A stretch of DNA of 64,000 nt from contig JAADHC010000054.1 in NCBI GenBank assembly GCA_013152085.1, forward strand, positions 10,756-74,755, read 5' to 3'. How positions within the stretch are numbered: position 1 is the first letter of the stretch; each line of letters opens with the position of its first letter. Shown here one piece after another: positions 1 to 64,000 of the stretch. A program made the position numbers and the translations under genes. The notes beneath the pieces are model-generated. The model saw only the letters and a list, made by a program, of their open reading frames with translations. It was not told where the DNA came from and made no database searches. This stretch comes from Chlorobiota bacterium (lineage in GTDB: Bacteria; Bacteroidota; Bacteroidia; Bacteroidales; VadinHA17).

Positions 1-307
1 GTTGGTGGTCAAATACCGGCTTGAAAGTAGTTCCGGCATTGGTGGTTTTCCATAATCCGCCGGAAGCTACACCCACATAAAATTCTTTATGGTTTTTTGG
101 GTTTACCGCAATATCGGCAATTCTGCCGGAAGCTACTCCGGGCCCCAGACTGCGAAAACGAAGACCGCCAACCAGAGAAGCATTAACCTTGAAACCAGGT
201 TCTGCAGGAGTCTTTGGTTTTTTATTTGCGCCGGTTACCGCACCGGTACATGCAATAACCAGGACGGCAAAAGTAATCAATGCGCGAAAAATACTTTTTT
301 GTAACAT
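1..307 (-). CDS. VPS10/BNR-repeat beta-propeller (glycosyl hydrolase-like) secreted protein, 5' part only; runs off the left window edge
   Basis: Not in the ORF track. Manual translation from ATG at 307: MLQKSIFRALITFAVLVIACTG...GLRFRSLGPGVASGRIADIAVNPKNHKEFYVGVASGGLWKTTNAGTTFKPVFDHQ, clearly paralogous to the N-terminus of 440..3724. Confidence 0.9.
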   Translation of the reverse strand, partial: MLQKSIFRALITFAVLVIACTGAVTGANKKPKTPAEPGFKVNASLVGGLRFRSLGPGVASGRIADIAVNPKNHKEFYVGVASGGLWKTTNAGTTFKPVFDHQ

Positions 308-392
308 AATAACGGGGTTTTTGATTGAATTAAAAATGGGTTATAAATGTACAAATAACCTTTACAGAATAAAAGAGGTTGTTTAACAACAT

Positions 393-425
393 AAAAAAAA
401 GCCGGTACATGTGGTACCGGTTTTT
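393..425 (-). terminator. Intrinsic terminator of the 440..3724 gene
   Basis: CCGGTAC-ATGTG-GTACCGG hairpin next to A8 (a U-tract on the minus strand), just after the stop codon. Confidence 0.8.
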
Positions 426-439
426 CCCTTTTTCTGATC

Positions 440-3400
440 TTACTTCCAGACAGGCATACGTCCGGGGGTCCAGGGAGCATTGATTGCCTCCAGTTCTTTC
501 TCGAGCGGGATCAACTCATGTTGCTCGATTTGCCCGATTTTCTCAAGCAGTGGCGGAAATGCTTCCAGGAGAATTTCATAGGTATCCTTTTGCGTTTGGG
601 TAACTTCTGAGGTGGAAGCCCATTGCGTATAGATCAGGTTGTCCAGTCGTCGTGACAGCGGCATTTTTCCCGGTGGCACCTCTTCCCAGCTGGCTTTTGG
701 CCGGTGTCCGTTAAATGTGAACTGAACATTGTCGAGTTCTTCCCTGATCTGCCGGGCTTTTTTTAACATCTCCGGTGTAGCTCCCGGTGTCTGGTCAAGT
801 GTTTGCAGAATGGTTTCTGTACGTTTAATCATTTCACCTGTTTTCTGCATGGCACCTTGCATTTTGCCTGCCAGCAAAGCCACCTTTTTCTGGAAAGTTA
901 CCAGTTCATTGCGGTCTTTGGCCGGAAGCGAAGTGTTATTAAGGACCACAGCCCGGAAAGGAACCGGCGGAACAAGTTCGGTAATGACACCCTTTAACGA
1001 TTTACTCAGGGAGACAAAATAATCTCCCGGCATTACGAGCATTCCGTCCTCCGTTTTGGATAAGGGGTTGTATTTATTCCCGGACAATCTCACAGGAAAA
1101 GGAGAGGGATAACGCAGGTTCCAGGTAATACGATGTATTCCCCTGCTGCCGGATGTGTTTATTTTCCTGATAACATTATCCTGACTGTCATAAATCGTGA
1201 AGATCAGGTGTGGTTTTTCTTCCTTGTTTTCCTGTCGCACATCATCCCAGGAAAGGACTTTAATCTTTTCACCTTTTTCAAATTCTTTCTTCTCCAGTTC
1301 ATGCCTTTTCTCTTTATCTGTTTTCAGGTTTTCTTTAAGATAATAAGTGAAAGTGGCACCGAAAGGCGGATTTTTTGCCACGAAATAGTCAGAACCCTGA
1401 GCATTTTTAATATCTGTCTGAATATACATTAGCGCATCTTTGACAGGGAATATAAAGGCATTCTTTTCAAACGTCTCTTTTTTAGCATTCCGCAGCGGGG
1501 AATAATCATCCAGGATATAAAACCCACGGCCGAAAGTTGCAATAACCAGGTCGTTTTCACGTGGCTGGATAGCAATATCCCTGATAGCAATTACAGGAAG
1601 TCCGGCTTTAAGAGGCACCCATTCTTTTCCGCCATCCGGAGAAAAATAGAATCCGAATTCCGTTCCGGCAAAGAGAATGCCGGGATTTTTAAAATCCTGT
1701 TCGATAGTGTGTACCGTCCCGTTTTCAGGAAGATTGGCAGTGATGGATGTCCAGGTTTTTCCTTTATCTGTACTTTTCAACAGATAAGGTTTGAAATCAT
1801 CCCTTTTCCGGTTGTCAAAAGATACAAAAACAACGTCCTCATCAAATTTTGAGGGACAAATATCACTAACATAAGTATATTCGGGAACACCGGGAAAGTT
1901 GTCAGTTTTTGTCCAGTTTTTCCCTCCGTCCGATGTAACCTGAATAAGTCCATCGTCCGTACCGGCATATAAAAGGTTTTCATTTACTTCGGATTCGGCC
2001 AGAGACACGATCGTTCCCCACTGTGATGTGGATACATCTTTTGCCACAGCATCCACGCTCCAGTATTTCCCCATTACCTTAAAGGTATTCCGGTCCATAT
2101 TTCGGGTCAGGTCATCGGAAATTTCTTTCCAGCTGTTGCCCCGGTCATCACTTCGGAAAACCTTATTGGCAGCAACATAGATCCGGGTATGCATGTGATG
2201 GGATACCAGAATCGGAGCACTCCAGTTCCAGCGAAATGTCAGTTCGTCTTTGGCAGGCTGTGGTTTAATATCGATAGACTCCCCGCTTTTACGGTCGTAA
2301 CGGATTGAATTTCCATATTGCCATTCCGAATAAACTATATTGGGGTCTTCGGGGTCAACGGCACACCAGAACCCGTCGCCACCGACGGTAATAAACCAAT
2401 CATCGCTAATCACACCTCCTGAGGATGTATTGCGGGAAGGGCCTCCAAAAGAGTTGTTATCCTGTGTCCCGCCGTAGATATAATAGAAGGGTTTTGAGTT
2501 GTCAACAGCGACACGGTAAAACTGGGTTACGGGCAGGTTGGATTTAAAAAGATAATTTTTCCCGCCATCCCATGATTCATAAACACCACCGTCACCTCCG
2601 ATGAGAAAATGCCGGGTATCCCGGGGATCAATCCACATGGCATGATCATCTACATGTCTGTGATTATTGCCCACTGAGCGCCATGTTTTTCCTCCATTTG
2701 TAGTAACTTTTGTAACTGTTTCCAGGCTGTACACTTTGTCCGGATCCACCGGATCACAAACAATTTCATTAAAGTACTGGCCACTGGATGTATAATCATT
2801 CATTTTAGTCCATGATTCACCCTGGTCGACTGAACGAAAAAACCCTCCGTTATCTTCGGCAGCTTCAATAATGGCATATAAAATATCCGGGTTTACCGGA
2901 GAAATGGCCAGACCGATACCTCCCATGTCTGCCGAAGGCAAACCGCTGGTCAGTTTACGCCATGTTTCACCGCCATCGGTAGATTTGTAGAATGCGGTTT
3001 CGGGACCACCACCGATTTTTGTAAATACATGCCTGCGCCGCTGTTCACTGGTAGCAAACATAATATCAGGATTTTTAGGATGGATAATAACGTTGTTGAC
3101 ACCGGTATTCTCACTGATTTCGAGAACTTTTTTCCATGTTTTCCCACCATTTGTTGTTTTGTAAAGACCGCGGTCGCCACCGGGTCCCCATGCTGATCCT
3201 TCTGCGGCTACAAAGACCACATCGGTATTACGTGGATCGATGGCGATCATCCCGATTTGCCGCGATTCCTTCAGTCCCATATTTTTCCAGCTTTTCCCAC
3301 CGTCCAAGGTTTTATAAACACCATCGCCATAACCCAGTGCGCGCTGGTGGTTGTTTTCGCCTGTGCCTGCCCATACTACATTTGGATTATGGGGATCCAT

Positions 3401-3724
3401 AGCCAGACAACCGATGGAATAGGCACCGTAATGATCGAAAACGGGTTGAAAAGTGACTCCGTTGTTTACCGTTTTCCAGATATGTCCGGAAGCTGTGGCA
3501 ACATAATATTCTGCCGGATTGCCGGGATTTACGGAAAAGTCGGCTATACGTCCCGAAGCAAAAGCGGGACCGATACTACGCCATTTCAATCCTGAAAAAT
3601 CTGACGACTTATAGGTTGAGGCGGGAGTACTTTTCTCTTTATCTTTTTTTGCACCTGAAGCCATGGCCGCCAGTCCGAAAAAGACAAAAAAAGTAATCAG
3701 GTAAATAGATTTTTGAGCTCTCAT
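440..3724 (-). CDS. VPS10/sortilin-like BNR (Asp-box) repeat secreted protein, glycosyl hydrolase-like
   Basis: 1094 aa, signal peptide, many SxDxGxTW Asp-boxes, WRSIGP..SGRIAD start, VDDHAMWIDP, GGTQDN, ATFGRGFYILDD, C-terminal helical region. Confidence 0.85.
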   Translation of the reverse strand: MRAQKSIYLITFFVFFGLAAMASGAKKDKEKSTPASTYKSSDFSGLKWRSIGPAFASGRIADFSVNPGNPAEYYVATASGHIWKTVNNGVTFQPVFDHYGAYSIGCLAMDPHNPNVVWAGTGENNHQRALGYGDGVYKTLDGGKSWKNMGLKESRQIGMIAIDPRNTDVVFVAAEGSAWGPGGDRGLYKTTNGGKTWKKVLEISENTGVNNVIIHPKNPDIMFATSEQRRRHVFTKIGGGPETAFYKSTDGGETWRKLTSGLPSADMGGIGLAISPVNPDILYAIIEAAEDNGGFFRSVDQGESWTKMNDYTSSGQYFNEIVCDPVDPDKVYSLETVTKVTTNGGKTWRSVGNNHRHVDDHAMWIDPRDTRHFLIGGDGGVYESWDGGKNYLFKSNLPVTQFYRVAVDNSKPFYYIYGGTQDNNSFGGPSRNTSSGGVISDDWFITVGGDGFWCAVDPEDPNIVYSEWQYGNSIRYDRKSGESIDIKPQPAKDELTFRWNWSAPILVSHHMHTRIYVAANKVFRSDDRGNSWKEISDDLTRNMDRNTFKVMGKYWSVDAVAKDVSTSQWGTIVSLAESEVNENLLYAGTDDGLIQVTSDGGKNWTKTDNFPGVPEYTYVSDICPSKFDEDVVFVSFDNRKRDDFKPYLLKSTDKGKTWTSITANLPENGTVHTIEQDFKNPGILFAGTEFGFYFSPDGGKEWVPLKAGLPVIAIRDIAIQPRENDLVIATFGRGFYILDDYSPLRNAKKETFEKNAFIFPVKDALMYIQTDIKNAQGSDYFVAKNPPFGATFTYYLKENLKTDKEKRHELEKKEFEKGEKIKVLSWDDVRQENKEEKPHLIFTIYDSQDNVIRKINTSGSRGIHRITWNLRYPSPFPVRLSGNKYNPLSKTEDGMLVMPGDYFVSLSKSLKGVITELVPPVPFRAVVLNNTSLPAKDRNELVTFQKKVALLAGKMQGAMQKTGEMIKRTETILQTLDQTPGATPEMLKKARQIREELDNVQFTFNGHRPKASWEEVPPGKMPLSRRLDNLIYTQWASTSEVTQTQKDTYEILLEAFPPLLEKIGQIEQHELIPLEKELEAINAPWTPGRMPVWK

Positions 3725-3801
3725 TGAAAGGAAATTTTAATGAATATTTATGCCTTTGTAGAAACGAAAATACAAAATCAAAAGGAATCAGCATATGACA
3801 A

Positions 3802-3835
3802 AAGAGAAAAGGTGCCGTACGACACCTTTTCTCTT
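3802..3835 (-). terminator. Intrinsic terminator hairpin downstream of 3853..7704
   Basis: AAGAGAAAAGGTG-N8-CACCTTTTCTCTT inverted repeat. Confidence 0.7.
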
Positions 3836-3852
3836 CATGTAGCAAAGACTAT

Positions 3853-6800
3853 TTAACGGATAACAATACGGCGAACTGTCGTGTTGTTTCCGTTACGGAC
3901 ACGGATAAAGTATAAACCGTCAGGTTGATTTGTCATGTCGATATCTTCCCGGATCTCACCTGAAACAGAGAACTCACGGTTAAGCATCACTTTACCAAGA
4001 GTGTTTATAACCGTAACCTGAATATTTCCCTGCATCCCTTTAACGGTAAGTGTAAATCTGCCGTTATTCGGATTCGGATAAATGAGGACCTGGTCTGTCA
4101 GAACCGAGGTGTTGATCCCGGTGACGTCTGAAATGTCATCCGCACTTCTCGGGTTAAGTTTGTAATCACCGTACGAATAGTTCATCACACCGGTAAGGTC
4201 ATAGATGTTGTTGACGGCGAAATCGGCTGTAGCATCGTAGTCGTACAGGAAGTCATCCACGATGAGTGCGCCCGATCCGTCATCAACCGAAACCTCATCA
4301 TAACCGAGATCATTGGCGGTACATGTTGCGTCGTTGAAAGTTACAAAAACACTTTCCCATTGTTCCGTACTGGCTTCGCCTGTTGTCAGGGAAACGGGGC
4401 CGGGAAGTGTATTTCCTGTGCTGACGGTAGTATAACCAGCAACACTTTTCAGCTCTGTAAGGTTATAATACTCATCTACCGTTGCAACAATCGTTACACT
4501 GTCACCGATTTGTGTCGTGTCATGGTCGGGATCATATACATAGATTCCGTTCCATGCCGCAGCGGCATCCTGCAGGAAATATCCTTTAAAGGCACTCTGG
4601 TAGATATTTATTGCAGTTACAATCCCTGATGTTCTTACCATCTGGCCTTTATAGGGAGAGTCTCCGGAAGGATCCGTTGTGTACTGGATGTCATGGATGG
4701 TAACGGTTGGAGGCTCAAAAGCTGTAACCGTGACTGTCCAGTCCTGGGTAGTGGTTCCATCCTGCGCCGTAACGGTGTATGTTACCGGATTGGTAAAATC
4801 CGTTACAGCACCCGAAGCCGGATTGACGGTAGCGCCGGCAGAAATTTCAATCGTAGGAACCAGTACTGTCAGATCCGTACCAAAGGCAACTTCTGCCGTA
4901 ACCGTATGGGCCGTTGTATCAATAACCGCCGGACCGGTGGCCTCGGCAAGGACAAACGATGTAATATCTGTTTCGGTACTTGCCGATGCAGCTTCGGTCA
5001 CCGTGACGGTCCAGTCACGAGTGGTAATCTGATCTTCGGCAGTAACGGTGAAAACGACCGGATTGGTAAAGTCAACCGTATCCCCTGAAACCGGAACGCT
5101 GGTAGCTCCGGGAGCAAGGGTGAGGGCAGGTACCAAGGAATCCATCACAGTTCCGTAACCAAAGAGAATTTCCACATCAATCGTTGCGGCAGCAGAATCT
5201 ATCGTAACAGTTTTGCTAACCAGAACACCTGTAGTATCGTACAATTTAAATCCGGAGATATCGGTTCTGTCACTGGCAGTGGGTGTAGGAAGCCCCAGAT
5301 TTGCCACAAAGTTCTGGTCAAACACTTTCCATTCAGAGGATGCCGGATCAGTGCCTGCGGAAACGGACCATCCTTCTGCGAGATTGCCCATTTTAACGGT
5401 AGGCTTACGTAACAATGTATGATTGGCAGTAGCAGCAGAAACACCGGCTACATCCCATCCGCTGCCCGGATCTTCGGTATCGATTCCTATCACATCGATG
5501 ATAGAATAATCTGTCATATCATCCCATGTACCTCCTACAAGTTGTGCCAGGCCCCGTGCATCATCGCCGTTGAACCAGGTAGCCGGGTTCCCCCAGATAG
5601 TGTCAACAACGGCAGCCGAATCGGCAAGCAGGCTGAAATCGAAATCCGGATTGATAATTACGTATACATCACCCGGGTCAAGCAGACCGGAAAGCGGATA
5701 AGGTGTCCAGTCAAAACCACCTCCGTTGAAGGTGGAAACAAGAGCATATCCCGACAGGTCAATAACGTGATCTGTAGGATTATAGATTTCCAGAGCCTTG
5801 TTGTTGGACGACCCTTCAACATATTCGGAAAAATAGGGCTGGGCGGATGCCGTAGTAAACTGCCATGTCGTAGAATCGTTAAGGCCATTAAAGATATTCC
5901 CCTGCATGTCGGCAATAACACCCTGATCCAACTTGAAATAATAATGTGTAGCTGGCTCAAGAACAGAACTCATTTGGAACATAAAAACACCCCAGTCATG
6001 CTCTGCCGCAGTAAGATCAAACGTTTCTATGAGCGTTCCGTCGTCTTTATACAGGTATAAATTACCGGAAGTGGCATTAACTTTTTCATTAAAGAAAAGT
6101 AAGGGTGAAAAAGTAAGCGGAACATCATCTTTACCATTTTCCGGTACGAGCATATAAATCTCAGGTTTGATCGTGTCAATAAGGTAAACCGGATCAGCCA
6201 CGTTGTAAAATGAAGTATCCTCCGCATCATAAATAATAAGGCGGACAGAATCCGTAGAGGCATTCAAAGGAATAGGGAAAACGAGGCTATCCGGGGTGGC
6301 CGGTACCGCTAATAAGTTGCCTGCCTCATCCACTGTAAGCCAGAAAATGGAAGTGTCCTGGTAATCAACTCCACCGATCAGGATACTATCAATTCCTGAT
6401 GTATTCCATTTGAATACAACTGTGTCACCTACGTAAAAGGTTGAATTATTTACCGGGGCAATCCAGGTTAATACCCGGTTATCCTGGACGGTTATCGGAC
6501 CCACTTTTGTCTGGAATGTAGTGTCGGCAGCATCCATCAGGATAAGGTCATAATCGCCTGCGCCGGCATCGTGAGGAATCCGCAGCTCAAATGAATCGGG
6601 TGAAACAGGGATAGCCTGAGGTATATCGTTGTCCTCAAGAATATAACTGGTAGAATCTTCCGTATAATCATAAGAAGCCAGGTAGAGACTGTCAATATTG
6701 GCTGCCGCCCAGCGGATCACAATGGTATCCCCCAGATTGAACACATCACTGGCTGCCGGGTTGGTGATGGAAAGATTACGCAGTGCCGTAGTGGTTATAT

Positions 6801-7704
6801 CCAGTTTTACCGGATCGGTTTGCACATTGGGGACTGTTGCATCGTCCTGTGCTACTACCCAGATATCATAAGCCGTTGCGGGGTTGGCACAGGTGACAAC
6901 TACCGAAAAATCCATGTTGGCATTAGTAACTTCGACCGAATCATAGTCAAGAACCGTGACAGCGCCATAATCCTGCCCTGCTTTTACCTCAGAAGATGTC
7001 GGATTTGCAGAACCATCCAAAACTACAATTACATAAGCTTTCCCGGCGCGATCCATATTTACAACCACCGTTGCTTTGTCATCCCTGACAAATGTTGCCA
7101 AAGGATATCCCGAGTTCCAGACCGGCGGACCGGAGACGATATAGGTATGTGATCCCGGAGTCATATCCGCAACATTTGCAGGTTGCGTTATAGTCCATTC
7201 AGAAGCCGTCCAGGTTGTATTGGGCAAACCAATATCACTGTTTCTGACAGCTTTTCCGTCAAGATATTCCCAAGCCGTACCCGTACCATCAATATCAGGT
7301 TCTCCGTAAGCATCAAGCAAAGTTCCGGTAGTATGATCTCCACCCATATACAGATAATATCCATCGTCTCCGTTTCCACTTACCGAAGTGTTCGACATAT
7401 CCGGAGCGAAACCATAATACGTTTGAAAATCTGTGTTATTGTTTGCAATAACAAAAGTGCTTCCGGGGTTAATCGTGCCTGTAAGCTGGATATCATAATA
7501 TGTACCTCCGTTTACCTGTTTCACCAGGTAGAAATTTCCGGCACCAAGATCGATAGGGGTTGCACCGGAATTATACAATTCAACAAATCTCCCCTGATAA
7601 TGATCTGCAGGATCTGCAACCTCAGATATAAACAGGGATGTCTGTGCAAGAAGGGCTGTACTGATAAAGCCCGATAAGAAAAAAACCAGTAAATTTCTCT
7701 TCAT
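3853..7704 (-). CDS. T9SS-secreted multidomain surface protein: two lamin-tail domains, Ig-like/DUF5018-like repeats, OB-fold region, type A CTD
   Basis: 1283 aa, signal peptide; LTD motifs LFISEVAD..RFVELYN and YFSEYVEGSSNNKALEIYN..FNGDD; two DITSF..DFTNPVTYTVTAxD repeats; TIHDIQ..SPYKGQ.V...GIVTA..GYFLQD OB-fold; IYPNPNNG..GLYFIRV CTD. Confidence 0.8.
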   Translation of the reverse strand: MKRNLLVFFLSGFISTALLAQTSLFISEVADPADHYQGRFVELYNSGATPIDLGAGNFYLVKQVNGGTYYDIQLTGTINPGSTFVIANNNTDFQTYYGFAPDMSNTSVSGNGDDGYYLYMGGDHTTGTLLDAYGEPDIDGTGTAWEYLDGKAVRNSDIGLPNTTWTASEWTITQPANVADMTPGSHTYIVSGPPVWNSGYPLATFVRDDKATVVVNMDRAGKAYVIVVLDGSANPTSSEVKAGQDYGAVTVLDYDSVEVTNANMDFSVVVTCANPATAYDIWVVAQDDATVPNVQTDPVKLDITTTALRNLSITNPAASDVFNLGDTIVIRWAAANIDSLYLASYDYTEDSTSYILEDNDIPQAIPVSPDSFELRIPHDAGAGDYDLILMDAADTTFQTKVGPITVQDNRVLTWIAPVNNSTFYVGDTVVFKWNTSGIDSILIGGVDYQDTSIFWLTVDEAGNLLAVPATPDSLVFPIPLNASTDSVRLIIYDAEDTSFYNVADPVYLIDTIKPEIYMLVPENGKDDVPLTFSPLLFFNEKVNATSGNLYLYKDDGTLIETFDLTAAEHDWGVFMFQMSSVLEPATHYYFKLDQGVIADMQGNIFNGLNDSTTWQFTTASAQPYFSEYVEGSSNNKALEIYNPTDHVIDLSGYALVSTFNGGGFDWTPYPLSGLLDPGDVYVIINPDFDFSLLADSAAVVDTIWGNPATWFNGDDARGLAQLVGGTWDDMTDYSIIDVIGIDTEDPGSGWDVAGVSAATANHTLLRKPTVKMGNLAEGWSVSAGTDPASSEWKVFDQNFVANLGLPTPTASDRTDISGFKLYDTTGVLVSKTVTIDSAAATIDVEILFGYGTVMDSLVPALTLAPGATSVPVSGDTVDFTNPVVFTVTAEDQITTRDWTVTVTEAASASTETDITSFVLAEATGPAVIDTTAHTVTAEVAFGTDLTVLVPTIEISAGATVNPASGAVTDFTNPVTYTVTAQDGTTTQDWTVTVTAFEPPTVTIHDIQYTTDPSGDSPYKGQMVRTSGIVTAINIYQSAFKGYFLQDAAAAWNGIYVYDPDHDTTQIGDSVTIVATVDEYYNLTELKSVAGYTTVSTGNTLPGPVSLTTGEASTEQWESVFVTFNDATCTANDLGYDEVSVDDGSGALIVDDFLYDYDATADFAVNNIYDLTGVMNYSYGDYKLNPRSADDISDVTGINTSVLTDQVLIYPNPNNGRFTLTVKGMQGNIQVTVINTLGKVMLNREFSVSGEIREDIDMTNQPDGLYFIRVRNGNNTTVRRIVIR

Positions 7705-7975
7705 AGTTTTTGATTTAATAGGTTAAATTTTTTTTTTGAAATTAACATTACATCAAAAATGTAAAAAAGGGTATTAAAGTTAGATTTTTTTAGATGAATT
7801 GCATTAATCTTTGATTATTTTTTATTAACAGTCGGTTAATATTTTGGTGAAAGGTTCGGTTTTAGTGACGAATTCGCATACTGTTTTTCTTAACGGATAT
7901 ATGACCCCGGTCAGTAGAACCTTGTCTCCTTTTTTATATACTTGCAGCGTTGAACAATTAAAATTATAAAAAAAA

Positions 7976-8734
7976 ATGATTAAAACGATTTTTAATCACC
8001 GTTCGATACGGAAATACCGTTCCGAACCCATCCCTGACCGGATACTGAATGAAATTCTTTCAGCCGGAACACGTGCTTCCACTACCGGAAACATGCAAGT
8101 GTACAGTATCGTGGTTACCATGGATGAAACGTTAAGAAAAAGACTGTGGGAAGTTCATTTTAAGCAGGATATGGTATTACAGGCTCCGGTGGTGATGACT
8201 TTCTGTGCAGATTTTAACCGTTTTTCGAAATGGTGCCGGCAACGGGAAGCGAATCCCGGTTATAACAACTTCCTGTCATTTTTTACAGCGTCCATTGATG
8301 CACTGCTTGCGGCTCAAAATGTAGCTCTTGCCGCTGAGGAACACGGGCTTGGAATTTGCTATCTCGGGACAACGACCTATATGGCAGAAAAGATCATTGA
8401 AATTCTTCATCTGCCTGAGCTGGTTGTTCCGGTGACCACCCTTGTAATCGGGTATCCGGATGAAACCCCTGACCTGACCGACCGTCTGCCGCTTGAAGGT
8501 GTGGTTCATGATGAAGTTTATAAAGATTACAAACCGGAAGATATCGACAGGATCTATCAGGAAAAAGAAGCTTTACCGCTTACAAAAGAACTATTGAAGG
8601 AAAATAAAAAGGAAACCCTGGCACAGGTTTTTACCGATAATCGTTATACCAAAAAGGACAATACCTGCTTTTCGAAAGCGTTTCTTAAAACGATAGAACA
8701 ACAGGGATTCCGGATGGAGGATGAAGAGGGATAA
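7976..8734 (+). CDS. Nitroreductase family (NfsA/Frp-like NADPH-dependent flavin oxidoreductase)
   Basis: HRSIRKY, AAQNVALAAEEHGLGICYLG, RLPLE motifs. Confidence 0.88.
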   Translation: MIKTIFNHRSIRKYRSEPIPDRILNEILSAGTRASTTGNMQVYSIVVTMDETLRKRLWEVHFKQDMVLQAPVVMTFCADFNRFSKWCRQREANPGYNNFLSFFTASIDALLAAQNVALAAEEHGLGICYLGTTTYMAEKIIEILHLPELVVPVTTLVIGYPDETPDLTDRLPLEGVVHDEVYKDYKPEDIDRIYQEKEALPLTKELLKENKKETLAQVFTDNRYTKKDNTCFSKAFLKTIEQQGFRMEDEEG

Positions 8735-8757
8735 TTGTGAATTGCCTTTGCAGTCAC

Positions 8758-8931
8758 TTATTTTTCACTTTCCAGGAGCATCACCAGCCTGAGCAGCAAA
8801 AGACCCGGTATGAGTGTACCCAGGTGAAACCACAAGCCATGCCATGCCTGAGGAAACCATCGTAGATCAAGCCAGATACCCAGGGCGATACCTCCGGAAA
8901 GAAAAATAACCCATATCAAAAACCGGAACAT
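8758..8931 (-). CDS. Small hydrophobic ORF (57 aa, two predicted TM segments); possibly a truncated remnant of a membrane methyltransferase (ICMT/PEMT-like) gene
   Basis: Manual translation MFRFLIWVIFLSGGIALGIWLDLRWFPQAWHGLWFHLGTLIPGLLLLRLVMLLESEK*, preceded by GGTGAGG. The family resemblance is from recall only. Confidence 0.5.
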   Translation of the reverse strand: MFRFLIWVIFLSGGIALGIWLDLRWFPQAWHGLWFHLGTLIPGLLLLRLVMLLESEK

Positions 8932-9093
8932 AACCTCACCTTAATATTTTTACAATATTCCCCGGAATTGTCAAAATCTTTGATTTTGTCCATTTCGAGG
9001 AGACTTGAAAAACCCAGCAAATCATTCTTTTCTCAAAGAGATGCCTAAAGCAGACTTAGCTCAGGGAGCAGAGATTTGCGATTCTTACCGGAA

Positions 9094-10191
9094 CTAAGAA
9101 TCCAGAACCCTGAACTCTATTCCAAGCTTATCCGCCACTTCCTTGACATCTTTTTGTATTGCCGGCAGAACGGAAATACCTTCTTTTGCCAGTCTTATTT
9201 CCGCTTCCCGTTCGATATCACCGGGGATTAAGACTTTCTTTCCGGGGGCTGGCCGGGATTTACGGAAAACATTAATCCACCGATCCATCCGTGATTTGAA
9301 TTCCCCGGCTTCCATAAAAGCATCAATACGCCATGCGCCGAAGAAATGTCCCATTCCTTTTCCGACCTGAACTTCCGGTATGGGCAGGTAAGCCAGGTTT
9401 GGTGGAACAAAGGGGCCGAAATTCGCGCCGGAGAGAACACCCGTAAGAATATCCACGATACTTCCCAGGGCATAACCTTTATGGCTTCCATGCGGGATAT
9501 CGCCACCCAGCGGCACCATGGCGCCACCTTCTTTCAGGATATCCGGGTCATCCGAAGGATTTCCGTTTTTATCAATAACATAGCCGAAGGGTATTTTTTT
9601 CCCTTTTTTTGCGGCTACGCCCAGTTTCCCCCGGGCAATGGGGGTGGTGCTGAAATCACCGACGAAAGGAGGCTGTTTCCCGGCAGGTACAGCCACGGCG
9701 ATAGGGTTGGTTCCCAGCATTCGTTCGGTACTGTTTACCGGTGCAACCAACGGGTTTCCATTGGTCATGGCCAGCCCGATCATGTCGTGCTCGAGGGCCA
9801 TCATTGCGTAGTAACTGCCGATACTGAAATGGTTTGAATTCCGGGTAGCTACCCATCCGCTGCCGGCCTTTTCGGATTTTTCAATGGCTATTTCCATCGA
9901 CCGGTATGCAGCCAGCATACCAACGGCATTGTCTCCGTCAACTACTGCAGTGCCGGGAGATTCATGTACAATGCGGATATCCGGTTTTATATTCAGGCGT
10001 CCTGCTTCCCATAGCTGGAAGTGATCCTTGATGCGGATCATCCCGTGCGAAGGCAGGTTACGCAGTTCGGCGCGGATAAAAACATCAGCGATGGCTTCTG
10101 CATCGTGACGGGGGCAACCCAGCCTTTCAAAAAAACGGGTCACGAAATCCCGCAAATAAGCGGGATCATACTTTGTCGATGGATTCATCAT
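9094..10191 (-). CDS. Ldh_2 family (type 2 malate/L-lactate/L-sulfolactate dehydrogenase) oxidoreductase
   Basis: SHGMIRI, RNSNHF, LGTNPIAVAVP, HKGYAL, LIPGD motifs. Confidence 0.9.
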   Translation of the reverse strand: MMNPSTKYDPAYLRDFVTRFFERLGCPRHDAEAIADVFIRAELRNLPSHGMIRIKDHFQLWEAGRLNIKPDIRIVHESPGTAVVDGDNAVGMLAAYRSMEIAIEKSEKAGSGWVATRNSNHFSIGSYYAMMALEHDMIGLAMTNGNPLVAPVNSTERMLGTNPIAVAVPAGKQPPFVGDFSTTPIARGKLGVAAKKGKKIPFGYVIDKNGNPSDDPDILKEGGAMVPLGGDIPHGSHKGYALGSIVDILTGVLSGANFGPFVPPNLAYLPIPEVQVGKGMGHFFGAWRIDAFMEAGEFKSRMDRWINVFRKSRPAPGKKVLIPGDIEREAEIRLAKEGISVLPAIQKDVKEVADKLGIEFRVLDS

Positions 10192-10193
10192 TT

Positions 10194-10958
10194 TTATTGA
10201 TTTTTGCGATATATATAAAAAGAATTGGCCTGGGCTGCAGGTGTAATAATTATCTCATTCAGGTTAACATGAGCGGGACGGGTAAGGGTGAAAAGAATGA
10301 TCTCGGCGATATCATTTCCTCTCAACGGATCCAGTCCCGAATAGACATGATCTGCTTTTTCTTTATTTCCCTTGAACCTGACAACTGAAAACTCGGTTTC
10401 CACCATTCCCGGATTAATGGAAGTAACTTTGATACCATGTTCAAGAAGGTCGATGCGCATGGCTTTGTTAATGGCATCTACGGCATGTTTCGTTGCACAA
10501 TAAACATTACCCTTAGCATAAACTTCCTTTCCGGCAGTAGATGATATATTGATAATATGGCCTTTTTTACGTTCAATCATACCGGGGATTACCGCCCGGG
10601 ATATATATAAAAGGCCTTTTACATTCGTGTCGATCATTTGTTCCCAGTCGTCAATATTTCCTTCCTGGATTGTGTCGAAGCCGGCAGCAAGACCGGCATT
10701 ATTTATAAGGATGTCGATATGCTGCCATTCGGAGGGAATTGAGGAGATGGCACTGCTCACCTCATCCCTGTTCCTGATATCAAAACAGCGTGTCAGTACA
10801 TGAACATCTGAAGTGTCTGTAATTTCTTTCTTTAAAACTTCCAGGCGCTCTGCACGGCGGCCTGTAATGATCAGATCGAAATGGTTCTCTGCCAATAACC
10901 GCATAGTAGCTTCTCCTATGCCGGATGTAGCTCCTGTGATGAGGGCTATATTTTTCAT
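10194..10958 (-). CDS. SDR family NAD(P)-dependent oxidoreductase (YdfG-like)
   Basis: TGATSGIG, NNAG, YCATKH, PGMVETEFS. Confidence 0.9.
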   Translation of the reverse strand: MKNIALITGATSGIGEATMRLLAENHFDLIITGRRAERLEVLKKEITDTSDVHVLTRCFDIRNRDEVSSAISSIPSEWQHIDILINNAGLAAGFDTIQEGNIDDWEQMIDTNVKGLLYISRAVIPGMIERKKGHIINISSTAGKEVYAKGNVYCATKHAVDAINKAMRIDLLEHGIKVTSINPGMVETEFSVVRFKGNKEKADHVYSGLDPLRGNDIAEIILFTLTRPAHVNLNEIIITPAAQANSFYIYRKNQ

Positions 10959-11092
10959 CGTTGTCTATTTTTTGCCAAAATTAGAAAAAAATCCATGCCT
11001 GCATTGATGAACTTTATCAGGGGATGATTCAAGTTTGGCAGCCTGACCCTAAAAAATGATAAATGAAAACTCAGAATCCGTAATTTCTTGGT

Positions 11093-11100
11093 TATCTTTG
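11093..11100 (+). promoter_or_regulatory. Bacteroidota -7 promoter element for purL
   Basis: TATCTTTG matches TAnnTTTG, 25 nt upstream of the ATG. Confidence 0.6.
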
Positions 11101-11125
11101 TTGCCATGGATTAAACCTTTTTTAT

Positions 11126-13357
11126 ATGGCGTTACCTGAAGTTTCTTTAGATACTGCCCGGGGACTGGGACTTGAAGATCAGGAATATGAGATGATCTGC
11201 AGCATACTGGGACGTGATCCAAATTTTACCGAGCTGAGCATATTTTCTGTAATGTGGTCAGAACATGCTTCTTATAAAAACTCGATCAAATTACTGAAAA
11301 CTTTACCGCGCGACGGAGAACAGATCCTTGCCGGTGCGGGCGAAGAAAATGCCGGCCTGGTGGATATCGGGAACGGACTGGCCTGTGCTTTTAAGATTGA
11401 ATCACATAATCATCCCTGTGCGATTGAGCCCTATCAGGGTGCTGCTACCGGTGTTGGCGGAATCAATCGCGATATCTTTACCATGGGAGCCCGTCCTATT
11501 GCCCAGTTAAATTCGCTGCGGTTTGGAAAGATTGACAGTGACCGTACACAATGGCTTATGAAAGGGGTGGTTAAGGGTATTGGAGATTATGGCAATGCTT
11601 TTGGTGTTCCTGTGCTTGCCGGCGAAGTCTATTTTAACGAGAGTTATAGTACTAATCCCCTTGTAAATGCTATGTCTGTCGGGATATTAAAGCACGAGGA
11701 GATAATATCGGCCATAGCAAAAGGGAAAGGAAACCCTGTATATATTGTCGGTTCATCTACAGGGAAGGACGGGATACATGGCGCCACTTTTGCATCTGCC
11801 GATATTACAGAAGATTCTGCCAATGATATCCCATCTATACAGGTAGGTGATCCCTTTATGGAAAAACTGTTGCTTGAAGCTACCCTGGAGTTGAACAAAA
11901 CCGGTGCTGTGGTAGGTATGCAGGATATGGGAGCTGCCGGGATTATCTGTTCAACTTCAGAGATGTCAGCAAAGGGAAACAGCGGCATGCGCATCGACCT
12001 GGATAAAGTCCCGTTACGGCAGCAAAATATAGAAGGGTGGGAGATTCTCCTGTCCGAATCGCAGGAACGTATGCTGGTGGTTGTTGAAAAGGGCCGGGAA
12101 AAAGATGTAGAGGCCGTTTTTGAGAAGTGGGATCTGAATTGTGAAATCATTGGTGAAGTCATTGACGAGGACCGGCTCTATTTTTACCGTTACGGTGAAC
12201 TGATTGCCGATGTTCCTGCTTCCGTCCTGGTTCTGGGTGGAGGCGCACCCCAATACGACAGGGAATATGAAGAACCCGGCTGGATAAAGGAATATCGTGA
12301 ATTTTCTATGAATGACATTCCGGAACCGGAGGAAATTCATGATATCATTCACCAATTGATTAATGATCCCAATATTGCCAGCAAACGATGGGTATATGAA
12401 CAGTACGATACGATGGTGGGAACAAGAAATATGTCAACCAATTTTCCGTCAGATGCCGGACTCGTGAATATTAAAGGGACACGGAGTGCCCTTGCCGTTA
12501 CCGTGGATTGTAATTCAAGATATGTACAAAGCGATCCGGAAACCGGTGCTCAGATTGCCGTTGCAGAAGCTGCCCGGAATATCGTATGCTCGGGAGGGAT
12601 ACCACTGGCGGTTACCAACTGCCTGAATTTTGGCAATCCCTATAATCCCGAAGTGTACTGGCAGTTTGTGCATGCCGTTAAAGGGATGGGCGAAGCATGC
12701 CGGAAGTTTAAAACGCCGGTTACCGGTGGCAATGTGAGTTTTTACAACCAGGCCTCCATCGGGGGAAAAGTCGAACCGGTATATCCTACACCAACTATCG
12801 GGATGATCGGACTATTGAAAGAGAAAAACAACCAGATGACCATCCCTTTCAAAAGTAAAGGAAATATGATCTATCTGATCGGAAAATCGGTGAACGATAT
12901 TGCTTCATCAGAATATCTTGCGCTGGTTCATGGTGTGGAAAAATCCCCGCCTCCTTATTTTAATATGGATGAAGAATTAAAAGTTCAGGAAGCCGTCCGG
13001 GATATGATTCGTTTTAGCCTGGTTCGTTCGGCTCATGATGTTTCCGAAGGAGGATTGTTTATTGCTTTAATGGAAAGTGGTATGCCCACAGGACTTGGGT
13101 TTGACATTACCACCGATGCTGAAATCCGTAAAGATGCTTTCCTGTTTGGCGAAGGACAGGGAAGGATCGTCGTATCCGTATCACCCACCCGTGAAACGGA
13201 ATTTATAGATTATATGGTTAATACCGGTGTGCCTTTTTCTGCATTGGGTCATGTTACCCGTGGTGAAATCCGTATTGATGATATTTCCTACGGATTTGTC
13301 TGTGATATGAAAAAAGAGTATGATACGGCCATAGAATCTTATTTCACCGTAAGTTAG
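11126..13357 (+). CDS. purL: Phosphoribosylformylglycinamidine synthase subunit PurL
   Basis: [44 protein letters not shown]. Confidence 0.97.
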
Positions 13358-13358
13358 C

Positions 13359-14102
13359 ATGAAAAAAACGGCTAACGGTAATCCTACGGGTGAAATCCTG
13401 AATAACAAAGGTCAACATATCGGACACATGTTTGACAGGATAGCTCGACGTTACGACTTCCTCAACCACCTGCTCTCCATGGGTATCGATCGGTATTGGC
13501 GCAGGATTACCATCAGGGAACTCTCAGGCACTTCTCCGGAGCATGTACTTGATGTGGCTACCGGTACCGGTGACCTGGCTATAGCCCTAAGCCGTAAGCT
13601 TGGATGTAAAGTTACAGGTGTGGATGTTTCTGTAAATATGATGGCTTATGGGGAAAAGAAAATTGCCAGACGAAAGTTGACCGGAAAGATTACTTTCGTT
13701 AAAGGAGTTGCAGAAGCGCTCGCGTTTGATGCAAATACCTTTGATGCCTCTACCGTAGCTTTTGGTGTAAGGAACTTTGGTGATCTTGAAAAAGGCCTGA
13801 AGGAGATCCTACGGGTACTTAAACCAGGATGCCCGCTGGCCGTTCTTGAATTTTCCATGCCCCGAAACAGATTGCTCAGGGGATGCTACACCTTTTATCT
13901 TTTTCATATTCTTCCGCTGGCCGGTAAAATAATTTCAGGTGACCGGCAGGCCTATGCTTACCTGCCGGCATCCATTAAAACTTTTCCAAAAGGTGATGAT
14001 TTTGCTCATATTATGCAACAGGTTGGTTATGAAGATGTCTGGTTTCGGCCGCTTTCGTATGGTATTGTAACCCTTTATCTGGGGATAAAGAAGATAAAAT
14101 AA
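13359..14102 (+). CDS. menG: Demethylmenaquinone methyltransferase UbiE/MenG
   Basis: YDFLNHLLSMGID, LDVATGTGD, VAFGVRNF, LEFS, AYAYLP. Confidence 0.93.
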   Translation: MKKTANGNPTGEILNNKGQHIGHMFDRIARRYDFLNHLLSMGIDRYWRRITIRELSGTSPEHVLDVATGTGDLAIALSRKLGCKVTGVDVSVNMMAYGEKKIARRKLTGKITFVKGVAEALAFDANTFDASTVAFGVRNFGDLEKGLKEILRVLKPGCPLAVLEFSMPRNRLLRGCYTFYLFHILPLAGKIISGDRQAYAYLPASIKTFPKGDDFAHIMQQVGYEDVWFRPLSYGIVTLYLGIKKIK

Positions 14103-14154
14103 TAATTTTACGGACAGTCAGTTATATCTATACTTAAAAAGATCAGTTATCGGA

Positions 14155-14856
14155 TTGAAACGGGGACTTTCCATATTATTCATTCTGGTGTCTTTTACGG
14201 TCGGGGCACAGCGGCCCCACGTAAAGAATAATCCGGCCTATGACGATAAACCACTCCATTTTGGGTTTACACTGGGATTGAATACCATGGATTTTTTTGT
14301 GACTCATGATCCTGCCGGTTATGCTCAGGATACTTTATATGCCAATGTCAGTAAGTTGCTTCCGGGTTTTAATATAGGTATTGTTTCCGATCTGCGCCTG
14401 GCAAAATACTGGGATCTGCGCTTTCTTCCCGGAATCAGTTTTGGGCAACGGGATCTTATTTATTACAGGAACCAGGTGGTTTATAATAGTAAACAACGGA
14501 TCGAATCTTCTTTTCTTGAGTTTCCCCTGATACTAAAGTATAAAGCAAAAAGAATTAATAATTTCAGGCCTTATCTTATGGCAGGAATCAACTACCGGAT
14601 CGATATGGCTTCGCGTAAAGCCTATAACCCTGACAAGGCTATCTATGTGCGTCTGAAAGCATTAGACTTGTACCATGAGGAAGGCTTTGGCATTGATTTT
14701 TATCTGCCATATTTCAAATTAACTACTGAACTCAAAGTCTCTACAGGTTTTAGAAATATTCTTGTTTCAGAACCATCGGCCGAAAAACCGGAATTTGCCC
14801 GTGCCTTGCAACGTCTCAGATCCCAAATATGGGTATTGTCATTCCATTTCGAATAA
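14155..14856 (+). CDS. porT: Type IX secretion system outer membrane protein PorT/SprT
   Basis: Signal peptide, YDDKPLHFGFTLGLN, LRFLPGISF, C-terminal SFHFE; conserved position after menG. Confidence 0.85.
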   Translation: MKRGLSILFILVSFTVGAQRPHVKNNPAYDDKPLHFGFTLGLNTMDFFVTHDPAGYAQDTLYANVSKLLPGFNIGIVSDLRLAKYWDLRFLPGISFGQRDLIYYRNQVVYNSKQRIESSFLEFPLILKYKAKRINNFRPYLMAGINYRIDMASRKAYNPDKAIYVRLKALDLYHEEGFGIDFYLPYFKLTTELKVSTGFRNILVSEPSAEKPEFARALQRLRSQIWVLSFHFE

Positions 14857-14880
14857 ATATATTAAAATATAAATAAATTT

Positions 14881-15657
14881 TTATGCGGGAATCTTCCTGG
14901 TGAGTTCGGCGCAGACAATGGCTGCCGCTGTGGAGAGATTTAGTGAATTGATAAACATGCTTGCCGTCTGACGCCCTGGAATAGTGAGGGGATAGGTGAT
15001 CACTTTCGTGAGCACAGGACTAATCCCTTTTGATTCATTGCCCAGTAGGATAACACCTTTTTTTTCAATAATCGAAGCAAAAATATCTTCACCATCGAGG
15101 ATGGTTCCATACACCGGAATACCCTGGTTGTTTGCCTGGTGTAACCAGATATCGAGACCGGTATAAAATACATCGACAAGGGTCAGTGCACCCATGCTGG
15201 CCTGAATAACTTTAGGATTAAAAACATCGACACTATCCGGAGAACAAATTACTTTTGAAATTCCGAACCATGCGGCTATACGAATCATGGTACCCAGATT
15301 TCCCGGATCCTGGATATTCTCGAGAACCAGCGTCCATTCATCGCCGGAAGGTGGAGGTATGGATTTCCCAACAGGCAGAGTGATCAAAGCAAGTACATTG
15401 TGCGGTGTTTTCAGGAAGCTTATCTTTTTCAATTCTTCGTAAGAAACTTCGTTAATATTCCCTGCATGATCTTCATCTCCGGATAATTGTTTTTTTATCC
15501 ATTCCTTTTTCGCAAAGATCTCCTTCACCTCCCATCTTTTACTATTGATAAATGTGTCTACAAGTTTGTCTCCTTCCGCAACAAACAGTTTGTGTTGGTA
15601 CCTGTATTTCTTTTGTCCAAGTGAGCGGATTTTTTTAATATGTGCTTTACTGATCAA
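14881..15657 (-). CDS. TrmH/SpoU family RNA methyltransferase
   Basis: LENIQDPGNLGTMIR, LGNESKGIS, SLNLSTAAAI. Confidence 0.92.
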   Translation of the reverse strand: MISKAHIKKIRSLGQKKYRYQHKLFVAEGDKLVDTFINSKRWEVKEIFAKKEWIKKQLSGDEDHAGNINEVSYEELKKISFLKTPHNVLALITLPVGKSIPPPSGDEWTLVLENIQDPGNLGTMIRIAAWFGISKVICSPDSVDVFNPKVIQASMGALTLVDVFYTGLDIWLHQANNQGIPVYGTILDGEDIFASIIEKKGVILLGNESKGISPVLTKVITYPLTIPGRQTASMFINSLNLSTAAAIVCAELTRKIPA

Positions 15658-15826
15658 GATATTGAATGATAAACGGAAATAATGGAATAAAGATAACGCA
15701 TTCTGTCCATTTTTCCCGGCATGAAGATTAATTCACTGAAGTCAGTTTAATTTCATGTTCGTTTCATGTCAAAAGTATCAAAGCCTGTGTATATTTGTAA
15801 ACTTTAAGGCGATAAAACTTACCGGG

Positions 15827-18184
15827 TTGGCAACAAACGAACGGCAGAAACATCTATTCTCAGACAGGAAGAAGATACTCTTCTATCTTATGATCATATA
15901 TTGTTTTTCAGTTTTATTTCAAGCATGTGCACCGGCAAAATATATCCCTGAGGGTCAGTATCTGCTTGATAAAAACAAAATCCGCATTGATCAGGAAAAC
16001 GAGATCAGAAAGCATAATATCCATAAACAGGATATCCGGGGCTATATACATCAGCAACCAAACGCGCGTATCTTTGGATTCCGTTTTAACCTTTGGTTAT
16101 ACAACTTGTCAAATCCGGAGAAAGACAACTGGATAAACAAATGGTTACGCCGTGTAGGAGATGAACCGGTTATTCTGGATACTATAGGTATTCTCAAATC
16201 TTCAGATCAGATTACTACTTATCTGCAAACACATGGTTATTTTAATACTGTAGTAAATGATTCGGTAATAAAAAGGAAAAAACGGGCCAAAGTCATTTTT
16301 TCGGTATACCCGGATAAACCGTATCTTGTTAACCGGATTAATTACAACATAAATGACAGTGTCCTTGCTCCCCTGATTCTTGAAGACACATTGAATTCCC
16401 TTGTAAAGAAGGGCCAGCCTTTTGAGGTAGACGTGCTGAAAAACGAACGTAAACGGTTAGAAAAAGTATTGCGGGATTCGGGTTTTTATGCTTTTAGCCG
16501 GGAGAATATTCGTTTTCTGGCCGATAGCTCAATCGGCAGGCAAAGGGTGAATTTGTCCCTGATCATAGAACCGGTGAGAGCCGGTAAGCGTACATCAGAC
16601 ATCAATGTCCGTTACCGTATCCGGAATGTATATTTTTTTGTTGACTATGATCCTCAATCTTCCTTAAAGAATCCGGTGACTTATTATGCTGCGCTCGATA
16701 CCCTTTTTGAGGATGGTTATTATTATGTATCAGAGAGTCGGCCTGCATTTGTAAAACGAAAGGTGATCAGGCAGGCAAATTACATCCGGCCCGGATCGGG
16801 ATACAGTCTGCAAAATGTTGAACTCACCAGAAAGCATCTTTCGGGACTTAAGGTATACAAATTCATTAATATCTATTTTACCCCGGCGGGTAATCATGAG
16901 GCAGGGGAAAGGATTATCGACTGTCATATTCAGCTTTCACCCGTTATGCAACAATCTTATGCTATTGAAGTTGAAGGAACCAACTCATCGGGAAATCTGG
17001 GAGGAGCATTGAATTTGCAGTATCAGCATCGTAATCTTTTTCACGGAGCTGAAATTTTTCGGATTAACCTGAAACAATCCATTGAAGCCCTGGCCCAGGA
17101 GCAGCGTGGCATAAAGCAGATTATAGGCTCGGCAGTTGAAACTGAACTTACTTTGCCTCAGTTCCTGTTTCCGGTTATTAATACGGAACGGTTTATAAAA
17201 AAATACAATCCCAAAACGAATATTTCATTCTCTTATAATTATCAGCGGCGTCCTGACTATACACGAACCATTTTTGCCGGTCTGATGGGATATAACTGGA
17301 TGTCTTCAAAATATGTTTCACACATCGTTTCCCCGTTGAATATCAATGCTGTGCATCTATCTTATATTGACCCTTCTTTCCTTGCTCATCTGGATACCAC
17401 GACATACCTGGCTTTTAGTTACCGGGATGTTTTTATCCCTGCCGGCAGTTATAGTTATATTTATGACAACCAGCGCCTGGGAAGAACGACGGACAGGCTT
17501 TATATGCGATTTAATGCCGAATTTGCCGGTAATTTGCTTCACGGCGTATACAAATTATTTAATGCACAGGCAGACAGTTTAGGCAGTTATCACATTCTTG
17601 GTTTGCAGTTTGCCCAATATGTAAAAACTGATTTTGATATTCGTTATACAGCGGTTATTAATGATGCAAACTCCGTTGTTTTCCGTGGTTTTGCCGGTAT
17701 CGGAATTCCTTATCTCAATTCCAGGGCCCTCCCGTTTGAAAAACAGTATTATGCAGGGGGCGCCAACGGCATCCGTGCCTGGCAGGTCAGATCTCTCGGA
17801 CCCGGATCATATGTAGTTAAGAATACCAGGTTTTATAACCAGACTGCTGATATGAAACTTGAAGCCAATATGGAATACCGGTTCAAATTGTTCTGGGTTC
17901 TTGAAGGTGCCCTGTTTTTGGATGCCGGTAATATCTGGGCCGTCAATCGGGAGGATGACCGTGCCGGAGCATTGTTCCGGCTGAATACTTTTATGGATGA
18001 TATTGCTCTTGGTACCGGATTGGGTGCCAGGTTTGATTTTAATTATTTTCTTTTTCGCATCGATCTGGGGATGAAATTGAGAGATCCGTCTATACAGGAA
18101 GGCAGCAGATGGATCTATGCCAGCCGGCCTTATCATTTTTCCCGGGACTTTGCCGTACAGGTGGGCATCGGTTATCCTTTCTGA
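15827..18184 (+). CDS. BamA/TamA-family outer membrane lipoprotein (TamL-like)
   Basis: Lipobox-like FQAC, POTRA-like region, YAGGANGIRAW, FLDAGNIW, C-terminal IGYPF. The ORF opens at 15755, but a TATATTTG promoter at 15790-15797 suggests a later start (TTG 15827 or ATG 15890). Confidence 0.85.
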   Translation: MATNERQKHLFSDRKKILFYLMIIYCFSVLFQACAPAKYIPEGQYLLDKNKIRIDQENEIRKHNIHKQDIRGYIHQQPNARIFGFRFNLWLYNLSNPEKDNWINKWLRRVGDEPVILDTIGILKSSDQITTYLQTHGYFNTVVNDSVIKRKKRAKVIFSVYPDKPYLVNRINYNINDSVLAPLILEDTLNSLVKKGQPFEVDVLKNERKRLEKVLRDSGFYAFSRENIRFLADSSIGRQRVNLSLIIEPVRAGKRTSDINVRYRIRNVYFFVDYDPQSSLKNPVTYYAALDTLFEDGYYYVSESRPAFVKRKVIRQANYIRPGSGYSLQNVELTRKHLSGLKVYKFINIYFTPAGNHEAGERIIDCHIQLSPVMQQSYAIEVEGTNSSGNLGGALNLQYQHRNLFHGAEIFRINLKQSIEALAQEQRGIKQIIGSAVETELTLPQFLFPVINTERFIKKYNPKTNISFSYNYQRRPDYTRTIFAGLMGYNWMSSKYVSHIVSPLNINAVHLSYIDPSFLAHLDTTTYLAFSYRDVFIPAGSYSYIYDNQRLGRTTDRLYMRFNAEFAGNLLHGVYKLFNAQADSLGSYHILGLQFAQYVKTDFDIRYTAVINDANSVVFRGFAGIGIPYLNSRALPFEKQYYAGGANGIRAWQVRSLGPGSYVVKNTRFYNQTADMKLEANMEYRFKLFWVLEGALFLDAGNIWAVNREDDRAGALFRLNTFMDDIALGTGLGARFDFNYFLFRIDLGMKLRDPSIQEGSRWIYASRPYHFSRDFAVQVGIGYPF

Positions 18185-19612
18185 TCATACATAGCTTAAT
18201 TTTAGCATATTTGTCCGTCCCCGCTGGTTTACAGGAGTACTTCCAACGTGGACGACCACATCTTCATCCTGTATATATTTTCCTTTTTTCAACACGGAGA
18301 TAGTATGAGCTATGGCTTCTTCAATTTTACTTACCGACTGCATATAAAATGCTTCGACACCATAAACCAGTGCCAATTTATTCAATACCTGGGGATTGTT
18401 GGTGAAAGCAAAAACTTTTACATCCGGCCGGTGACTTGCAATGTATAGAGCAGTAGCTCCTGAGTACGTAAAAGTAACAATGGCGGAGGCGCGTGTTTGT
18501 TCAGCCATCTTGCATGCATGGTAGCAAACCGATTCGGGAAGAAAAGTCTTGGAAAAATCAACAGGCGGGTGTTCTCTCAAATAATGAAAACCGTGTTCTT
18601 CCGTCCAGCGGATTATACTTTTCATATTTTTTACAACTTCTACCGGGTATTTTCCCACCGAAGTTTCTCCACTTAACATCAGACAATCGGCGCCGTCAAG
18701 AACAGCATTGGCTACATCCGTAGCTTCAGCCCGTGTCGGACGGAAATTATCGATCATGCTTTCCATCATTTGCGTGGCTATGATCACAGGTTTGGCCTGG
18801 TTAATACACCTTTGAATAATATCTTTCTGGATAACCGGAACTTTGTCAAACGGAACTTCTACTCCCAGATCTCCACGTGCGATCATAATTCCTCTGCTCA
18901 GGTCAATGATCTGGTCGATTTCCTCAAGAGCTTCAGGTTTTTCAATTTTCGCAATGATCCATGGTTGTTTTTTGTATCCTTTTATGATTTCGTGCAGATC
19001 AATGATGTCGGTTGCATGGCGAACAAAAGAAAGTGCAACCCAGTCAACTTCGTGAGCTATGGCAAAGTGTGCATCACGGATATCTTTTTCAGTAAGACTG
19101 GGAAGTGATATCCGTGTGTCGGGAAGGTTTACTCCTTTTCTTGAGGAGAGAATCCCTCCGTGAATGATACGGGCTTTTACGCTATCTTTCCCGTTACTTT
19201 CAACAACTTCAAGTTTGAGTTTACCGTCATCAATCAGAATGGCGTTACCTGGTTTTACATCGTGGGCAAAATCAGGATAACTCATATACACTTTCTTATC
19301 GGTTCCCAAACATTCATGGTGGGTGATTTCCAGAATCTGACCGTCTTCCAGCATTACACCGTTATTTTCCATTTCTCCGATACGTAACTTGGGTCCCTGA
19401 AGATCGGCAAGGATCCCGACAGGATGATCGGTTTTCTTTTGAAGATCCCGGATCTTCCGGATTGTTTCTTCATGCTGGTCATGTGAGCCGTGAGAAAAAT
19501 TAAGCCGGAAAATATTTACACCTGTCTGTACCAGTTTTTCCAATACTTCAGGTGAATCACTTGCAGGACCCAGTGTAGCGATAATCTTGGTTTTCGAATA
19601 AGGTGGTTTCAT
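18185..19612 (-). CDS. pyk: Pyruvate kinase
   Basis: TKIIATLGPAS, RLNFSHG, IMIARGDLGVE, ATQMMESM, MLSGET. Start placed at MKPPYSK because a minus-strand TACATTTG promoter lies at 19642-19649. Confidence 0.96.
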   Translation of the reverse strand: MKPPYSKTKIIATLGPASDSPEVLEKLVQTGVNIFRLNFSHGSHDQHEETIRKIRDLQKKTDHPVGILADLQGPKLRIGEMENNGVMLEDGQILEITHHECLGTDKKVYMSYPDFAHDVKPGNAILIDDGKLKLEVVESNGKDSVKARIIHGGILSSRKGVNLPDTRISLPSLTEKDIRDAHFAIAHEVDWVALSFVRHATDIIDLHEIIKGYKKQPWIIAKIEKPEALEEIDQIIDLSRGIMIARGDLGVEVPFDKVPVIQKDIIQRCINQAKPVIIATQMMESMIDNFRPTRAEATDVANAVLDGADCLMLSGETSVGKYPVEVVKNMKSIIRWTEEHGFHYLREHPPVDFSKTFLPESVCYHACKMAEQTRASAIVTFTYSGATALYIASHRPDVKVFAFTNNPQVLNKLALVYGVEAFYMQSVSKIEEAIAHTISVLKKGKYIQDEDVVVHVGSTPVNQRGRTNMLKLSYV

Positions 19613-19798
19613 ATTAAAAGATAATTTATAAGGATGATAAACAAATGTAATCAATTTTCCTTTCTTTAGAAGGTAAGTCCGGTAGTCTCTTTTGGCAGCG
19701 CAGGATAAAAGAGCGTAAAAGGGTAAATAAATAACGGATACTTTGGATAACCCAATGTTTTTTACGAATTTTCGCGCCTGAATTTTTAACCCTGAATC

Positions 19799-21118
19799 AT
19801 GGATATTAACCAGAGAGACAGTTTCGGAAGTAAATTTGGTGTCATTGCAGCCGCAGCGGGTTCTGCTATCGGGCTGGGGAATATCTGGCGCTTTCCTTAT
19901 ATTTTAGGTGAAAACGGAGGCGGCGCTTTCCTTTTGGTTTATCTGCTGTTTGTTGTGGGGATCGGCATACCCGTAATGTTGTCTGAATTTACGATTGGCA
20001 GAAGTGCCCAGCGAAATGCCGTTGGATCATTTATAAAACTGGCTCCGGGAAAACCATGGTATCTGGTCGGGGTTATGGGTGTGGGTGCGGCTTTTATGAT
20101 CCTGGCATTTTATACCGTAGTAGCCGGATGGACCCTCGAATATGTATACCAGTCTGTGATCAACGGGTTTCACGGGAAGACGCAGTTGGAAATCGGACAG
20201 ATGTTTGACCATTTCAGGGAAACATCCCGGCCGGTTATCTGGTTCGCCATTTTTATGCTCATGACCCTGGGTATTGTTATAGCGGGGGTAAAAAACGGTA
20301 TCGAGAAATATACAAAGATTCTTATGCCGATCCTGCTGCTGATTTTGATTATTATTTCAATACGGTCGATTACTTTGCCCGGATCAAGCCAGGGATTAAA
20401 GTTCCTCTTTTATCCTGATTTCTCAAAAATTACCCCGAAGGTTATTCTTGAAGCCCTCGGGCAGGCATTCTTTTCTCTCAGTATCGGGATGGGCACACTG
20501 ATTACTTATGGTTCGTATATTCAGAAAAAGGAAGATCTTATGAATACGGCGGTCAGTGTTACCATGGCAGATACCCTGATTGCCGTGCTGGCCGGGGTGG
20601 CCATTTTTCCGGCCGTATTTGCTTTTGGGATCCCTCCTGCAGCCGAAGAAGGACTGGTGTATAAAACTCTGCCGGTTATTTTTCAGCAAATGCCCGGCGG
20701 TTATCTGTTTTCTTTATTGTTTTTTGTGCTGCTGGCTGTTGCTGCCGTAACATCAACCATTTCGGTTCTTGAGGTCATTGTTGCCTATTTTTCGGAAGAA
20801 TTGAATATGTCACGAAAAGCGGCCACATGGCTGGGAACAATTTCCGTAGGTGTACTCGGGATCTTTGCATCATATTCGGGAAAAGTTTTTGATGTCCTTA
20901 ATTTTACTTCCGCAAATATCCTGTTACCTGTGGGCGGTTTGTTTATCGTATTATTTATTGGCTGGTATTTTGGACGGAAACGGACATTTGCAGAGATTTC
21001 CAACGAAGGAGTTCTGAAAGCAAGGCTGTTTAACGTATATCTTTTTCTGGTAAGGTTTATTGCTCCGATTGCTATTGCCCTGGTTTTCCTTAACGGGATT
21101 GGCCTGATTAAGTTCTGA
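19799..21118 (+). CDS. Sodium:neurotransmitter symporter (SNF/NSS) family transporter
   Basis: AAGSAIGLGNIWRFPY, GGGAFL, QAFFSLSIG. Confidence 0.95.
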   Translation: MDINQRDSFGSKFGVIAAAAGSAIGLGNIWRFPYILGENGGGAFLLVYLLFVVGIGIPVMLSEFTIGRSAQRNAVGSFIKLAPGKPWYLVGVMGVGAAFMILAFYTVVAGWTLEYVYQSVINGFHGKTQLEIGQMFDHFRETSRPVIWFAIFMLMTLGIVIAGVKNGIEKYTKILMPILLLILIIISIRSITLPGSSQGLKFLFYPDFSKITPKVILEALGQAFFSLSIGMGTLITYGSYIQKKEDLMNTAVSVTMADTLIAVLAGVAIFPAVFAFGIPPAAEEGLVYKTLPVIFQQMPGGYLFSLLFFVLLAVAAVTSTISVLEVIVAYFSEELNMSRKAATWLGTISVGVLGIFASYSGKVFDVLNFTSANILLPVGGLFIVLFIGWYFGRKRTFAEISNEGVLKARLFNVYLFLVRFIAPIAIALVFLNGIGLIKF

Positions 21119-21248
21119 GGTTAAAACTGGCACTCCGGTTTTTTAAAATTTGATACCATAAATTAACCGGGGATATCAATACCTTTCGCTGGATTTATTA
21201 TCTTTGGGTTACAACCAGACTATACCGCACTCAAAATAATCTCATCTA

Positions 21249-22175
21249 ATGCCTGAGAAAATTACCGGATGGAAGAATTGGTTCGTATTCAGCAAAAGAG
21301 AGCGGATAGCAGCATGGATACTTTTTCTGCTGCTCATCGTTGTTTGTATACTTATCGTTTTCCGGGAAAGGAAATCCCACGACAAAAATTATAACGTTTC
21401 GATGTTTGATTCGCTGGTAGGAGTACTTACGGATACGGAAACAAGCGATAATACCCGCAGTCCTTCCTTTCAGCCGGAACGGAAAAATATTGTTTTCCAG
21501 GATTCACATAACGGTATAGTTGATACAGAATCTGTTTGTCATGATCCGAACCGGATGCAGTTTGGTGATTGGTATGCCCTGGGTCTTCCATTTTCCCTGA
21601 TCCGGACACTCCTGAATTACAGAAGTGCAGGTGGCTATTTTTATGTCCGTGAAGATTTGAAAAAGGTTTATGGAATGACAGATAGTATTTACGATGCCAT
21701 ATCAACCTGGCTTGAGGTGCCCGACTCGATGCCTGTTGTGTCCGGAGTGATTGCTGACCGGATGCCGTCAGGTTTTGTGACTGTCAAACTGAATCAGGCT
21801 GATTCGGTTACTTTATTGACATTGCCGGGCATCGGGCCTGTCCTTGCTGGACGGATCCTCAGGTACCGTGATTTGCTGGGTGGGTTTGTTATCAAAGATC
21901 AGTTGACAGAGGTTTATGGCTTGTCAGAACAGACATTTCACCGGATTGAACCATTGCTGGTTATAGATTCATCAAGGATCATACAAATCAATTTGAACAG
22001 GAGTAGCTTTGCTGAATTGGTACGACATCCATACATATCTGTTTATACTGCCAACGCTATTCTGGCTTACCGTAATTTTAAAGGTAATATAGATTCACTG
22101 GAGGAGCTTACCGGGGAAAAGCTGATTACGGGGAACAATTTTATCAGGTTAAGGCCTTATTTACGTGTGCGTTAA
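21249..22175 (+). CDS. ComEA-like helix-hairpin-helix DNA-binding membrane protein
   Basis: N-terminal TM, LNQAD..LLTLPGIGPVLAGRILRYR..LGGF, further HhH repeats. Confidence 0.85.
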   Translation: MPEKITGWKNWFVFSKRERIAAWILFLLLIVVCILIVFRERKSHDKNYNVSMFDSLVGVLTDTETSDNTRSPSFQPERKNIVFQDSHNGIVDTESVCHDPNRMQFGDWYALGLPFSLIRTLLNYRSAGGYFYVREDLKKVYGMTDSIYDAISTWLEVPDSMPVVSGVIADRMPSGFVTVKLNQADSVTLLTLPGIGPVLAGRILRYRDLLGGFVIKDQLTEVYGLSEQTFHRIEPLLVIDSSRIIQINLNRSSFAELVRHPYISVYTANAILAYRNFKGNIDSLEELTGEKLITGNNFIRLRPYLRVR

Positions 22176-22345
22176 GATGTCTATCATCCTCATATTAATC
22201 CAATATTCTTATCCGGTAAAAAATAACCTGTTTTTAGAATGAGTTTTTTACCTGCAGTATTGTTTTTTTAAGCTGAATTTATTATATTTAACACAGTATA
22301 AAAATGAGATAGTGCAAGATGATTCTTAGAGTATTGCAATAAAAT

Positions 22346-22376
22346 TTTGAAATGAAGAATGCAATATCTAAATTTG
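22346..22376 (+). promoter_or_regulatory. Bacteroidota sigma70-type promoter for rpsU
   Basis: TTTG (22346-22349)-N19-TAAATTTG (22369-22376). Confidence 0.7.
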
Positions 22377-22402
22377 CGCCTCATTTTAAAAATACAGAAG
22401 GC

Positions 22403-22594
22403 ATGATTGTAATTCCAGTTAAAGAAGGAGAAAACATTGAGCGGGCGTTAAAAAAGTATAAGCGTAAGTTTGAGAAGACAGGTATTATGCGTGAGTTACG
22501 CGCACGGCAGGCGTACGTAAAACCTTCCGTGCAGCGCCGGGAAACGATCAAACACGCTGTTTATATTCAAAAACTTAAGGAGGACAATGAGTAG
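22403..22594 (+). CDS. rpsU: 30S ribosomal protein S21
   Basis: MIVIPVKEGENIERALKKYKRKFEKTG..YVKPSV; true start is 22403, downstream of the promoter. Confidence 0.97.
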   Translation: MIVIPVKEGENIERALKKYKRKFEKTGIMRELRARQAYVKPSVQRRETIKHAVYIQKLKEDNE

Positions 22595-22673
22595 AATTGT
22601 TGTATAGGGACAGGGGATTTGCTGGTGGAATACCTGAGAAAGCATTTGTTGTTTTTACCAAAATCCCTTACCT

Positions 22674-23558
22674 GTGACACTCATCCATACATATCTCGAC
22701 TATCTTAAATATCAGAAAAGGTATTCAGAGCATACCGTATCTTCATACAATACGGATTTATTGCAGTTTGCCGGGTTTTGTCATCGTTTCTATCCCGCGG
22801 TAAAACTCCAGGATGTTGATTCCAAAACCATACGTAAGTGGCTGGTTGCCCTTGTCGAACAGAATCACAGGCCTTCAACGGTTAACCGAAAATTATCAGC
22901 TGTCAAATCTTTTTATCGTTTTTTAATCCGGGAGAATAAAATACTTTCCAATCCTGCATCAATGCTTACCGGTCCCAAAGCCGAAAAGGTCCTTCCTGTA
23001 TTTGTAAGAGAAGATGATATAAATAAATTATTGGATCAGCACGATTTCGGTGAGGATTTTATTGGCCTGCGTAATCAGTTAATCATTGAAATGTTGTATG
23101 ATACAGGGATGCGCCGGGCTGAGCTGATTGGGCTGAAACAGACGGATATTAACCTTGGCGAGCTGTCATTAAAGGTTCTTGGGAAACGAAATAAAGAACG
23201 GATTATTCCTATTACGACTGAACTGGCCCGAAAAATTTCTGTATATATTAAAGTAAGGGAAGAACAATTTCACGGAGGTTACGATCGTTTTTTCGTTACA
23301 GGAAAAGGCAGGCCATTGTATCCGAAACTTGTTTACCGGGTTGTCAATAAATATCTGGGAATGATCACAACATTGTCACACAGGAGTCCGCATATATTGC
23401 GTCATACATTTGCCACACATTTGCTGAACCGGGGTGCTGACCTGAATGCCATCAAGGAAATGCTGGGACATGCCAATTTATCTGCAACACAGATTTATAC
23501 ACATAATACTTTTGAAAATCTAAAGAAAGTTTACAGAAAGGCTCATCCAAGGGCCTGA
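22674..23558 (+). CDS. xerC: Tyrosine recombinase XerC-like
   Basis: YDTGMRRAEL, GKRNKER, SPHILRHTFATHLL, LGHANLSATQIYTH, AHPRA; conserved rpsU-xerC-hpf synteny. Confidence 0.88.
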   Translation: MTLIHTYLDYLKYQKRYSEHTVSSYNTDLLQFAGFCHRFYPAVKLQDVDSKTIRKWLVALVEQNHRPSTVNRKLSAVKSFYRFLIRENKILSNPASMLTGPKAEKVLPVFVREDDINKLLDQHDFGEDFIGLRNQLIIEMLYDTGMRRAELIGLKQTDINLGELSLKVLGKRNKERIIPITTELARKISVYIKVREEQFHGGYDRFFVTGKGRPLYPKLVYRVVNKYLGMITTLSHRSPHILRHTFATHLLNRGADLNAIKEMLGHANLSATQIYTHNTFENLKKVYRKAHPRA

Positions 23559-23588
23559 TCGTTTTACAAAAAAAAAGGAGGAATTGTT

Positions 23589-23888
23589 ATGAACGTACAG
23601 ATCCATTCGCTTAAATTTGATGCCGACAGAAAGTTGTTGGAATTTGTGGAAAATAAAACCTCAAAGCTGTCAAAGCTAAATGAGAATTTAATGAGTGCAG
23701 AGGTTTTTTTGCGTTTGGACAAAAGTGAAACTTCTGATAATAAGGTTGTTGAAATCAAGCTTGAGATGCCACGCACCTCTCTTTTTGCTAAAAAGCAAAG
23801 TAAAACTTTCGAAGAGGCTACCGATCTGGCTGTAGATGCTCTGAAGAAACAAGTTAACAAACAGAAGGGGAAACTGAGGGGTGTCTGA
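23589..23888 (+). CDS. hpf: Ribosome hibernation promoting factor (HPF/RaiA)
   Basis: MNVQIHSLKFDAD..LFAKKQSKTFEEATD; sigma-54 modulation/S30EA family. Confidence 0.92.
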   Translation: MNVQIHSLKFDADRKLLEFVENKTSKLSKLNENLMSAEVFLRLDKSETSDNKVVEIKLEMPRTSLFAKKQSKTFEEATDLAVDALKKQVNKQKGKLRGV

Positions 23889-23915
23889 GAATTCTGTTAA
23901 AATAGCCTTCTAATT

Positions 23916-23947
23916 TTTGTGTTATCAATTTTATTTTTCTACATTTG
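23916..23947 (+). promoter_or_regulatory. Promoter of the tRNA-tuf operon
   Basis: TTTG (23916-23919)-N20-TACATTTG (23940-23947); boxA-like GTTCTTTGA at 23981. Confidence 0.7.
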
Positions 23948-23994
23948 CAATCCGATTTTCGGGGGTATCCTGAGGGTGAGGTTCTTTGATCTAT

Positions 23995-24068
23995 GCCGAT
24001 GTAGCTCAGCTGGTCAGAGCAGCTGATTTGTAATCAGCAGGTCGTGGGTTCGAATCCCTCCATCGGCT
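23995..24068 (+). tRNA. tRNA-Thr(TGT)
   Basis: Acceptor GCCGATG/CATCGGC, anticodon arm GCTGA-TTTGTAA-TCAGC, TTCGAAT loop. Confidence 0.97.
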
Positions 24069-24086
24069 CGGGATGGTACAAAATAA

Positions 24087-24169
24087 GGGGAGATACCAAA
24101 GCGGTCAACTGGGGCAGACTGTAAATCTGCTGGCTGATGCCTTCGTAGGTTCGAATCCTGCTCTCCCCA
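24087..24169 (+). tRNA. tRNA-Tyr(GTA)
   Basis: Acceptor GGGGAGA/TCTCCCC, GCAGA-CTGTAAA-TCTGC, long variable arm. Confidence 0.97.
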
Positions 24170-24242
24170 CTTTGGTTATTTATGGTATAGCAGTACGATA
24201 ATAAACGGATAAATGTTCTTTAAAATATTGAAATAATAGTAG

Positions 24243-24383
24243 GCGGGAGTAGCTCAGTCCCGATTCTTCCCAAAAGGGGCTGCCTTTGGCAGCAATACTT
24301 TTGGAAGAAGAATCGAGGATCCACGAAAAACGACGCAAATCACAGATTTGCTGTTTTTCGGGATTGGTAGAGCATCAGCCTTC
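24243..24383 (+). pseudogene. tRNA-Gly 5'-half pseudogene, interrupted in the D-loop and truncated in the anticodon loop
   Basis: GCGGGAGTAGCTCAG + 106-bp insert + TTGGTAGAGCATCAGCCTTC, then diverges (AGAG). Confidence 0.9.
24258..24363. mobile_element. 106-bp REP/MITE-like double-hairpin insertion with TCCCGA/TCGGGA ends
   Basis: Present in one copy of the duplication and absent from the other; hairpins at 24258-24319 and 24320-24363; no target-site duplication. Confidence 0.75.
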
Positions 24384-24415
24384 AGAGGTTCTTTAAAATA
24401 TTGAAATAATAGTAG

Positions 24416-24488
24416 GCGGGAGTAGCTCAGTTGGTAGAGCATCAGCCTTCCAAGCTGAGGGTCGCGGATTCGAATTCCGTCTCCCGCT
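24416..24488 (+). tRNA. tRNA-Gly(TCC)
   Basis: Acceptor GCGGGAG/CTCCCGC, TCAGC-CTTCCAA-GCTGA. Confidence 0.97.
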
Positions 24489-24493
24489 CGAAA

Positions 24494-24566
<73 letters not shown>

Positions 24567-24630
24567 CTAACATGTTAAAATGAATAATATAAAAATGTAA
24601 ATATCAAGTGAAAATCTAATTTTTAAAATC

Positions 24631-25818
24631 ATGGCAAAAGAAAAATTTGAAAGAACAAAACCCCATGTTAATATCGGTACGATTGGTCACGTTGACCATG
24701 GTAAAACCACATTGACATCTGCCATCACAATGGTACTGGCCAAGCAAGGTCTTGCCCAGATTAAGGACTTCGATTCCATTGACAATGCTCCCGAAGAAAA
24801 AGAACGCGGTATTACCATTAATACTGCTCACGTAGAATATGAAACAACCAAGCGTCATTATGCTCATGTTGACTGTCCCGGTCACGCCGACTATGTGAAG
24901 AATATGGTTACAGGTGCTGCCCAGATGGATGGTGCGATCCTGGTTGTCGCTGCTACCGATGGTCCTATGCCACAAACCCGTGAGCATATCCTTCTGGCCC
25001 GTCAGGTAAACGTACCCAGAATTGTGGTTTTCCTCAATAAAGTGGATATGGTTGATGATGAAGAACTGATTGAACTTGTTGAAATGGAAGTTCGTGAGTT
25101 GCTGGATTTTTATGAGTTTGACGGTAACAATACACCGGTGATCCGGGGTTCTGCCTTAGGGGCTATGCAGGGAGATGAAAAATGGCAGAAGAAAGTTATG
25201 GAATTGATGGATGCCGTTGATGAATATATTCCTGTCCCTCCGCGTGATATTGAAAAACCTTTCCTGATGCCTGTAGAGGATGTGTTCTCGATTACAGGCC
25301 GTGGTACCGTGGCTACAGGAAGAATTGAAACAGGTGTGATCCATACCGGTGACGAAGTTGAGATGATCGGACTGGGTGCTAACAAGCGGAAAACGGTGGT
25401 TACCGGGGTGGAGATGTTTCGCAAGATTCTTGATACCGGTGAAGCTGGCGACAATGTCGGACTCCTGCTTCGTGGTGTTGACAAAAAAGAGATCAAGCGT
25501 GGCATGGTTCTGGCCAAGTCGGGTTCGATTACACCGCATACCAAATTTAAGGCTGAGGTTTATGTTTTGAAAAAAGAAGAAGGTGGCCGTCATACACCCT
25601 TCCACAACAAATACCGTCCGCAGTTTTATCTGAGAACTCTTGATGTTACCGGCGAAATTACCCTTCCGGAAGGAACAGAAATGGTCATGCCCGGTGATAA
25701 TGTAACCATTACGGTCGAATTGATTTATCCGGTTGCTATTAACAAGGGATTACGTTTTGCTATCCGTGAAGGCGGACGCACCGTAGGTGCCGGCCAGGTT
25801 ACGGATATCATTGAATAG
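24631..25818 (+). CDS. tuf: Elongation factor Tu
   Basis: [30 protein letters not shown]. Confidence 0.99.
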
Positions 25819-25880
25819 CATTGAGATGCCTGTTGATATTACAGGCTGCCATGGCTCAATCAATTGCCGAAAAGACAGAC

Positions 25881-25953
25881 ACGGGTGTAGCTCAGTTGGT
25901 AGAGCACTGGTCTCCAAAACCAGGTGTCGGGAGTTCGAGTCTCTCCTCCCGTG
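25881..25953 (+). tRNA. tRNA-Trp(CCA)
   Basis: CTGGT-CTCCAAA-ACCAG anticodon arm, TTCGAGT loop; lies between tuf and secE. Confidence 0.96.
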
Positions 25954-26057
25954 CTACTTTTACGATCAAAAATGGAAAAAACGCTGTAGCAAATCTTCCC
26001 GGGATAATACCTTAAATATAACATAGTCCTGGCAGGTTGCTAAAAAAAGCAAAAAAA

Positions 26058-26249
26058 ATGAAATTCAAATCCTTTTTTTCAGAGGCCTACAACGAGTTGA
26101 TGCATAAAGTAACCTGGCCGACATGGAGTGAACTTCAGAACAGTGCGGTAATCGTTATGGTCGCTACCATTCTTATTGCAATGGTTATTTTTCTGATGGA
26201 TTTTTCATTTCAGCATATTATGGATTTTGTTTATAAGCTGTTTTTTTAA
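26058..26249 (+). CDS. secE: Preprotein translocase subunit SecE
   Basis: [15 protein letters not shown] plus a single TM; synteny. Confidence 0.95.
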
Positions 26250-26266
26250 TACCCAGGAGCAAGAAA

Positions 26267-26815
26267 ATGTCAGATACGGAAAAAAAGTGGTATGTACTGC
26301 GGGCAATCGGAGGGAAGGAGAAGAAGGTTAAAGAATATATTGAATCGGAAATCTCACGGTTAAACCTTCAGGATTACATTGCACAGGTACTGATCCCAAC
26401 CGAAAAAGTATACCAAATCCGTGCCGGGAAGAAGATTTCCAAGGAGCGCAATTTCTTTCCGGGATATATCCTTGTCGAAGCGACACTGGCCGGAGAAATT
26501 GAGCATATTTTATCCAATATCCCGAATGTTATCGGATTTCTGGGAGAAGAACACGGAGGCGAACCGGTGCCTTTGCGACCCGCTGAAGTGAACAGAATCC
26601 TGGGGAAAGTGGATGAACTTGCCAATAGTGATGAGGAAATCAATGTTCCTTTCTTTGTTGGAGAAACGGTAAAAGTAATTGACGGACCTTTTAACAGCTT
26701 TACAGGCGTAATTGAGGAAGTGAATGAAGAGAAGAAAAAATTAAAGGTAATGGTTAAGATCTTCGGGCGGAAAACACCGCTTGAACTGAGTTTTATGCAA
26801 GTTGAAAAAGAATAG
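26267..26815 (+). CDS. nusG: Transcription termination/antitermination factor NusG
   Basis: [17 protein letters not shown] motif [19 protein letters not shown]. Confidence 0.98.
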
Positions 26816-26909
26816 TAGATATACAGCTTTTGGTTATAATAACCTTATAATGCTTCCTGAATAATCAAAAGGCTGTTGGTTGATTAAATAAATGTTGAAA
26901 TCCTGAATT

Positions 26910-27353
26910 ATGGCAAAAGAAGTCGCAGGACTAATTAAATTACAGATACGTGGCGGAGCGGCTAATCCTTCTCCACCTGTCGGGCCTGCACTGGGTGCAA
27001 AAGGCGTGAATATCATGGACTTTTGCAAACAGTTCAATGCCCGTACACAGGAGCAGTCCGGAAAACTGATACCGGTAGTGATCACGGTGTATAATGATAA
27101 ATCTTTCGATTTTGTTACCAAAACACCCCCTGTTGCCGTTCAATTACTTGAAGCGGCAAAGATCAAGTCCGGTTCCCCAGAACCCAACCGTGAAAAGGTA
27201 GCCAGTGTTACCTGGGATCAGGTCAAATCAATAGCAAAAGATAAAATGCCTGACCTGAATGCATTTACGGTTGAATCGGCCATGAAGATGGTTGCCGGCA
27301 CCGCACGTAGTATGGGAATAACCGTTAAGGGAACATTCCCTGGAAACCAATAA
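26910..27353 (+). CDS. rplK: 50S ribosomal protein L11
   Basis: [28 protein letters not shown]. Confidence 0.99.
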
Positions 27354-27363
27354 ACAGATAAAA

Positions 27364-28059
27364 ATGGGTAAACTGACGAAAAATCGTAAACTCGCCCTAG
27401 AAAAAGTTGAACCGGGGAAACCGTACAAACTCTCTGAAGCTGTACAATTGGTAAAAGATGTATCTACTGCCAAATTTGATGCTTCAGTAGATGTGGATGT
27501 ACACTTAGGTGTTGACCCAAGGAAATCCAACCAGATGGTTCGGGGTATTGTTACCCTGCCGCACGGAACAGGAAAGGAAACACACGTTCTTGTTTTGTGT
27601 ACACCTGACAAGGAAGAAGAGGCTAAAGAGGCTGGCGCCGACTATGTCGGGCTGGATGAGTTTATCGAAAAGATCAAGGGAGGTTGGACAGATGTGGATG
27701 TGATCATTACGATGCCTCAGGTGATGGGAAAGGTTGGACAATTGGGAAGGATCCTTGGCCCGCGGGGCCTCATGCCAAACCCTAAAAGTGGTACCGTTAC
27801 CATGGACGTGGGCAAGGCCGTGAAAGAGGTAAAACAAGGGAAAATTGATTTTAAGGTTGATAAATATGGGATTATCCACGCTTCTGTCGGCAAAGTATCT
27901 TTTGAGCCGGAAAAATTAGCAGATAATGCCCGGGAGTTTATTAATACAATCATTAAACTCAAGCCCTCATCGGCCAAAGGAACCTATATTAAGAGTATCT
28001 ATCTTTCCAGTACCATGAGTCCCGGAATCAGAATAGATACCAAAGCAATTGATGAATAA
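27364..28059 (+). CDS. rplA: 50S ribosomal protein L1
   Basis: [29 protein letters not shown]. Confidence 0.99.
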
Positions 28060-28083
28060 TTTCTCGCTGTTAATGTAAAAATT

Positions 28084-28605
28084 ATGACAAGGGAAGAAAA
28101 AAATGCAATCATCGATGCACTTACGGAGCAGATCAATGCAACGGACCATCTGTATCTTACAGATATTTCGACACTGAATGCCCTGGATACCAGTGCACTT
28201 CGCCGGAAATGCTTCGAAAATGGTATCGAACTGATTGTTGTGAAAAACACCCTGTTGAAGAGAGCGTTGGATAAAGCCGATAAAGATTTTAATGATCTTT
28301 TTGATGTGCTGAAAGATTCTACCTCTCTGATGCTTACCGAAACTGCCAACCTTCCGGCAAAACTGATTAAGGAATTCCGGAAAAACCATGACAGACCGGT
28401 ATTGAAAGCTGCCTTTGTGGAAGAATCCATTTATATGGGTGACGACCAACTGGAAACTTTGGCATCGCTGAAATCAAAAGAAGAACTGATTGGCGATATC
28501 ATTCTCCTGTTGCAGTCACCGATGAAAAATGTGATCTCTTCACTTCAATCCGGCGGAAACATCCTGACAGGCGTATTAAAAACATTATCTGAAAAAGAAA
28601 ATTAA
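28084..28605 (+). CDS. rplJ: 50S ribosomal protein L10
   Basis: LRRKCF, VVKNTLL, LKSKEEL; synteny. Confidence 0.98.
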   Translation: MTREEKNAIIDALTEQINATDHLYLTDISTLNALDTSALRRKCFENGIELIVVKNTLLKRALDKADKDFNDLFDVLKDSTSLMLTETANLPAKLIKEFRKNHDRPVLKAAFVEESIYMGDDQLETLASLKSKEELIGDIILLLQSPMKNVISSLQSGGNILTGVLKTLSEKEN

Positions 28606-28630
28606 AAATTAACGATTAAAACATTTAACC

Positions 28631-29008
28631 ATGGCTGATTTAAAAAAGCTTGCAGATGAATTAGTAAACCTGACTGTAAAAGAAGTCAATGAACTGGCCG
28701 ATATCCTGAAAGATGAATATGGTATTGAGCCGGCAGCTGCTGCAGTTGCAGTAGCAGGACCCGCTGCCGAAAGTAACGGCGGAGCTGCTGTAGAAAAAAC
28801 CAGCTTCGATGTTGTATTAAAAGCACCGGGTGGCGCTAAACTTCAGGTTGTGAAGTTGGTAAAAGAACTTACCGGCCTGGGTCTGAAAGAAGCTAAAGGC
28901 GTAGTTGATGCTGCACCTGCTCCTGTAAAGGAAGGCGTTTCAAAAGAAGAGGCCGAATCCATTAAGTCACAACTGGAAGAAGCTGGAGCTGAAGTTGAGC
29001 TTAAATAG
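28631..29008 (+). CDS. rplL: 50S ribosomal protein L7/L12
   Basis: [29 protein letters not shown]. Confidence 0.99.
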
Positions 29009-29031
29009 CAGGGTCAATTCCCAATGCTCAC

Positions 29032-29068
29032 AGGTTTAGAATCCCCCCGGGGGATTCTAAGCCTTTTT
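29032..29068 (+). terminator. Intrinsic terminator/attenuator between rplL and rpoB
   Basis: AGGTTTAGAATCCCC-CCG-GGGGATTCTAAGCCT followed by a T-tract. Confidence 0.8.
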
Positions 29069-29107
29069 GCTATTTGTATCATATCTGTTCTTTAAAAATA
29101 TTTTTTC

Positions 29108-32100
29108 ATGACGCCGGTCAAAACTCAACCCAAAAGAATCAATTTTTCCAGAACCAGAAATCAACTTGATTATCCTGATTTTCTGGAGATTCAGCTTAGG
29201 TCTTTTAAGGAATTCTTCAGCATCGAAACTACTGCTGAAGAACGTAAACAGGAAGGTCTTTACAAAGTTTTCTCTGATAATTTCCCGATTACGGATACAC
29301 GGAACAACTTCGTTCTTGAATTTCTCGATTATAATATCGACCCTCCCCGCTATACTATCGGGGAGTGTCTTGAAAGAGGACTAACTTTTAGTGTACCCCT
29401 GAAAGCAAGGCTGAAATTATATTGTACGGATCCCGAACATGAGGATTTCGAAACAGTCATCCAGGATGTATATCTCGGTACGGTACCTTATATGACCCGT
29501 CGCGGTACCTTTGTGATCAATGGTGCGGAAAGAGTCGTGGTTTCCCAGTTACATCGTTCCCCCGGTGTTTTCTTCGGACAAAGCCTCCATGCAAATGGAA
29601 CAAAACTCTATTCCGCACGTGTTATTCCTTTTAAAGGTTCCTGGATCGAGTTTGCTACAGACATTAACAATGTTATGTATGCATACATCGACAGGAAAAA
29701 GAAATTGCCGGTAACTACGCTGCTCCGCGCCATTGGGTTTGAAAGCGATAAGGATATCCTCGACATTTTCAACCTGAGCGAAGAAATTAAAGTTACCAAA
29801 ACCGGCCTGAAAAAGGTTATCGGCCGTAAACTGGCTGCCCGTGTCCTGAAAACATGGGTCGAAGATTTTGTTGATGAAGATACCGGTGAAGTGGTAACCA
29901 TCGAGAGAAATGAAGTGGTTATCGACAGGGAAACGGTACTCGAGAATGAACATGTCGACGTTATTGTTGAGTCAGGTGCAAAAACCATACTGATTCACCG
30001 CGAAGACCAGAATGTCTCGGATTACGAAATTATTTACAACACCCTTCAGAAAGATCCGTGTAACTCTGAAAAAGAAGCGGTTATTCATATTTACAGACAG
30101 CTCAGAAATGCTGAACCTCCGGACGAAGCAACGGCCCGCGATGTGATCGATAAATTGTTTTTCTCAGACAAAAGATATGACCTTGGCGAGGTTGGCCGGT
30201 ACAAGCTTAACAAAAAACTTGGCCTGGAAACCACTATGGATACCAAGGTGCTTACCCGCGAGGATATTATCGAAATCATCAGGCACCTGATCCGGCTAAT
30301 AAATTCAAAAACGGATGTTGACGATATTGACCACCTGAGTAACCGGCGTGTCCGTACGGTTGGTGAACAGCTTGCCAACCAGTTTGGCGTTGGACTGGCC
30401 CGGATGGCAAGGACGATTCGTGAAAGAATGAATGTCAGGGATAATGAGGTTTTTACACCTATTGACCTGATCAATGCCAAAACGCTGTCTTCGGTGATTA
30501 ATTCATTTTTCGGAACGAATCAGCTCTCCCAGTTTATGGATCAGACAAATCCGCTGGCCGAAATGACACATAAACGCCGTATGTCCGCACTCGGACCGGG
30601 AGGTTTGTCCCGCGAACGCGCCGGATTTGAAGTACGTGACGTACATTATACACATTATGGCCGGTTATGTCCGATTGAGACACCTGAAGGGCCGAATATC
30701 GGATTGATCTCATCCCTTTGTGTATATGCCAAGATCAATGATCTGGGATTTATTGAAACACCCTATCGAAAAGTTGAAACCGGAAAAATCAACCTTGACA
30801 ATCAACAGGTTGAGTACCTGAGTGCCGAAGAGGAAGAAGCCAAAATTATTGCCCAGGCCAATGCTCCTGTTGACGAAGGTGGCAAATTTGTTAACCAGAG
30901 GGTGAAAGCCCGCTATGAAGGTGATTTCCCGTTTGTAGAAGCGGAGAAAGTCGATTTAATGGATGTTGCTCCCAATCAGATTGCTTCGGTAGCTGCTTCG
31001 CTGATACCTTTCCTGGAGCATGATGATGCCAACCGTGCACTAATGGGTTCGAACATGATGCGCCAGGCCGTTCCGCTGCTGAAACCCGAAGCTCCCATTG
31101 TGGGTACGGGGATTGAGGAAATTGTCGCACAGGATTCCAGAATGCTGGATGTGGCCGAAGGAGATGGGGTGGTGGAATATGTTGATTCCAACCAGATTGT
31201 TATTCGTTATCTGCGTACCGACGAAGAAAAGTTTATCAGTTTCGATGATGATGTTAAAGTTTATAAACTCTCTAAGTTTCATAAAACCAACCAGAATACC
31301 TGTGTAAGTATTAATCCTATTGTTTCTAAAGGAGATAAGGTAAAAAGAGGACAGATATTGTCTGAAGGTTATGCCACACGTGACGGTGAACTGGCTCTGG
31401 GACGTAATCTGAAGGTTGCCTTTATGCCGTGGAAAGGGTATAACTTCGAGGATGCAATTGTTATTTCTGAGAAAGTTGTGCGTAACGATATTTTTACTTC
31501 CATTCATATCGACGAATATGTTCTGGAAGTAAGAGATACCAAACGAGGCCTTGAAGAGCTTACCTCTGACATACCAAACGTGAGTGAGGAAGCTACAAAG
31601 AACCTCGACGAAAACGGATTAATCCGTATTGGCGCACATATCAAACCTGGTGATATCCTTATCGGGAAGATTACCCCAAAAGGAGAATCCGATCCCTCTC
31701 CCGAAGAAAAACTCCTCCGGGCTATTTTCGGTGACAAGGCCGGAGACGTAAAAGATGCTTCGCTGAAAGCCGGACCTTCCCTGGAAGGTGTTGTTATTGA
31801 CAAGAAACTTTTTTCACGTTCGGTGAAAGACCGCCATACACGTGCCGGCGAAAAACAAGTACTGGAAAAACTCGACAAAGAGTTCAATCAGAAAGCGGAA
31901 GAACTCAGGGCTAAACTTATTGACAAACTGTTTGTCCTGGTAAGTGGGAAAACTTCTCAGGGAGTAAAAAACATCTATAATGAAGATCTTATCCCAAAAG
32001 GCGTAAAGTTTACACTGAAACAGCTCCAGGAAGTGGATTTTCTGAATGTTAATCCTAATAAATGGACAACAGATAAAAAGAAAAACGAAACCATCCGGAT

Positions 32101-32923
32101 ACTCCTGCACAATTACCTGATCAAATACAAGGAAATTGACGGGAATATCAAACGTCAGAAATATAATATCAATATAGGCGATGAATTGCCTGCCGGTATC
32201 ATTAAGATGGCTAAAGTTTATATTGCCAAGAAACGAAAGGTTAAGGTAGGGGATAAAATGGCCGGACGCCATGGGAACAAAGGAATTGTGGCTAAGATTG
32301 TTCGTGAGGAAGACATGCCCTTCCTGGATGACGGAACGCCAGTTGACATTGTCCTGAACCCGTTAGGCGTGCCTTCAAGGATGAACCTCGGACAGATTTA
32401 TGAAACAGTACTTGGTTGGGCTGGCCAGAAACTGGGTGTGAAATTTTCCACCCCCATCTTTGATGGTGCCTTACTGGAGCAAATCACTGAATATACCGAT
32501 AAGGCTGGCTTGCCAAAATATGGTGTCACCTATCTTCATGATGGGGGTACAGGCGAACGGTTTGATCAACCGGCAACCGTTGGGGTAATCTATATGCTCA
32601 AACTCGGACATCTCGTGGATGATAAAATGCATGCACGCTCTATCGGTCCTTATTCACTCATTACACAGCAGCCGCTGGGTGGTAAAGCTCAGTTTGGAGG
32701 CCAGCGTTTTGGCGAAATGGAAGTCTGGGCACTTGAAGCTTTTGGTGCCGCTAACGTTTTACAGGAAATACTGACGGTTAAGTCTGATGATGTACAGGGT
32801 CGTGCTAAAACCTACGAAGTGATCGTAAAAGGAGAAAATATGCCCAAACCCGGTATCCCCGAATCGCTCAATGTCCTGTTGCATGAACTCAGAGGCCTTG
32901 CCCTGAGCATTAAAATGGAATAA
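29108..32923 (+). CDS. rpoB: DNA-directed RNA polymerase subunit beta
   Basis: [45 protein letters not shown]. Confidence 0.99.
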
Positions 32924-32957
32924 GTTTTTTAATCCGTAAATTGTAATACTTTATCAT

Positions 32958-35900
32958 ATGTCATTCAAAAAAGATACAAAAGTTAATTCTGACTTTAGAC
33001 AAGTATCCATCGGACTGGCTTCTCCCGAAGAGATCCTGGAACGGTCGTACGGTGAGGTCCTGAAACCCGAAACAATTAACTATCGTACTTATAAACCCGA
33101 GCGCGATGGTTTGTTTTGTGAGAGGATCTTTGGTCCGGTGAAAGATTATGAATGCCACTGCGGAAAATACAAACGTATCCGGTATAAAGGGATCGTTTGT
33201 GACCGTTGTGGCGTGGAAGTTACCGAAAAAAAGGTACGTCGTGAACGTATGGGACACATTAATCTGGTGGTCCCCGTTGCACATATCTGGTATTTCCGAT
33301 CTTTACCTAATAAAATAGGATATCTCCTGGGGCTTCCTACCAAGAAACTGGAGTCTATTATCTATTACGAAAGATACGTGGTGATCAATCCCGGTGTTAA
33401 AGAGCAGGATGGAGTAAAATATCTTGATTTTCTTACTGAAGAAGAATATCTGGATATTTTAGATTCCCTGCCCAAAGAAAACCAGTATCTCGAGGATAAT
33501 GACCCTGACAAATTTATTGCCGATATGGGTGCTCCTGCACTCTACCAGTTGCTTTCCCGCCTTGACCTGGATGAACTGTCCTATTCCCTCAGGCACCAGG
33601 CCAATACGGAAACCTCACAGCAACGGAAGAATGAAGCACTGAAACGGTTACAGGTGGTTGAAGCTTTCCGGGCTTCCAAAAATGTTAACCGGCCCGAATG
33701 GATGATTATAAAAGTTGTCCCGGTAATTCCACCCGACCTTCGGCCACTGGTTCCGCTCGATGGCGGACGTTTTGCCACTTCTGACCTGAACGACCTTTAC
33801 CGGCGTGTTATCATCCGGAATAACCGGCTGAAACGGCTTATTGAAATCAAAGCTCCCGAGGTAATCCTGAGAAATGAAAAACGAATGCTTCAGGAAGCGG
33901 TGGACAGTCTCTTTGATAATTCACGGAAATCGAATGCCGTCAAGACCGAAGCCAACAGGCCGTTAAAATCGCTTAGTGATAGTCTTAAAGGGAAACAGGG
34001 CCGTTTCCGTCAGAACCTTCTCGGGAAGCGTGTTGACTATTCGGCCCGGTCGGTTATCGTAGTCGGCCCGGAACTTCAGTTACATGAATGTGGTTTGCCG
34101 AAGGATATGGCTGCCGAGTTATACAAACCGTTTATTATCAGGAAACTGATAGAACGTGGAATTGTCAAAACCGTGAAATCAGCCAAAAAGATTGTGGATC
34201 GCAAGGATCCGGTAGTGTGGGATATTCTGGAGAATGTGCTGAAAGGCCATCCGGTATTGCTTAACCGGGCTCCTACCTTGCACCGTCTGGGGATCCAGGC
34301 GTTTCAGCCCAAACTGATCGAGGGGAAAGCCATCCAACTACATCCGCTGGTTTGCACTGCTTTTAATGCTGACTTTGACGGCGACCAGATGGCTGTGCAT
34401 CTGCCGTTAGGCCATGCCGCTATTCTGGAAGCCCAGTTGCTTATGCTCGCTTCCCACAATATCCTTAATCCTGCAAATGGTGCCCCGATTACGGTTCCTT
34501 CGCAGGATATGGTACTGGGCCTGTATTACATCACAAAAGCAAGAAAAAGTACAAAAGAGCGTAAAGTCAAAGGGGAGGGAATGACTTTTTATTCCCCCGA
34601 AGAGGTTATTATCGCTTACAATGAAAAGAAAGTTGATCTGCATGCCGTTATTAAGGTACGTGTGGATGACATGGAAGATGACAAACCGGTAAACAAACTG
34701 GTCGAAACTACCGTAGGCAGGGTGATGTTTAATGAAATGGTCCCGACAGAGATCGGATACATTAACGAATTGCTTACCAAGAAATCACTTCGTGAAATTA
34801 TCGGGAATGTTCTTAAGAAAACCGGTACAGCAAAAACAGCACAATTCCTGGATGATATCAAACATCTCGGATTTACCATGGCATTCAGGGGAGGACTTTC
34901 TTTTAATCTGGATGATGTTATTGTTCCCGAAGAGAAACAAACGCTTGTTGACGAAGGTTATCAACAGGTAGAGGAAGTGTTGAACAATTACAATATGGGT
35001 TTCATCACCAACAATGAGCGTTACAATCAGATCATTGATGTATGGACCCATACCAATGCCCGGTTAACTCAGGTGTTGATGAAACGGGTTTCAACAGACA
35101 AGGATGGATTTAACCCGGTATATATGATGCTGGATTCCGGTGCCCGTGGCTCCAAGGAACAGATCCGGCAGCTATCCGGTATGCGGGGTCTGATGGCTAA
35201 ACCGCAAAAATCAGGTGCAACGGGGTCGGAAATTATCGAGAATCCTATTCTTTCAAATTTTAAAGAGGGACTCTCAGTACTGGAATATTTTATCTCTACA
35301 CACGGTGCACGAAAAGGTTTGGCTGATACAGCACTGAAAACAGCTGATGCCGGTTATCTTACAAGAAGACTGGTCGATGTATCGCAGGATGTGGTTATCA
35401 ATGAGGAGGATTGTGGCACATTACGCGGACTGGTAGCTACCGCCATCAAGAAAAGCGAAGATGTGGTTGAAACACTCTATGAGCGAATTCTTGGCCGCAC
35501 AGCTGTTCATGATGTGTATCACCCGCAGACCGGCGAGTTACTTGTTTCTTCAGGTGAGGAAATTACGGAATCCATTGCAAAGAAAATTGAAGAGTCACCC
35601 ATTGAGCAGGTTGAAATCCGTTCGGTACTGACCTGTGAATCCAAGCATGGGGTATGTGCAAAATGTTACGGACGTAACCTGGCTACGGGCAAAATGGTTC
35701 AAATGGGTGAGGCTGTCGGCGTAATTGCGGCACAATCCATCGGAGAACCCGGAACACAGCTTACCTTGCGTACGTTCCACGTCGGTGGTACCGCTTCGAA
35801 CATCACGTCCGAGTCCAGCATCATCTCCAAATATAACGGTATAGCTGAAATTGAAGAGCTCCGGATGGTGGAGAAAAAGGATGAAACCGGTAAGAAAACA

Positions 35901-37262
35901 GGGATTGTCATCGGACGGCTTGGTGAACTGAAAATTGTGGATAAGAATACCGGCATTGCCCTTTCCACACATGCAATACCTTATGGTTCGAAAATCTATA
36001 TTAAAAATAGAGATAAAGTAAAAAAGGGAGATCTGATTTGTGAGTGGGATCCCTACAATGCCGTGATTATCTCTGAACATACAGGAACCATTAAATTTGA
36101 CAAGATGATTGAAGGTGTCACTTACCGTGCTGAGATTGATGAACAAACCGGCTTCCGTGAAAAAGTGATTACCGAAACCAGGGATAAAACCAAAAACCCG
36201 ATGGTGAAAATCATGTCAGGTAAAAATGAAGAGATTAAATCATATAACCTGCCGGTGGGAGCACATATAATTGCTGACGAAGGAGAAAAGGTTGAATCAG
36301 GGGATACACTTGTGAAAATCCCGCGTGCTATTGGTAAATCAGGTGATATTACCGGTGGTCTCCCGCGTGTGACCGAGTTGTTTGAAGCGCGTAACCCTTC
36401 GAACCCTGCCGTGGTTGCAGAAATTGACGGTGAAGTCTCCTATGGTAAAATCAAGAGGGGAAACCGTGAGATAATAATCCGGTCCCGTTCGGGCGAAGTG
36501 AAAAAATATCTTGTCCCGCTGTCAAAACAAATCCTGGTGCAGGAAAACGATTATGTGATGGCCGGAACATCTTTGTCTGACGGAGCCATCACACCTGCTG
36601 ATATCCTGGCTATCAAAGGCCCGACCAAGGTGCAGGAATATATCGTCAATGAGGTGCAGGAGGTGTACAGGATGCAGGGGGTGAAAATCAATGACAAGCA
36701 CTTTGAGGTTATTGTACGTCAGATGATGCGAAAAGTAGTTATTGAGGATCCGGGAGATACAAAATTCCTTGAAAAACAGATTGTTGACAAAGGGGTGTTT
36801 ATGGATGAGAACGACTGGATCTATGATAAGAAAGTAGTCGTTGATCCCGGTGATTCGGAAACCCTGAAAGCAGGACAGATTATCACCGCCCGGAAACTGA
36901 GGGATGATAATTCTGTGCTGAAACGTAAAGACCTTAAACAGGTGGAAGCCAGGGAGGCTGTTCCTGCTACCTCAAACCAGGTATTACAGGGAATTACCAA
37001 GGCTGCCTTGCAGACCCAAAGCTTTATCTCTGCAGCATCATTCCAGGAAACCACCAAAGTCCTTAACGAAGCTGCAATCAGGGGTAAAGTTGACCACCTC
37101 GAGGGCCTGAAGGAAAATGTGATTGTCGGCCACTTGATTCCTGCCGGAACGGGGATGAGAAAATATGATCACCTGATCGTCGGATCACAGGAGGAATATG
37201 ACAAACTGTTGAATCAGGCGGAAGAAGATGAGGACCTGACATCAACGGAAGAAACAGAATAA
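32958..37262 (+). CDS. rpoC: DNA-directed RNA polymerase subunit beta'
   Basis: Zn finger [25 protein letters not shown]. Confidence 0.99.
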
Positions 37263-37273
37263 ATTTTATCATC

Positions 37274-37594
37274 ATGGACGAAAAAAAGAATCCGAATCAA
37301 ATAAATATTGAGCTTAACGAGGAAACAGGCCAGGGTATATATTCAAACCTGGCCATCATTACCCATTCCAGTTCAGAGTTTGTGATTGATTTTGTGCGGG
37401 TAATGCCGGGGATGCCCAAAGCAAAGGTGCAATCAAGGGTTATTCTTACTCCGGAACATGCCAAACGGTTGATGATGGCGCTCAAAGATAATATTGCAAA
37501 GTATGAGTCGGTCCATGGTCCGATTAAGGATGTTAAAGGTGCCGGAGGTCCGATAATGCCCATGAATTTTGGCGGTCCGACCGCCCAGGCCTGA
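37274..37594 (+). CDS. DUF3467 domain protein
   Basis: GIYSNLAIITHSSSEFVIDF..SRVILTPEHAKRL; typical gene downstream of rpoC in Bacteroidota. Confidence 0.85.
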   Translation: MDEKKNPNQINIELNEETGQGIYSNLAIITHSSSEFVIDFVRVMPGMPKAKVQSRVILTPEHAKRLMMALKDNIAKYESVHGPIKDVKGAGGPIMPMNFGGPTAQA

Positions 37595-37699
37595 AGATAT
37601 TCCTTGTTTTGTTTCCGGTCTGTGATTGGGATTAGATATCTGCCTGGTTTCCCAACGGGATGCCTTCGGTAAAAACATAATTCTTTTTAAAACCTGTTC

Positions 37700-39496
37700 T
37701 TAGCGGTCAGACAGTTTACGGAGGTATAACCCTTTTAATTCACATACCTGACTACCTGCAATCCGGATGGCTCTCAGCCGGAGTTTCTGATCCCCGGGAT
37801 GTATGGTCAGCCTGCCGAGACCGGCTTTTGCCCAGGGCTTTTCATAAACTTCGATCCTGGGAACCCTGTCCGGTGATGGAATATAGGGCGGATCGAAAGC
37901 ACGTTGAATTTTTCCAACTGTTTGTGAGGTTTGTGTGTAAGCCGCGATAACAGCACCCGTATCGCCTGCAGGACAGGTATAACGGATCATAACCTCATAT
38001 CGGCCTGTAGATAATGATTTGATATCCCACCAGATGCGATCAGATGTATCAGACCATTGTACCAGCCAGTCGTGTGCCCAGCCATGTCCTTCTTTATATA
38101 CAGGATGCCCGCTGAAATGTGCTTCGTGAGCCGGAAGATAATCCAGGGTATCTCCTTCGGCACCAATTATAATAGTGGTGTTCGGAGTGTAATCTTCCCT
38201 GACCGATATGTAATAGCTGTGGTAATCATTTACCAGAACCTTTAATTTTAAGGGTTCCCGGGATGCAATGTTGGTCGTTTGCCCGGGGTCCTCTGTCATG
38301 TTGTATAACAAAGTATCCGTACCGCGAATCTCCAGCCGGAAAGTATCCGTACGTACGGCCCCATCGGCATTTACGGGGAAGCTGCTTTTCTTGGAAAATA
38401 TTTTTCGCAACAGGTGACGGGAACAGACCCCGGTGAGCAACGGGGAAAGATTTATTCCATCAAATCTTAAATTATCCGGAACCGTTAAGTTACATAATCC
38501 GGCCAGGGTTGGGGCGACATCAATATATGCGCCCATGGAGTTTATACTGGTTCCGGCAGAAATTTTTCCGGGCCAGCGGATAAAAAATGGCACTTTGACC
38601 CCTCCCTCGTCAATACTTCCTTTTATCCCCTTAAGTTTTCCGTTGTACCTGTGCCCGTTAGGGCCATTATCCGAGAGGAAAATAACAATGGTGTTTTTAG
38701 CCAGTGAAAGGGAATCAAGTGCCATAAGCAGATTTCCTATATTGTCATCCATATTGGCAATCATCCCGTAAACACAGGCATCCTTATCATTCAGGCCTTT
38801 GGATTTGTACCGGTCAAAATAAATATCAGGTACCTGGAAAGGACTGTGTGGTACATTATAGGGGATGTAACAAAAAAAAGGCTTGTCTTTGTTGTTTCTT
38901 ATAAATGAAATAGCCTGCCAGGTGAGGAAATCGGTGATGTATCCTGTAGCTTTTATCGGGGTACCATTTTTTTCCAGGGTAGTATTAAAATAATTATTCC
39001 AATGGCCTGCACAAAAACCGACAAATTCATCAAATCCCTGTTGGTTGGGATGTTGTAGGTAGTGGGCGCCATTATGCCATTTACCGAAGCAACCGGTGGC
39101 GTAACCATTCGTCCTGAAAAGTTCGGCAAGTGTAATTTCAGAGGGATCCATGTTTTCAAGTCCCCGGCTAACCCAGGAGGTTCCGGTACGTAAATAATAT
39201 TTTCCGGTAAGCAGGCCTGCCCTTGTCGGTGCACACAACGGCTCGACATAAAAATTCTCAAATGCAGCCCCTTCAGCAGCCAGGCGATCCAATGTCGGCG
39301 TTTCCAGGATGGTATTTCCATGGTGGTGAATATCCCCCCATCCCTGGTCATCCGATAAAATAAGAATCACATTGGGGTGATTAATCTTTCCCTGTTTCTT
39401 CCGGATGGTGTTTTTACAGGAAACAATAATAAATATTGAAAGAATTGAAAATACCAGTATTCCGGGACCCAGCGTTTTCCAAAAAGATTTCTTCAT
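37700..39496 (-). CDS. Arylsulfatase (formylglycine-dependent S1 family), lipoprotein
   Basis: PNVILILSDDQG, CAPTRAGLLTG (CxPxR), FGKWHNG, SDNG; lipobox-like IIVSC. Confidence 0.93.
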   Translation of the reverse strand: MKKSFWKTLGPGILVFSILSIFIIVSCKNTIRKKQGKINHPNVILILSDDQGWGDIHHHGNTILETPTLDRLAAEGAAFENFYVEPLCAPTRAGLLTGKYYLRTGTSWVSRGLENMDPSEITLAELFRTNGYATGCFGKWHNGAHYLQHPNQQGFDEFVGFCAGHWNNYFNTTLEKNGTPIKATGYITDFLTWQAISFIRNNKDKPFFCYIPYNVPHSPFQVPDIYFDRYKSKGLNDKDACVYGMIANMDDNIGNLLMALDSLSLAKNTIVIFLSDNGPNGHRYNGKLKGIKGSIDEGGVKVPFFIRWPGKISAGTSINSMGAYIDVAPTLAGLCNLTVPDNLRFDGINLSPLLTGVCSRHLLRKIFSKKSSFPVNADGAVRTDTFRLEIRGTDTLLYNMTEDPGQTTNIASREPLKLKVLVNDYHSYYISVREDYTPNTTIIIGAEGDTLDYLPAHEAHFSGHPVYKEGHGWAHDWLVQWSDTSDRIWWDIKSLSTGRYEVMIRYTCPAGDTGAVIAAYTQTSQTVGKIQRAFDPPYIPSPDRVPRIEVYEKPWAKAGLGRLTIHPGDQKLRLRAIRIAGSQVCELKGLYLRKLSDR

Positions 39497-39691
39497 ACAA
39501 ACTTGTATTTTTTAGCGAAAATAAGGAAATCCTGAACACATTATTTTTGATTCTGATGTTAAATAATTAACAATAAGATTTTTGGAATGGATTCAAACAA
39601 GATGTTATCTAAACACCCTGTAAGAATTTTTATATATTTGTTCGCTTAAAATATGAATACTTTTCAACCATTAACTAAAAAGTAACTTTAT

Positions 39692-40441
39692 ATGAAGATT
39701 TTAGTAACCCTTGGTAATGTCCCCGATACCACCACTAAAGCACGTTTTGCTGATGGTGATACGCACCTGGATATGACGGGTGTGCAGTGGATTATCAATC
39801 CCTGGGATGAACTTGCACTTACCCGTGCCATGGAACTTAAGGAAGATGCGGCAAATCCTGTTGATCACGTTACGGTAGTTACCGTAGGGACGCAGGAAGC
39901 CGAACCAACCATCCGCAAGGCACTGGCTATCGGTGCCGATGATGCGATCCGTGTTAATGCCGAAGCCAAAGATGCCTGGTTCACGGCGCAGCAGATTGCT
40001 GCAGCAGTAAAAGATCAGGATTTTGACCTTATTCTGACGGGAATTGAGTCGAGTGACTACAACGGTGCTGCTGTTGGCGGTATGGTTGCCGAGCTCCTCG
40101 ATCTGACATCAATATCTGCCGTTTCCGGTGTTGAACTCAATGGAAATGAAATCACCCTTCACAGGGATATTGACGGGGGCAGTGAAACCGTACAGGCCGA
40201 TTTACCGTTGGTAGCCATTGTTCAGAAAGGGATAGCCAAAGAGCCAAGGATTCCGGCCATGCGTGGCATTATGATGGCAAGGAAAAAGCCGCTTCAGGTT
40301 GTTGATCCTGTTGAAGCGGATGCCCTTACTTCATATAATCATTTTGAGCTTCCACAACCCAAACCTCCGTGTAAAATGATCGATCCTGAGCACGTAGAAG
40401 AGCTGGTAAGTTTACTGCAGAATGAGGCAAAAGTAATCTAG
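39692..40441 (+). CDS. etfB: Electron transfer flavoprotein subunit beta
   Basis: VPDT, INPWDE, ALAIGAD, EPRIPAMRGIM. Confidence 0.95.
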   Translation: MKILVTLGNVPDTTTKARFADGDTHLDMTGVQWIINPWDELALTRAMELKEDAANPVDHVTVVTVGTQEAEPTIRKALAIGADDAIRVNAEAKDAWFTAQQIAAAVKDQDFDLILTGIESSDYNGAAVGGMVAELLDLTSISAVSGVELNGNEITLHRDIDGGSETVQADLPLVAIVQKGIAKEPRIPAMRGIMMARKKPLQVVDPVEADALTSYNHFELPQPKPPCKMIDPEHVEELVSLLQNEAKVI

Positions 40442-40464
40442 TACAAAAATCTAAAAGAATAAAA

Positions 40465-41433
40465 ATGGCTGTATTAATATATACTGAAAACCGTGACGGT
40501 AAATTCACAAAGGCATCATTCGAATCCGTTTCGTTTGGTGTCAGGATTGCCAAAGAAATGAATCTCCCTGCAGTTGTATTGTCGCTGGGGACTGTAGATA
40601 ACAAAGCTTTACAGGTTCTTGGGAAATATGGTCCGGATACCATTCTTACACTGGAAGATGAACGTTTCGATACCCTGGATAATAAAGCTTATACCGCCGC
40701 TATATCAGCGGTTGCTGCTGATATAGCGGCGAAAGTGGTTTTATTTTCTCACAGTAATACCGGAAAAGCGGTTGCCCCCCGTGTAGCTGCAAGAATGAAA
40801 GCAGCTTATGCACCGGCGCTTACGGGGTTACCTGTTAGCTATAACCCGCTGATTGTCAGGAAAAAAGTAATGTCGGGAAAGGCCTTTGCCGATATCGGTT
40901 TATCAGGCGAAGCCAGTGTTTTAACACTCTCTCCCAATGCCTTTGAGGTTGTTGAAAAGCCTGCGGATATCCCGGTTGAAAAAGTAAATATCCCCGTTGA
41001 TGATAACTGGTTTACAACACGTGTCACAGGAGTACAGAAACAAACAGGCAAGGTGATCCTGACCGATGCTGACATTGTGGTTTCCGGAGGCCGGGGAATG
41101 AAAGGCCCGGAAAACTGGGGGCCTATCGAAGAACTTGCCGGATTGCTCGGAGCAGCAACGGCCTGTTCACGTCCGGTATCTGACGAGGACTGGCGGCCTC
41201 ATGAAGAACATACGGGACAAACCGGTAAAATTATTGCACCCAACCTTTATATTGCCTGTGGAATCTCAGGAGCCATACAGCACCTGGCAGGCGTCAGTTC
41301 GTCAAAATATATCGTGGCCATTAATACGGATCCTGATGCTCCCATTTTCGAGGCGGCAGATTACGGAATCGTGGGAGATGCCATGAAAGTCTTGCCGGCA
41401 CTGGTTGAAGAAGTGAAAAAAGTGATCCAATAA
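40465..41433 (+). CDS. etfA: Electron transfer flavoprotein subunit alpha
   Basis: VVSGGRG, GQTGK, LYIACGISGAIQHLAG, AINTDPDAPIF. Confidence 0.96.
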   Translation: MAVLIYTENRDGKFTKASFESVSFGVRIAKEMNLPAVVLSLGTVDNKALQVLGKYGPDTILTLEDERFDTLDNKAYTAAISAVAADIAAKVVLFSHSNTGKAVAPRVAARMKAAYAPALTGLPVSYNPLIVRKKVMSGKAFADIGLSGEASVLTLSPNAFEVVEKPADIPVEKVNIPVDDNWFTTRVTGVQKQTGKVILTDADIVVSGGRGMKGPENWGPIEELAGLLGAATACSRPVSDEDWRPHEEHTGQTGKIIAPNLYIACGISGAIQHLAGVSSSKYIVAINTDPDAPIFEAADYGIVGDAMKVLPALVEEVKKVIQ

Positions 41434-41488
41434 ACCTTTTTATACCGGAAAATGTTCAGGCATCCGGTTCATTTAAACAAACGGATAT

Positions 41489-42811
41489 ATGACTGTCCAT
41501 CAGATTGTTTTTATCCTTGTACTTGGACTAACATTTGCGATATTCGGATATACGGTTAACAGGCTCGCCGCTTATTTCAGGATTACGCGTCCTGCATTCC
41601 CTGTACGTGATATCGGCCGGCGTATTTTAGTTACCCTGCAGGTGGCCATCGGACAGAGCAAGATTTTACGACGACCGGTTATCGGACTGATCCATGCCCT
41701 GGTTTTCTGGGGGTTTATCATTATTCTTTTTGGCAGCCTGGAAATGATTGTCGATGGTGTTGTCGGCACGGAAAAGGCTTTTCACAGCCTTGGAAAAGTA
41801 TATGATGTGATTATGGGTTCGGGTGATATTTTTGCGCTGATTATTGCTGTTTCGATTCTTATTTTTCTTTCCCGGCGGCTTTTTTTCCATGTCCGGCGTT
41901 TTGCAGGCAGGGAAATGACGCACAAATCACATGTAGATGCCAATATTGCCCTGTCACTCATCCTGCTGTTGATGATAACACTCCTGGGGATGAATACCTT
42001 TTATGTGGCTTTTGCAGGGCAGGCCGGTCATCATATTTATGGCGTATATCCGGTTAGTACAGCATGGTTTGCTCCATTATTGTCAGGTTCGCTTAGTGAC
42101 CATTCTTTGTATTTCTGGTTTAGGGTGAATTGGTGGATGCACATTCTGACGATTTTTTTCTTTGCCAACTATCTGCCTTATTCAAAGCATTTTCATGTAT
42201 TCCTTTCTGTTCCCAACGTATTCTTAAGCCGCTTACGTCCCATCGGTAAGCTTCCGCTGATGGAAAATATCCTGCGTGAAGTTAAAATGATGCTTGATCC
42301 TTCAGCTGTTGCGGATACGCCGGAAACCGAAGACCAGGAACGTTTCGGGATTATGGATGTCGAGGATGTTACCTGGAAAAATTACCTTGACTCGCTGACA
42401 TGTACACAGTGCGGAAGATGCACTTCGGTTTGTCCGGCAAACATTACGGGAAAGTTGTTGTCCCCGAGAAAGATCATGATGGACACCCGTCAGCGCATGA
42501 AAGACAAAGGCCCCGGTATGGTGAAAAATGGTAAGGAATATAGTGATGAAAAATCGTTATTACGGGATTATATATCTGAAGAGGAGATCTGGGCTTGTAC
42601 CATGTGCAATGCCTGTGTACAGGAGTGTCCGTTAAATATTAATCAACCTGAAATAATCCTTGGAATGCGCAGATACCTGGTCATGGAAGAAGCTGCTGCT
42701 CCCGGCGAGCTGAATACCATTTTTTCGAATATCGAGAACAATGGTGCTCCCTGGCAATTCTCACAGGATGACCGTTTAAACTGGGCTAAGGAACTTTATA
42801 TGGAAGACTGA
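41489..42811 (+). CDS. Membrane Fe-S oxidoreductase (FadF/DUF224/HdrC-like; membrane and 2x[4Fe-4S] part of an ETF:quinone oxidoreductase)
   Basis: About five TM helices with His residues, YSKHFH, CTQCGRCTSVCP and CTMCNACVQECP. Confidence 0.85.
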   Translation: MTVHQIVFILVLGLTFAIFGYTVNRLAAYFRITRPAFPVRDIGRRILVTLQVAIGQSKILRRPVIGLIHALVFWGFIIILFGSLEMIVDGVVGTEKAFHSLGKVYDVIMGSGDIFALIIAVSILIFLSRRLFFHVRRFAGREMTHKSHVDANIALSLILLLMITLLGMNTFYVAFAGQAGHHIYGVYPVSTAWFAPLLSGSLSDHSLYFWFRVNWWMHILTIFFFANYLPYSKHFHVFLSVPNVFLSRLRPIGKLPLMENILREVKMMLDPSAVADTPETEDQERFGIMDVEDVTWKNYLDSLTCTQCGRCTSVCPANITGKLLSPRKIMMDTRQRMKDKGPGMVKNGKEYSDEKSLLRDYISEEEIWACTMCNACVQECPLNINQPEIILGMRRYLVMEEAAAPGELNTIFSNIENNGAPWQFSQDDRLNWAKELYMED

Positions 42812-42843
42812 ACAAGGGATATTGCCAAAGATGGAATAAGCTG

Positions 42844-43644
42844 ATGGAAAAAATAAAAACAAAAATAGAAGTACCGGTGATGGCTGATCTTCATGCCCGG
42901 AAAAAAACACCCGGGTATCTTTTCTGGGTGGGTAGTGCCGGAGCTTTTGATGACCGGTATAAGCATGTTACGCGTGCTTTTATTAAAATCCTGACTTTAC
43001 TGGGAACCGATTATGCTGTGCTTGGAACCGAAGAATCTTCCAGCGGTGATGTCGCCAGGCGTGCCGGTAATGAAATGCTGTTCCAGATGCAGGCCCTTAC
43101 CAATATTGAGATCATGAATGGATATGGAGTGAAGAAGATCATAACCTGTGATCCTCATGCATACAATACCTTTAAAAATGAATATCCCGATCTTGGCGGG
43201 CATTTTGAAGTGTTACACCATACCGAATTCCTGGAGAAGGAGCTGACTTCCGGCAGGTTACCTGTTGATAAAGATGTATTCCGGGGGAAAGTGATTACTT
43301 ATCACGATCCGTGTTATCTTGGCAGGGCAAATGGTGTTTACGATATTCCGCGAAATATATTACGAATGCTGGGAGTACACGTTACCGAAATGCCAAGAAA
43401 TAAGAGTTTTGCCCTCTGTTGCGGTGCCGGTGGCGGTCAGATGTTCAAGGAGGCGGAACAAGGCGGGAAAGAAGTCTTTATCGAACGTACAGAGGAGGCC
43501 CTGGAAACCGGAGCTGAAATGATCGTTACCGCCTGTCCGTACTGTATGACCATGCTGACCGACGGTATCAAATATAAAAACCGTGTGGAAGAAGTTTCAG
43601 ACTTTGACATTACCGAGATGGTCCTCCGGGCATTAATAATGTGA
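42844..43644 (+). CDS. CCG-domain (HdrB/GlpC-like) Fe-S protein
   Basis: Second CCG domain intact (HDPCYLGR, LCCGAGGG, TACPYC); first domain degenerate. Confidence 0.85.
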   Translation: MEKIKTKIEVPVMADLHARKKTPGYLFWVGSAGAFDDRYKHVTRAFIKILTLLGTDYAVLGTEESSSGDVARRAGNEMLFQMQALTNIEIMNGYGVKKIITCDPHAYNTFKNEYPDLGGHFEVLHHTEFLEKELTSGRLPVDKDVFRGKVITYHDPCYLGRANGVYDIPRNILRMLGVHVTEMPRNKSFALCCGAGGGQMFKEAEQGGKEVFIERTEEALETGAEMIVTACPYCMTMLTDGIKYKNRVEEVSDFDITEMVLRALIM

Positions 43645-43669
43645 ACCACTAACTTAAATAGTCATACCA

Positions 43670-45457
43670 ATGGAAAAAACAAAACCAATTCAGGGAGGAG
43701 AATTCATCGTAAGAGATGTTGACCCGTCTGATGTTTTTATTCCTGAAGAATTTGATGAAGAACAGAAAATGATTGCCCAGACCTGTCAGGATTTTCTTGA
43801 TACGGAGGTAATGTCTAATCTGGATGATATTGACAACCAGAAAGATGGATTGATGCGTTCACTGCTTGAGAAAGCCGGTGAACTTGGACTCCTGGGGCTT
43901 TCCCTGCCGGAAAAATTCGGTGGGTTTGAACAATCCTTTACTACCTCGATGCTGGCTAACGAAATTATGGGTGCAGGACATTCATATGCCGTAGCCTATT
44001 CCTGTCATACCGGTATTGGGTCATTACCCATTCTTTATTACGGAAACGAGGAACAAAAAGAAAAGTATTTGCCAAAGCTTGCTACAGGTGAATGGGCAGG
44101 AGCATACTGCCTGACAGAACCGGGTGCCGGATCGGATGCCAATAACGGTAAAACCAAAGCCACCCTTTCTGAAGATGGGAAACACTATATCCTCAACGGC
44201 CAGAAAATGTGGATCACGAATGCCGGGTTTGCCGATGTATTTACCGTATTTGCCAAAATAGACAACGACCGTGTGCTGAGTGCTTTTATTGTTGAAAGAA
44301 CCTTTCCGGGAATTACTTTTAATCCTGAAGAAAAAAAGATGGGGATCAAAGGATCGTCCACACGGCAGATATTTTTCAATGACTGCAAAGTCCCTGTCGA
44401 AAATCTGTTGGGTGGACGGGGACAAGGCTTCCGTATTGCCCTCACTATCCTGCATATGGGAAGGATTAAACTCGGCAGTAATGTTTTGGGTGCAGCCAAA
44501 CTGTCTATTAATCGTTCTGTATCCTATGCCAATGAACGGAAACAGTTCGGAAGCCTGATCTCCTCCTTTGGTGCCATCAAGTATAAACTGGCAGAGCAGG
44601 TGATAAAAACATTTACTACAGAATCGGCGGTATACCGTGCTTCAAAGAATGTAGATGAAGCCATCGAACAGAATATGCAGAATGATACCTGTACCAAAGA
44701 ACAGGCAACAGCAACGGCTTTTGCCCAATATGCCGTCGAAGCTGCTATTCTGAAAGTTTATGGCTCCGAAGCCCTCGATTATGTTGTGGATGAATCGCTA
44801 CAGATATATGGTGGTATGGGATTCTCTGCCGAGATGCCTGTTGAACGTGGATATCGTGATTCAAGAATTAACAGAATCTTCGAAGGTACCAATGAAATTA
44901 ACCGCTTACTGGTGATTGATACATTGATGAAAAGAGGATCCCGGCATTTTTATGACCTGTTTGGTGAAGCACAGAAAACATGGGATAACCTCGATGAACT
45001 CATCGACAATCCCTCCACAGAAGAAGATAATTATAGCCGGTACCGCGCTTTTATTAATAATGTGAAGAAGCTTTCCATGTTACTTATTAAGGCAGCTTCG
45101 GATAAATATCAACGCAAGCTGGTTTATGAGCAGGAACTGCTGAATAATCTTTCGGATATTATCATGAATCTGTACGTGGGAGAATCCACCTTGTTGCGTG
45201 TGATGAAACTTGAGCAAATGAAAGGGAGTGAGGCAACGGCCCTGTACCGGGATATCCTTGATGTTTATTTGTACGGGGTATCTCAATTGGTCCGGGCCAA
45301 TGGTATTGAAGCGGTTGATGCTATGGGTGATTTTCCGGAAAATGCAAAGGTGAAAAAAGCAATTAAGGTGCTTTGTGATCTGGACGGGATCAACACGCAT
45401 GCTGCCCGCCGGCGTATTGCTGACAAACTGATTGAAGAAAATGGTTATACCTTCTGA
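43670..45457 (+). CDS. Acyl-CoA dehydrogenase (FadE-like, long form)
   Basis: YCLTEPGAGSDA, NGQKMWITN, KKMGIKGSST, QIYGGMGF, IFEGTNEINR. Confidence 0.95.
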   Translation: MEKTKPIQGGEFIVRDVDPSDVFIPEEFDEEQKMIAQTCQDFLDTEVMSNLDDIDNQKDGLMRSLLEKAGELGLLGLSLPEKFGGFEQSFTTSMLANEIMGAGHSYAVAYSCHTGIGSLPILYYGNEEQKEKYLPKLATGEWAGAYCLTEPGAGSDANNGKTKATLSEDGKHYILNGQKMWITNAGFADVFTVFAKIDNDRVLSAFIVERTFPGITFNPEEKKMGIKGSSTRQIFFNDCKVPVENLLGGRGQGFRIALTILHMGRIKLGSNVLGAAKLSINRSVSYANERKQFGSLISSFGAIKYKLAEQVIKTFTTESAVYRASKNVDEAIEQNMQNDTCTKEQATATAFAQYAVEAAILKVYGSEALDYVVDESLQIYGGMGFSAEMPVERGYRDSRINRIFEGTNEINRLLVIDTLMKRGSRHFYDLFGEAQKTWDNLDELIDNPSTEEDNYSRYRAFINNVKKLSMLLIKAASDKYQRKLVYEQELLNNLSDIIMNLYVGESTLLRVMKLEQMKGSEATALYRDILDVYLYGVSQLVRANGIEAVDAMGDFPENAKVKKAIKVLCDLDGINTHAARRRIADKLIEENGYTF

Positions 45458-45545
45458 AATATAGCAACACGTGGGAAATTTTAAGATTTCCACCGGAAAT
45501 GTTAACTTTACCGTTAAACAGACAGCATAAACAAATAGAACAGGA

Positions 45546-45914
45546 ATGAAAAGAAGGGCGGTAATGTCGAAAATGATATCGTTGCTGGTAATATCTGTCC
45601 TCTTCCTTTATACGGGAGGATGCAAAAAACAAAAATGCGGATGCGATGGAGAGGAGTTGTTTACACTGAATGACCAGGCCGGAATACTCTATTACTCAGA
45701 CACAAAGTACAGCTATTTTATCTCAGATGGTGTCTATTCCTATTTTACCATTTGCAATCCTGATGGTGTTTGGGATATGATCAAAAAGTTTAAGAATGGA
45801 GATAAAGTATGGATCACAGGTTCCGTTTCTGATGACTGCATGAAAAAGGTTTCCGGCTGGTATTATTCTAATTATGTTATCCGTGTTGAAAATATAAGGG
45901 AACCCGAATTCTAA
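45546..45914 (+). CDS. Hypothetical Cys-containing lipoprotein
   Basis: Hydrophobic signal ending TGGC-KKQK; 122 aa; own terminator. Confidence 0.65.
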   Translation: MKRRAVMSKMISLLVISVLFLYTGGCKKQKCGCDGEELFTLNDQAGILYYSDTKYSYFISDGVYSYFTICNPDGVWDMIKKFKNGDKVWITGSVSDDCMKKVSGWYYSNYVIRVENIREPEF

Positions 45915-45937
45915 CCTAAACCTGCCTTTTGTTTGTT

Positions 45938-45976
45938 ACCCGGCCATCCATGGTTCCCTATGATGGCCGGGTTTTT
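45938..45976 (+). terminator. Intrinsic terminator
   Basis: ACCCGGCCATC...GATGGCCGGGT followed by TTTT. Confidence 0.75.
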
Positions 45977-46081
45977 AATGGTATATGCTTTTATTGTTTT
46001 GTCACCGGGGAGTGCCAGCCTCTTTAATAACTTTTTTTCCGGTATCCGTATTACCTTTGAAGTATTATAAAATCACAGGAT

Positions 46082-46867
46082 ATGGAAAAAAAAATCTCAA
46101 AAGTAAGCATTACACTTGTGGGCGTGGGTAATCTCGGATACCATTTAGCTCATGCCTTGTACCATGCCGGGTATCAGATGGTTCAGGTTGCCGGTAGGAG
46201 CAGGGACCATGTTGAATCCCTGGCCGTTGAGCTGGGATGCCGGTGGACTGTTCGTCTTACCGAACTTGTCACGGACGTTGACCTGGTTATACTGGCCATA
46301 AACGACCGGGTGTTGGAAACTGTAATACGTCAGGTGGATTTCGGTGAAACCCTGGTGGTTCATACATCCGGGGCTGTACCGCTATCTGTTTTTACCGGTC
46401 ATGTAAAAAATTATGGAGTTTTATATCCTTTACAAACCTTCAGCCGCGGAAGAATCCCCGATTTCAAAGGATTACCCTTTTGTATTGAAGCCTGTATCCC
46501 CGCACATACAGAATTTCTTAATGATCTTGTTTTTTCCCTGACTGCCATTCCTGTAAGGATAGATTCCGCACAACGGGCATATCTTCATCTTTCGGCAGTT
46601 TTTGTAAATAATTTTGTAAACCATCTGTTTGGTTGTGCTGAGGAGATCATGGACAAAGCGATGCTTCCTTTTTCATTGTTGGCCCCAATCATGAGAGAGA
46701 CGATTGCCAAGGCACAGAATATCGGACCCTCAAATGCTCAAACCGGCCCTGCCGTAAGAAATGAAGAAAATGTTATAAAAAAGCATTTAGAATTGTTATC
46801 TTTCTCTCCCGAAATGAAAAAATTGTACGGGGTTCTGACTGAAAGTATTCGGATCAACAGCATATGA
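46082..46867 (+). CDS. Rossmann-like/DUF2520 oxidoreductase (PanG-like)
   Basis: GVGNLG, HTSG, YPLQTFS, HLSAVFVNNF, QTGPAVR. Confidence 0.88.
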   Translation: MEKKISKVSITLVGVGNLGYHLAHALYHAGYQMVQVAGRSRDHVESLAVELGCRWTVRLTELVTDVDLVILAINDRVLETVIRQVDFGETLVVHTSGAVPLSVFTGHVKNYGVLYPLQTFSRGRIPDFKGLPFCIEACIPAHTEFLNDLVFSLTAIPVRIDSAQRAYLHLSAVFVNNFVNHLFGCAEEIMDKAMLPFSLLAPIMRETIAKAQNIGPSNAQTGPAVRNEENVIKKHLELLSFSPEMKKLYGVLTESIRINSI

Positions 46868-46874
46868 TTAAAGT

Positions 46875-47402
46875 ATGGCAGTAAGTAATTTTAAGGAAGA
46901 GTTGAGGAAAGTTAAAGCCTTTGCATTTGATGTGGATGGCGTACTTTCCCGTTCCACAATGAGTCTGCATCCCTCGGGTGAACCTATGCGAACCATAAAT
47001 ATTAAAGATGGCTATGCCCTGCAATTGGCTGTAAAAAAGGGATATCCGATAAGTGTGATTACCGGCGGGTCAACGCATTCAATCCGGCAGCGCTTTAAGG
47101 GACTGGGGATAAAAGATATTTTTTTGGGAGCATCCAATAAAGTCGAAGACCTTTACCGTTTCCTTGAAGGGCACCATCTCGATGCGGCAGATGTTCTCTA
47201 CATGGGTGATGATCTTCCCGACTTTGAGATCATGTCTGCAGTTGGATTTCCGACATGCCCCGCTGACGCGGTAACAGAGATTAAACAAAAAGCTAAATAT
47301 ATTTCTCACCTGAATGGAGGGGAGGGTTGTGTACGGGATGTCATTGAGCAGGTTTTACGTCTGCATCATCAATGGATGGATGGGGATGCTTTTCACTGGT
47401 AA
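46875..47402 (+). CDS. kdsC: KDO 8-phosphate phosphatase-like HAD hydrolase (YrbI family)
   Basis: FDVDGVL, KDGYA, YMGDDLPD, GGEGCVRDVIE. Confidence 0.88.
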   Translation: MAVSNFKEELRKVKAFAFDVDGVLSRSTMSLHPSGEPMRTINIKDGYALQLAVKKGYPISVITGGSTHSIRQRFKGLGIKDIFLGASNKVEDLYRFLEGHHLDAADVLYMGDDLPDFEIMSAVGFPTCPADAVTEIKQKAKYISHLNGGEGCVRDVIEQVLRLHHQWMDGDAFHW

Positions 47403-47406
47403 AGTC

Positions 47407-48396
47407 ATGAAACCATATCTTCGGTTAATACGTTTTCCCAATTTGCTGATCATTATTGTCACAATGCTTCTGGTCAGATACGGGCTGGTGCAACCCCTCC
47501 TGCAACATCTCCCGGGCGTACTGCTGGGGGAAAAAGTTGTGGTACCGGGATTGTCTCTGAAAATGGCTGACTGGCAGTTTGCTCTTCTTATCTTTTCTAC
47601 CGTACTGATTACTGCCGCGGGATATGTTATTAACGACTACTTTGATACGCGTACCGACCTGATCAACCGCCCCGAACGGGTGATTGTTGGTAAAAATATC
47701 TCCCGCAGAGCTACCATGGCACTCCATCTTGTATTAAATATTCTGGGCGTGGGCGCTGGCATCGGACTCTCTTTTGCCATAGGGTTTCCCTTCCTTGGGT
47801 TTATTTTCTTTATCGTTTCCGGTTTGCTTTGGTTTTATTCCACAACCTATAAAAGACAATTCCTGATCGGAAACCTGCTGGTAGCATTTCTGACCGCACT
47901 GGTTCCTTTTATGGTGGTACTCTTCGAAGTCCCGCTTCTGAATAAAGCCTATTCAACATTCCTTGCCAGTAATCATGCTACCTGGAGACCTTTGATTGTC
48001 TGGATAGGGGCATTTTCCGTATTTGCTTTTCTGCTTACACTGATCCGGGAAATAATCAAGGATATGGAAGATTTTGAAGGCGACTGGAGTTTTGGCCGTT
48101 CTTCCCTGCCGGTAGTATTGGGAATGGATACTTCAAGGTATGTAGTGGTCTCACTATTGGGGATAACCATATTTCTGATCATTTACGTGTGGTGCGTGTC
48201 GTTAAAGGATACCTATACCCTGATCTATGGAACCCTGCTTTTAATCATTCCTCTCCTCTGGCTTATTATAAAGATGATCAAGGCAAGAAAGCCATCGGAT
48301 TATCACTCTGCCAGCTCACTAACCAAGTGGATTATGCTGGCAGGTGTATTGTTTATCGTTCTGGTCAGATTCCTTCTAACCACACTGGTAAAATGA
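47407..48396 (+). CDS. UbiA-family prenyltransferase (DGGGP synthase-like)
   Basis: RFPNL, GYVINDYFDTRTDLINRP, REIIKDMEDFEGD; multiple TM segments. Confidence 0.88.
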   Translation: MKPYLRLIRFPNLLIIIVTMLLVRYGLVQPLLQHLPGVLLGEKVVVPGLSLKMADWQFALLIFSTVLITAAGYVINDYFDTRTDLINRPERVIVGKNISRRATMALHLVLNILGVGAGIGLSFAIGFPFLGFIFFIVSGLLWFYSTTYKRQFLIGNLLVAFLTALVPFMVVLFEVPLLNKAYSTFLASNHATWRPLIVWIGAFSVFAFLLTLIREIIKDMEDFEGDWSFGRSSLPVVLGMDTSRYVVVSLLGITIFLIIYVWCVSLKDTYTLIYGTLLLIIPLLWLIIKMIKARKPSDYHSASSLTKWIMLAGVLFIVLVRFLLTTLVK

Positions 48397-48986
48397 CCGG
48401 AAAGTTTCTGAAACAATGGAAAGATAAAGAAGTGATTCTGGCTTCTGCCTCACCGCGGAGAAAAGCCCTCATGAAGGGACTTGATATTCCGTTCAGGGTT
48501 GTGATCCCGGAAAATATTCCCGAATTGTATCCGGAAACATTATCTGTTGAAGACATACCGCTGTTCCTTGCCCGGCAAAAGGCAGAAGCGCACCGGTCTC
48601 TGGTGAAAACTTTATCCGTTTTGCTTACTGCCGATACCATCGTAGTGCAAAATGGCGTGGTTATACAAAAACCGTCAGACCGCCGGGATGCCGAAATGAT
48701 TCTCCAAAAACTTTCGGGTAGAATGCATACCGTACTGACCGGTGTTTGCCTGCGCTCTCCGGAGAAGGAAAGATGTTTTACAGCTATAACAAAAGTGTAT
48801 TTCAGCACGCTGTCCGGATACGAAATCGCCTATTATCTGGATACTTATAAACCATATGATAAAGCGGGGGCATATGGTATTCAGGAATGGATCGGATATG
48901 TAGGTATTGACCGTATTGAAGGATCTTTTTTTAATGTGATGGGATTACCCGTTCACCAGGTTTATCATTATCTGAAAGAATTTTAA
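48393..48986 (+). CDS. maf: Maf family nucleotide pyrophosphatase
   Basis: ILASASPRR, TADTIV, DKAGAYGIQ, NVMGLP; ATGA overlap with the upstream gene. Confidence 0.93.
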   Translation: MTGKFLKQWKDKEVILASASPRRKALMKGLDIPFRVVIPENIPELYPETLSVEDIPLFLARQKAEAHRSLVKTLSVLLTADTIVVQNGVVIQKPSDRRDAEMILQKLSGRMHTVLTGVCLRSPEKERCFTAITKVYFSTLSGYEIAYYLDTYKPYDKAGAYGIQEWIGYVGIDRIEGSFFNVMGLPVHQVYHYLKEF

Positions 48987-49002
48987 TATAAATATCAATA
49001 TT

Positions 49003-51171
49003 ATGAAGAGAATCTCCATATTTCTGGCTATTTTGATTTCTTTATCATCCCTGGTCCTGCGTGCCGATGAGGGGATGTGGATTCCGATGCTGCTAGACCG
49101 TTTTAATATCGATATTATGCATCGGGAGGGTTGTAAGTTGTCAGCAGAAGATATTTACAGTATCAACCAGGCCAGTATAAAAGATGCCGTAATGATTTTT
49201 GGCGGAGGTTGTACAGCCGAGTTGATCTCCGGCGAAGGGTTACTGATTACGAATCACCATTGCGGCTATAGGAGTATTCAGCGTCATTCGTCACTCGGGC
49301 ATGATTATCTGACTGATGGTTTCTGGGCAATGTCAGGAGAAGAGGAACTTCCCAATCCCGGACTGAAAGTAACCTTTCTAAAACGAATGGAAGATGTTAC
49401 GGAGGTTGTTCTCAGCCATCTTACCCCGGGAATAAGTGAGGAGAAACGACAGGAAATTGTTCGTCAGGTGTCGGATTCACTTGCTGCCGCAACAATTAAA
49501 GGCACGCGTTATACGGCTGTAGTAAAGCCGTTTTACCAGGGGAACCAGTACTTTTTGTTTGTTCAGGAAGTGTTTGAAGATGTTCGTCTGGTAGGTGCTC
49601 CGCCTTCATCCATCGGAAAATTCGGAGGTGATACTGACAACTGGATGTGGCCGAGACATACCGGTGATTTTTCCCTTTTCAGAATATATGCAGGAGAGAA
49701 CAATATACCTGCTCCGTATAATCCGGCGAATAAACCGTACCACCCTGCCAAATTTCTTCCTGTATCCCTGAAAGGAATCCATCCCGGTGATTTTACCATA
49801 GTGATGGGATATCCGGGCAGTACGTCGGAATATGTTCCTTCTTATCATCTGAAGATGCTTGTCGAAGATCTTTATCCTAAACTGATCGCAGTGCGGGATA
49901 AAAAACTGGAAATCCTGAATGCCGCTGCTGCCAACGATCCTGCTATCCGGATCAAATACGCGGCAAAAAATGCCAGTATCAGTAATTCATGGAAACGATG
50001 GAAAGGGGAAATTAACGGACTGAATAAACTGGATGCCATCGGTAAAAAACAAAAATATGAAGAAAATATCCTCATATGGCTGTACAATCATCCGGAAATG
50101 CAAGATAAGTATGGTACACTTTTGGCCCGGTACAAGAAATTATATCCTCAATACGGACAATATCTGTTAGCCCGGAATATGGTAATTGAAGTCTTTTTCC
50201 GTTATGGAGCTGAAGTGGTTGGGTTTGCCAGACAATTCAGAACCCTTGAAAATATGGCTTCCGGTGCTGAGAATGCATCACAAACCGGCAAGGTCATTAT
50301 TCGTTTGAAGCAGGCTTTGCGCCGTTTCTACAGGGATTATTCCCCGGCCGTTGACGAACAACTGTTCAAGGTTTTACTTAAAACCTACGAAGATAATCTT
50401 GACCCTGCTTTCTATCCGCCGCTTTTGACTATGATCCGTTCAAAGTATCATGGAAACTACGGGAGTTATATTCATAAGATCTACCGGAAAACCATGTTTG
50501 CTGATTCGGTAAAGGTGATCGCTTTTCTAAATGGGTTTAAAGGGGAGCAAAGTATTAAAAAAATGAAAAAAGATCCTGTATATCAGTGGGTAATGAGTGT
50601 GGATGATATCTATTCAGGTAAGATTGTTCCTGAATTTGAAAAGATGAGTAAAGAAAAGGCCCGCCTTGACCGCTTGTATATGCAATTGCAAATGACCTAT
50701 GATACGTCAAAAGTATTTTATCCCGATGCCAATTTTACCATGCGGGTAACTTACGGGAAAGTGAAAGGATATGAACCGCGTGACGCGGTCTGGTATAAAT
50801 ATTATACTACCCTCAAAGGTGTCATTGAAAAGGATAATCCTCAAATCTATGACTATAATGTTCCGGAAAAACTGAAAGTGTTGTATGAGAATAAAGACTA
50901 TGGCCGGTATGCTGAGAACGGGGAACTCCACGTTTGTTTTATAGCGACCAACCATACAACCGGCGGGAATTCGGGGAGCCCGGTTCTGGATGCCGAAGGA
51001 AACCTGGTAGGTATAAACTTTGACAGAGCCTGGGAAGGAGTGATGAGCGACCTGATGTTTAATCCCGGCCAGTGCAGGAACATCTCTCTTGATATCCGGT
51101 ATGCCCTTTTCCTGATCGATAAATATGCCGGGGCCGGTTACCTGCTGGATGAGATGAATATTGTAGAATAA
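49003..51171 (+). CDS. S46 family dipeptidyl-peptidase (DPP11-like)
   Basis: ADEGMW, TNHHC, DNWMWPRHTGDF, TTGGNSGSPV, NFDRAWEG. Confidence 0.93.
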   Translation: MKRISIFLAILISLSSLVLRADEGMWIPMLLDRFNIDIMHREGCKLSAEDIYSINQASIKDAVMIFGGGCTAELISGEGLLITNHHCGYRSIQRHSSLGHDYLTDGFWAMSGEEELPNPGLKVTFLKRMEDVTEVVLSHLTPGISEEKRQEIVRQVSDSLAAATIKGTRYTAVVKPFYQGNQYFLFVQEVFEDVRLVGAPPSSIGKFGGDTDNWMWPRHTGDFSLFRIYAGENNIPAPYNPANKPYHPAKFLPVSLKGIHPGDFTIVMGYPGSTSEYVPSYHLKMLVEDLYPKLIAVRDKKLEILNAAAANDPAIRIKYAAKNASISNSWKRWKGEINGLNKLDAIGKKQKYEENILIWLYNHPEMQDKYGTLLARYKKLYPQYGQYLLARNMVIEVFFRYGAEVVGFARQFRTLENMASGAENASQTGKVIIRLKQALRRFYRDYSPAVDEQLFKVLLKTYEDNLDPAFYPPLLTMIRSKYHGNYGSYIHKIYRKTMFADSVKVIAFLNGFKGEQSIKKMKKDPVYQWVMSVDDIYSGKIVPEFEKMSKEKARLDRLYMQLQMTYDTSKVFYPDANFTMRVTYGKVKGYEPRDAVWYKYYTTLKGVIEKDNPQIYDYNVPEKLKVLYENKDYGRYAENGELHVCFIATNHTTGGNSGSPVLDAEGNLVGINFDRAWEGVMSDLMFNPGQCRNISLDIRYALFLIDKYAGAGYLLDEMNIVE

Positions 51172-51239
51172 ACGGGAGGTGTGGTATAGTTTTTGTCAAA
51201 AATGTGACTGTCAGGAAATTCCTTTTTATTCGTAATATT

Positions 51240-51584
51240 ATGAAAGCACCTGTTTCCGCATTTTTTAAGTATGGCACTTTCTCATTTCTGTTTATCGTAT
51301 CCTTCCTTTCATTTTATAGTTATGATCAGCAACTGTATATGCCCGGTAGGTTAACGGTATCCCAGGGGACTTACCCGGGCGTGGTTCATCTCACCAGGGA
51401 TACCGTTCTTTATATTTATGATAATATTAGCTGGAAGAGGTTCTCAGGCGATTTCTCAAATGGGACCACACCGGCTCCCCTTTTATCGACAGCTGCGGAT
51501 TTAAATTATATTTACGGAGATGGTGCGGATATGAGTGCATGGAATGCTCTGAAATCACTTAAATCAGCGAAATATACCCGTTAA
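51240..51584 (+). CDS. Hypothetical protein with an N-terminal hydrophobic segment; possibly a gene remnant
   Basis: Open frame 51204..51584 with ATG at 51240; no recognisable motif. Confidence 0.35.
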   Translation: MKAPVSAFFKYGTFSFLFIVSFLSFYSYDQQLYMPGRLTVSQGTYPGVVHLTRDTVLYIYDNISWKRFSGDFSNGTTPAPLLSTAADLNYIYGDGADMSAWNALKSLKSAKYTR

Positions 51585-51594
51585 GAAAGGATCC

Positions 51595-52629
51595 ATGATA
51601 AGAAATCTTTTTCTTCGAGTAAATGGCCGGGGTAATGCCTGGCCTGTGCCTCTGGGGCAGGAACATCCCTTTTACAGCCGGCCGGGAATACCGGATTATG
51701 CCAATGCTTCTTTTTCTTTGCTGATCAAAGATCTGGATGAACATATCCTGACGGATATCCTGATAGATGCAGGCCACGGTATTATACCTTTCCTGTTGTC
51801 TCACGAAAACCGGATCCCCGAAGCCATAGTGATCACTCATCCGCATTTTGACCATATCCTGGGGATGGACTGGATCATACAAAGTTATTACCGCTTTCGC
51901 GGGAAAAAACCCTATCCGGTATATACTACACGGGGATGCCGGCAACAAATTCTGGATACCCTGCCTCATCTGGCTTCTCTGGCTGTTTTTCATGAACTCG
52001 GTTATGGCAAAACGGTACCGGTGAGTGAGACAGAGGGCCTGACCGTAACAGCATATCCTGTCTACCACGGACCACATGCCAGGGGAGCAGCTATGCTGCT
52101 TTTTGAGTGGAAAGCATCGGGAAAAAGAATTGTATTTACCGGTGACCTGTTATTCCCGCTTTTACGAAAATCCGATATCGGACATCTGCAGGGAATCGAT
52201 TGGCTGATTGCCGATGCCAACAACCGGTTCCCATATCCGGAATCCAATCACTGGAGCGTGGTGCGGTCAGAACCGGAAGATCATCAGTATTTGCTGCCCT
52301 GGTTCGGGGAATTAACCACTGATCAGGTTATGCTTCCGCATCAGTACCAGGGATACCGGGAATACAATTATCTTCTGAAATGTTTTCAGGACTTTCCTTC
52401 CGCGAAAATGCAGCCCTTAACCGTAAGTAATTTAGTCCGACGGCTTTCTCCGTCAAATTTAATACTTACGCATTACAGCGGCCTTGAGGATGCAAAATAT
52501 TACGGAGAAAAGCTCCTGGATGTCCAGGGGTTGGAAAAATGGGGACAACAAATGATGGAAAAAGCCGGAGTAACTGTTAAGGTAATGGTTCCGCATACCG
52601 GAGAAATATTAAAACTGGAACGTGACTAA
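51595..52629 (+). CDS. MBL-fold metallo-hydrolase (PhnP/RNase Z-like)
   Basis: LIDAG, THPHFDH, VYHG, FTGD, NHW, LTHYS metal ligands. Confidence 0.85.
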   Translation: MIRNLFLRVNGRGNAWPVPLGQEHPFYSRPGIPDYANASFSLLIKDLDEHILTDILIDAGHGIIPFLLSHENRIPEAIVITHPHFDHILGMDWIIQSYYRFRGKKPYPVYTTRGCRQQILDTLPHLASLAVFHELGYGKTVPVSETEGLTVTAYPVYHGPHARGAAMLLFEWKASGKRIVFTGDLLFPLLRKSDIGHLQGIDWLIADANNRFPYPESNHWSVVRSEPEDHQYLLPWFGELTTDQVMLPHQYQGYREYNYLLKCFQDFPSAKMQPLTVSNLVRRLSPSNLILTHYSGLEDAKYYGEKLLDVQGLEKWGQQMMEKAGVTVKVMVPHTGEILKLERD

Positions 52630-52641
52630 CATTCCGGACGG

Positions 52642-53454
52642 TCATTTTTCTTTTGTTTTGCCGGTCATCGGTACAAAGATCACAGGATATTGTGCCTTTT
52701 TTCTCACTTTACCGTTTATGGTTTTTTCAACCACTGTCAGCCATTGGGTCTGATCAGCTTTTCCAACGGGTATGATGATCCGGCCTCCCGGTTTAAGCTG
52801 GCTGATAAGAGGTTCAGGGATATTCTCAGGGGCACAGGTGACAATGATCCCGTCATAAGGGGCATATTCAGCCCATCCTTCATAACCATCACCAATCTTC
52901 ACTCTGATGGTTTTGTATCCCAGTTTATACAGTAAATCCCCGGCCTGTCTGCCGAGCTCTTCAATAATTTCGATCGTATATACGTAAGGTGTCAGCTCGG
53001 ACAATACTGCCGCCTGATATCCGCTTCCCGTTCCAATCTCCAGGACCTTGTCTCCCGGACTGATGTCGAGAAGTTCGGTCATATGGGCAACAATGAGTGG
53101 CTGTGAGATGGTTTGTCCGTATCCTATTGGCAACGGATGATTTTCATATGCCATTTCACGGTAGGGCTCCGGAACGAAAAGATGCCTGGGAACAGCTTCC
53201 ATTGCCTTCAATACCTCTGCATTCTTTATGGGACTGAAAGGTGCATTTCTGATCTCATTCCGGACCATCCGGAGACGTTCTTCTTTCCTATACTCAAACC
53301 TTGGTCTGACCCATGAAAGGCTTTCCTGTGTCTGCCGTTTCTTATGTAAAGTGTTTATCCTGTTTTCCTGTGTACAGTCCGTGAGACAGGATAAATTCAC
53401 AAATATAATCAGCGACACAACTACAGTGAATAAAAAAGTATATTTAAGTTTCAT
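52642..53454 (-). CDS. pcm: Protein-L-isoaspartate O-methyltransferase with an N-terminal signal/TM extension
   Basis: VPRHLFV, GQTISQP, LEIGTGSGYQAA, GDGYEGW, APYDGIIVT, FVPM. Confidence 0.93.
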   Translation of the reverse strand: MKLKYTFLFTVVVSLIIFVNLSCLTDCTQENRINTLHKKRQTQESLSWVRPRFEYRKEERLRMVRNEIRNAPFSPIKNAEVLKAMEAVPRHLFVPEPYREMAYENHPLPIGYGQTISQPLIVAHMTELLDISPGDKVLEIGTGSGYQAAVLSELTPYVYTIEIIEELGRQAGDLLYKLGYKTIRVKIGDGYEGWAEYAPYDGIIVTCAPENIPEPLISQLKPGGRIIIPVGKADQTQWLTVVEKTINGKVRKKAQYPVIFVPMTGKTKEK

Positions 53455-53698
53455 GACAAATGATTCGATATTCCCGCCGGTATTAATGATAACCCAAATG
53501 CTTTCATTCTCAGGATACTTTTTACGTATCGGCCTTAATTACAAAAGTATAGTAAAGTTATGTTAAAATATTTTGATAGCCTATATTTTGAAATATCTAC
53601 GTAGATAAAGTTTTGTAATAAATAATCATACAGCGTGTTATAATGATGTTGTTTTCACCGGGTTTTTTCTTACAAAAATTTGCAAATAAGAATAACAG

Positions 53699-53726
53699 GT
53701 GTTATTTTTATCATCAAAAGTAACAC
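53699..53726. promoter_or_regulatory. Candidate NikR operator
   Basis: GTGTTA-N16-TAACAC inverted repeat ending 1 nt before the nikR ATG; same 6-16-6 geometry as the E. coli NikR operator. Confidence 0.8.
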
Positions 53727-53727
53727 T

Positions 53728-54129
53728 ATGGCTGTTCAAAGGTTCGGGGTTTCCCTTAAAAAGGAATTACTGGAGAAACTGGATCAACTGGTAAAGGTCA
53801 GGCAGTTTCCCAGCCGGTCGCAGGCCATTGCTTATCTGATTGAAAAGGAAGGGGTGCAGGAAGACTGGTCGGATGATCAGGAAGTGGCAGGTGCCATAGT
53901 TCTGGTTTATGATCATCATAAAAGGGATGTTGCTGATGAGTCAACACGCCTGCAGCACGAAGTCCACCATCTTATCCTGTCGGTTCAACATATTCATATC
54001 AGCTATGAACGGTGTTTGGAAACGATTGCCGTAAAAGGAAAAGCATCGAAGCTGCGGGTTCTTGCCAACAGGCTGATCGGGATGAAAGGAGTGGAATATG
54101 GCGAACTGGTTATGAGCAAGTCGGTATGA
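53728..54129 (+). CDS. nikR: Nickel-responsive transcriptional regulator NikR
   Basis: RHH domain RFGVSL..SRSQAI, VYDHH, LQH, HIH..CLE. Confidence 0.95.
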   Translation: MAVQRFGVSLKKELLEKLDQLVKVRQFPSRSQAIAYLIEKEGVQEDWSDDQEVAGAIVLVYDHHKRDVADESTRLQHEVHHLILSVQHIHISYERCLETIAVKGKASKLRVLANRLIGMKGVEYGELVMSKSV

Positions 54130-54575
54130 GTGAAACAAAAGATATAGATATTTCGGGGATAACGGTGATCGGGGAGGTTGAGAGTCCGGTAAAGGAACCG
54201 CTGGGACCTGAAGCTTTTGATGGTGTACGGAGTGTAATCCGCATTTTTCCTGAATTTGAGGAGGGCTTGTTCCGGATTGAAGAAAAAAAATATATCGAGG
54301 TGATATTTTTTTTTCATAAATCGAAGGGCTATAGACTGCGATTAACAACTTATTCAGGTGAACTGAAGGGTGTTTTTGCTTCGCGAAGCCCGCACAGGCC
54401 AACAATGATCGGAGCAACGATGGTATATCTGGAAAAACGCGACGGATGTTTACTTTATGTAAAAGGTCTTGATGCCATTGACGGAACACCGGTGCTTGAT
54501 ATTAAGCCTTCCGACCGCTGTTTTTCATCTACCGAAAAAGATATTATACAAAAGGAAGCAAAAAATGAACGGTGA
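54126..54575 (+). CDS. tsaA: TsaA/TrmO-like (YaeB/AF0241) SAM-binding protein, single domain
   Basis: FFFHK, GVFASRSPHRP, GLDAIDGTPVLDIKP; ATGA overlap with nikR. Confidence 0.85.
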   Translation: MSETKDIDISGITVIGEVESPVKEPLGPEAFDGVRSVIRIFPEFEEGLFRIEEKKYIEVIFFFHKSKGYRLRLTTYSGELKGVFASRSPHRPTMIGATMVYLEKRDGCLLYVKGLDAIDGTPVLDIKPSDRCFSSTEKDIIQKEAKNER

Positions 54576-55278
54576 AATGAACATAATGATCGGTACGGCT
54601 GTAACGGTTGCCTTTTTACATACCCTGGTCGGGCCGGATCACTATCTGCCATTTATTGTTATGGGAAAGGCCCGCAACTGGTCATATTTCCGAACAACGC
54701 TGATCACTACCGGGGCAGGTTTGGCACATGTGCTTGGCTCGGTAATCCTGGGATTGGTCGGGGTGGCAGCGGGTATCGGCATACAAAAGATTACGGATGT
54801 TGATACGGTGCGTGGCAGTATTGCTGCATGGTTGTTCGTAGGCTTTGGTCTGGCATACATGGCCTGGGGAATCCGGCATGCATACCGCAAAAGGCCGCAT
54901 ACCCATATTCATCTTCATCCTGACGGAATACAGCACGAACATCAGCATACCCATACCTCGGGGCACACCCATTTTCATGATATGCCGGATCGAAAAAACA
55001 TAACGCCCTGGATTCTTTTTACCATTTTTGTTCTCGGACCTTGTGAACCACTTATCCCAATCGTAATGTATCCGGCGGCGAAGGGAAATTACCATGAGTT
55101 GATCATTACCGTGACTGTCTTTGGTGTCATAACGATTATGGCCATGCTGGGTCTCGTTCTGGGGACCCTTTTCGGCCTGAACTTTTTACCGCTGGGAAAA
55201 CTTGAACGATACAGTCATGCGCTTGCAGGATTTGCCATTCTTTTTAGTGGGGCGGGGATTCTTTTTATGGGATGGTGA
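54565..55278 (+). CDS. UreH/SodT(DsbD_2)-type nickel/cobalt permease with His-rich loop
   Basis: HTLVGPDHY, HVLGS, HTHIHLHPDGIQHEHQHTHTSGHTHFH, GPCEPL, HALAG; about six TM segments. Confidence 0.8.
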   Translation: MNGEMNIMIGTAVTVAFLHTLVGPDHYLPFIVMGKARNWSYFRTTLITTGAGLAHVLGSVILGLVGVAAGIGIQKITDVDTVRGSIAAWLFVGFGLAYMAWGIRHAYRKRPHTHIHLHPDGIQHEHQHTHTSGHTHFHDMPDRKNITPWILFTIFVLGPCEPLIPIVMYPAAKGNYHELIITVTVFGVITIMAMLGLVLGTLFGLNFLPLGKLERYSHALAGFAILFSGAGILFMGW

Positions 55279-55404
55279 GGAAGGAGGAACGATGAACGAT
55301 AAAGGTTGAAGGATTGAAGTTACCTTTGTTTTAAATGGTTGCGGTAGATTAAATAACGAAGAGCGAATGACTGGCGAACATAGTTAGCAAATGACATTCG
55401 AGCC

Positions 55405-55634
55405 CGTCTGAACAGCGGGTTACGATTTCTGCGTTAACCTGTCATTATCAGAACGTAACCGCCTGGACGCCAAGATTATTTAAAAAATGAATCCTCGCGC
55501 AACTTTGCATCATCGCGAATTCGCGGTTTCCAATCTCATAACCTTCATTATTCCCTGTCAGACTTCACCGGATGTTCTGCGGGTTTATCTTGTTTTTCTA
55601 GAAAAACAGCAATAAATCCGTAAGGCGGCGAAGT
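55405..55634. repeat. Two long imperfect REP-like hairpins (55405-55469 and 55562-55634)
   Basis: GCGGGTTACG..TTCTG/CAGAA-CGTAACCGC; ACTTC..TGCGGGTTTAT..TGTTTTTCTAGAAAAACA..ATAAATCCGTA..GAAGT. Confidence 0.6.
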
Positions 55635-55645
55635 GTAAAATAACA

Positions 55646-55695
55646 GTCATCACGCTCATATTGTCGTTCATCACGCGCATAGGTTGTTCATCACT
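55646..55695 (+). promoter_or_regulatory. Three phased direct repeats (TCATCAC), LytTR-type operator candidate
   Basis: TCATCAC at 55647, 55668 and 55688 (21/20-bp period) upstream of 55978. Confidence 0.55.
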
Positions 55696-56938
55696 TTTTT
55701 CTTGACTTTTTTAAAGAAACTTCATAATTTATTTGTGGAAAATTACATGGAATCCGGTGACGGGATGTATTGACAATGAGAGTTATCTACGTAGTAAACT
55801 ACGTAGTTCTTTGAAGTATTGAAAACAGGTATTATAATAAATTCAATGCTTTCTGCAGGTCAATAGATCCAACAGATGTAAGATATGTTTAAAACTTGAC
55901 TTTTTTCAAAAAATGACATAAATTATATTCGCCTAATGAAGGGATAAACAGGATAATACAATTAAAAAACCAATGCCATGAAAACACGAACCAACAACAG
56001 CAAACCGTGGCACAGGAAAATCCTGTCCACTGTGATTACTTCTTCCTTCTGCTTTCTTACTTCTACCTTATTTGCCCAGGCTCCCCAATCCTTCAATTAC
56101 CAGGCCGTAGCCCGCAGCAACGGAGAAGTGCTGAAAAACACAACACTGAATGTACGGCTTTCGATCCTGCAGGGTTCCGAAACCGGAACGGCAGTGTGGA
56201 CCGAAACACAGACAGTTACTACCAATGAGTTCGGTCTGTTTACTGTCGAAGCGGGGAACAGTACACCTGTGGATGTGGACTGGTCTGCCGGGCCGTATTA
56301 CCTGAAGGTTGAAACCGACCTGCTCGACGGGAACGGTTTTACGGAAATGGGTGCTGCTCAATTGCTTTCGGTACCGTATGCCATGTATGCCAAAGATGTG
56401 GCTGACAAAGATGATGCAGATGCCAGTCCGACGAATGAGATCCAGGATTTACAACTCAATGGCAATCTTCTGAGTCTGACCTTGAAAGGTTCGCCAACGG
56501 TCATTGATCTGTCGGCATATCTGGATAATACGGATGAGCAGCAGCTGAGTGTAACCGGGCATACCCTGAACATTACCGGGGGTAATGATGTACAGCTTCC
56601 CGATACGGTGAATGATGCCGACCATGATCCGGTTAATGAGATCCAGGATCTGCAGCTCAACGGGAACATGCTGACGATCACTAAAAACGGGTCAGCTACT
56701 TCGATTGATCTTTCTCCCTATCTGGCCCGGCTGGAACAAGTCCGGCAGCGATACACTTTCCTACCCCGGCAGTGTGGCCGTGGGAACGGTACAGCCCGGC
56801 GGCTCGAAACTGGCTGTGCAGGGGGATGATGTAACCAGCGACGAACCGTTATTTGAGGTAAAACGTAAGGACGGACAGACGGTATTTGCAGTGTATAACG
56901 ATTCAATCCGCATGTATGTCAATGCCAGCCCGACAGCA

Positions 56939-57360
56939 AAGGGCCGTAAGGGAGGATTTGCTATAGGCGGGTTTGATGCGTCGAAAGGCCCGGGCCCGGA
57001 CTACCTGCGCGTAACTCCTGACAGTGTACGGATCTATATTGACCCGGCGGATACAAAAGGCCGGAAAGGCGGCTTTGCCATCGGCGGATTTGGTGCCGCC
57101 AAAGGAATACCACAGGAATACCTGCGTGTTACGGATGACAGCACGCGTATATATGTGAATACGAGTGCGACCAAAGGCCCGAGAGGCGGTTTTGCCATAG
57201 GTGGCTTTGGTGCTGCCAAAGGTACAACCCAGGAGCTCCTGCGTGTAACGGACGATAGTACGCGGATATATATCAATGACCAGGCAAAGGGCAGTAAGGG
57301 AGGTTTTGCCATTGGCGGATTCGGTGCCGCCAAGGGAGCGGGGCAGGATTACTTCAATGT
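56939..57360 (+). repeat. Four about-39-aa coding repeats KGxKGGFAIGGFxAxKG...LRVTxDSxRIY
   Basis: Units start near 56939, 57056, 57173 and 57287; synonymous positions diverged. Confidence 0.9.
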
Positions 57361-57910
57361 CTCCGGTTTGTCAACGGCCGAGGTGGTGAACGGCGAAAAC
57401 CGGGTGCTGTGGTATCCGCGGAAGAATGCTTTCCTGGCAGGACGAGTATTGGTTGAAAACCCGGACAGTGTGGGGACGAATTCTTTCTCCACAGGTTATG
57501 AATCCAGAGCCAAAGGTCAGTATTCGCAGGCGATGGGCTATAAACCGGCAGCAAGGGGGGATTTTTCCACTGCCATTGGCCGTGAAGCAGTGGCTAATGG
57601 AGAAAATTCTTTTGCTTTTGGACAGTGGGCCATGGCAAAAAAGGATGAAAGTTATGCCATTGGTAAAGGATCTATTGCTGACGGATACAGGAGTTTTGCC
57701 TTTGGCAGCGCTGGGGTGGACTCTGCCGGAGCCGCCACAGGGGCAGCACATGCCGTCGGGGATTATTCGTTTGTTATCGGACAAGGCTCTGTTTCTTCCG
57801 GATATGGTTCTTTTTCGATGGGATTGGCGGATACGGCCTCCGGTAAATATTCGCTGGCTATTGGATACAAAGCCAAAGCATCTGCTTACGGGTCTGTAGC
57901 AATAGGGTAT

Positions 57911-58288
57911 CAAACCACCGCAAGCAAAAATGTTTCTATTGCCATGGGGAATCAAACAACTGCAAGCAATTATAACTCCACTGCAATGGGGGTTTTAACA
58001 AACGCAAGCGGACAGCTTTCTACAGCCATGGGGTATGAAACAACCGCAAGCGGAACTGCTTCTACAGCCATGGGGTATCAAACAACGGCAAGCGGAAAGT
58101 ATTCTACAGCCATGGGGTATAATACAACCGCAAGCGAATTATATTCTACAGCCATGGGGTGTCAAACAACTGCAAGCGGAGTTTGGTCCACAGCTATTGG
58201 GTTCAATACAATTGCAAGCGGATGGGAATCCACTGCCATTGGGTTATCAACAACTGCAAGCGGAGGAAGTTCTACAGCCATGGGAGTC
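57911..58288 (+). repeat. Nine tandem 42-bp coding repeats (14-aa YadA/Hep_Hag head motif TTASGxxSTAMGY)
   Basis: ACAACxGCAAGC..TCTACAGCCATGGGG recurs every 42 nt. Confidence 0.92.
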
Positions 58289-58882
58289 GGTACAAATGCA
58301 CAGGCTTATGGATCACTGGTTATAGGCAGGTTTAATATTGTGTCAGGTAACGCTACTGGTTGGTATTCCACAGATCCGCTATTTGTAGCAGGTAACGGTT
58401 CATCTTCAAGTAACCTAAGTAATGCTCTGACCCTTCTTAAAAATGGAAACATGACCATTGCAGGCGTGTTAACAGAAAATTCAGATATTCGGTTGAAAGA
58501 AAATATCAGGCTGGTTACAAATGTTCTGGATAAGATCCGATACATTAATCCGGTAACGTATCAATTTAAAAGTAATGGAAGTCATCCTTCCGGCAGACAA
58601 CTCGGGCTGATTGCCCAGGAAGTACAACGAACTTTACCCGAACTGGTAACACGGGACAGTAGGGGATATCTTTCGGTTAGCTATACCCGTATATCTGCGG
58701 TGTTGCTGCAGGCTATCAAAGAGCAACAAAAAATTATCGAGAAACAGGGAAAGGAAATTGAAAAGCTGAAAAAGGGAAATGCTGAGCTTGCGGCATTAAA
58801 GGACCGTATCTTGAAGCTGGAGGCAGAGATGGGAGCTGTGGCGGAGAGGTAACAGACACAGTAGATCCTTTGTTAAGACTCA

Positions 58883-59157
58883 GGAGATTGCCACGCCACC
58901 TGCGGTGGCTCGCAATGATCCGGCTATAACAAAAAAGGAAAAGAAGAGAAACGGAATAGCAAACAATATGCCGGACACTGAGTGTCCCGCGAAGCGGGAT
59001 GTATCGAAGTGTCCGGGAGTCACTGACCTCCCGGAGATGTCGCAAAGCGACAGAGGGGTGAGTACAGCAGATGCCACAAAATGTGTTCATAACCACTGCA
59101 TGACAGCGACTGAAGCTCCCCTTCGCTGCCAGGCTCCGGTGAGCGGAGCGAGTTGCA
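58883..59157. repeat. Cluster of several REP-like palindromes between convergent genes
   Basis: GAGATTGCCAC-GCCACCTGCGGTGGC-TCGCAATGA; CCGGACACT..TCCCGCGAAGCGGGA..AGTGTCCGG; TGTCGC-AAA-GCGACA; GCTCCG-GTGAG-CGGAGC. Confidence 0.75.
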
Positions 59158-59160
59158 TAT

Positions 59161-59655
59161 TTACGGACAGGAATGGCAGGTCTCTTTAAGAATTCTAAGC
59201 GGATCAGGGGAAGGGATCAGCTCCCGCATTACAAAATCCAGTGCTGCTTTCAGGTTTTTTTCAGCTTTGTTTGTCAGTCCTTCTTTAAATTCCCATGTCT
59301 CCCCTTTGATATGGAGCAGCCAGGCAGCAGGTACTGTATTGAATAATTTTCCGGCCAGGTCGAGGATAAAAGCCGGGGAAACCGCATGCATGGAAAACTC
59401 GATACGGGCTTCGGAAGGATGTACTTTACCAAAACAAAAATCCGGAATATCTTCCTGGGATGCATCACAGAAGACAACCAGGTCATAATGCCTGATTGTG
59501 TCGGCATCTTCAATATTTAACTGGTAATTTGAATCAAAGAATACGTTGTCAATGCCCTGTTCGTGGCACCAGGATTCAAGTTTTTCAACAAAAGCAATAC
59601 CCAGGCCGTCATCACGACGACCCGGGTTGCCATAACCATAAAACAAACTACGCAC
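59161..59655 (-). CDS. hoxW: Hydrogenase maturation protease (HoxW-like)
   Basis: GYGNPGRRDDGLG, VVFCDAS, SMH; directly downstream of hoxH. Confidence 0.88.
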   Translation of the reverse strand: MRSLFYGYGNPGRRDDGLGIAFVEKLESWCHEQGIDNVFFDSNYQLNIEDADTIRHYDLVVFCDASQEDIPDFCFGKVHPSEARIEFSMHAVSPAFILDLAGKLFNTVPAAWLLHIKGETWEFKEGLTNKAEKNLKAALDFVMRELIPSPDPLRILKETCHSCP

Positions 59656-61109
59656 TATGATTTTATTTTTTTATCCAACACTTTCCCATTGCTGTCCAGC
59701 AACGTGATCTTCAGGGGCATCTTTCCCAGGGCGTGTGTGGCACAACTCAGGCAGGGGTCATAAGCCCGGATGGCCACTTCGACCGCATTCAGCATTCCTT
59801 CTTTGATTTCCTCCTGGCCGGTAAGGTATTTTTTTGCCACATCCTCAACAGCACGATTCATCGGTTCGTTATTGTTGGTGGTTGAAACGATCAGGTTTGC
59901 CATAGTGATCTGATCCTGCTCACTGACCCGGTAATGGTGAAAAAGCGTTCCGCGGGGAGCTTCGATCACTCCGACGCCTTCGGGCTGTCTCTCTCCCTTC
60001 ACTACCAGATCTTCGCTCTGAAGGTCAGGATCTTCAAGTAACTGTTTGATCATCTCACCTGCATGCAATACTTCGATCAACCTTGCCCAATGCATATGCA
60101 TGGACATGTTGTTGGGTTTTCCGTTTGTGTAGGCACGGAATTTCTCAAAAGCTTTTTGCGCGCGCGGCGTAGGAATAAAGTCGCAGGTGTTCAGGCGGGC
60201 AAGCGGGCCCACGCGGTACCAGCCGGTTTGTTTTCCATACTCTTTAAGATAAGGAAATTTCATATAGGTCCAGGATCTGACTTCTTCTGCAATATAATCG
60301 AGGTAATCCTGGTAGTCAACATCATGAAGGATCACTTTGCCATTGGCGTCGACGGCACGGAGCACGCCGTGATACAAGTCCATGGCGCCGTCCTCACGTA
60401 CCAGGCTCAGGTGAGCGGATGGAAATGCGGCAAAGTTGTCAATGAATTCCTTGTTTTTTGCGTGGTATGAGGTGAAGAAATCAATCGCTTCTTCAGCCCA
60501 TTCAATCATTTTACCGGCATTGAGGGGGTCAGCCCCATTCAGAAACCGGTCACGCTCCTCGGGGGTCAGGTTTTTATTAATGCCGCCGGGTATTGCTCCG
60601 GTACCGTGTATTTTTTTCCCGGCCGTCACTTCGATGATTTCCTGGCCGAATTTGCGCATCATCACTCCTTGCACGGCCAGTTCCTTGTGCTCCATGGCTA
60701 CCCCGATGATATTCCTGACCATCGGATCGGCATCAATTCCAAAAAGCAGGTCGGGGGAAGCCAGGTGAAAAAAGTGCAGTACATGTGACTGGAATATCTG
60801 TCCGTAATGCATCAATCTCCGCATTTTTTCACCGGCCGGAGTCAGGCCTTCCCCGGTTCCGGCGCCAACAATGACATCCATGGCTTTTGCTGCAGCCAGG
60901 TGATGAGAAACCGGGCAAATACCGCACAGCCGTTGTACCAGAACAGGGGCTTCCCAGTATGGGCGTCCCTGGATAAACCGTTCGAAACCCCTGAATTCAA
61001 CGATGTGCAGACGGCTTTGTACGACATTCCTTTCATCATCCAGATGGATGGTAACTTTCCCGTGTCCTTCCACACGGGTTACCGGTTCTATGGTGATCTT
61101 TTTTGGCAT
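59655..61109 (-). CDS. hoxH: Group 3d [NiFe]-hydrogenase large subunit
   Basis: VTRVEGH, L1 RLCGICPVSH, EAPRGTLFH, L2 DPCLSCATH plus cleavable C-terminal tail. Confidence 0.93.
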   Translation of the reverse strand: MPKKITIEPVTRVEGHGKVTIHLDDERNVVQSRLHIVEFRGFERFIQGRPYWEAPVLVQRLCGICPVSHHLAAAKAMDVIVGAGTGEGLTPAGEKMRRLMHYGQIFQSHVLHFFHLASPDLLFGIDADPMVRNIIGVAMEHKELAVQGVMMRKFGQEIIEVTAGKKIHGTGAIPGGINKNLTPEERDRFLNGADPLNAGKMIEWAEEAIDFFTSYHAKNKEFIDNFAAFPSAHLSLVREDGAMDLYHGVLRAVDANGKVILHDVDYQDYLDYIAEEVRSWTYMKFPYLKEYGKQTGWYRVGPLARLNTCDFIPTPRAQKAFEKFRAYTNGKPNNMSMHMHWARLIEVLHAGEMIKQLLEDPDLQSEDLVVKGERQPEGVGVIEAPRGTLFHHYRVSEQDQITMANLIVSTTNNNEPMNRAVEDVAKKYLTGQEEIKEGMLNAVEVAIRAYDPCLSCATHALGKMPLKITLLDSNGKVLDKKIKS

Positions 61110-61125
61110 ATTCGCTCCTCAGTTT

Positions 61126-61680
61126 TTAATCGTATTTAATGACTTCATAAGGCAGCTCAACTTCTTCGCCGGTTATCAGGGCATACAGTATATCCCAGAT
61201 CAGGTCGGCACGTGGCGGGCAACCCGGCAGGAAATAATCGATCTTTACTACCTCATGACAGGGGTAAACCTTGTCCAACAACATGGGAATCTCAATATCA
61301 TTGGGAAGAATCCCTTTCTCATTTGCTTCTTCAACCGAAGGGCCGTAAAGATAGGCTTCTTCAATACATTCCTGAATGGGAATATTATTTCGCAGAGCCG
61401 GCAACCCTCCCATGATGGCACATTCGCCGAAAGAAACAAGTATATCACAATGTTTTCTGAACTCTTTGAGCACCTCAACATTGTCACTATTACATACACC
61501 TCCTTCGATAAGCCCGATATCACAATGCTTGGAAAACTTTTTAATATCATCGATCGGGGATTTATTAAATTCCACCAGCTGGATCAGATCGAGAATACGT
61601 TCATCAATATCCAGGAACGACATGTGACACCCGAAACATCCGGCCAGCGAAGTGGTGGCGATAATTTTGCGTTTACTCAT
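61126..61680 (-). CDS. hoxY: NAD-reducing hydrogenase small subunit
   Basis: SLAGCFGCHMS, FGECA, LPGCPP; short single-cluster form. Confidence 0.92.
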   Translation of the reverse strand: MSKRKIIATTSLAGCFGCHMSFLDIDERILDLIQLVEFNKSPIDDIKKFSKHCDIGLIEGGVCNSDNVEVLKEFRKHCDILVSFGECAIMGGLPALRNNIPIQECIEEAYLYGPSVEEANEKGILPNDIEIPMLLDKVYPCHEVVKIDYFLPGCPPRADLIWDILYALITGEEVELPYEVIKYD

Positions 61681-62396
61681 GACAAAACCTCCTTCCTGCG
61701 TTTATTCTCGATTTCACTACCAATGGGTTTCTTATCATATTTACGTTTCCCGATGGGAGTGGAAAATCCTATCCCCCGGTACAACAGTGCTCCGACAGGG
61801 CAGTTATCCATGGCTTTTTGGGCCTGTTCGTCGGTCATGTTTTTTCCATAGGTAGGGTCGATAATGATTTGTAAATCGTGTCCGCGATAACGGAAAGCGA
61901 AGATATGGTGTCCTTCTTCGTCAAAGATCGTGCGGATGCATCGTTTACAGAGGATACAGCGATTGTGGTCTTTAATAAGCTTCGGATTATTTGCATCAAT
62001 TTCACGATCGGGAAACTGATATGGAAACCGCGGTGCCATAACCTTCAGACGATATCCCATGGCCTGTAATTCGCAATTACCTCCTTTTTCACAGGAAGGG
62101 CAGAGATGATTTCCTTCAACCAGTAGCAATTCGACAACGGAATTACGGAAATCGTCCAGTTCTTTGGATTCGGTAACGATTTCCATTCCGCGACCAACAG
62201 GAGTTGTACACGAAGTCATCAGCCTGTCGTTGACAAATACCGTACAAATCCGGCAGGAACCTGCAGGTTTGATCCCGGGCAGGTTGCAAAGTGTCGGAAT
62301 GTAGATGCCCTGTCTGCGGGCAGCGTCAACGATATATTCGCCCTGCATGGCTTCTGTTTTTTCTCCGTTAATGGTTAATTCAATGGTGTTTTTCAT
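61677..62396 (-). CDS. hoxU: NAD-reducing hydrogenase diaphorase Fe-S subunit
   Basis: IPTLC, GSCRIC, HLCPSCEKGGNCELQ, CILCKRC, CPVGAL. Confidence 0.92.
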   Translation of the reverse strand: MKNTIELTINGEKTEAMQGEYIVDAARRQGIYIPTLCNLPGIKPAGSCRICTVFVNDRLMTSCTTPVGRGMEIVTESKELDDFRNSVVELLLVEGNHLCPSCEKGGNCELQAMGYRLKVMAPRFPYQFPDREIDANNPKLIKDHNRCILCKRCIRTIFDEEGHHIFAFRYRGHDLQIIIDPTYGKNMTDEQAQKAMDNCPVGALLYRGIGFSTPIGKRKYDKKPIGSEIENKRRKEVLS

Positions 62397-62413
62397 CGTT
62401 TGTGTTTTTTACT

Positions 62414-64000
62414 TTATACTGCGGGAATTCGTCCCACAACCTTGCATGATTCGGCTACAGCTTTTTCCAGGTCAAATCCTTCATCAAAAGATTTTCCTCT
62501 CTGGACTTTTTCTTCGTAGAGTGCACGGAAATGTTTAAGGCTGGTAATGACAGGATTGGCAGCAGTCTGGCCCAGACCGCAACGGTTGATGGACATGATC
62601 TTCGTCCACTGCTCCAGGTCGTCAATATCTTTCCAAACACCATGTCCACCGAGAATTTTTTCAAGTTTTTGTTTCAATAAATAGGGAACATTACGGCATG
62701 GGACACACGATCCGCAGGATTCTTCGACAAAAAAATTCATGAAGTTCAGCACCACATCCCGGATCAGATCCCGGGAATGATTGAAGATCATGAACGATCC
62801 GCCTGTTGCCAGATCTTCGTAAGCAATTTCACGGTCAAACTCTTCGGGACCGATCAGGTTTCCCGAAGGTCCGCCGACCTGTACGGCCTGGACATCATCT
62901 GCACCGACCATATCAAGAATATCATTTACACTATAACCCCATTCCATTTCATAGATACCCGGATAACGGCAATCCCCCGAAATACTCAGGACTTTTGTTC
63001 CTCTCGACTCTTTTGTTCCCAACGACCGGTACCATTCACTTCCGAATTTCATGATCTTTACGGCAGTACATAAGGTTTCGACATTGTTAACAACGGTAGG
63101 CATCCCCAGGTATCCTTTTTCAACCGGAAAAGGAGGTCTGGATCTGGGTTCCCCTCTTTTCCCTTCGGCGGATTCAAGTAAAGCTGATTCTTCCCCACAC
63201 ACGTAAGCACCGGCACCATACTGGATCCGGATATCAAAATCGAATCCCTGAATACCGGCAATGTCTTTTCCGAGCAGATTTTTTTTACGCATTTCTGCAA
63301 GCACATGTTCCAGGTATTTATGAAGATATTTATATTCGAACCGGATGTACAAAATACCTTCAACCGCACCTATGGCATAGCCGGCGAGTACCATTCCTTC
63401 GAACATTAGTTCGGGGAGTTCTGTAAGGATCACACGGTCTTTGAATGTTCCGGGTTCCCCTTCATCGGCATTGCAGAAGATATATTTTTTTTCACCTTTT
63501 GCACTGCGACAGAACTCCCATTTCATTCCGGTGGGAAAACCGGCGCCGCCCCTGCCACGTATCTGGGAAAGTTTAATTTCCCAGATCACCTCTTCAGGAG
63601 ACATATGAGGAATACGTTTTCGTAATATATCCCCGGCTTTATAATTTTCATCAAGAATAGGTCCACGCCTGTGTACATTATTCCTGACTTCTGAACGGAT
63701 CAGTTTCGATGCATTCATTCCGCCACCATATCCGGAAGTGCTTAATTCCTCGAGGGATTTTCCGGCTTTGATGTACCGGATGATTTCCCGTGCCCTGAAA
63801 GGAGTAAGACGTGTGAAAACCCTGCTGTTGATCAATGCGGCAGGCTCCTGATCACTCATGCCGATACAGGCGGTCGGGAAAAGGCCGATGAGTCTGTCTT
63901 CGCTGACTTCTCCAAACCGGCAACCGGCTTCTTCTTCAAAAGCCCTGGCCACCTTTTCGCGTCCCATCATTTGTGCAACCACGCTATTGTTGAGAAAAAT
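62414..64000 (-). CDS. hoxF: NAD-reducing hydrogenase diaphorase flavin subunit (NuoE/NuoF-like fusion); 5' end lies beyond the window
   Basis: CIGMSDQEPA, RGRGGAGFPTG, NADEGEPGTFKDR, GAGAYVCGEE, ESCGSCVPCR; frame open to 64000 (IFLNNSVVAQMMG). Confidence 0.92.
   Translation of the reverse strand: MFLNNSVVAQMMGREKVARAFEEEAGCRFGEVSEDRLIGLFPTACIGMSDQEPAALINSRVFTRLTPFRAREIIRYIKAGKSLEELSTSGYGGGMNASKLIRSEVRNNVHRRGPILDENYKAGDILRKRIPHMSPEEVIWEIKLSQIRGRGGAGFPTGMKWEFCRSAKGEKKYIFCNADEGEPGTFKDRVILTELPELMFEGMVLAGYAIGAVEGILYIRFEYKYLHKYLEHVLAEMRKKNLLGKDIAGIQGFDFDIRIQYGAGAYVCGEESALLESAEGKRGEPRSRPPFPVEKGYLGMPTVVNNVETLCTAVKIMKFGSEWYRSLGTKESRGTKVLSISGDCRYPGIYEMEWGYSVNDILDMVGADDVQAVQVGGPSGNLIGPEEFDREIAYEDLATGGSFMIFNHSRDLIRDVVLNFMNFFVEESCGSCVPCRNVPYLLKQKLEKILGGHGVWKDIDDLEQWTKIMSINRCGLGQTAANPVITSLKHFRALYEEKVQRGKSFDEGFDLEKAVAESCKVVGRIPAV

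Follow-up and report, generated by a model that had tools for sequence, protein, structure and literature searches.

A hairpin-split tRNA-Gly fragment in a Bacteroidota genome: the probable relic, lacking its ORF, of a GIY-YIG-linked cassette of tRNA loops

The integrative elements found at tRNA genes regenerate their target, leaving displaced tRNA fragments at attL and attR. They are kilobases long and encode an integrase of the tyrosine or the serine type, and it is usually the 3' part of the gene that they restore. The REP and BIME sequences, and the REPINs with their RAYT transposases, are short, abundant, imperfect palindromes, which occur as doublets and are often located between convergent genes. 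We know of no REPs that sit within fragments of tRNA genes.

The closest known system to the locus described here is that of the Ssn nucleases (Chenal et al. 2025, PMC11893778), which consist of a single GIY-YIG domain, act site-specifically on ssDNA, and are accompanied by NTS/SRM hairpin repeats. In the text of that paper, the words "tRNA" and "Bacteroid" occur 0 times. A further parallel is provided by SegB of phage T4, a free-standing GIY-YIG homing endonuclease (PMC2330249), given that this nuclease gene is located among tRNA genes and is inherited with the flanking tRNA sequence. Unlike the cassette proposed below, however, the Seg proteins have DNA-binding domains and cut double-stranded DNA, and their genes lie between other genes and are not known to split and regenerate a tRNA or to have a junction hairpin. 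The 2006 survey of the GIY-YIG family mentions tRNA only in another context. The search of the full-text literature recovered no description of bacterial tRNA fragments split by hairpins and accompanied by GIY-YIG genes, although the supplements of the Ssn paper, which lie outside this scope, might list such loci.

The stretch of DNA analyzed here, referred to as the window, is 64,000 nucleotides long, and includes the classical tRNA cluster upstream of tuf, with the order Thr(UGU), Tyr, Gly(UCC) and Thr(GGU), followed by tuf and Trp. Positions 24215–24387 of this window probably represent a 173-bp relic, devoid of an ORF, of a cassette that inserts in tRNA loops and is linked to single-domain GIY-YIG nucleases, a link suggested at this locus by the related genomes and by a putative 28-nt remnant. 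The cassette resembles the Ssn system, as described in PMC11893778, in its protein of approximately 85–100 amino acids with a GIY-YIG domain only, in the position of the gene next to a hairpin repeat of which many solo copies are scattered elsewhere, and in a repeat-gene architecture similar to that of an insertion sequence. It differs in the location of both gene and hairpin within tRNA genes, where they are accompanied by partial copies of the tRNA. As in the integrative elements, the insert carries a partial copy of the tRNA, the intact gene is rebuilt, and the displaced fragment stays in place, but the unit is only 173–420 bp long, the 5' part is regenerated from a breakpoint in the D-loop, and there is no integrase. 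The short, abundant palindromes, the doublets, and the sites between convergent genes recall the REP/BIME sequences (also discussed in PMC11893778), whereas the repeats on either side of the RAYT-like gene found here are those of another family.

The features of the locus are the following, with the plus strand given where it was recorded:

23950–23994, plus strand: leader of tRNA-Thr(UGU), formed by CGATTTTCGGGGG, a hairpin, and then GTGAGGTTCTTTGATCTAT; conserved in other genera
23995–24069: tRNA-Thr(UGU) of the tuf-upstream cluster
24087–24170: tRNA-Tyr of the tuf-upstream cluster; the split copy lies between this gene and tRNA-Gly
24213–24242, plus strand: leader copy 1, ATGTTCTTTAAAATATTGAAATAATAGTAG; the repeat shared with copy 2 begins at 24215, by identity with 24388–24415
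24243–24257, plus strand: displaced 5' fragment of tRNA-Gly, nucleotides 1–15, GCGGGAGTAGCTCAG
24258–24319, plus strand: hairpin 1, 62 nt, recognized by folding, with a nested GCTGCC-TTT-GGCAGC hairpin inside
24320–24363, plus strand: hairpin 2, 44 nt, which defines the family, TCC-A-CGAAAAAC..GCAAATC-ACA-GATTTGC..GTTTTTCG-GGA (covariance model, E = 2.5e-12)
24364–24383, plus strand: displaced tRNA-Gly fragment, nucleotides 16–35, TTGGTAGAGCATCAGCCTTC, which ends in the anticodon loop
24384–24387, plus strand: junction filler AGAG
24388–24415, plus strand: leader copy 2, GTTCTTTAAAATATTGAAATAATAGTAG, directly 5' of the working tRNA-Gly
24416–24489, plus strand: intact tRNA-Gly(UCC), 73.4 bits, the sole UCC gene detected in the assembly
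24494–24567: tRNA-Thr(GGU) of the tuf-upstream cluster

The anatomy of the unit is observed directly. The copy of tRNA-Gly(UCC) is interrupted between nucleotides 15 and 16 by an exact insert of 106 bp (24258–24363), with 0 target bases duplicated and with the borders GCTCAG/TCCCGA...TCGGGA/TTGGTAG, where the slashes mark the junctions. The segment 24388–24430 is identical to 24215–24257 (43 nt, comprising the leader and tRNA nucleotides 1–15), and 24431–24450 is identical to 24364–24383 (20 of 20 positions), with divergence after that point. As these flanking segments match the intact copy, the removal of the 106 bp restores the intact sequence exactly, which bears out the precise borders, free of target duplication, that had been proposed in the sequence-only reading. 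The folding of the insert confirms the pair of hairpins, with feet of the form TCC(N)CG...CG(N)GGA, also proposed there: as single-stranded DNA it forms two abutting hairpins (−34.7 kcal/mol, z = −9.2, a stability that none of 200 shuffles reached), which contain single bulged bases, and as RNA with its flanks it reaches z = −5.9.

What the insert interrupts is no gene, but a duplicate of the 5' end only, formed by a 28-nt leader and tRNA nucleotides 1–35. It ends at nucleotide 35 (24383), and is followed by AGAG and then by the second 28-nt leader, with a repeat period of 173 bp at this locus. In both ARAGORN and Rfam, the sole tRNA-Gly call here is the intact gene at 24416–24489, 52 nt past the interrupted copy, and splicing is therefore not needed for tRNA-Gly function. 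A tRNA intron, whether of group I, group II, or the archaeal bulge-helix-bulge type, was rejected, given that the host copy stops at nucleotide 35, an intact gene lies downstream, and the Rfam scan of 23500–26500, with E values up to 1, recovered no intron family. For the same reasons of truncation and of an intact gene 52 nt downstream, the earlier idea that the insert is tolerated as an extended D-loop, or is excised, becomes needless. An att scar of the integrase type was also rejected, considering the 173-bp insert without an ORF, the displaced piece, which is the 5' part, and the flanks, which are tRNA-Tyr and tRNA-Gly/Thr/tuf. The origin of the 5' duplicate as a retro-copy was dropped because the search for reverse transcriptase (PF00078) returned 0 matches in the genome. 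The leader of tRNA-Thr(UGU), at 23950–23994, is probably an older relic of the same kind as the tRNA-Gly leaders.

The layout of the split tRNA-Gly recurs throughout this genome, being found directly upstream of 11 of the 39 tRNA genes called by ARAGORN, on the same strand as the gene (Gly-UCC, Pro-UGG, Pro-CGG, Pro-GGG, Arg-ACG, Val-UAC, Val-GAC, two Met genes, Ala-GGC, and Phe). The order is a 5' fragment of the tRNA, a hairpin in the D-arm, 9–25 nt of tRNA, an AT-rich linker of 15–113 nt, and the intact tRNA, with the D-loop or D-stem of the fragment holding one or two double hairpins. Not one of the 11 copies that carry a hairpin is full-length. The units may be in tandem, with two at Pro-GGG and at least two at Arg-ACG, across a contig break. 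There are also variants, such as Asn, with a 16-nt TCCCGACCTGTCGGGA palindrome in the anticodon arm, Arg-CCU, with a 5' fragment that lacks the hairpin, and Ser-GCU and Leu-UAA, which have other inserts, the Leu-UAA fragment being without the double hairpin.

A number of contigs end within these repeats (C10/C71, C21/C66, C56, C44), as would be expected if the architecture were a repeat-induced chimera of a draft, MAG-like assembly. This artefact is scarcely credible, however, given that the architecture is found at 11 loci here and in independent assemblies, including the single-contig genome G070, as well as in two metagenome contigs from different samples. No public sequencing run contained more than 0.22 of the sampled words, and in the four runs that were mapped, the reads matched only the conserved tRNAs of relatives, with none across 24192–24407, a result that is neutral with regard to the junctions.

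The recurrence at many tRNAs extends, by direct observation, to several genera. In other genera of the family, the layout is found at Pro in G008 and G017, at Met in G006 (two units of 151 bp), and at Gly-GCC in G013. The Tyr-Gly interval itself, by contrast with the window, is devoid of both the fragment and the hairpin in all 10 of the related loci compared. In the nearest of these (G017), tRNA-Tyr is followed by 26 nt, by GGTTCTTT and a leader, and then by tRNA-Gly, while in the metagenome contig of a relative the joint from Tyr to Gly consists of 34 letters that contain GTTCTTTAAAATAATGG.

The junction of GCGGGAGTAGCTCAG with TCCCG has three matches in metagenomes, two of which, from two samples, represent the tuf-upstream tRNA-Gly(UCC) of another organism, where the same layout contains a double hairpin of different sequence, while the third is a chance match within a coding region. 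The search of the metagenomes with a 47-nt exact pattern for empty or occupied alleles of the same species returned 0 matches. The proposal of a non-autonomous palindromic family in tRNA D-loops thus holds at 11 loci here, in other genera, and at the same tRNA-Gly position in an unrelated metagenome organism.

The 106-bp element as a whole is unique in the genome, and no second copy of the arm of hairpin 1 was found there; hairpin 2, however, has relatives on many contigs. The genome-wide search for further copies, by iterative nhmmer, recovered 56 unit matches, which merge into 23 loci. The existence of this family and its covariation are direct observations. When 24 units, taken from this genome and from four further genera, are aligned, 98.3% of the cells are paired, with changes on both sides in 8 of the 18 pairs, a covariation score that was reached by 0 of 500 shuffles, with no slid register coming near. 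The terminal pair covaries as well (TCC..GGA, TGC..GCA, TTC..GAA). The minimal palindrome that the sequence-only reading had pointed out at 58985–58999 does exist, but it forms the core of a different nested palindrome, with three further copies in the genome, and appears to belong to another repeat family.

The scan of 61 genomes of the family with the covariance model detected the unit in 38, with 0–59 matches in each genome and a patchy occurrence within genera, a distribution that is typical of mobile DNA. A collection-wide scan for the centre of the element returned at least 80 loci, with 55 elements being confirmed by the HMM in 47 of them. Among the matches listed, nearly all of the confirmed elements are in Bacteroidota MAGs, and 9 of the 55, in other Bacteroidota genomes, are located no more than 250 nt upstream of a tRNA, in the fragment-hairpin-tRNA layout, including one at the tRNA-Ile of an rRNA operon, while the rest are found in genome-specific 7–9-bp tandem arrays.

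The covariation, which preserves the hairpins, might also be read as the mark of an RNA or DNA signal that the tRNA operon has domesticated, for instance one that acts in processing, stability, attenuation, or termination, or as a decoy. With its A-run, hairpin, and T-run, each unit looks like a terminator for both directions, a simple scan reports terminator-like sites within the element, the copies away from tRNAs lie between convergent genes, and the unit is inside a tRNA operon, with which it would be co-transcribed. Even so, this reading is improbable, as a palindrome of DNA recognized as a hairpin equally predicts covariation, a terminator would do harm if placed 5' of a tRNA that is essential and present in one copy, all 10 of the relatives examined have an empty orthologous site, the units are patchy, variable in copy number, and often in tandem, and no Rfam family matches the hairpin element.

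The linkage of the hairpin with an ORF and a tRNA can be seen directly in the family. The earlier note had pointed to GIY-YIG genes as neighbors to be looked for beside the copies, and these were found in relatives, linked to both the hairpin and the tRNA. The single-domain GIY-YIG ORFs occur in relatives, or after other tRNAs of this genome, with none at the window locus. All four small GIY-YIG ORFs of this genome (78–94 aa, with GIY-YIG as the sole Pfam domain, E = 1e-12 to 2e-17) are located 21–78 nt downstream of tRNA genes, while those of relatives have 80–130 aa, typically around 85 aa. Their best relatives in the PDB are the UPF0213 proteins 1zg2 (E = 1e-7) and 1ywl (E = 1e-6), and the NCBIfam search gave only sub-threshold matches to group I intron endonucleases.

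In G017, a GIY-YIG ORF lies between a hairpin-bearing tRNA-Pro fragment and the intact tRNA-Pro. With this ORF as the query, matches were recovered in 47 of the 61 family genomes, and 85 of the 101 matches listed have no internal stop. The loci then inspected were the 30 best-scoring for each search, GIY-YIG and hairpin, which do not represent a random sample. In 28 of the 30 best GIY-YIG loci from the 61 genomes, a tRNA gene lies within 150 nt of the ORF, and in seven a hairpin HMM match was found directly 5' of the ORF, an eighth being recognized by eye. Of the 30 best-scoring hairpin loci, eight have a tRNA within 200 nt and four have a GIY-YIG ORF approximately 10–25 nt downstream.

Two arrangements of the cassette can be distinguished. 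In the upstream type, found mostly at tRNA-Pro, the order is tRNA nucleotides 1 to around 20, the double hairpin, tRNA nucleotides from around 21 to 30, some 12 nt, and the ATG of the ORF, the end of which runs into the intact tRNA. The hairpin is at one and the same junction in all of the ORF-bearing cassettes of this type examined at tRNA-Pro (8 loci, at least six genera). Tandem arrays of cassettes were also found, with two units of 384 bp in the single-contig genome G070 and five units of 423 bp in G067. In the Asp and Asn cassettes, the junction is held by a 16-nt TCCCGA..TCGGGA palindrome, and in the Asp cassette the anticodon loop holds this 16-nt palindrome, TCCCGAGAACTCGGGA, in place of the double hairpin. 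In the downstream type, the tRNA comes first and the ORF second, followed, on contig C59, by hairpins and a second copy of the last 21 nt of the tRNA. The search of this genome for a cassette of the hairpin-side, or upstream, type with an ORF found none.

The ORFs of this genome and of its relatives conform to the single-domain GIY-YIG proteins of approximately 90–100 aa of the Ssn family, and the hairpin lies 5' of the ORF in the upstream-type cassettes, yet the published SRM search motif had 0 matches in the element and in five cassettes, with seven in the whole genome. Across the 61 genomes, both the hairpin and the GIY-YIG ORF are present in 29, the hairpin only in nine, the ORF only in 18, and neither in five, with no association between the two. 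A simple unit of nuclease and hairpin is thus weakened by this lack of association, by the location of most of the hairpins away from tRNAs, by the copies between convergent ORFs with 7-bp repeats, and by the unmatched SRM motif. These four contrary results make an independent, MITE-like life of the hairpin a serious rival.

The copies away from tRNAs bear most directly on this rival. In this genome, four non-tRNA loci hold near-identical copies of 88 bp, and there are three solo hairpins besides. The non-tRNA copies carry flanking direct repeats (7 of 7 bases at three loci, 6 of 7 at two), and six of the nine sit between convergent ORFs, in the manner of REPs. Near-identical copies in such positions indicate that the hairpin is able to spread without an ORF or a tRNA, and that it could be a separate parasite. 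The hairpin would then be an independent REP- or MITE-like element, mobilized in trans by a transposase and landing at many sites, with its copies at tRNAs surviving only in 5' fragments that were already dead, having originated from GIY-YIG cassettes or integrases. Its link to the nuclease would be indirect, through a common target rather than a common machinery. The lack of association between the hairpin and the GIY-YIG ORF, and the existence of Arg-CCU and Leu-UAA 5' fragments without the double hairpin, are also consistent with this. We nevertheless consider it unlikely, given the constant position of the hairpin junction in the eight ORF-bearing upstream-type cassettes of tRNA-Pro from at least six genera, the 16-nt palindrome that holds the Asp and Asn junctions, the lack of the 7-bp duplication at the tRNA sites, and the search beside the copies, in which no candidate transposase was found.

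The mobilization that had been suggested from the sequence is that of the HUH enzymes, with the ssDNA chemistry of IS200/IS605 or RAYT moving a non-autonomous palindrome into hairpin loops, without target duplication, to be tolerated there or excised. The absence of a duplication at the tRNA site, the nature of the targets, which are hairpin loops, and the three Y1 HUH proteins encoded by the genome (one RAYT-like and two IS200-like) are in keeping with this. The RAYT-like ORF (C11:46764–47348), however, has a different, GC-rich palindrome (REP) on both sides, and next to the two IS200-like genes lie short GC hairpins of other kinds. The bases 5' of the element vary among the copies (CAG, CGG, TGG, TAA, TAG), with no fixed tetra- or pentanucleotide on the left, the non-tRNA copies have flanking 7-bp repeats, and the host copy is truncated, which means that neither tolerance nor excision is required. 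The HUH mechanism is therefore very improbable. Membership of the REP/REPIN-RAYT class was rejected because the RAYT-like gene is not flanked by inverted copies of this hairpin, and derivation from IS200/IS605 was rejected on account of the missing fixed nucleotides and the 7-bp repeats.

The leaders of the tRNAs may retain traces of the nuclease gene of the cassette. In related genera, intact GIY-YIG ORFs begin with the pattern ATG(AGG)TTCTTTG, and in one subgroup they start ATGTTCTTTGTTTACATATTGGAA (MFFVYILE; G023, and similarly G063 and G003) or ATGAGGTTCTTTGTTTAC (G006). The window leader, ATGTTCTTTAAAATATTGAAA, matches this pattern, and reads ATGTTCTTT-AAAATATTGAAA, or, in a variant rendering, ATGTTCTTT-AAAATATTGAAATAATAGTAG. 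Other leaders of this genome are ATGTTCTTTGATTACAGCATATT (Arg), CATGAGGTTCTTTGTTATTTTC (Pro-CGG), and GTGAGGTTCTTTGATCTAT (Thr-UGU, in the window). The motif GTTCTTT is found within 60 nt upstream of 13 of the 39 tRNAs, versus 0.29 expected from its frequency in the genome. It was also considered as a promoter or processing motif, or, as some loci had suggested, as a junction of T-loop truncation, but both of these interpretations were replaced by that of an ORF start, because the intact ORFs begin with ATG(AGG)TTCTTTG. We infer from these short matches that the leaders are collapsed GIY-YIG ORFs, in which the start has been joined to a few terminal bases. At two loci (L047 and L069), GTTCTTT coincides with a pseudo-tRNA ending in ..GCGTTC, which the ORF-start interpretation does not explain. 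The two leader relics of the window are identical, which needs either a local duplication after the collapse of the ORF or the import of the unit from an allele of the same locus.

Based on the cassettes of the related genera, the following sequence of events can be proposed for the cassette and its relic in the window. In these genera, the full cassette is located at the D-loop position of a tRNA gene, and carries, in its 5' part, the double hairpin with TCCCG...CGGGA feet, 9–16 nt of the tRNA past the insertion point, and around 12 nt more, and, in its 3' part, the GIY-YIG ORF of approximately 85 aa, the end of which runs into a fresh copy of the tRNA 5' end. As the cassette ends in this fresh copy, the insertion would strand the old 5' part, with its promoter, upstream of the hairpin, while the tRNA is made whole again downstream. 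At the window locus, all that is left of the ORF would be a 28-nt remnant, ATGTTCTTT..ATATTGAAA..TAG, which would now be the tRNA leader, and the stranded fragment would be inert, with the function of tRNA-Gly supplied by 24416–24489.

The role of the nuclease in the mobility of the cassette is something that we infer; by analogy with the Ssn nucleases and their repeats, it might recognize the hairpin, or the hairpins of tRNA genes, as single-stranded DNA. A small circle, integrated through a single crossover in the 5' tRNA repeat, would produce exactly the observed layout. The direct repeats of the 5' end of the tRNA, 15–43 nt long, may be the sites at which recombination or slippage adds, removes, and multiplies units, and with the 43-nt repeats of the window a unit could be lost precisely or amplified in tandem, as would be expected from the empty sites and the arrays. 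The solo hairpins found elsewhere in the genome may have spread through the machinery of the cassette.

More broadly, and with rather less confidence than in the case of the window relic, we tentatively propose that the GIY-YIG gene, the TCCCG..CGGGA junction hairpin, and the partial tRNA form a class of mobile cassette that has not been described previously. Such cassettes would enter tRNA genes at the D-, anticodon-, or T-loop, positions that are probably recognized as ssDNA hairpins, would rebuild the tRNA, so that the host survives, and would be transcribed from the tRNA's own promoter. They would amplify in tandem, and decay to ORF-less units and solo hairpins, of which the leaders of one tRNA gene in three in this genome would now consist.

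If this proposal is correct, it would explain the hairpin-bearing tRNA fragments, the GTTCTTT leaders of 13 of the 39 tRNAs, and the contig breaks at tRNA loci. Split tRNA sequences of this kind would then be annotated as relics, and neither as intron-containing genes nor as regulatory leaders. The hairpin-specific GIY-YIG nucleases would gain a genomic life style and a natural target, and the pairs of nuclease and hairpin would be candidate tools for single-stranded DNA. The essential tRNA genes across a family of Bacteroidota would be the preferred home of a tiny selfish element, which avoids lethality by bringing a replacement for the part that it displaces, a strategy that would mirror that of the large integrative elements at the 3' end, but within 170–420 bp and on the 5' side.

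Nine copies of the hairpin family, the relatives of the second hairpin of the 106-bp element, lie away from tRNA genes in the source assembly (G000), on the following contigs:

C4, 30336-30423: hairpin-family copy
C7, 5078-5165: hairpin-family copy
C7, 15905-15992: hairpin-family copy
C38, 10294-10381: hairpin-family copy
C11, 45736-45843: hairpin-family copy
C23, 3765-3849: hairpin-family copy
C9, 63534-63576: hairpin-family copy
C20, 66071-66113: hairpin-family copy
C12, 3625-3665: hairpin-family copy

Direct repeats of 7 bp or (TGGTTCY)n heptamer arrays border these copies, and six of the nine are located between convergent ORFs. The arrays that flank family members in other genomes are built from different 7-9-bp units.

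Two further groups of palindromes are repeat families in their own right. The first is a small family represented in the window by a nested palindrome, with three more copies in the assembly (C6:15804, C27:35817, and C49:5815):

Window 58972-59016: nested palindrome, GGACACTGAGTG-TCCCGCGAAGCGGGA-TGTATCGAAGTGTCC

The second is a REP family formed by the GC-rich palindrome (cctgacactgacaggatcccggcaggccgggaacgctgtcaggtcagg), doublets of which stand on either side of a RAYT-like Y1 transposase gene of 194 aa (C11:46600-47500; positions 1040-1920 of the fetched locus L015). A small palindrome related to this GC-rich one is contained in a tRNA-Arg(ACG) fragment on C10/C71.

Several contig ends of the assembly (C10/C71, C21/C66, C56, and C44) fall within hairpin/tRNA-fragment repeats, and some tRNA loci are thus probably missing as unassembled. 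The tRNA-Arg(UCU) gene was not found in the whole assembly.

Cassettes, the proposed tRNA-loop units of hairpin, single-domain GIY-YIG nuclease ORF, and partial tRNA copy, are also associated with other tRNA genes:

C59, 18150-18660, minus strand: tRNA-Ala(GGC) with a 3' GIY-YIG unit
Related genome G067, C7, 325870-329118 (locus L203): five tandem hairpin and GIY-YIG ORF units

On C59, the tRNA is followed by a 99-aa GIY-YIG ORF, two hairpins, and a partial second copy, which repeats the tRNA's final 21 nt and the opening ~75 nt of the ORF region at a period of 369 bp. This unit is a T-loop-side cassette, by which the tRNA's 3' end is regenerated. The L203 array, with a 423-bp period and stop codons in some units, lies directly 5' of tRNA-Pro(GGG).

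In two other Bacteroidales genomes (L047, 900-1075, and L069), the upstream pseudo-tRNA extends to the T-arm and ends in ..GCGTTC immediately 5' of a T-rich linker, and in L047 the anticodon arm is replaced by a second palindrome, TCCCGCTTTTTGGAACAAAAAGCGGGA. The tRNA-Thr(UGU) gene of the window is itself preceded by a leader:

Window 23950-23994: tRNA-Thr(UGU) leader, composed of CGATTTTCGGGGG, a hairpin, and GTGAGGTTCTTTGATCTAT

Given that most related genera have a comparable leader ahead of tRNA-Thr(UGU), this sequence may represent a very old cassette relic, by now fixed as an operon leader.
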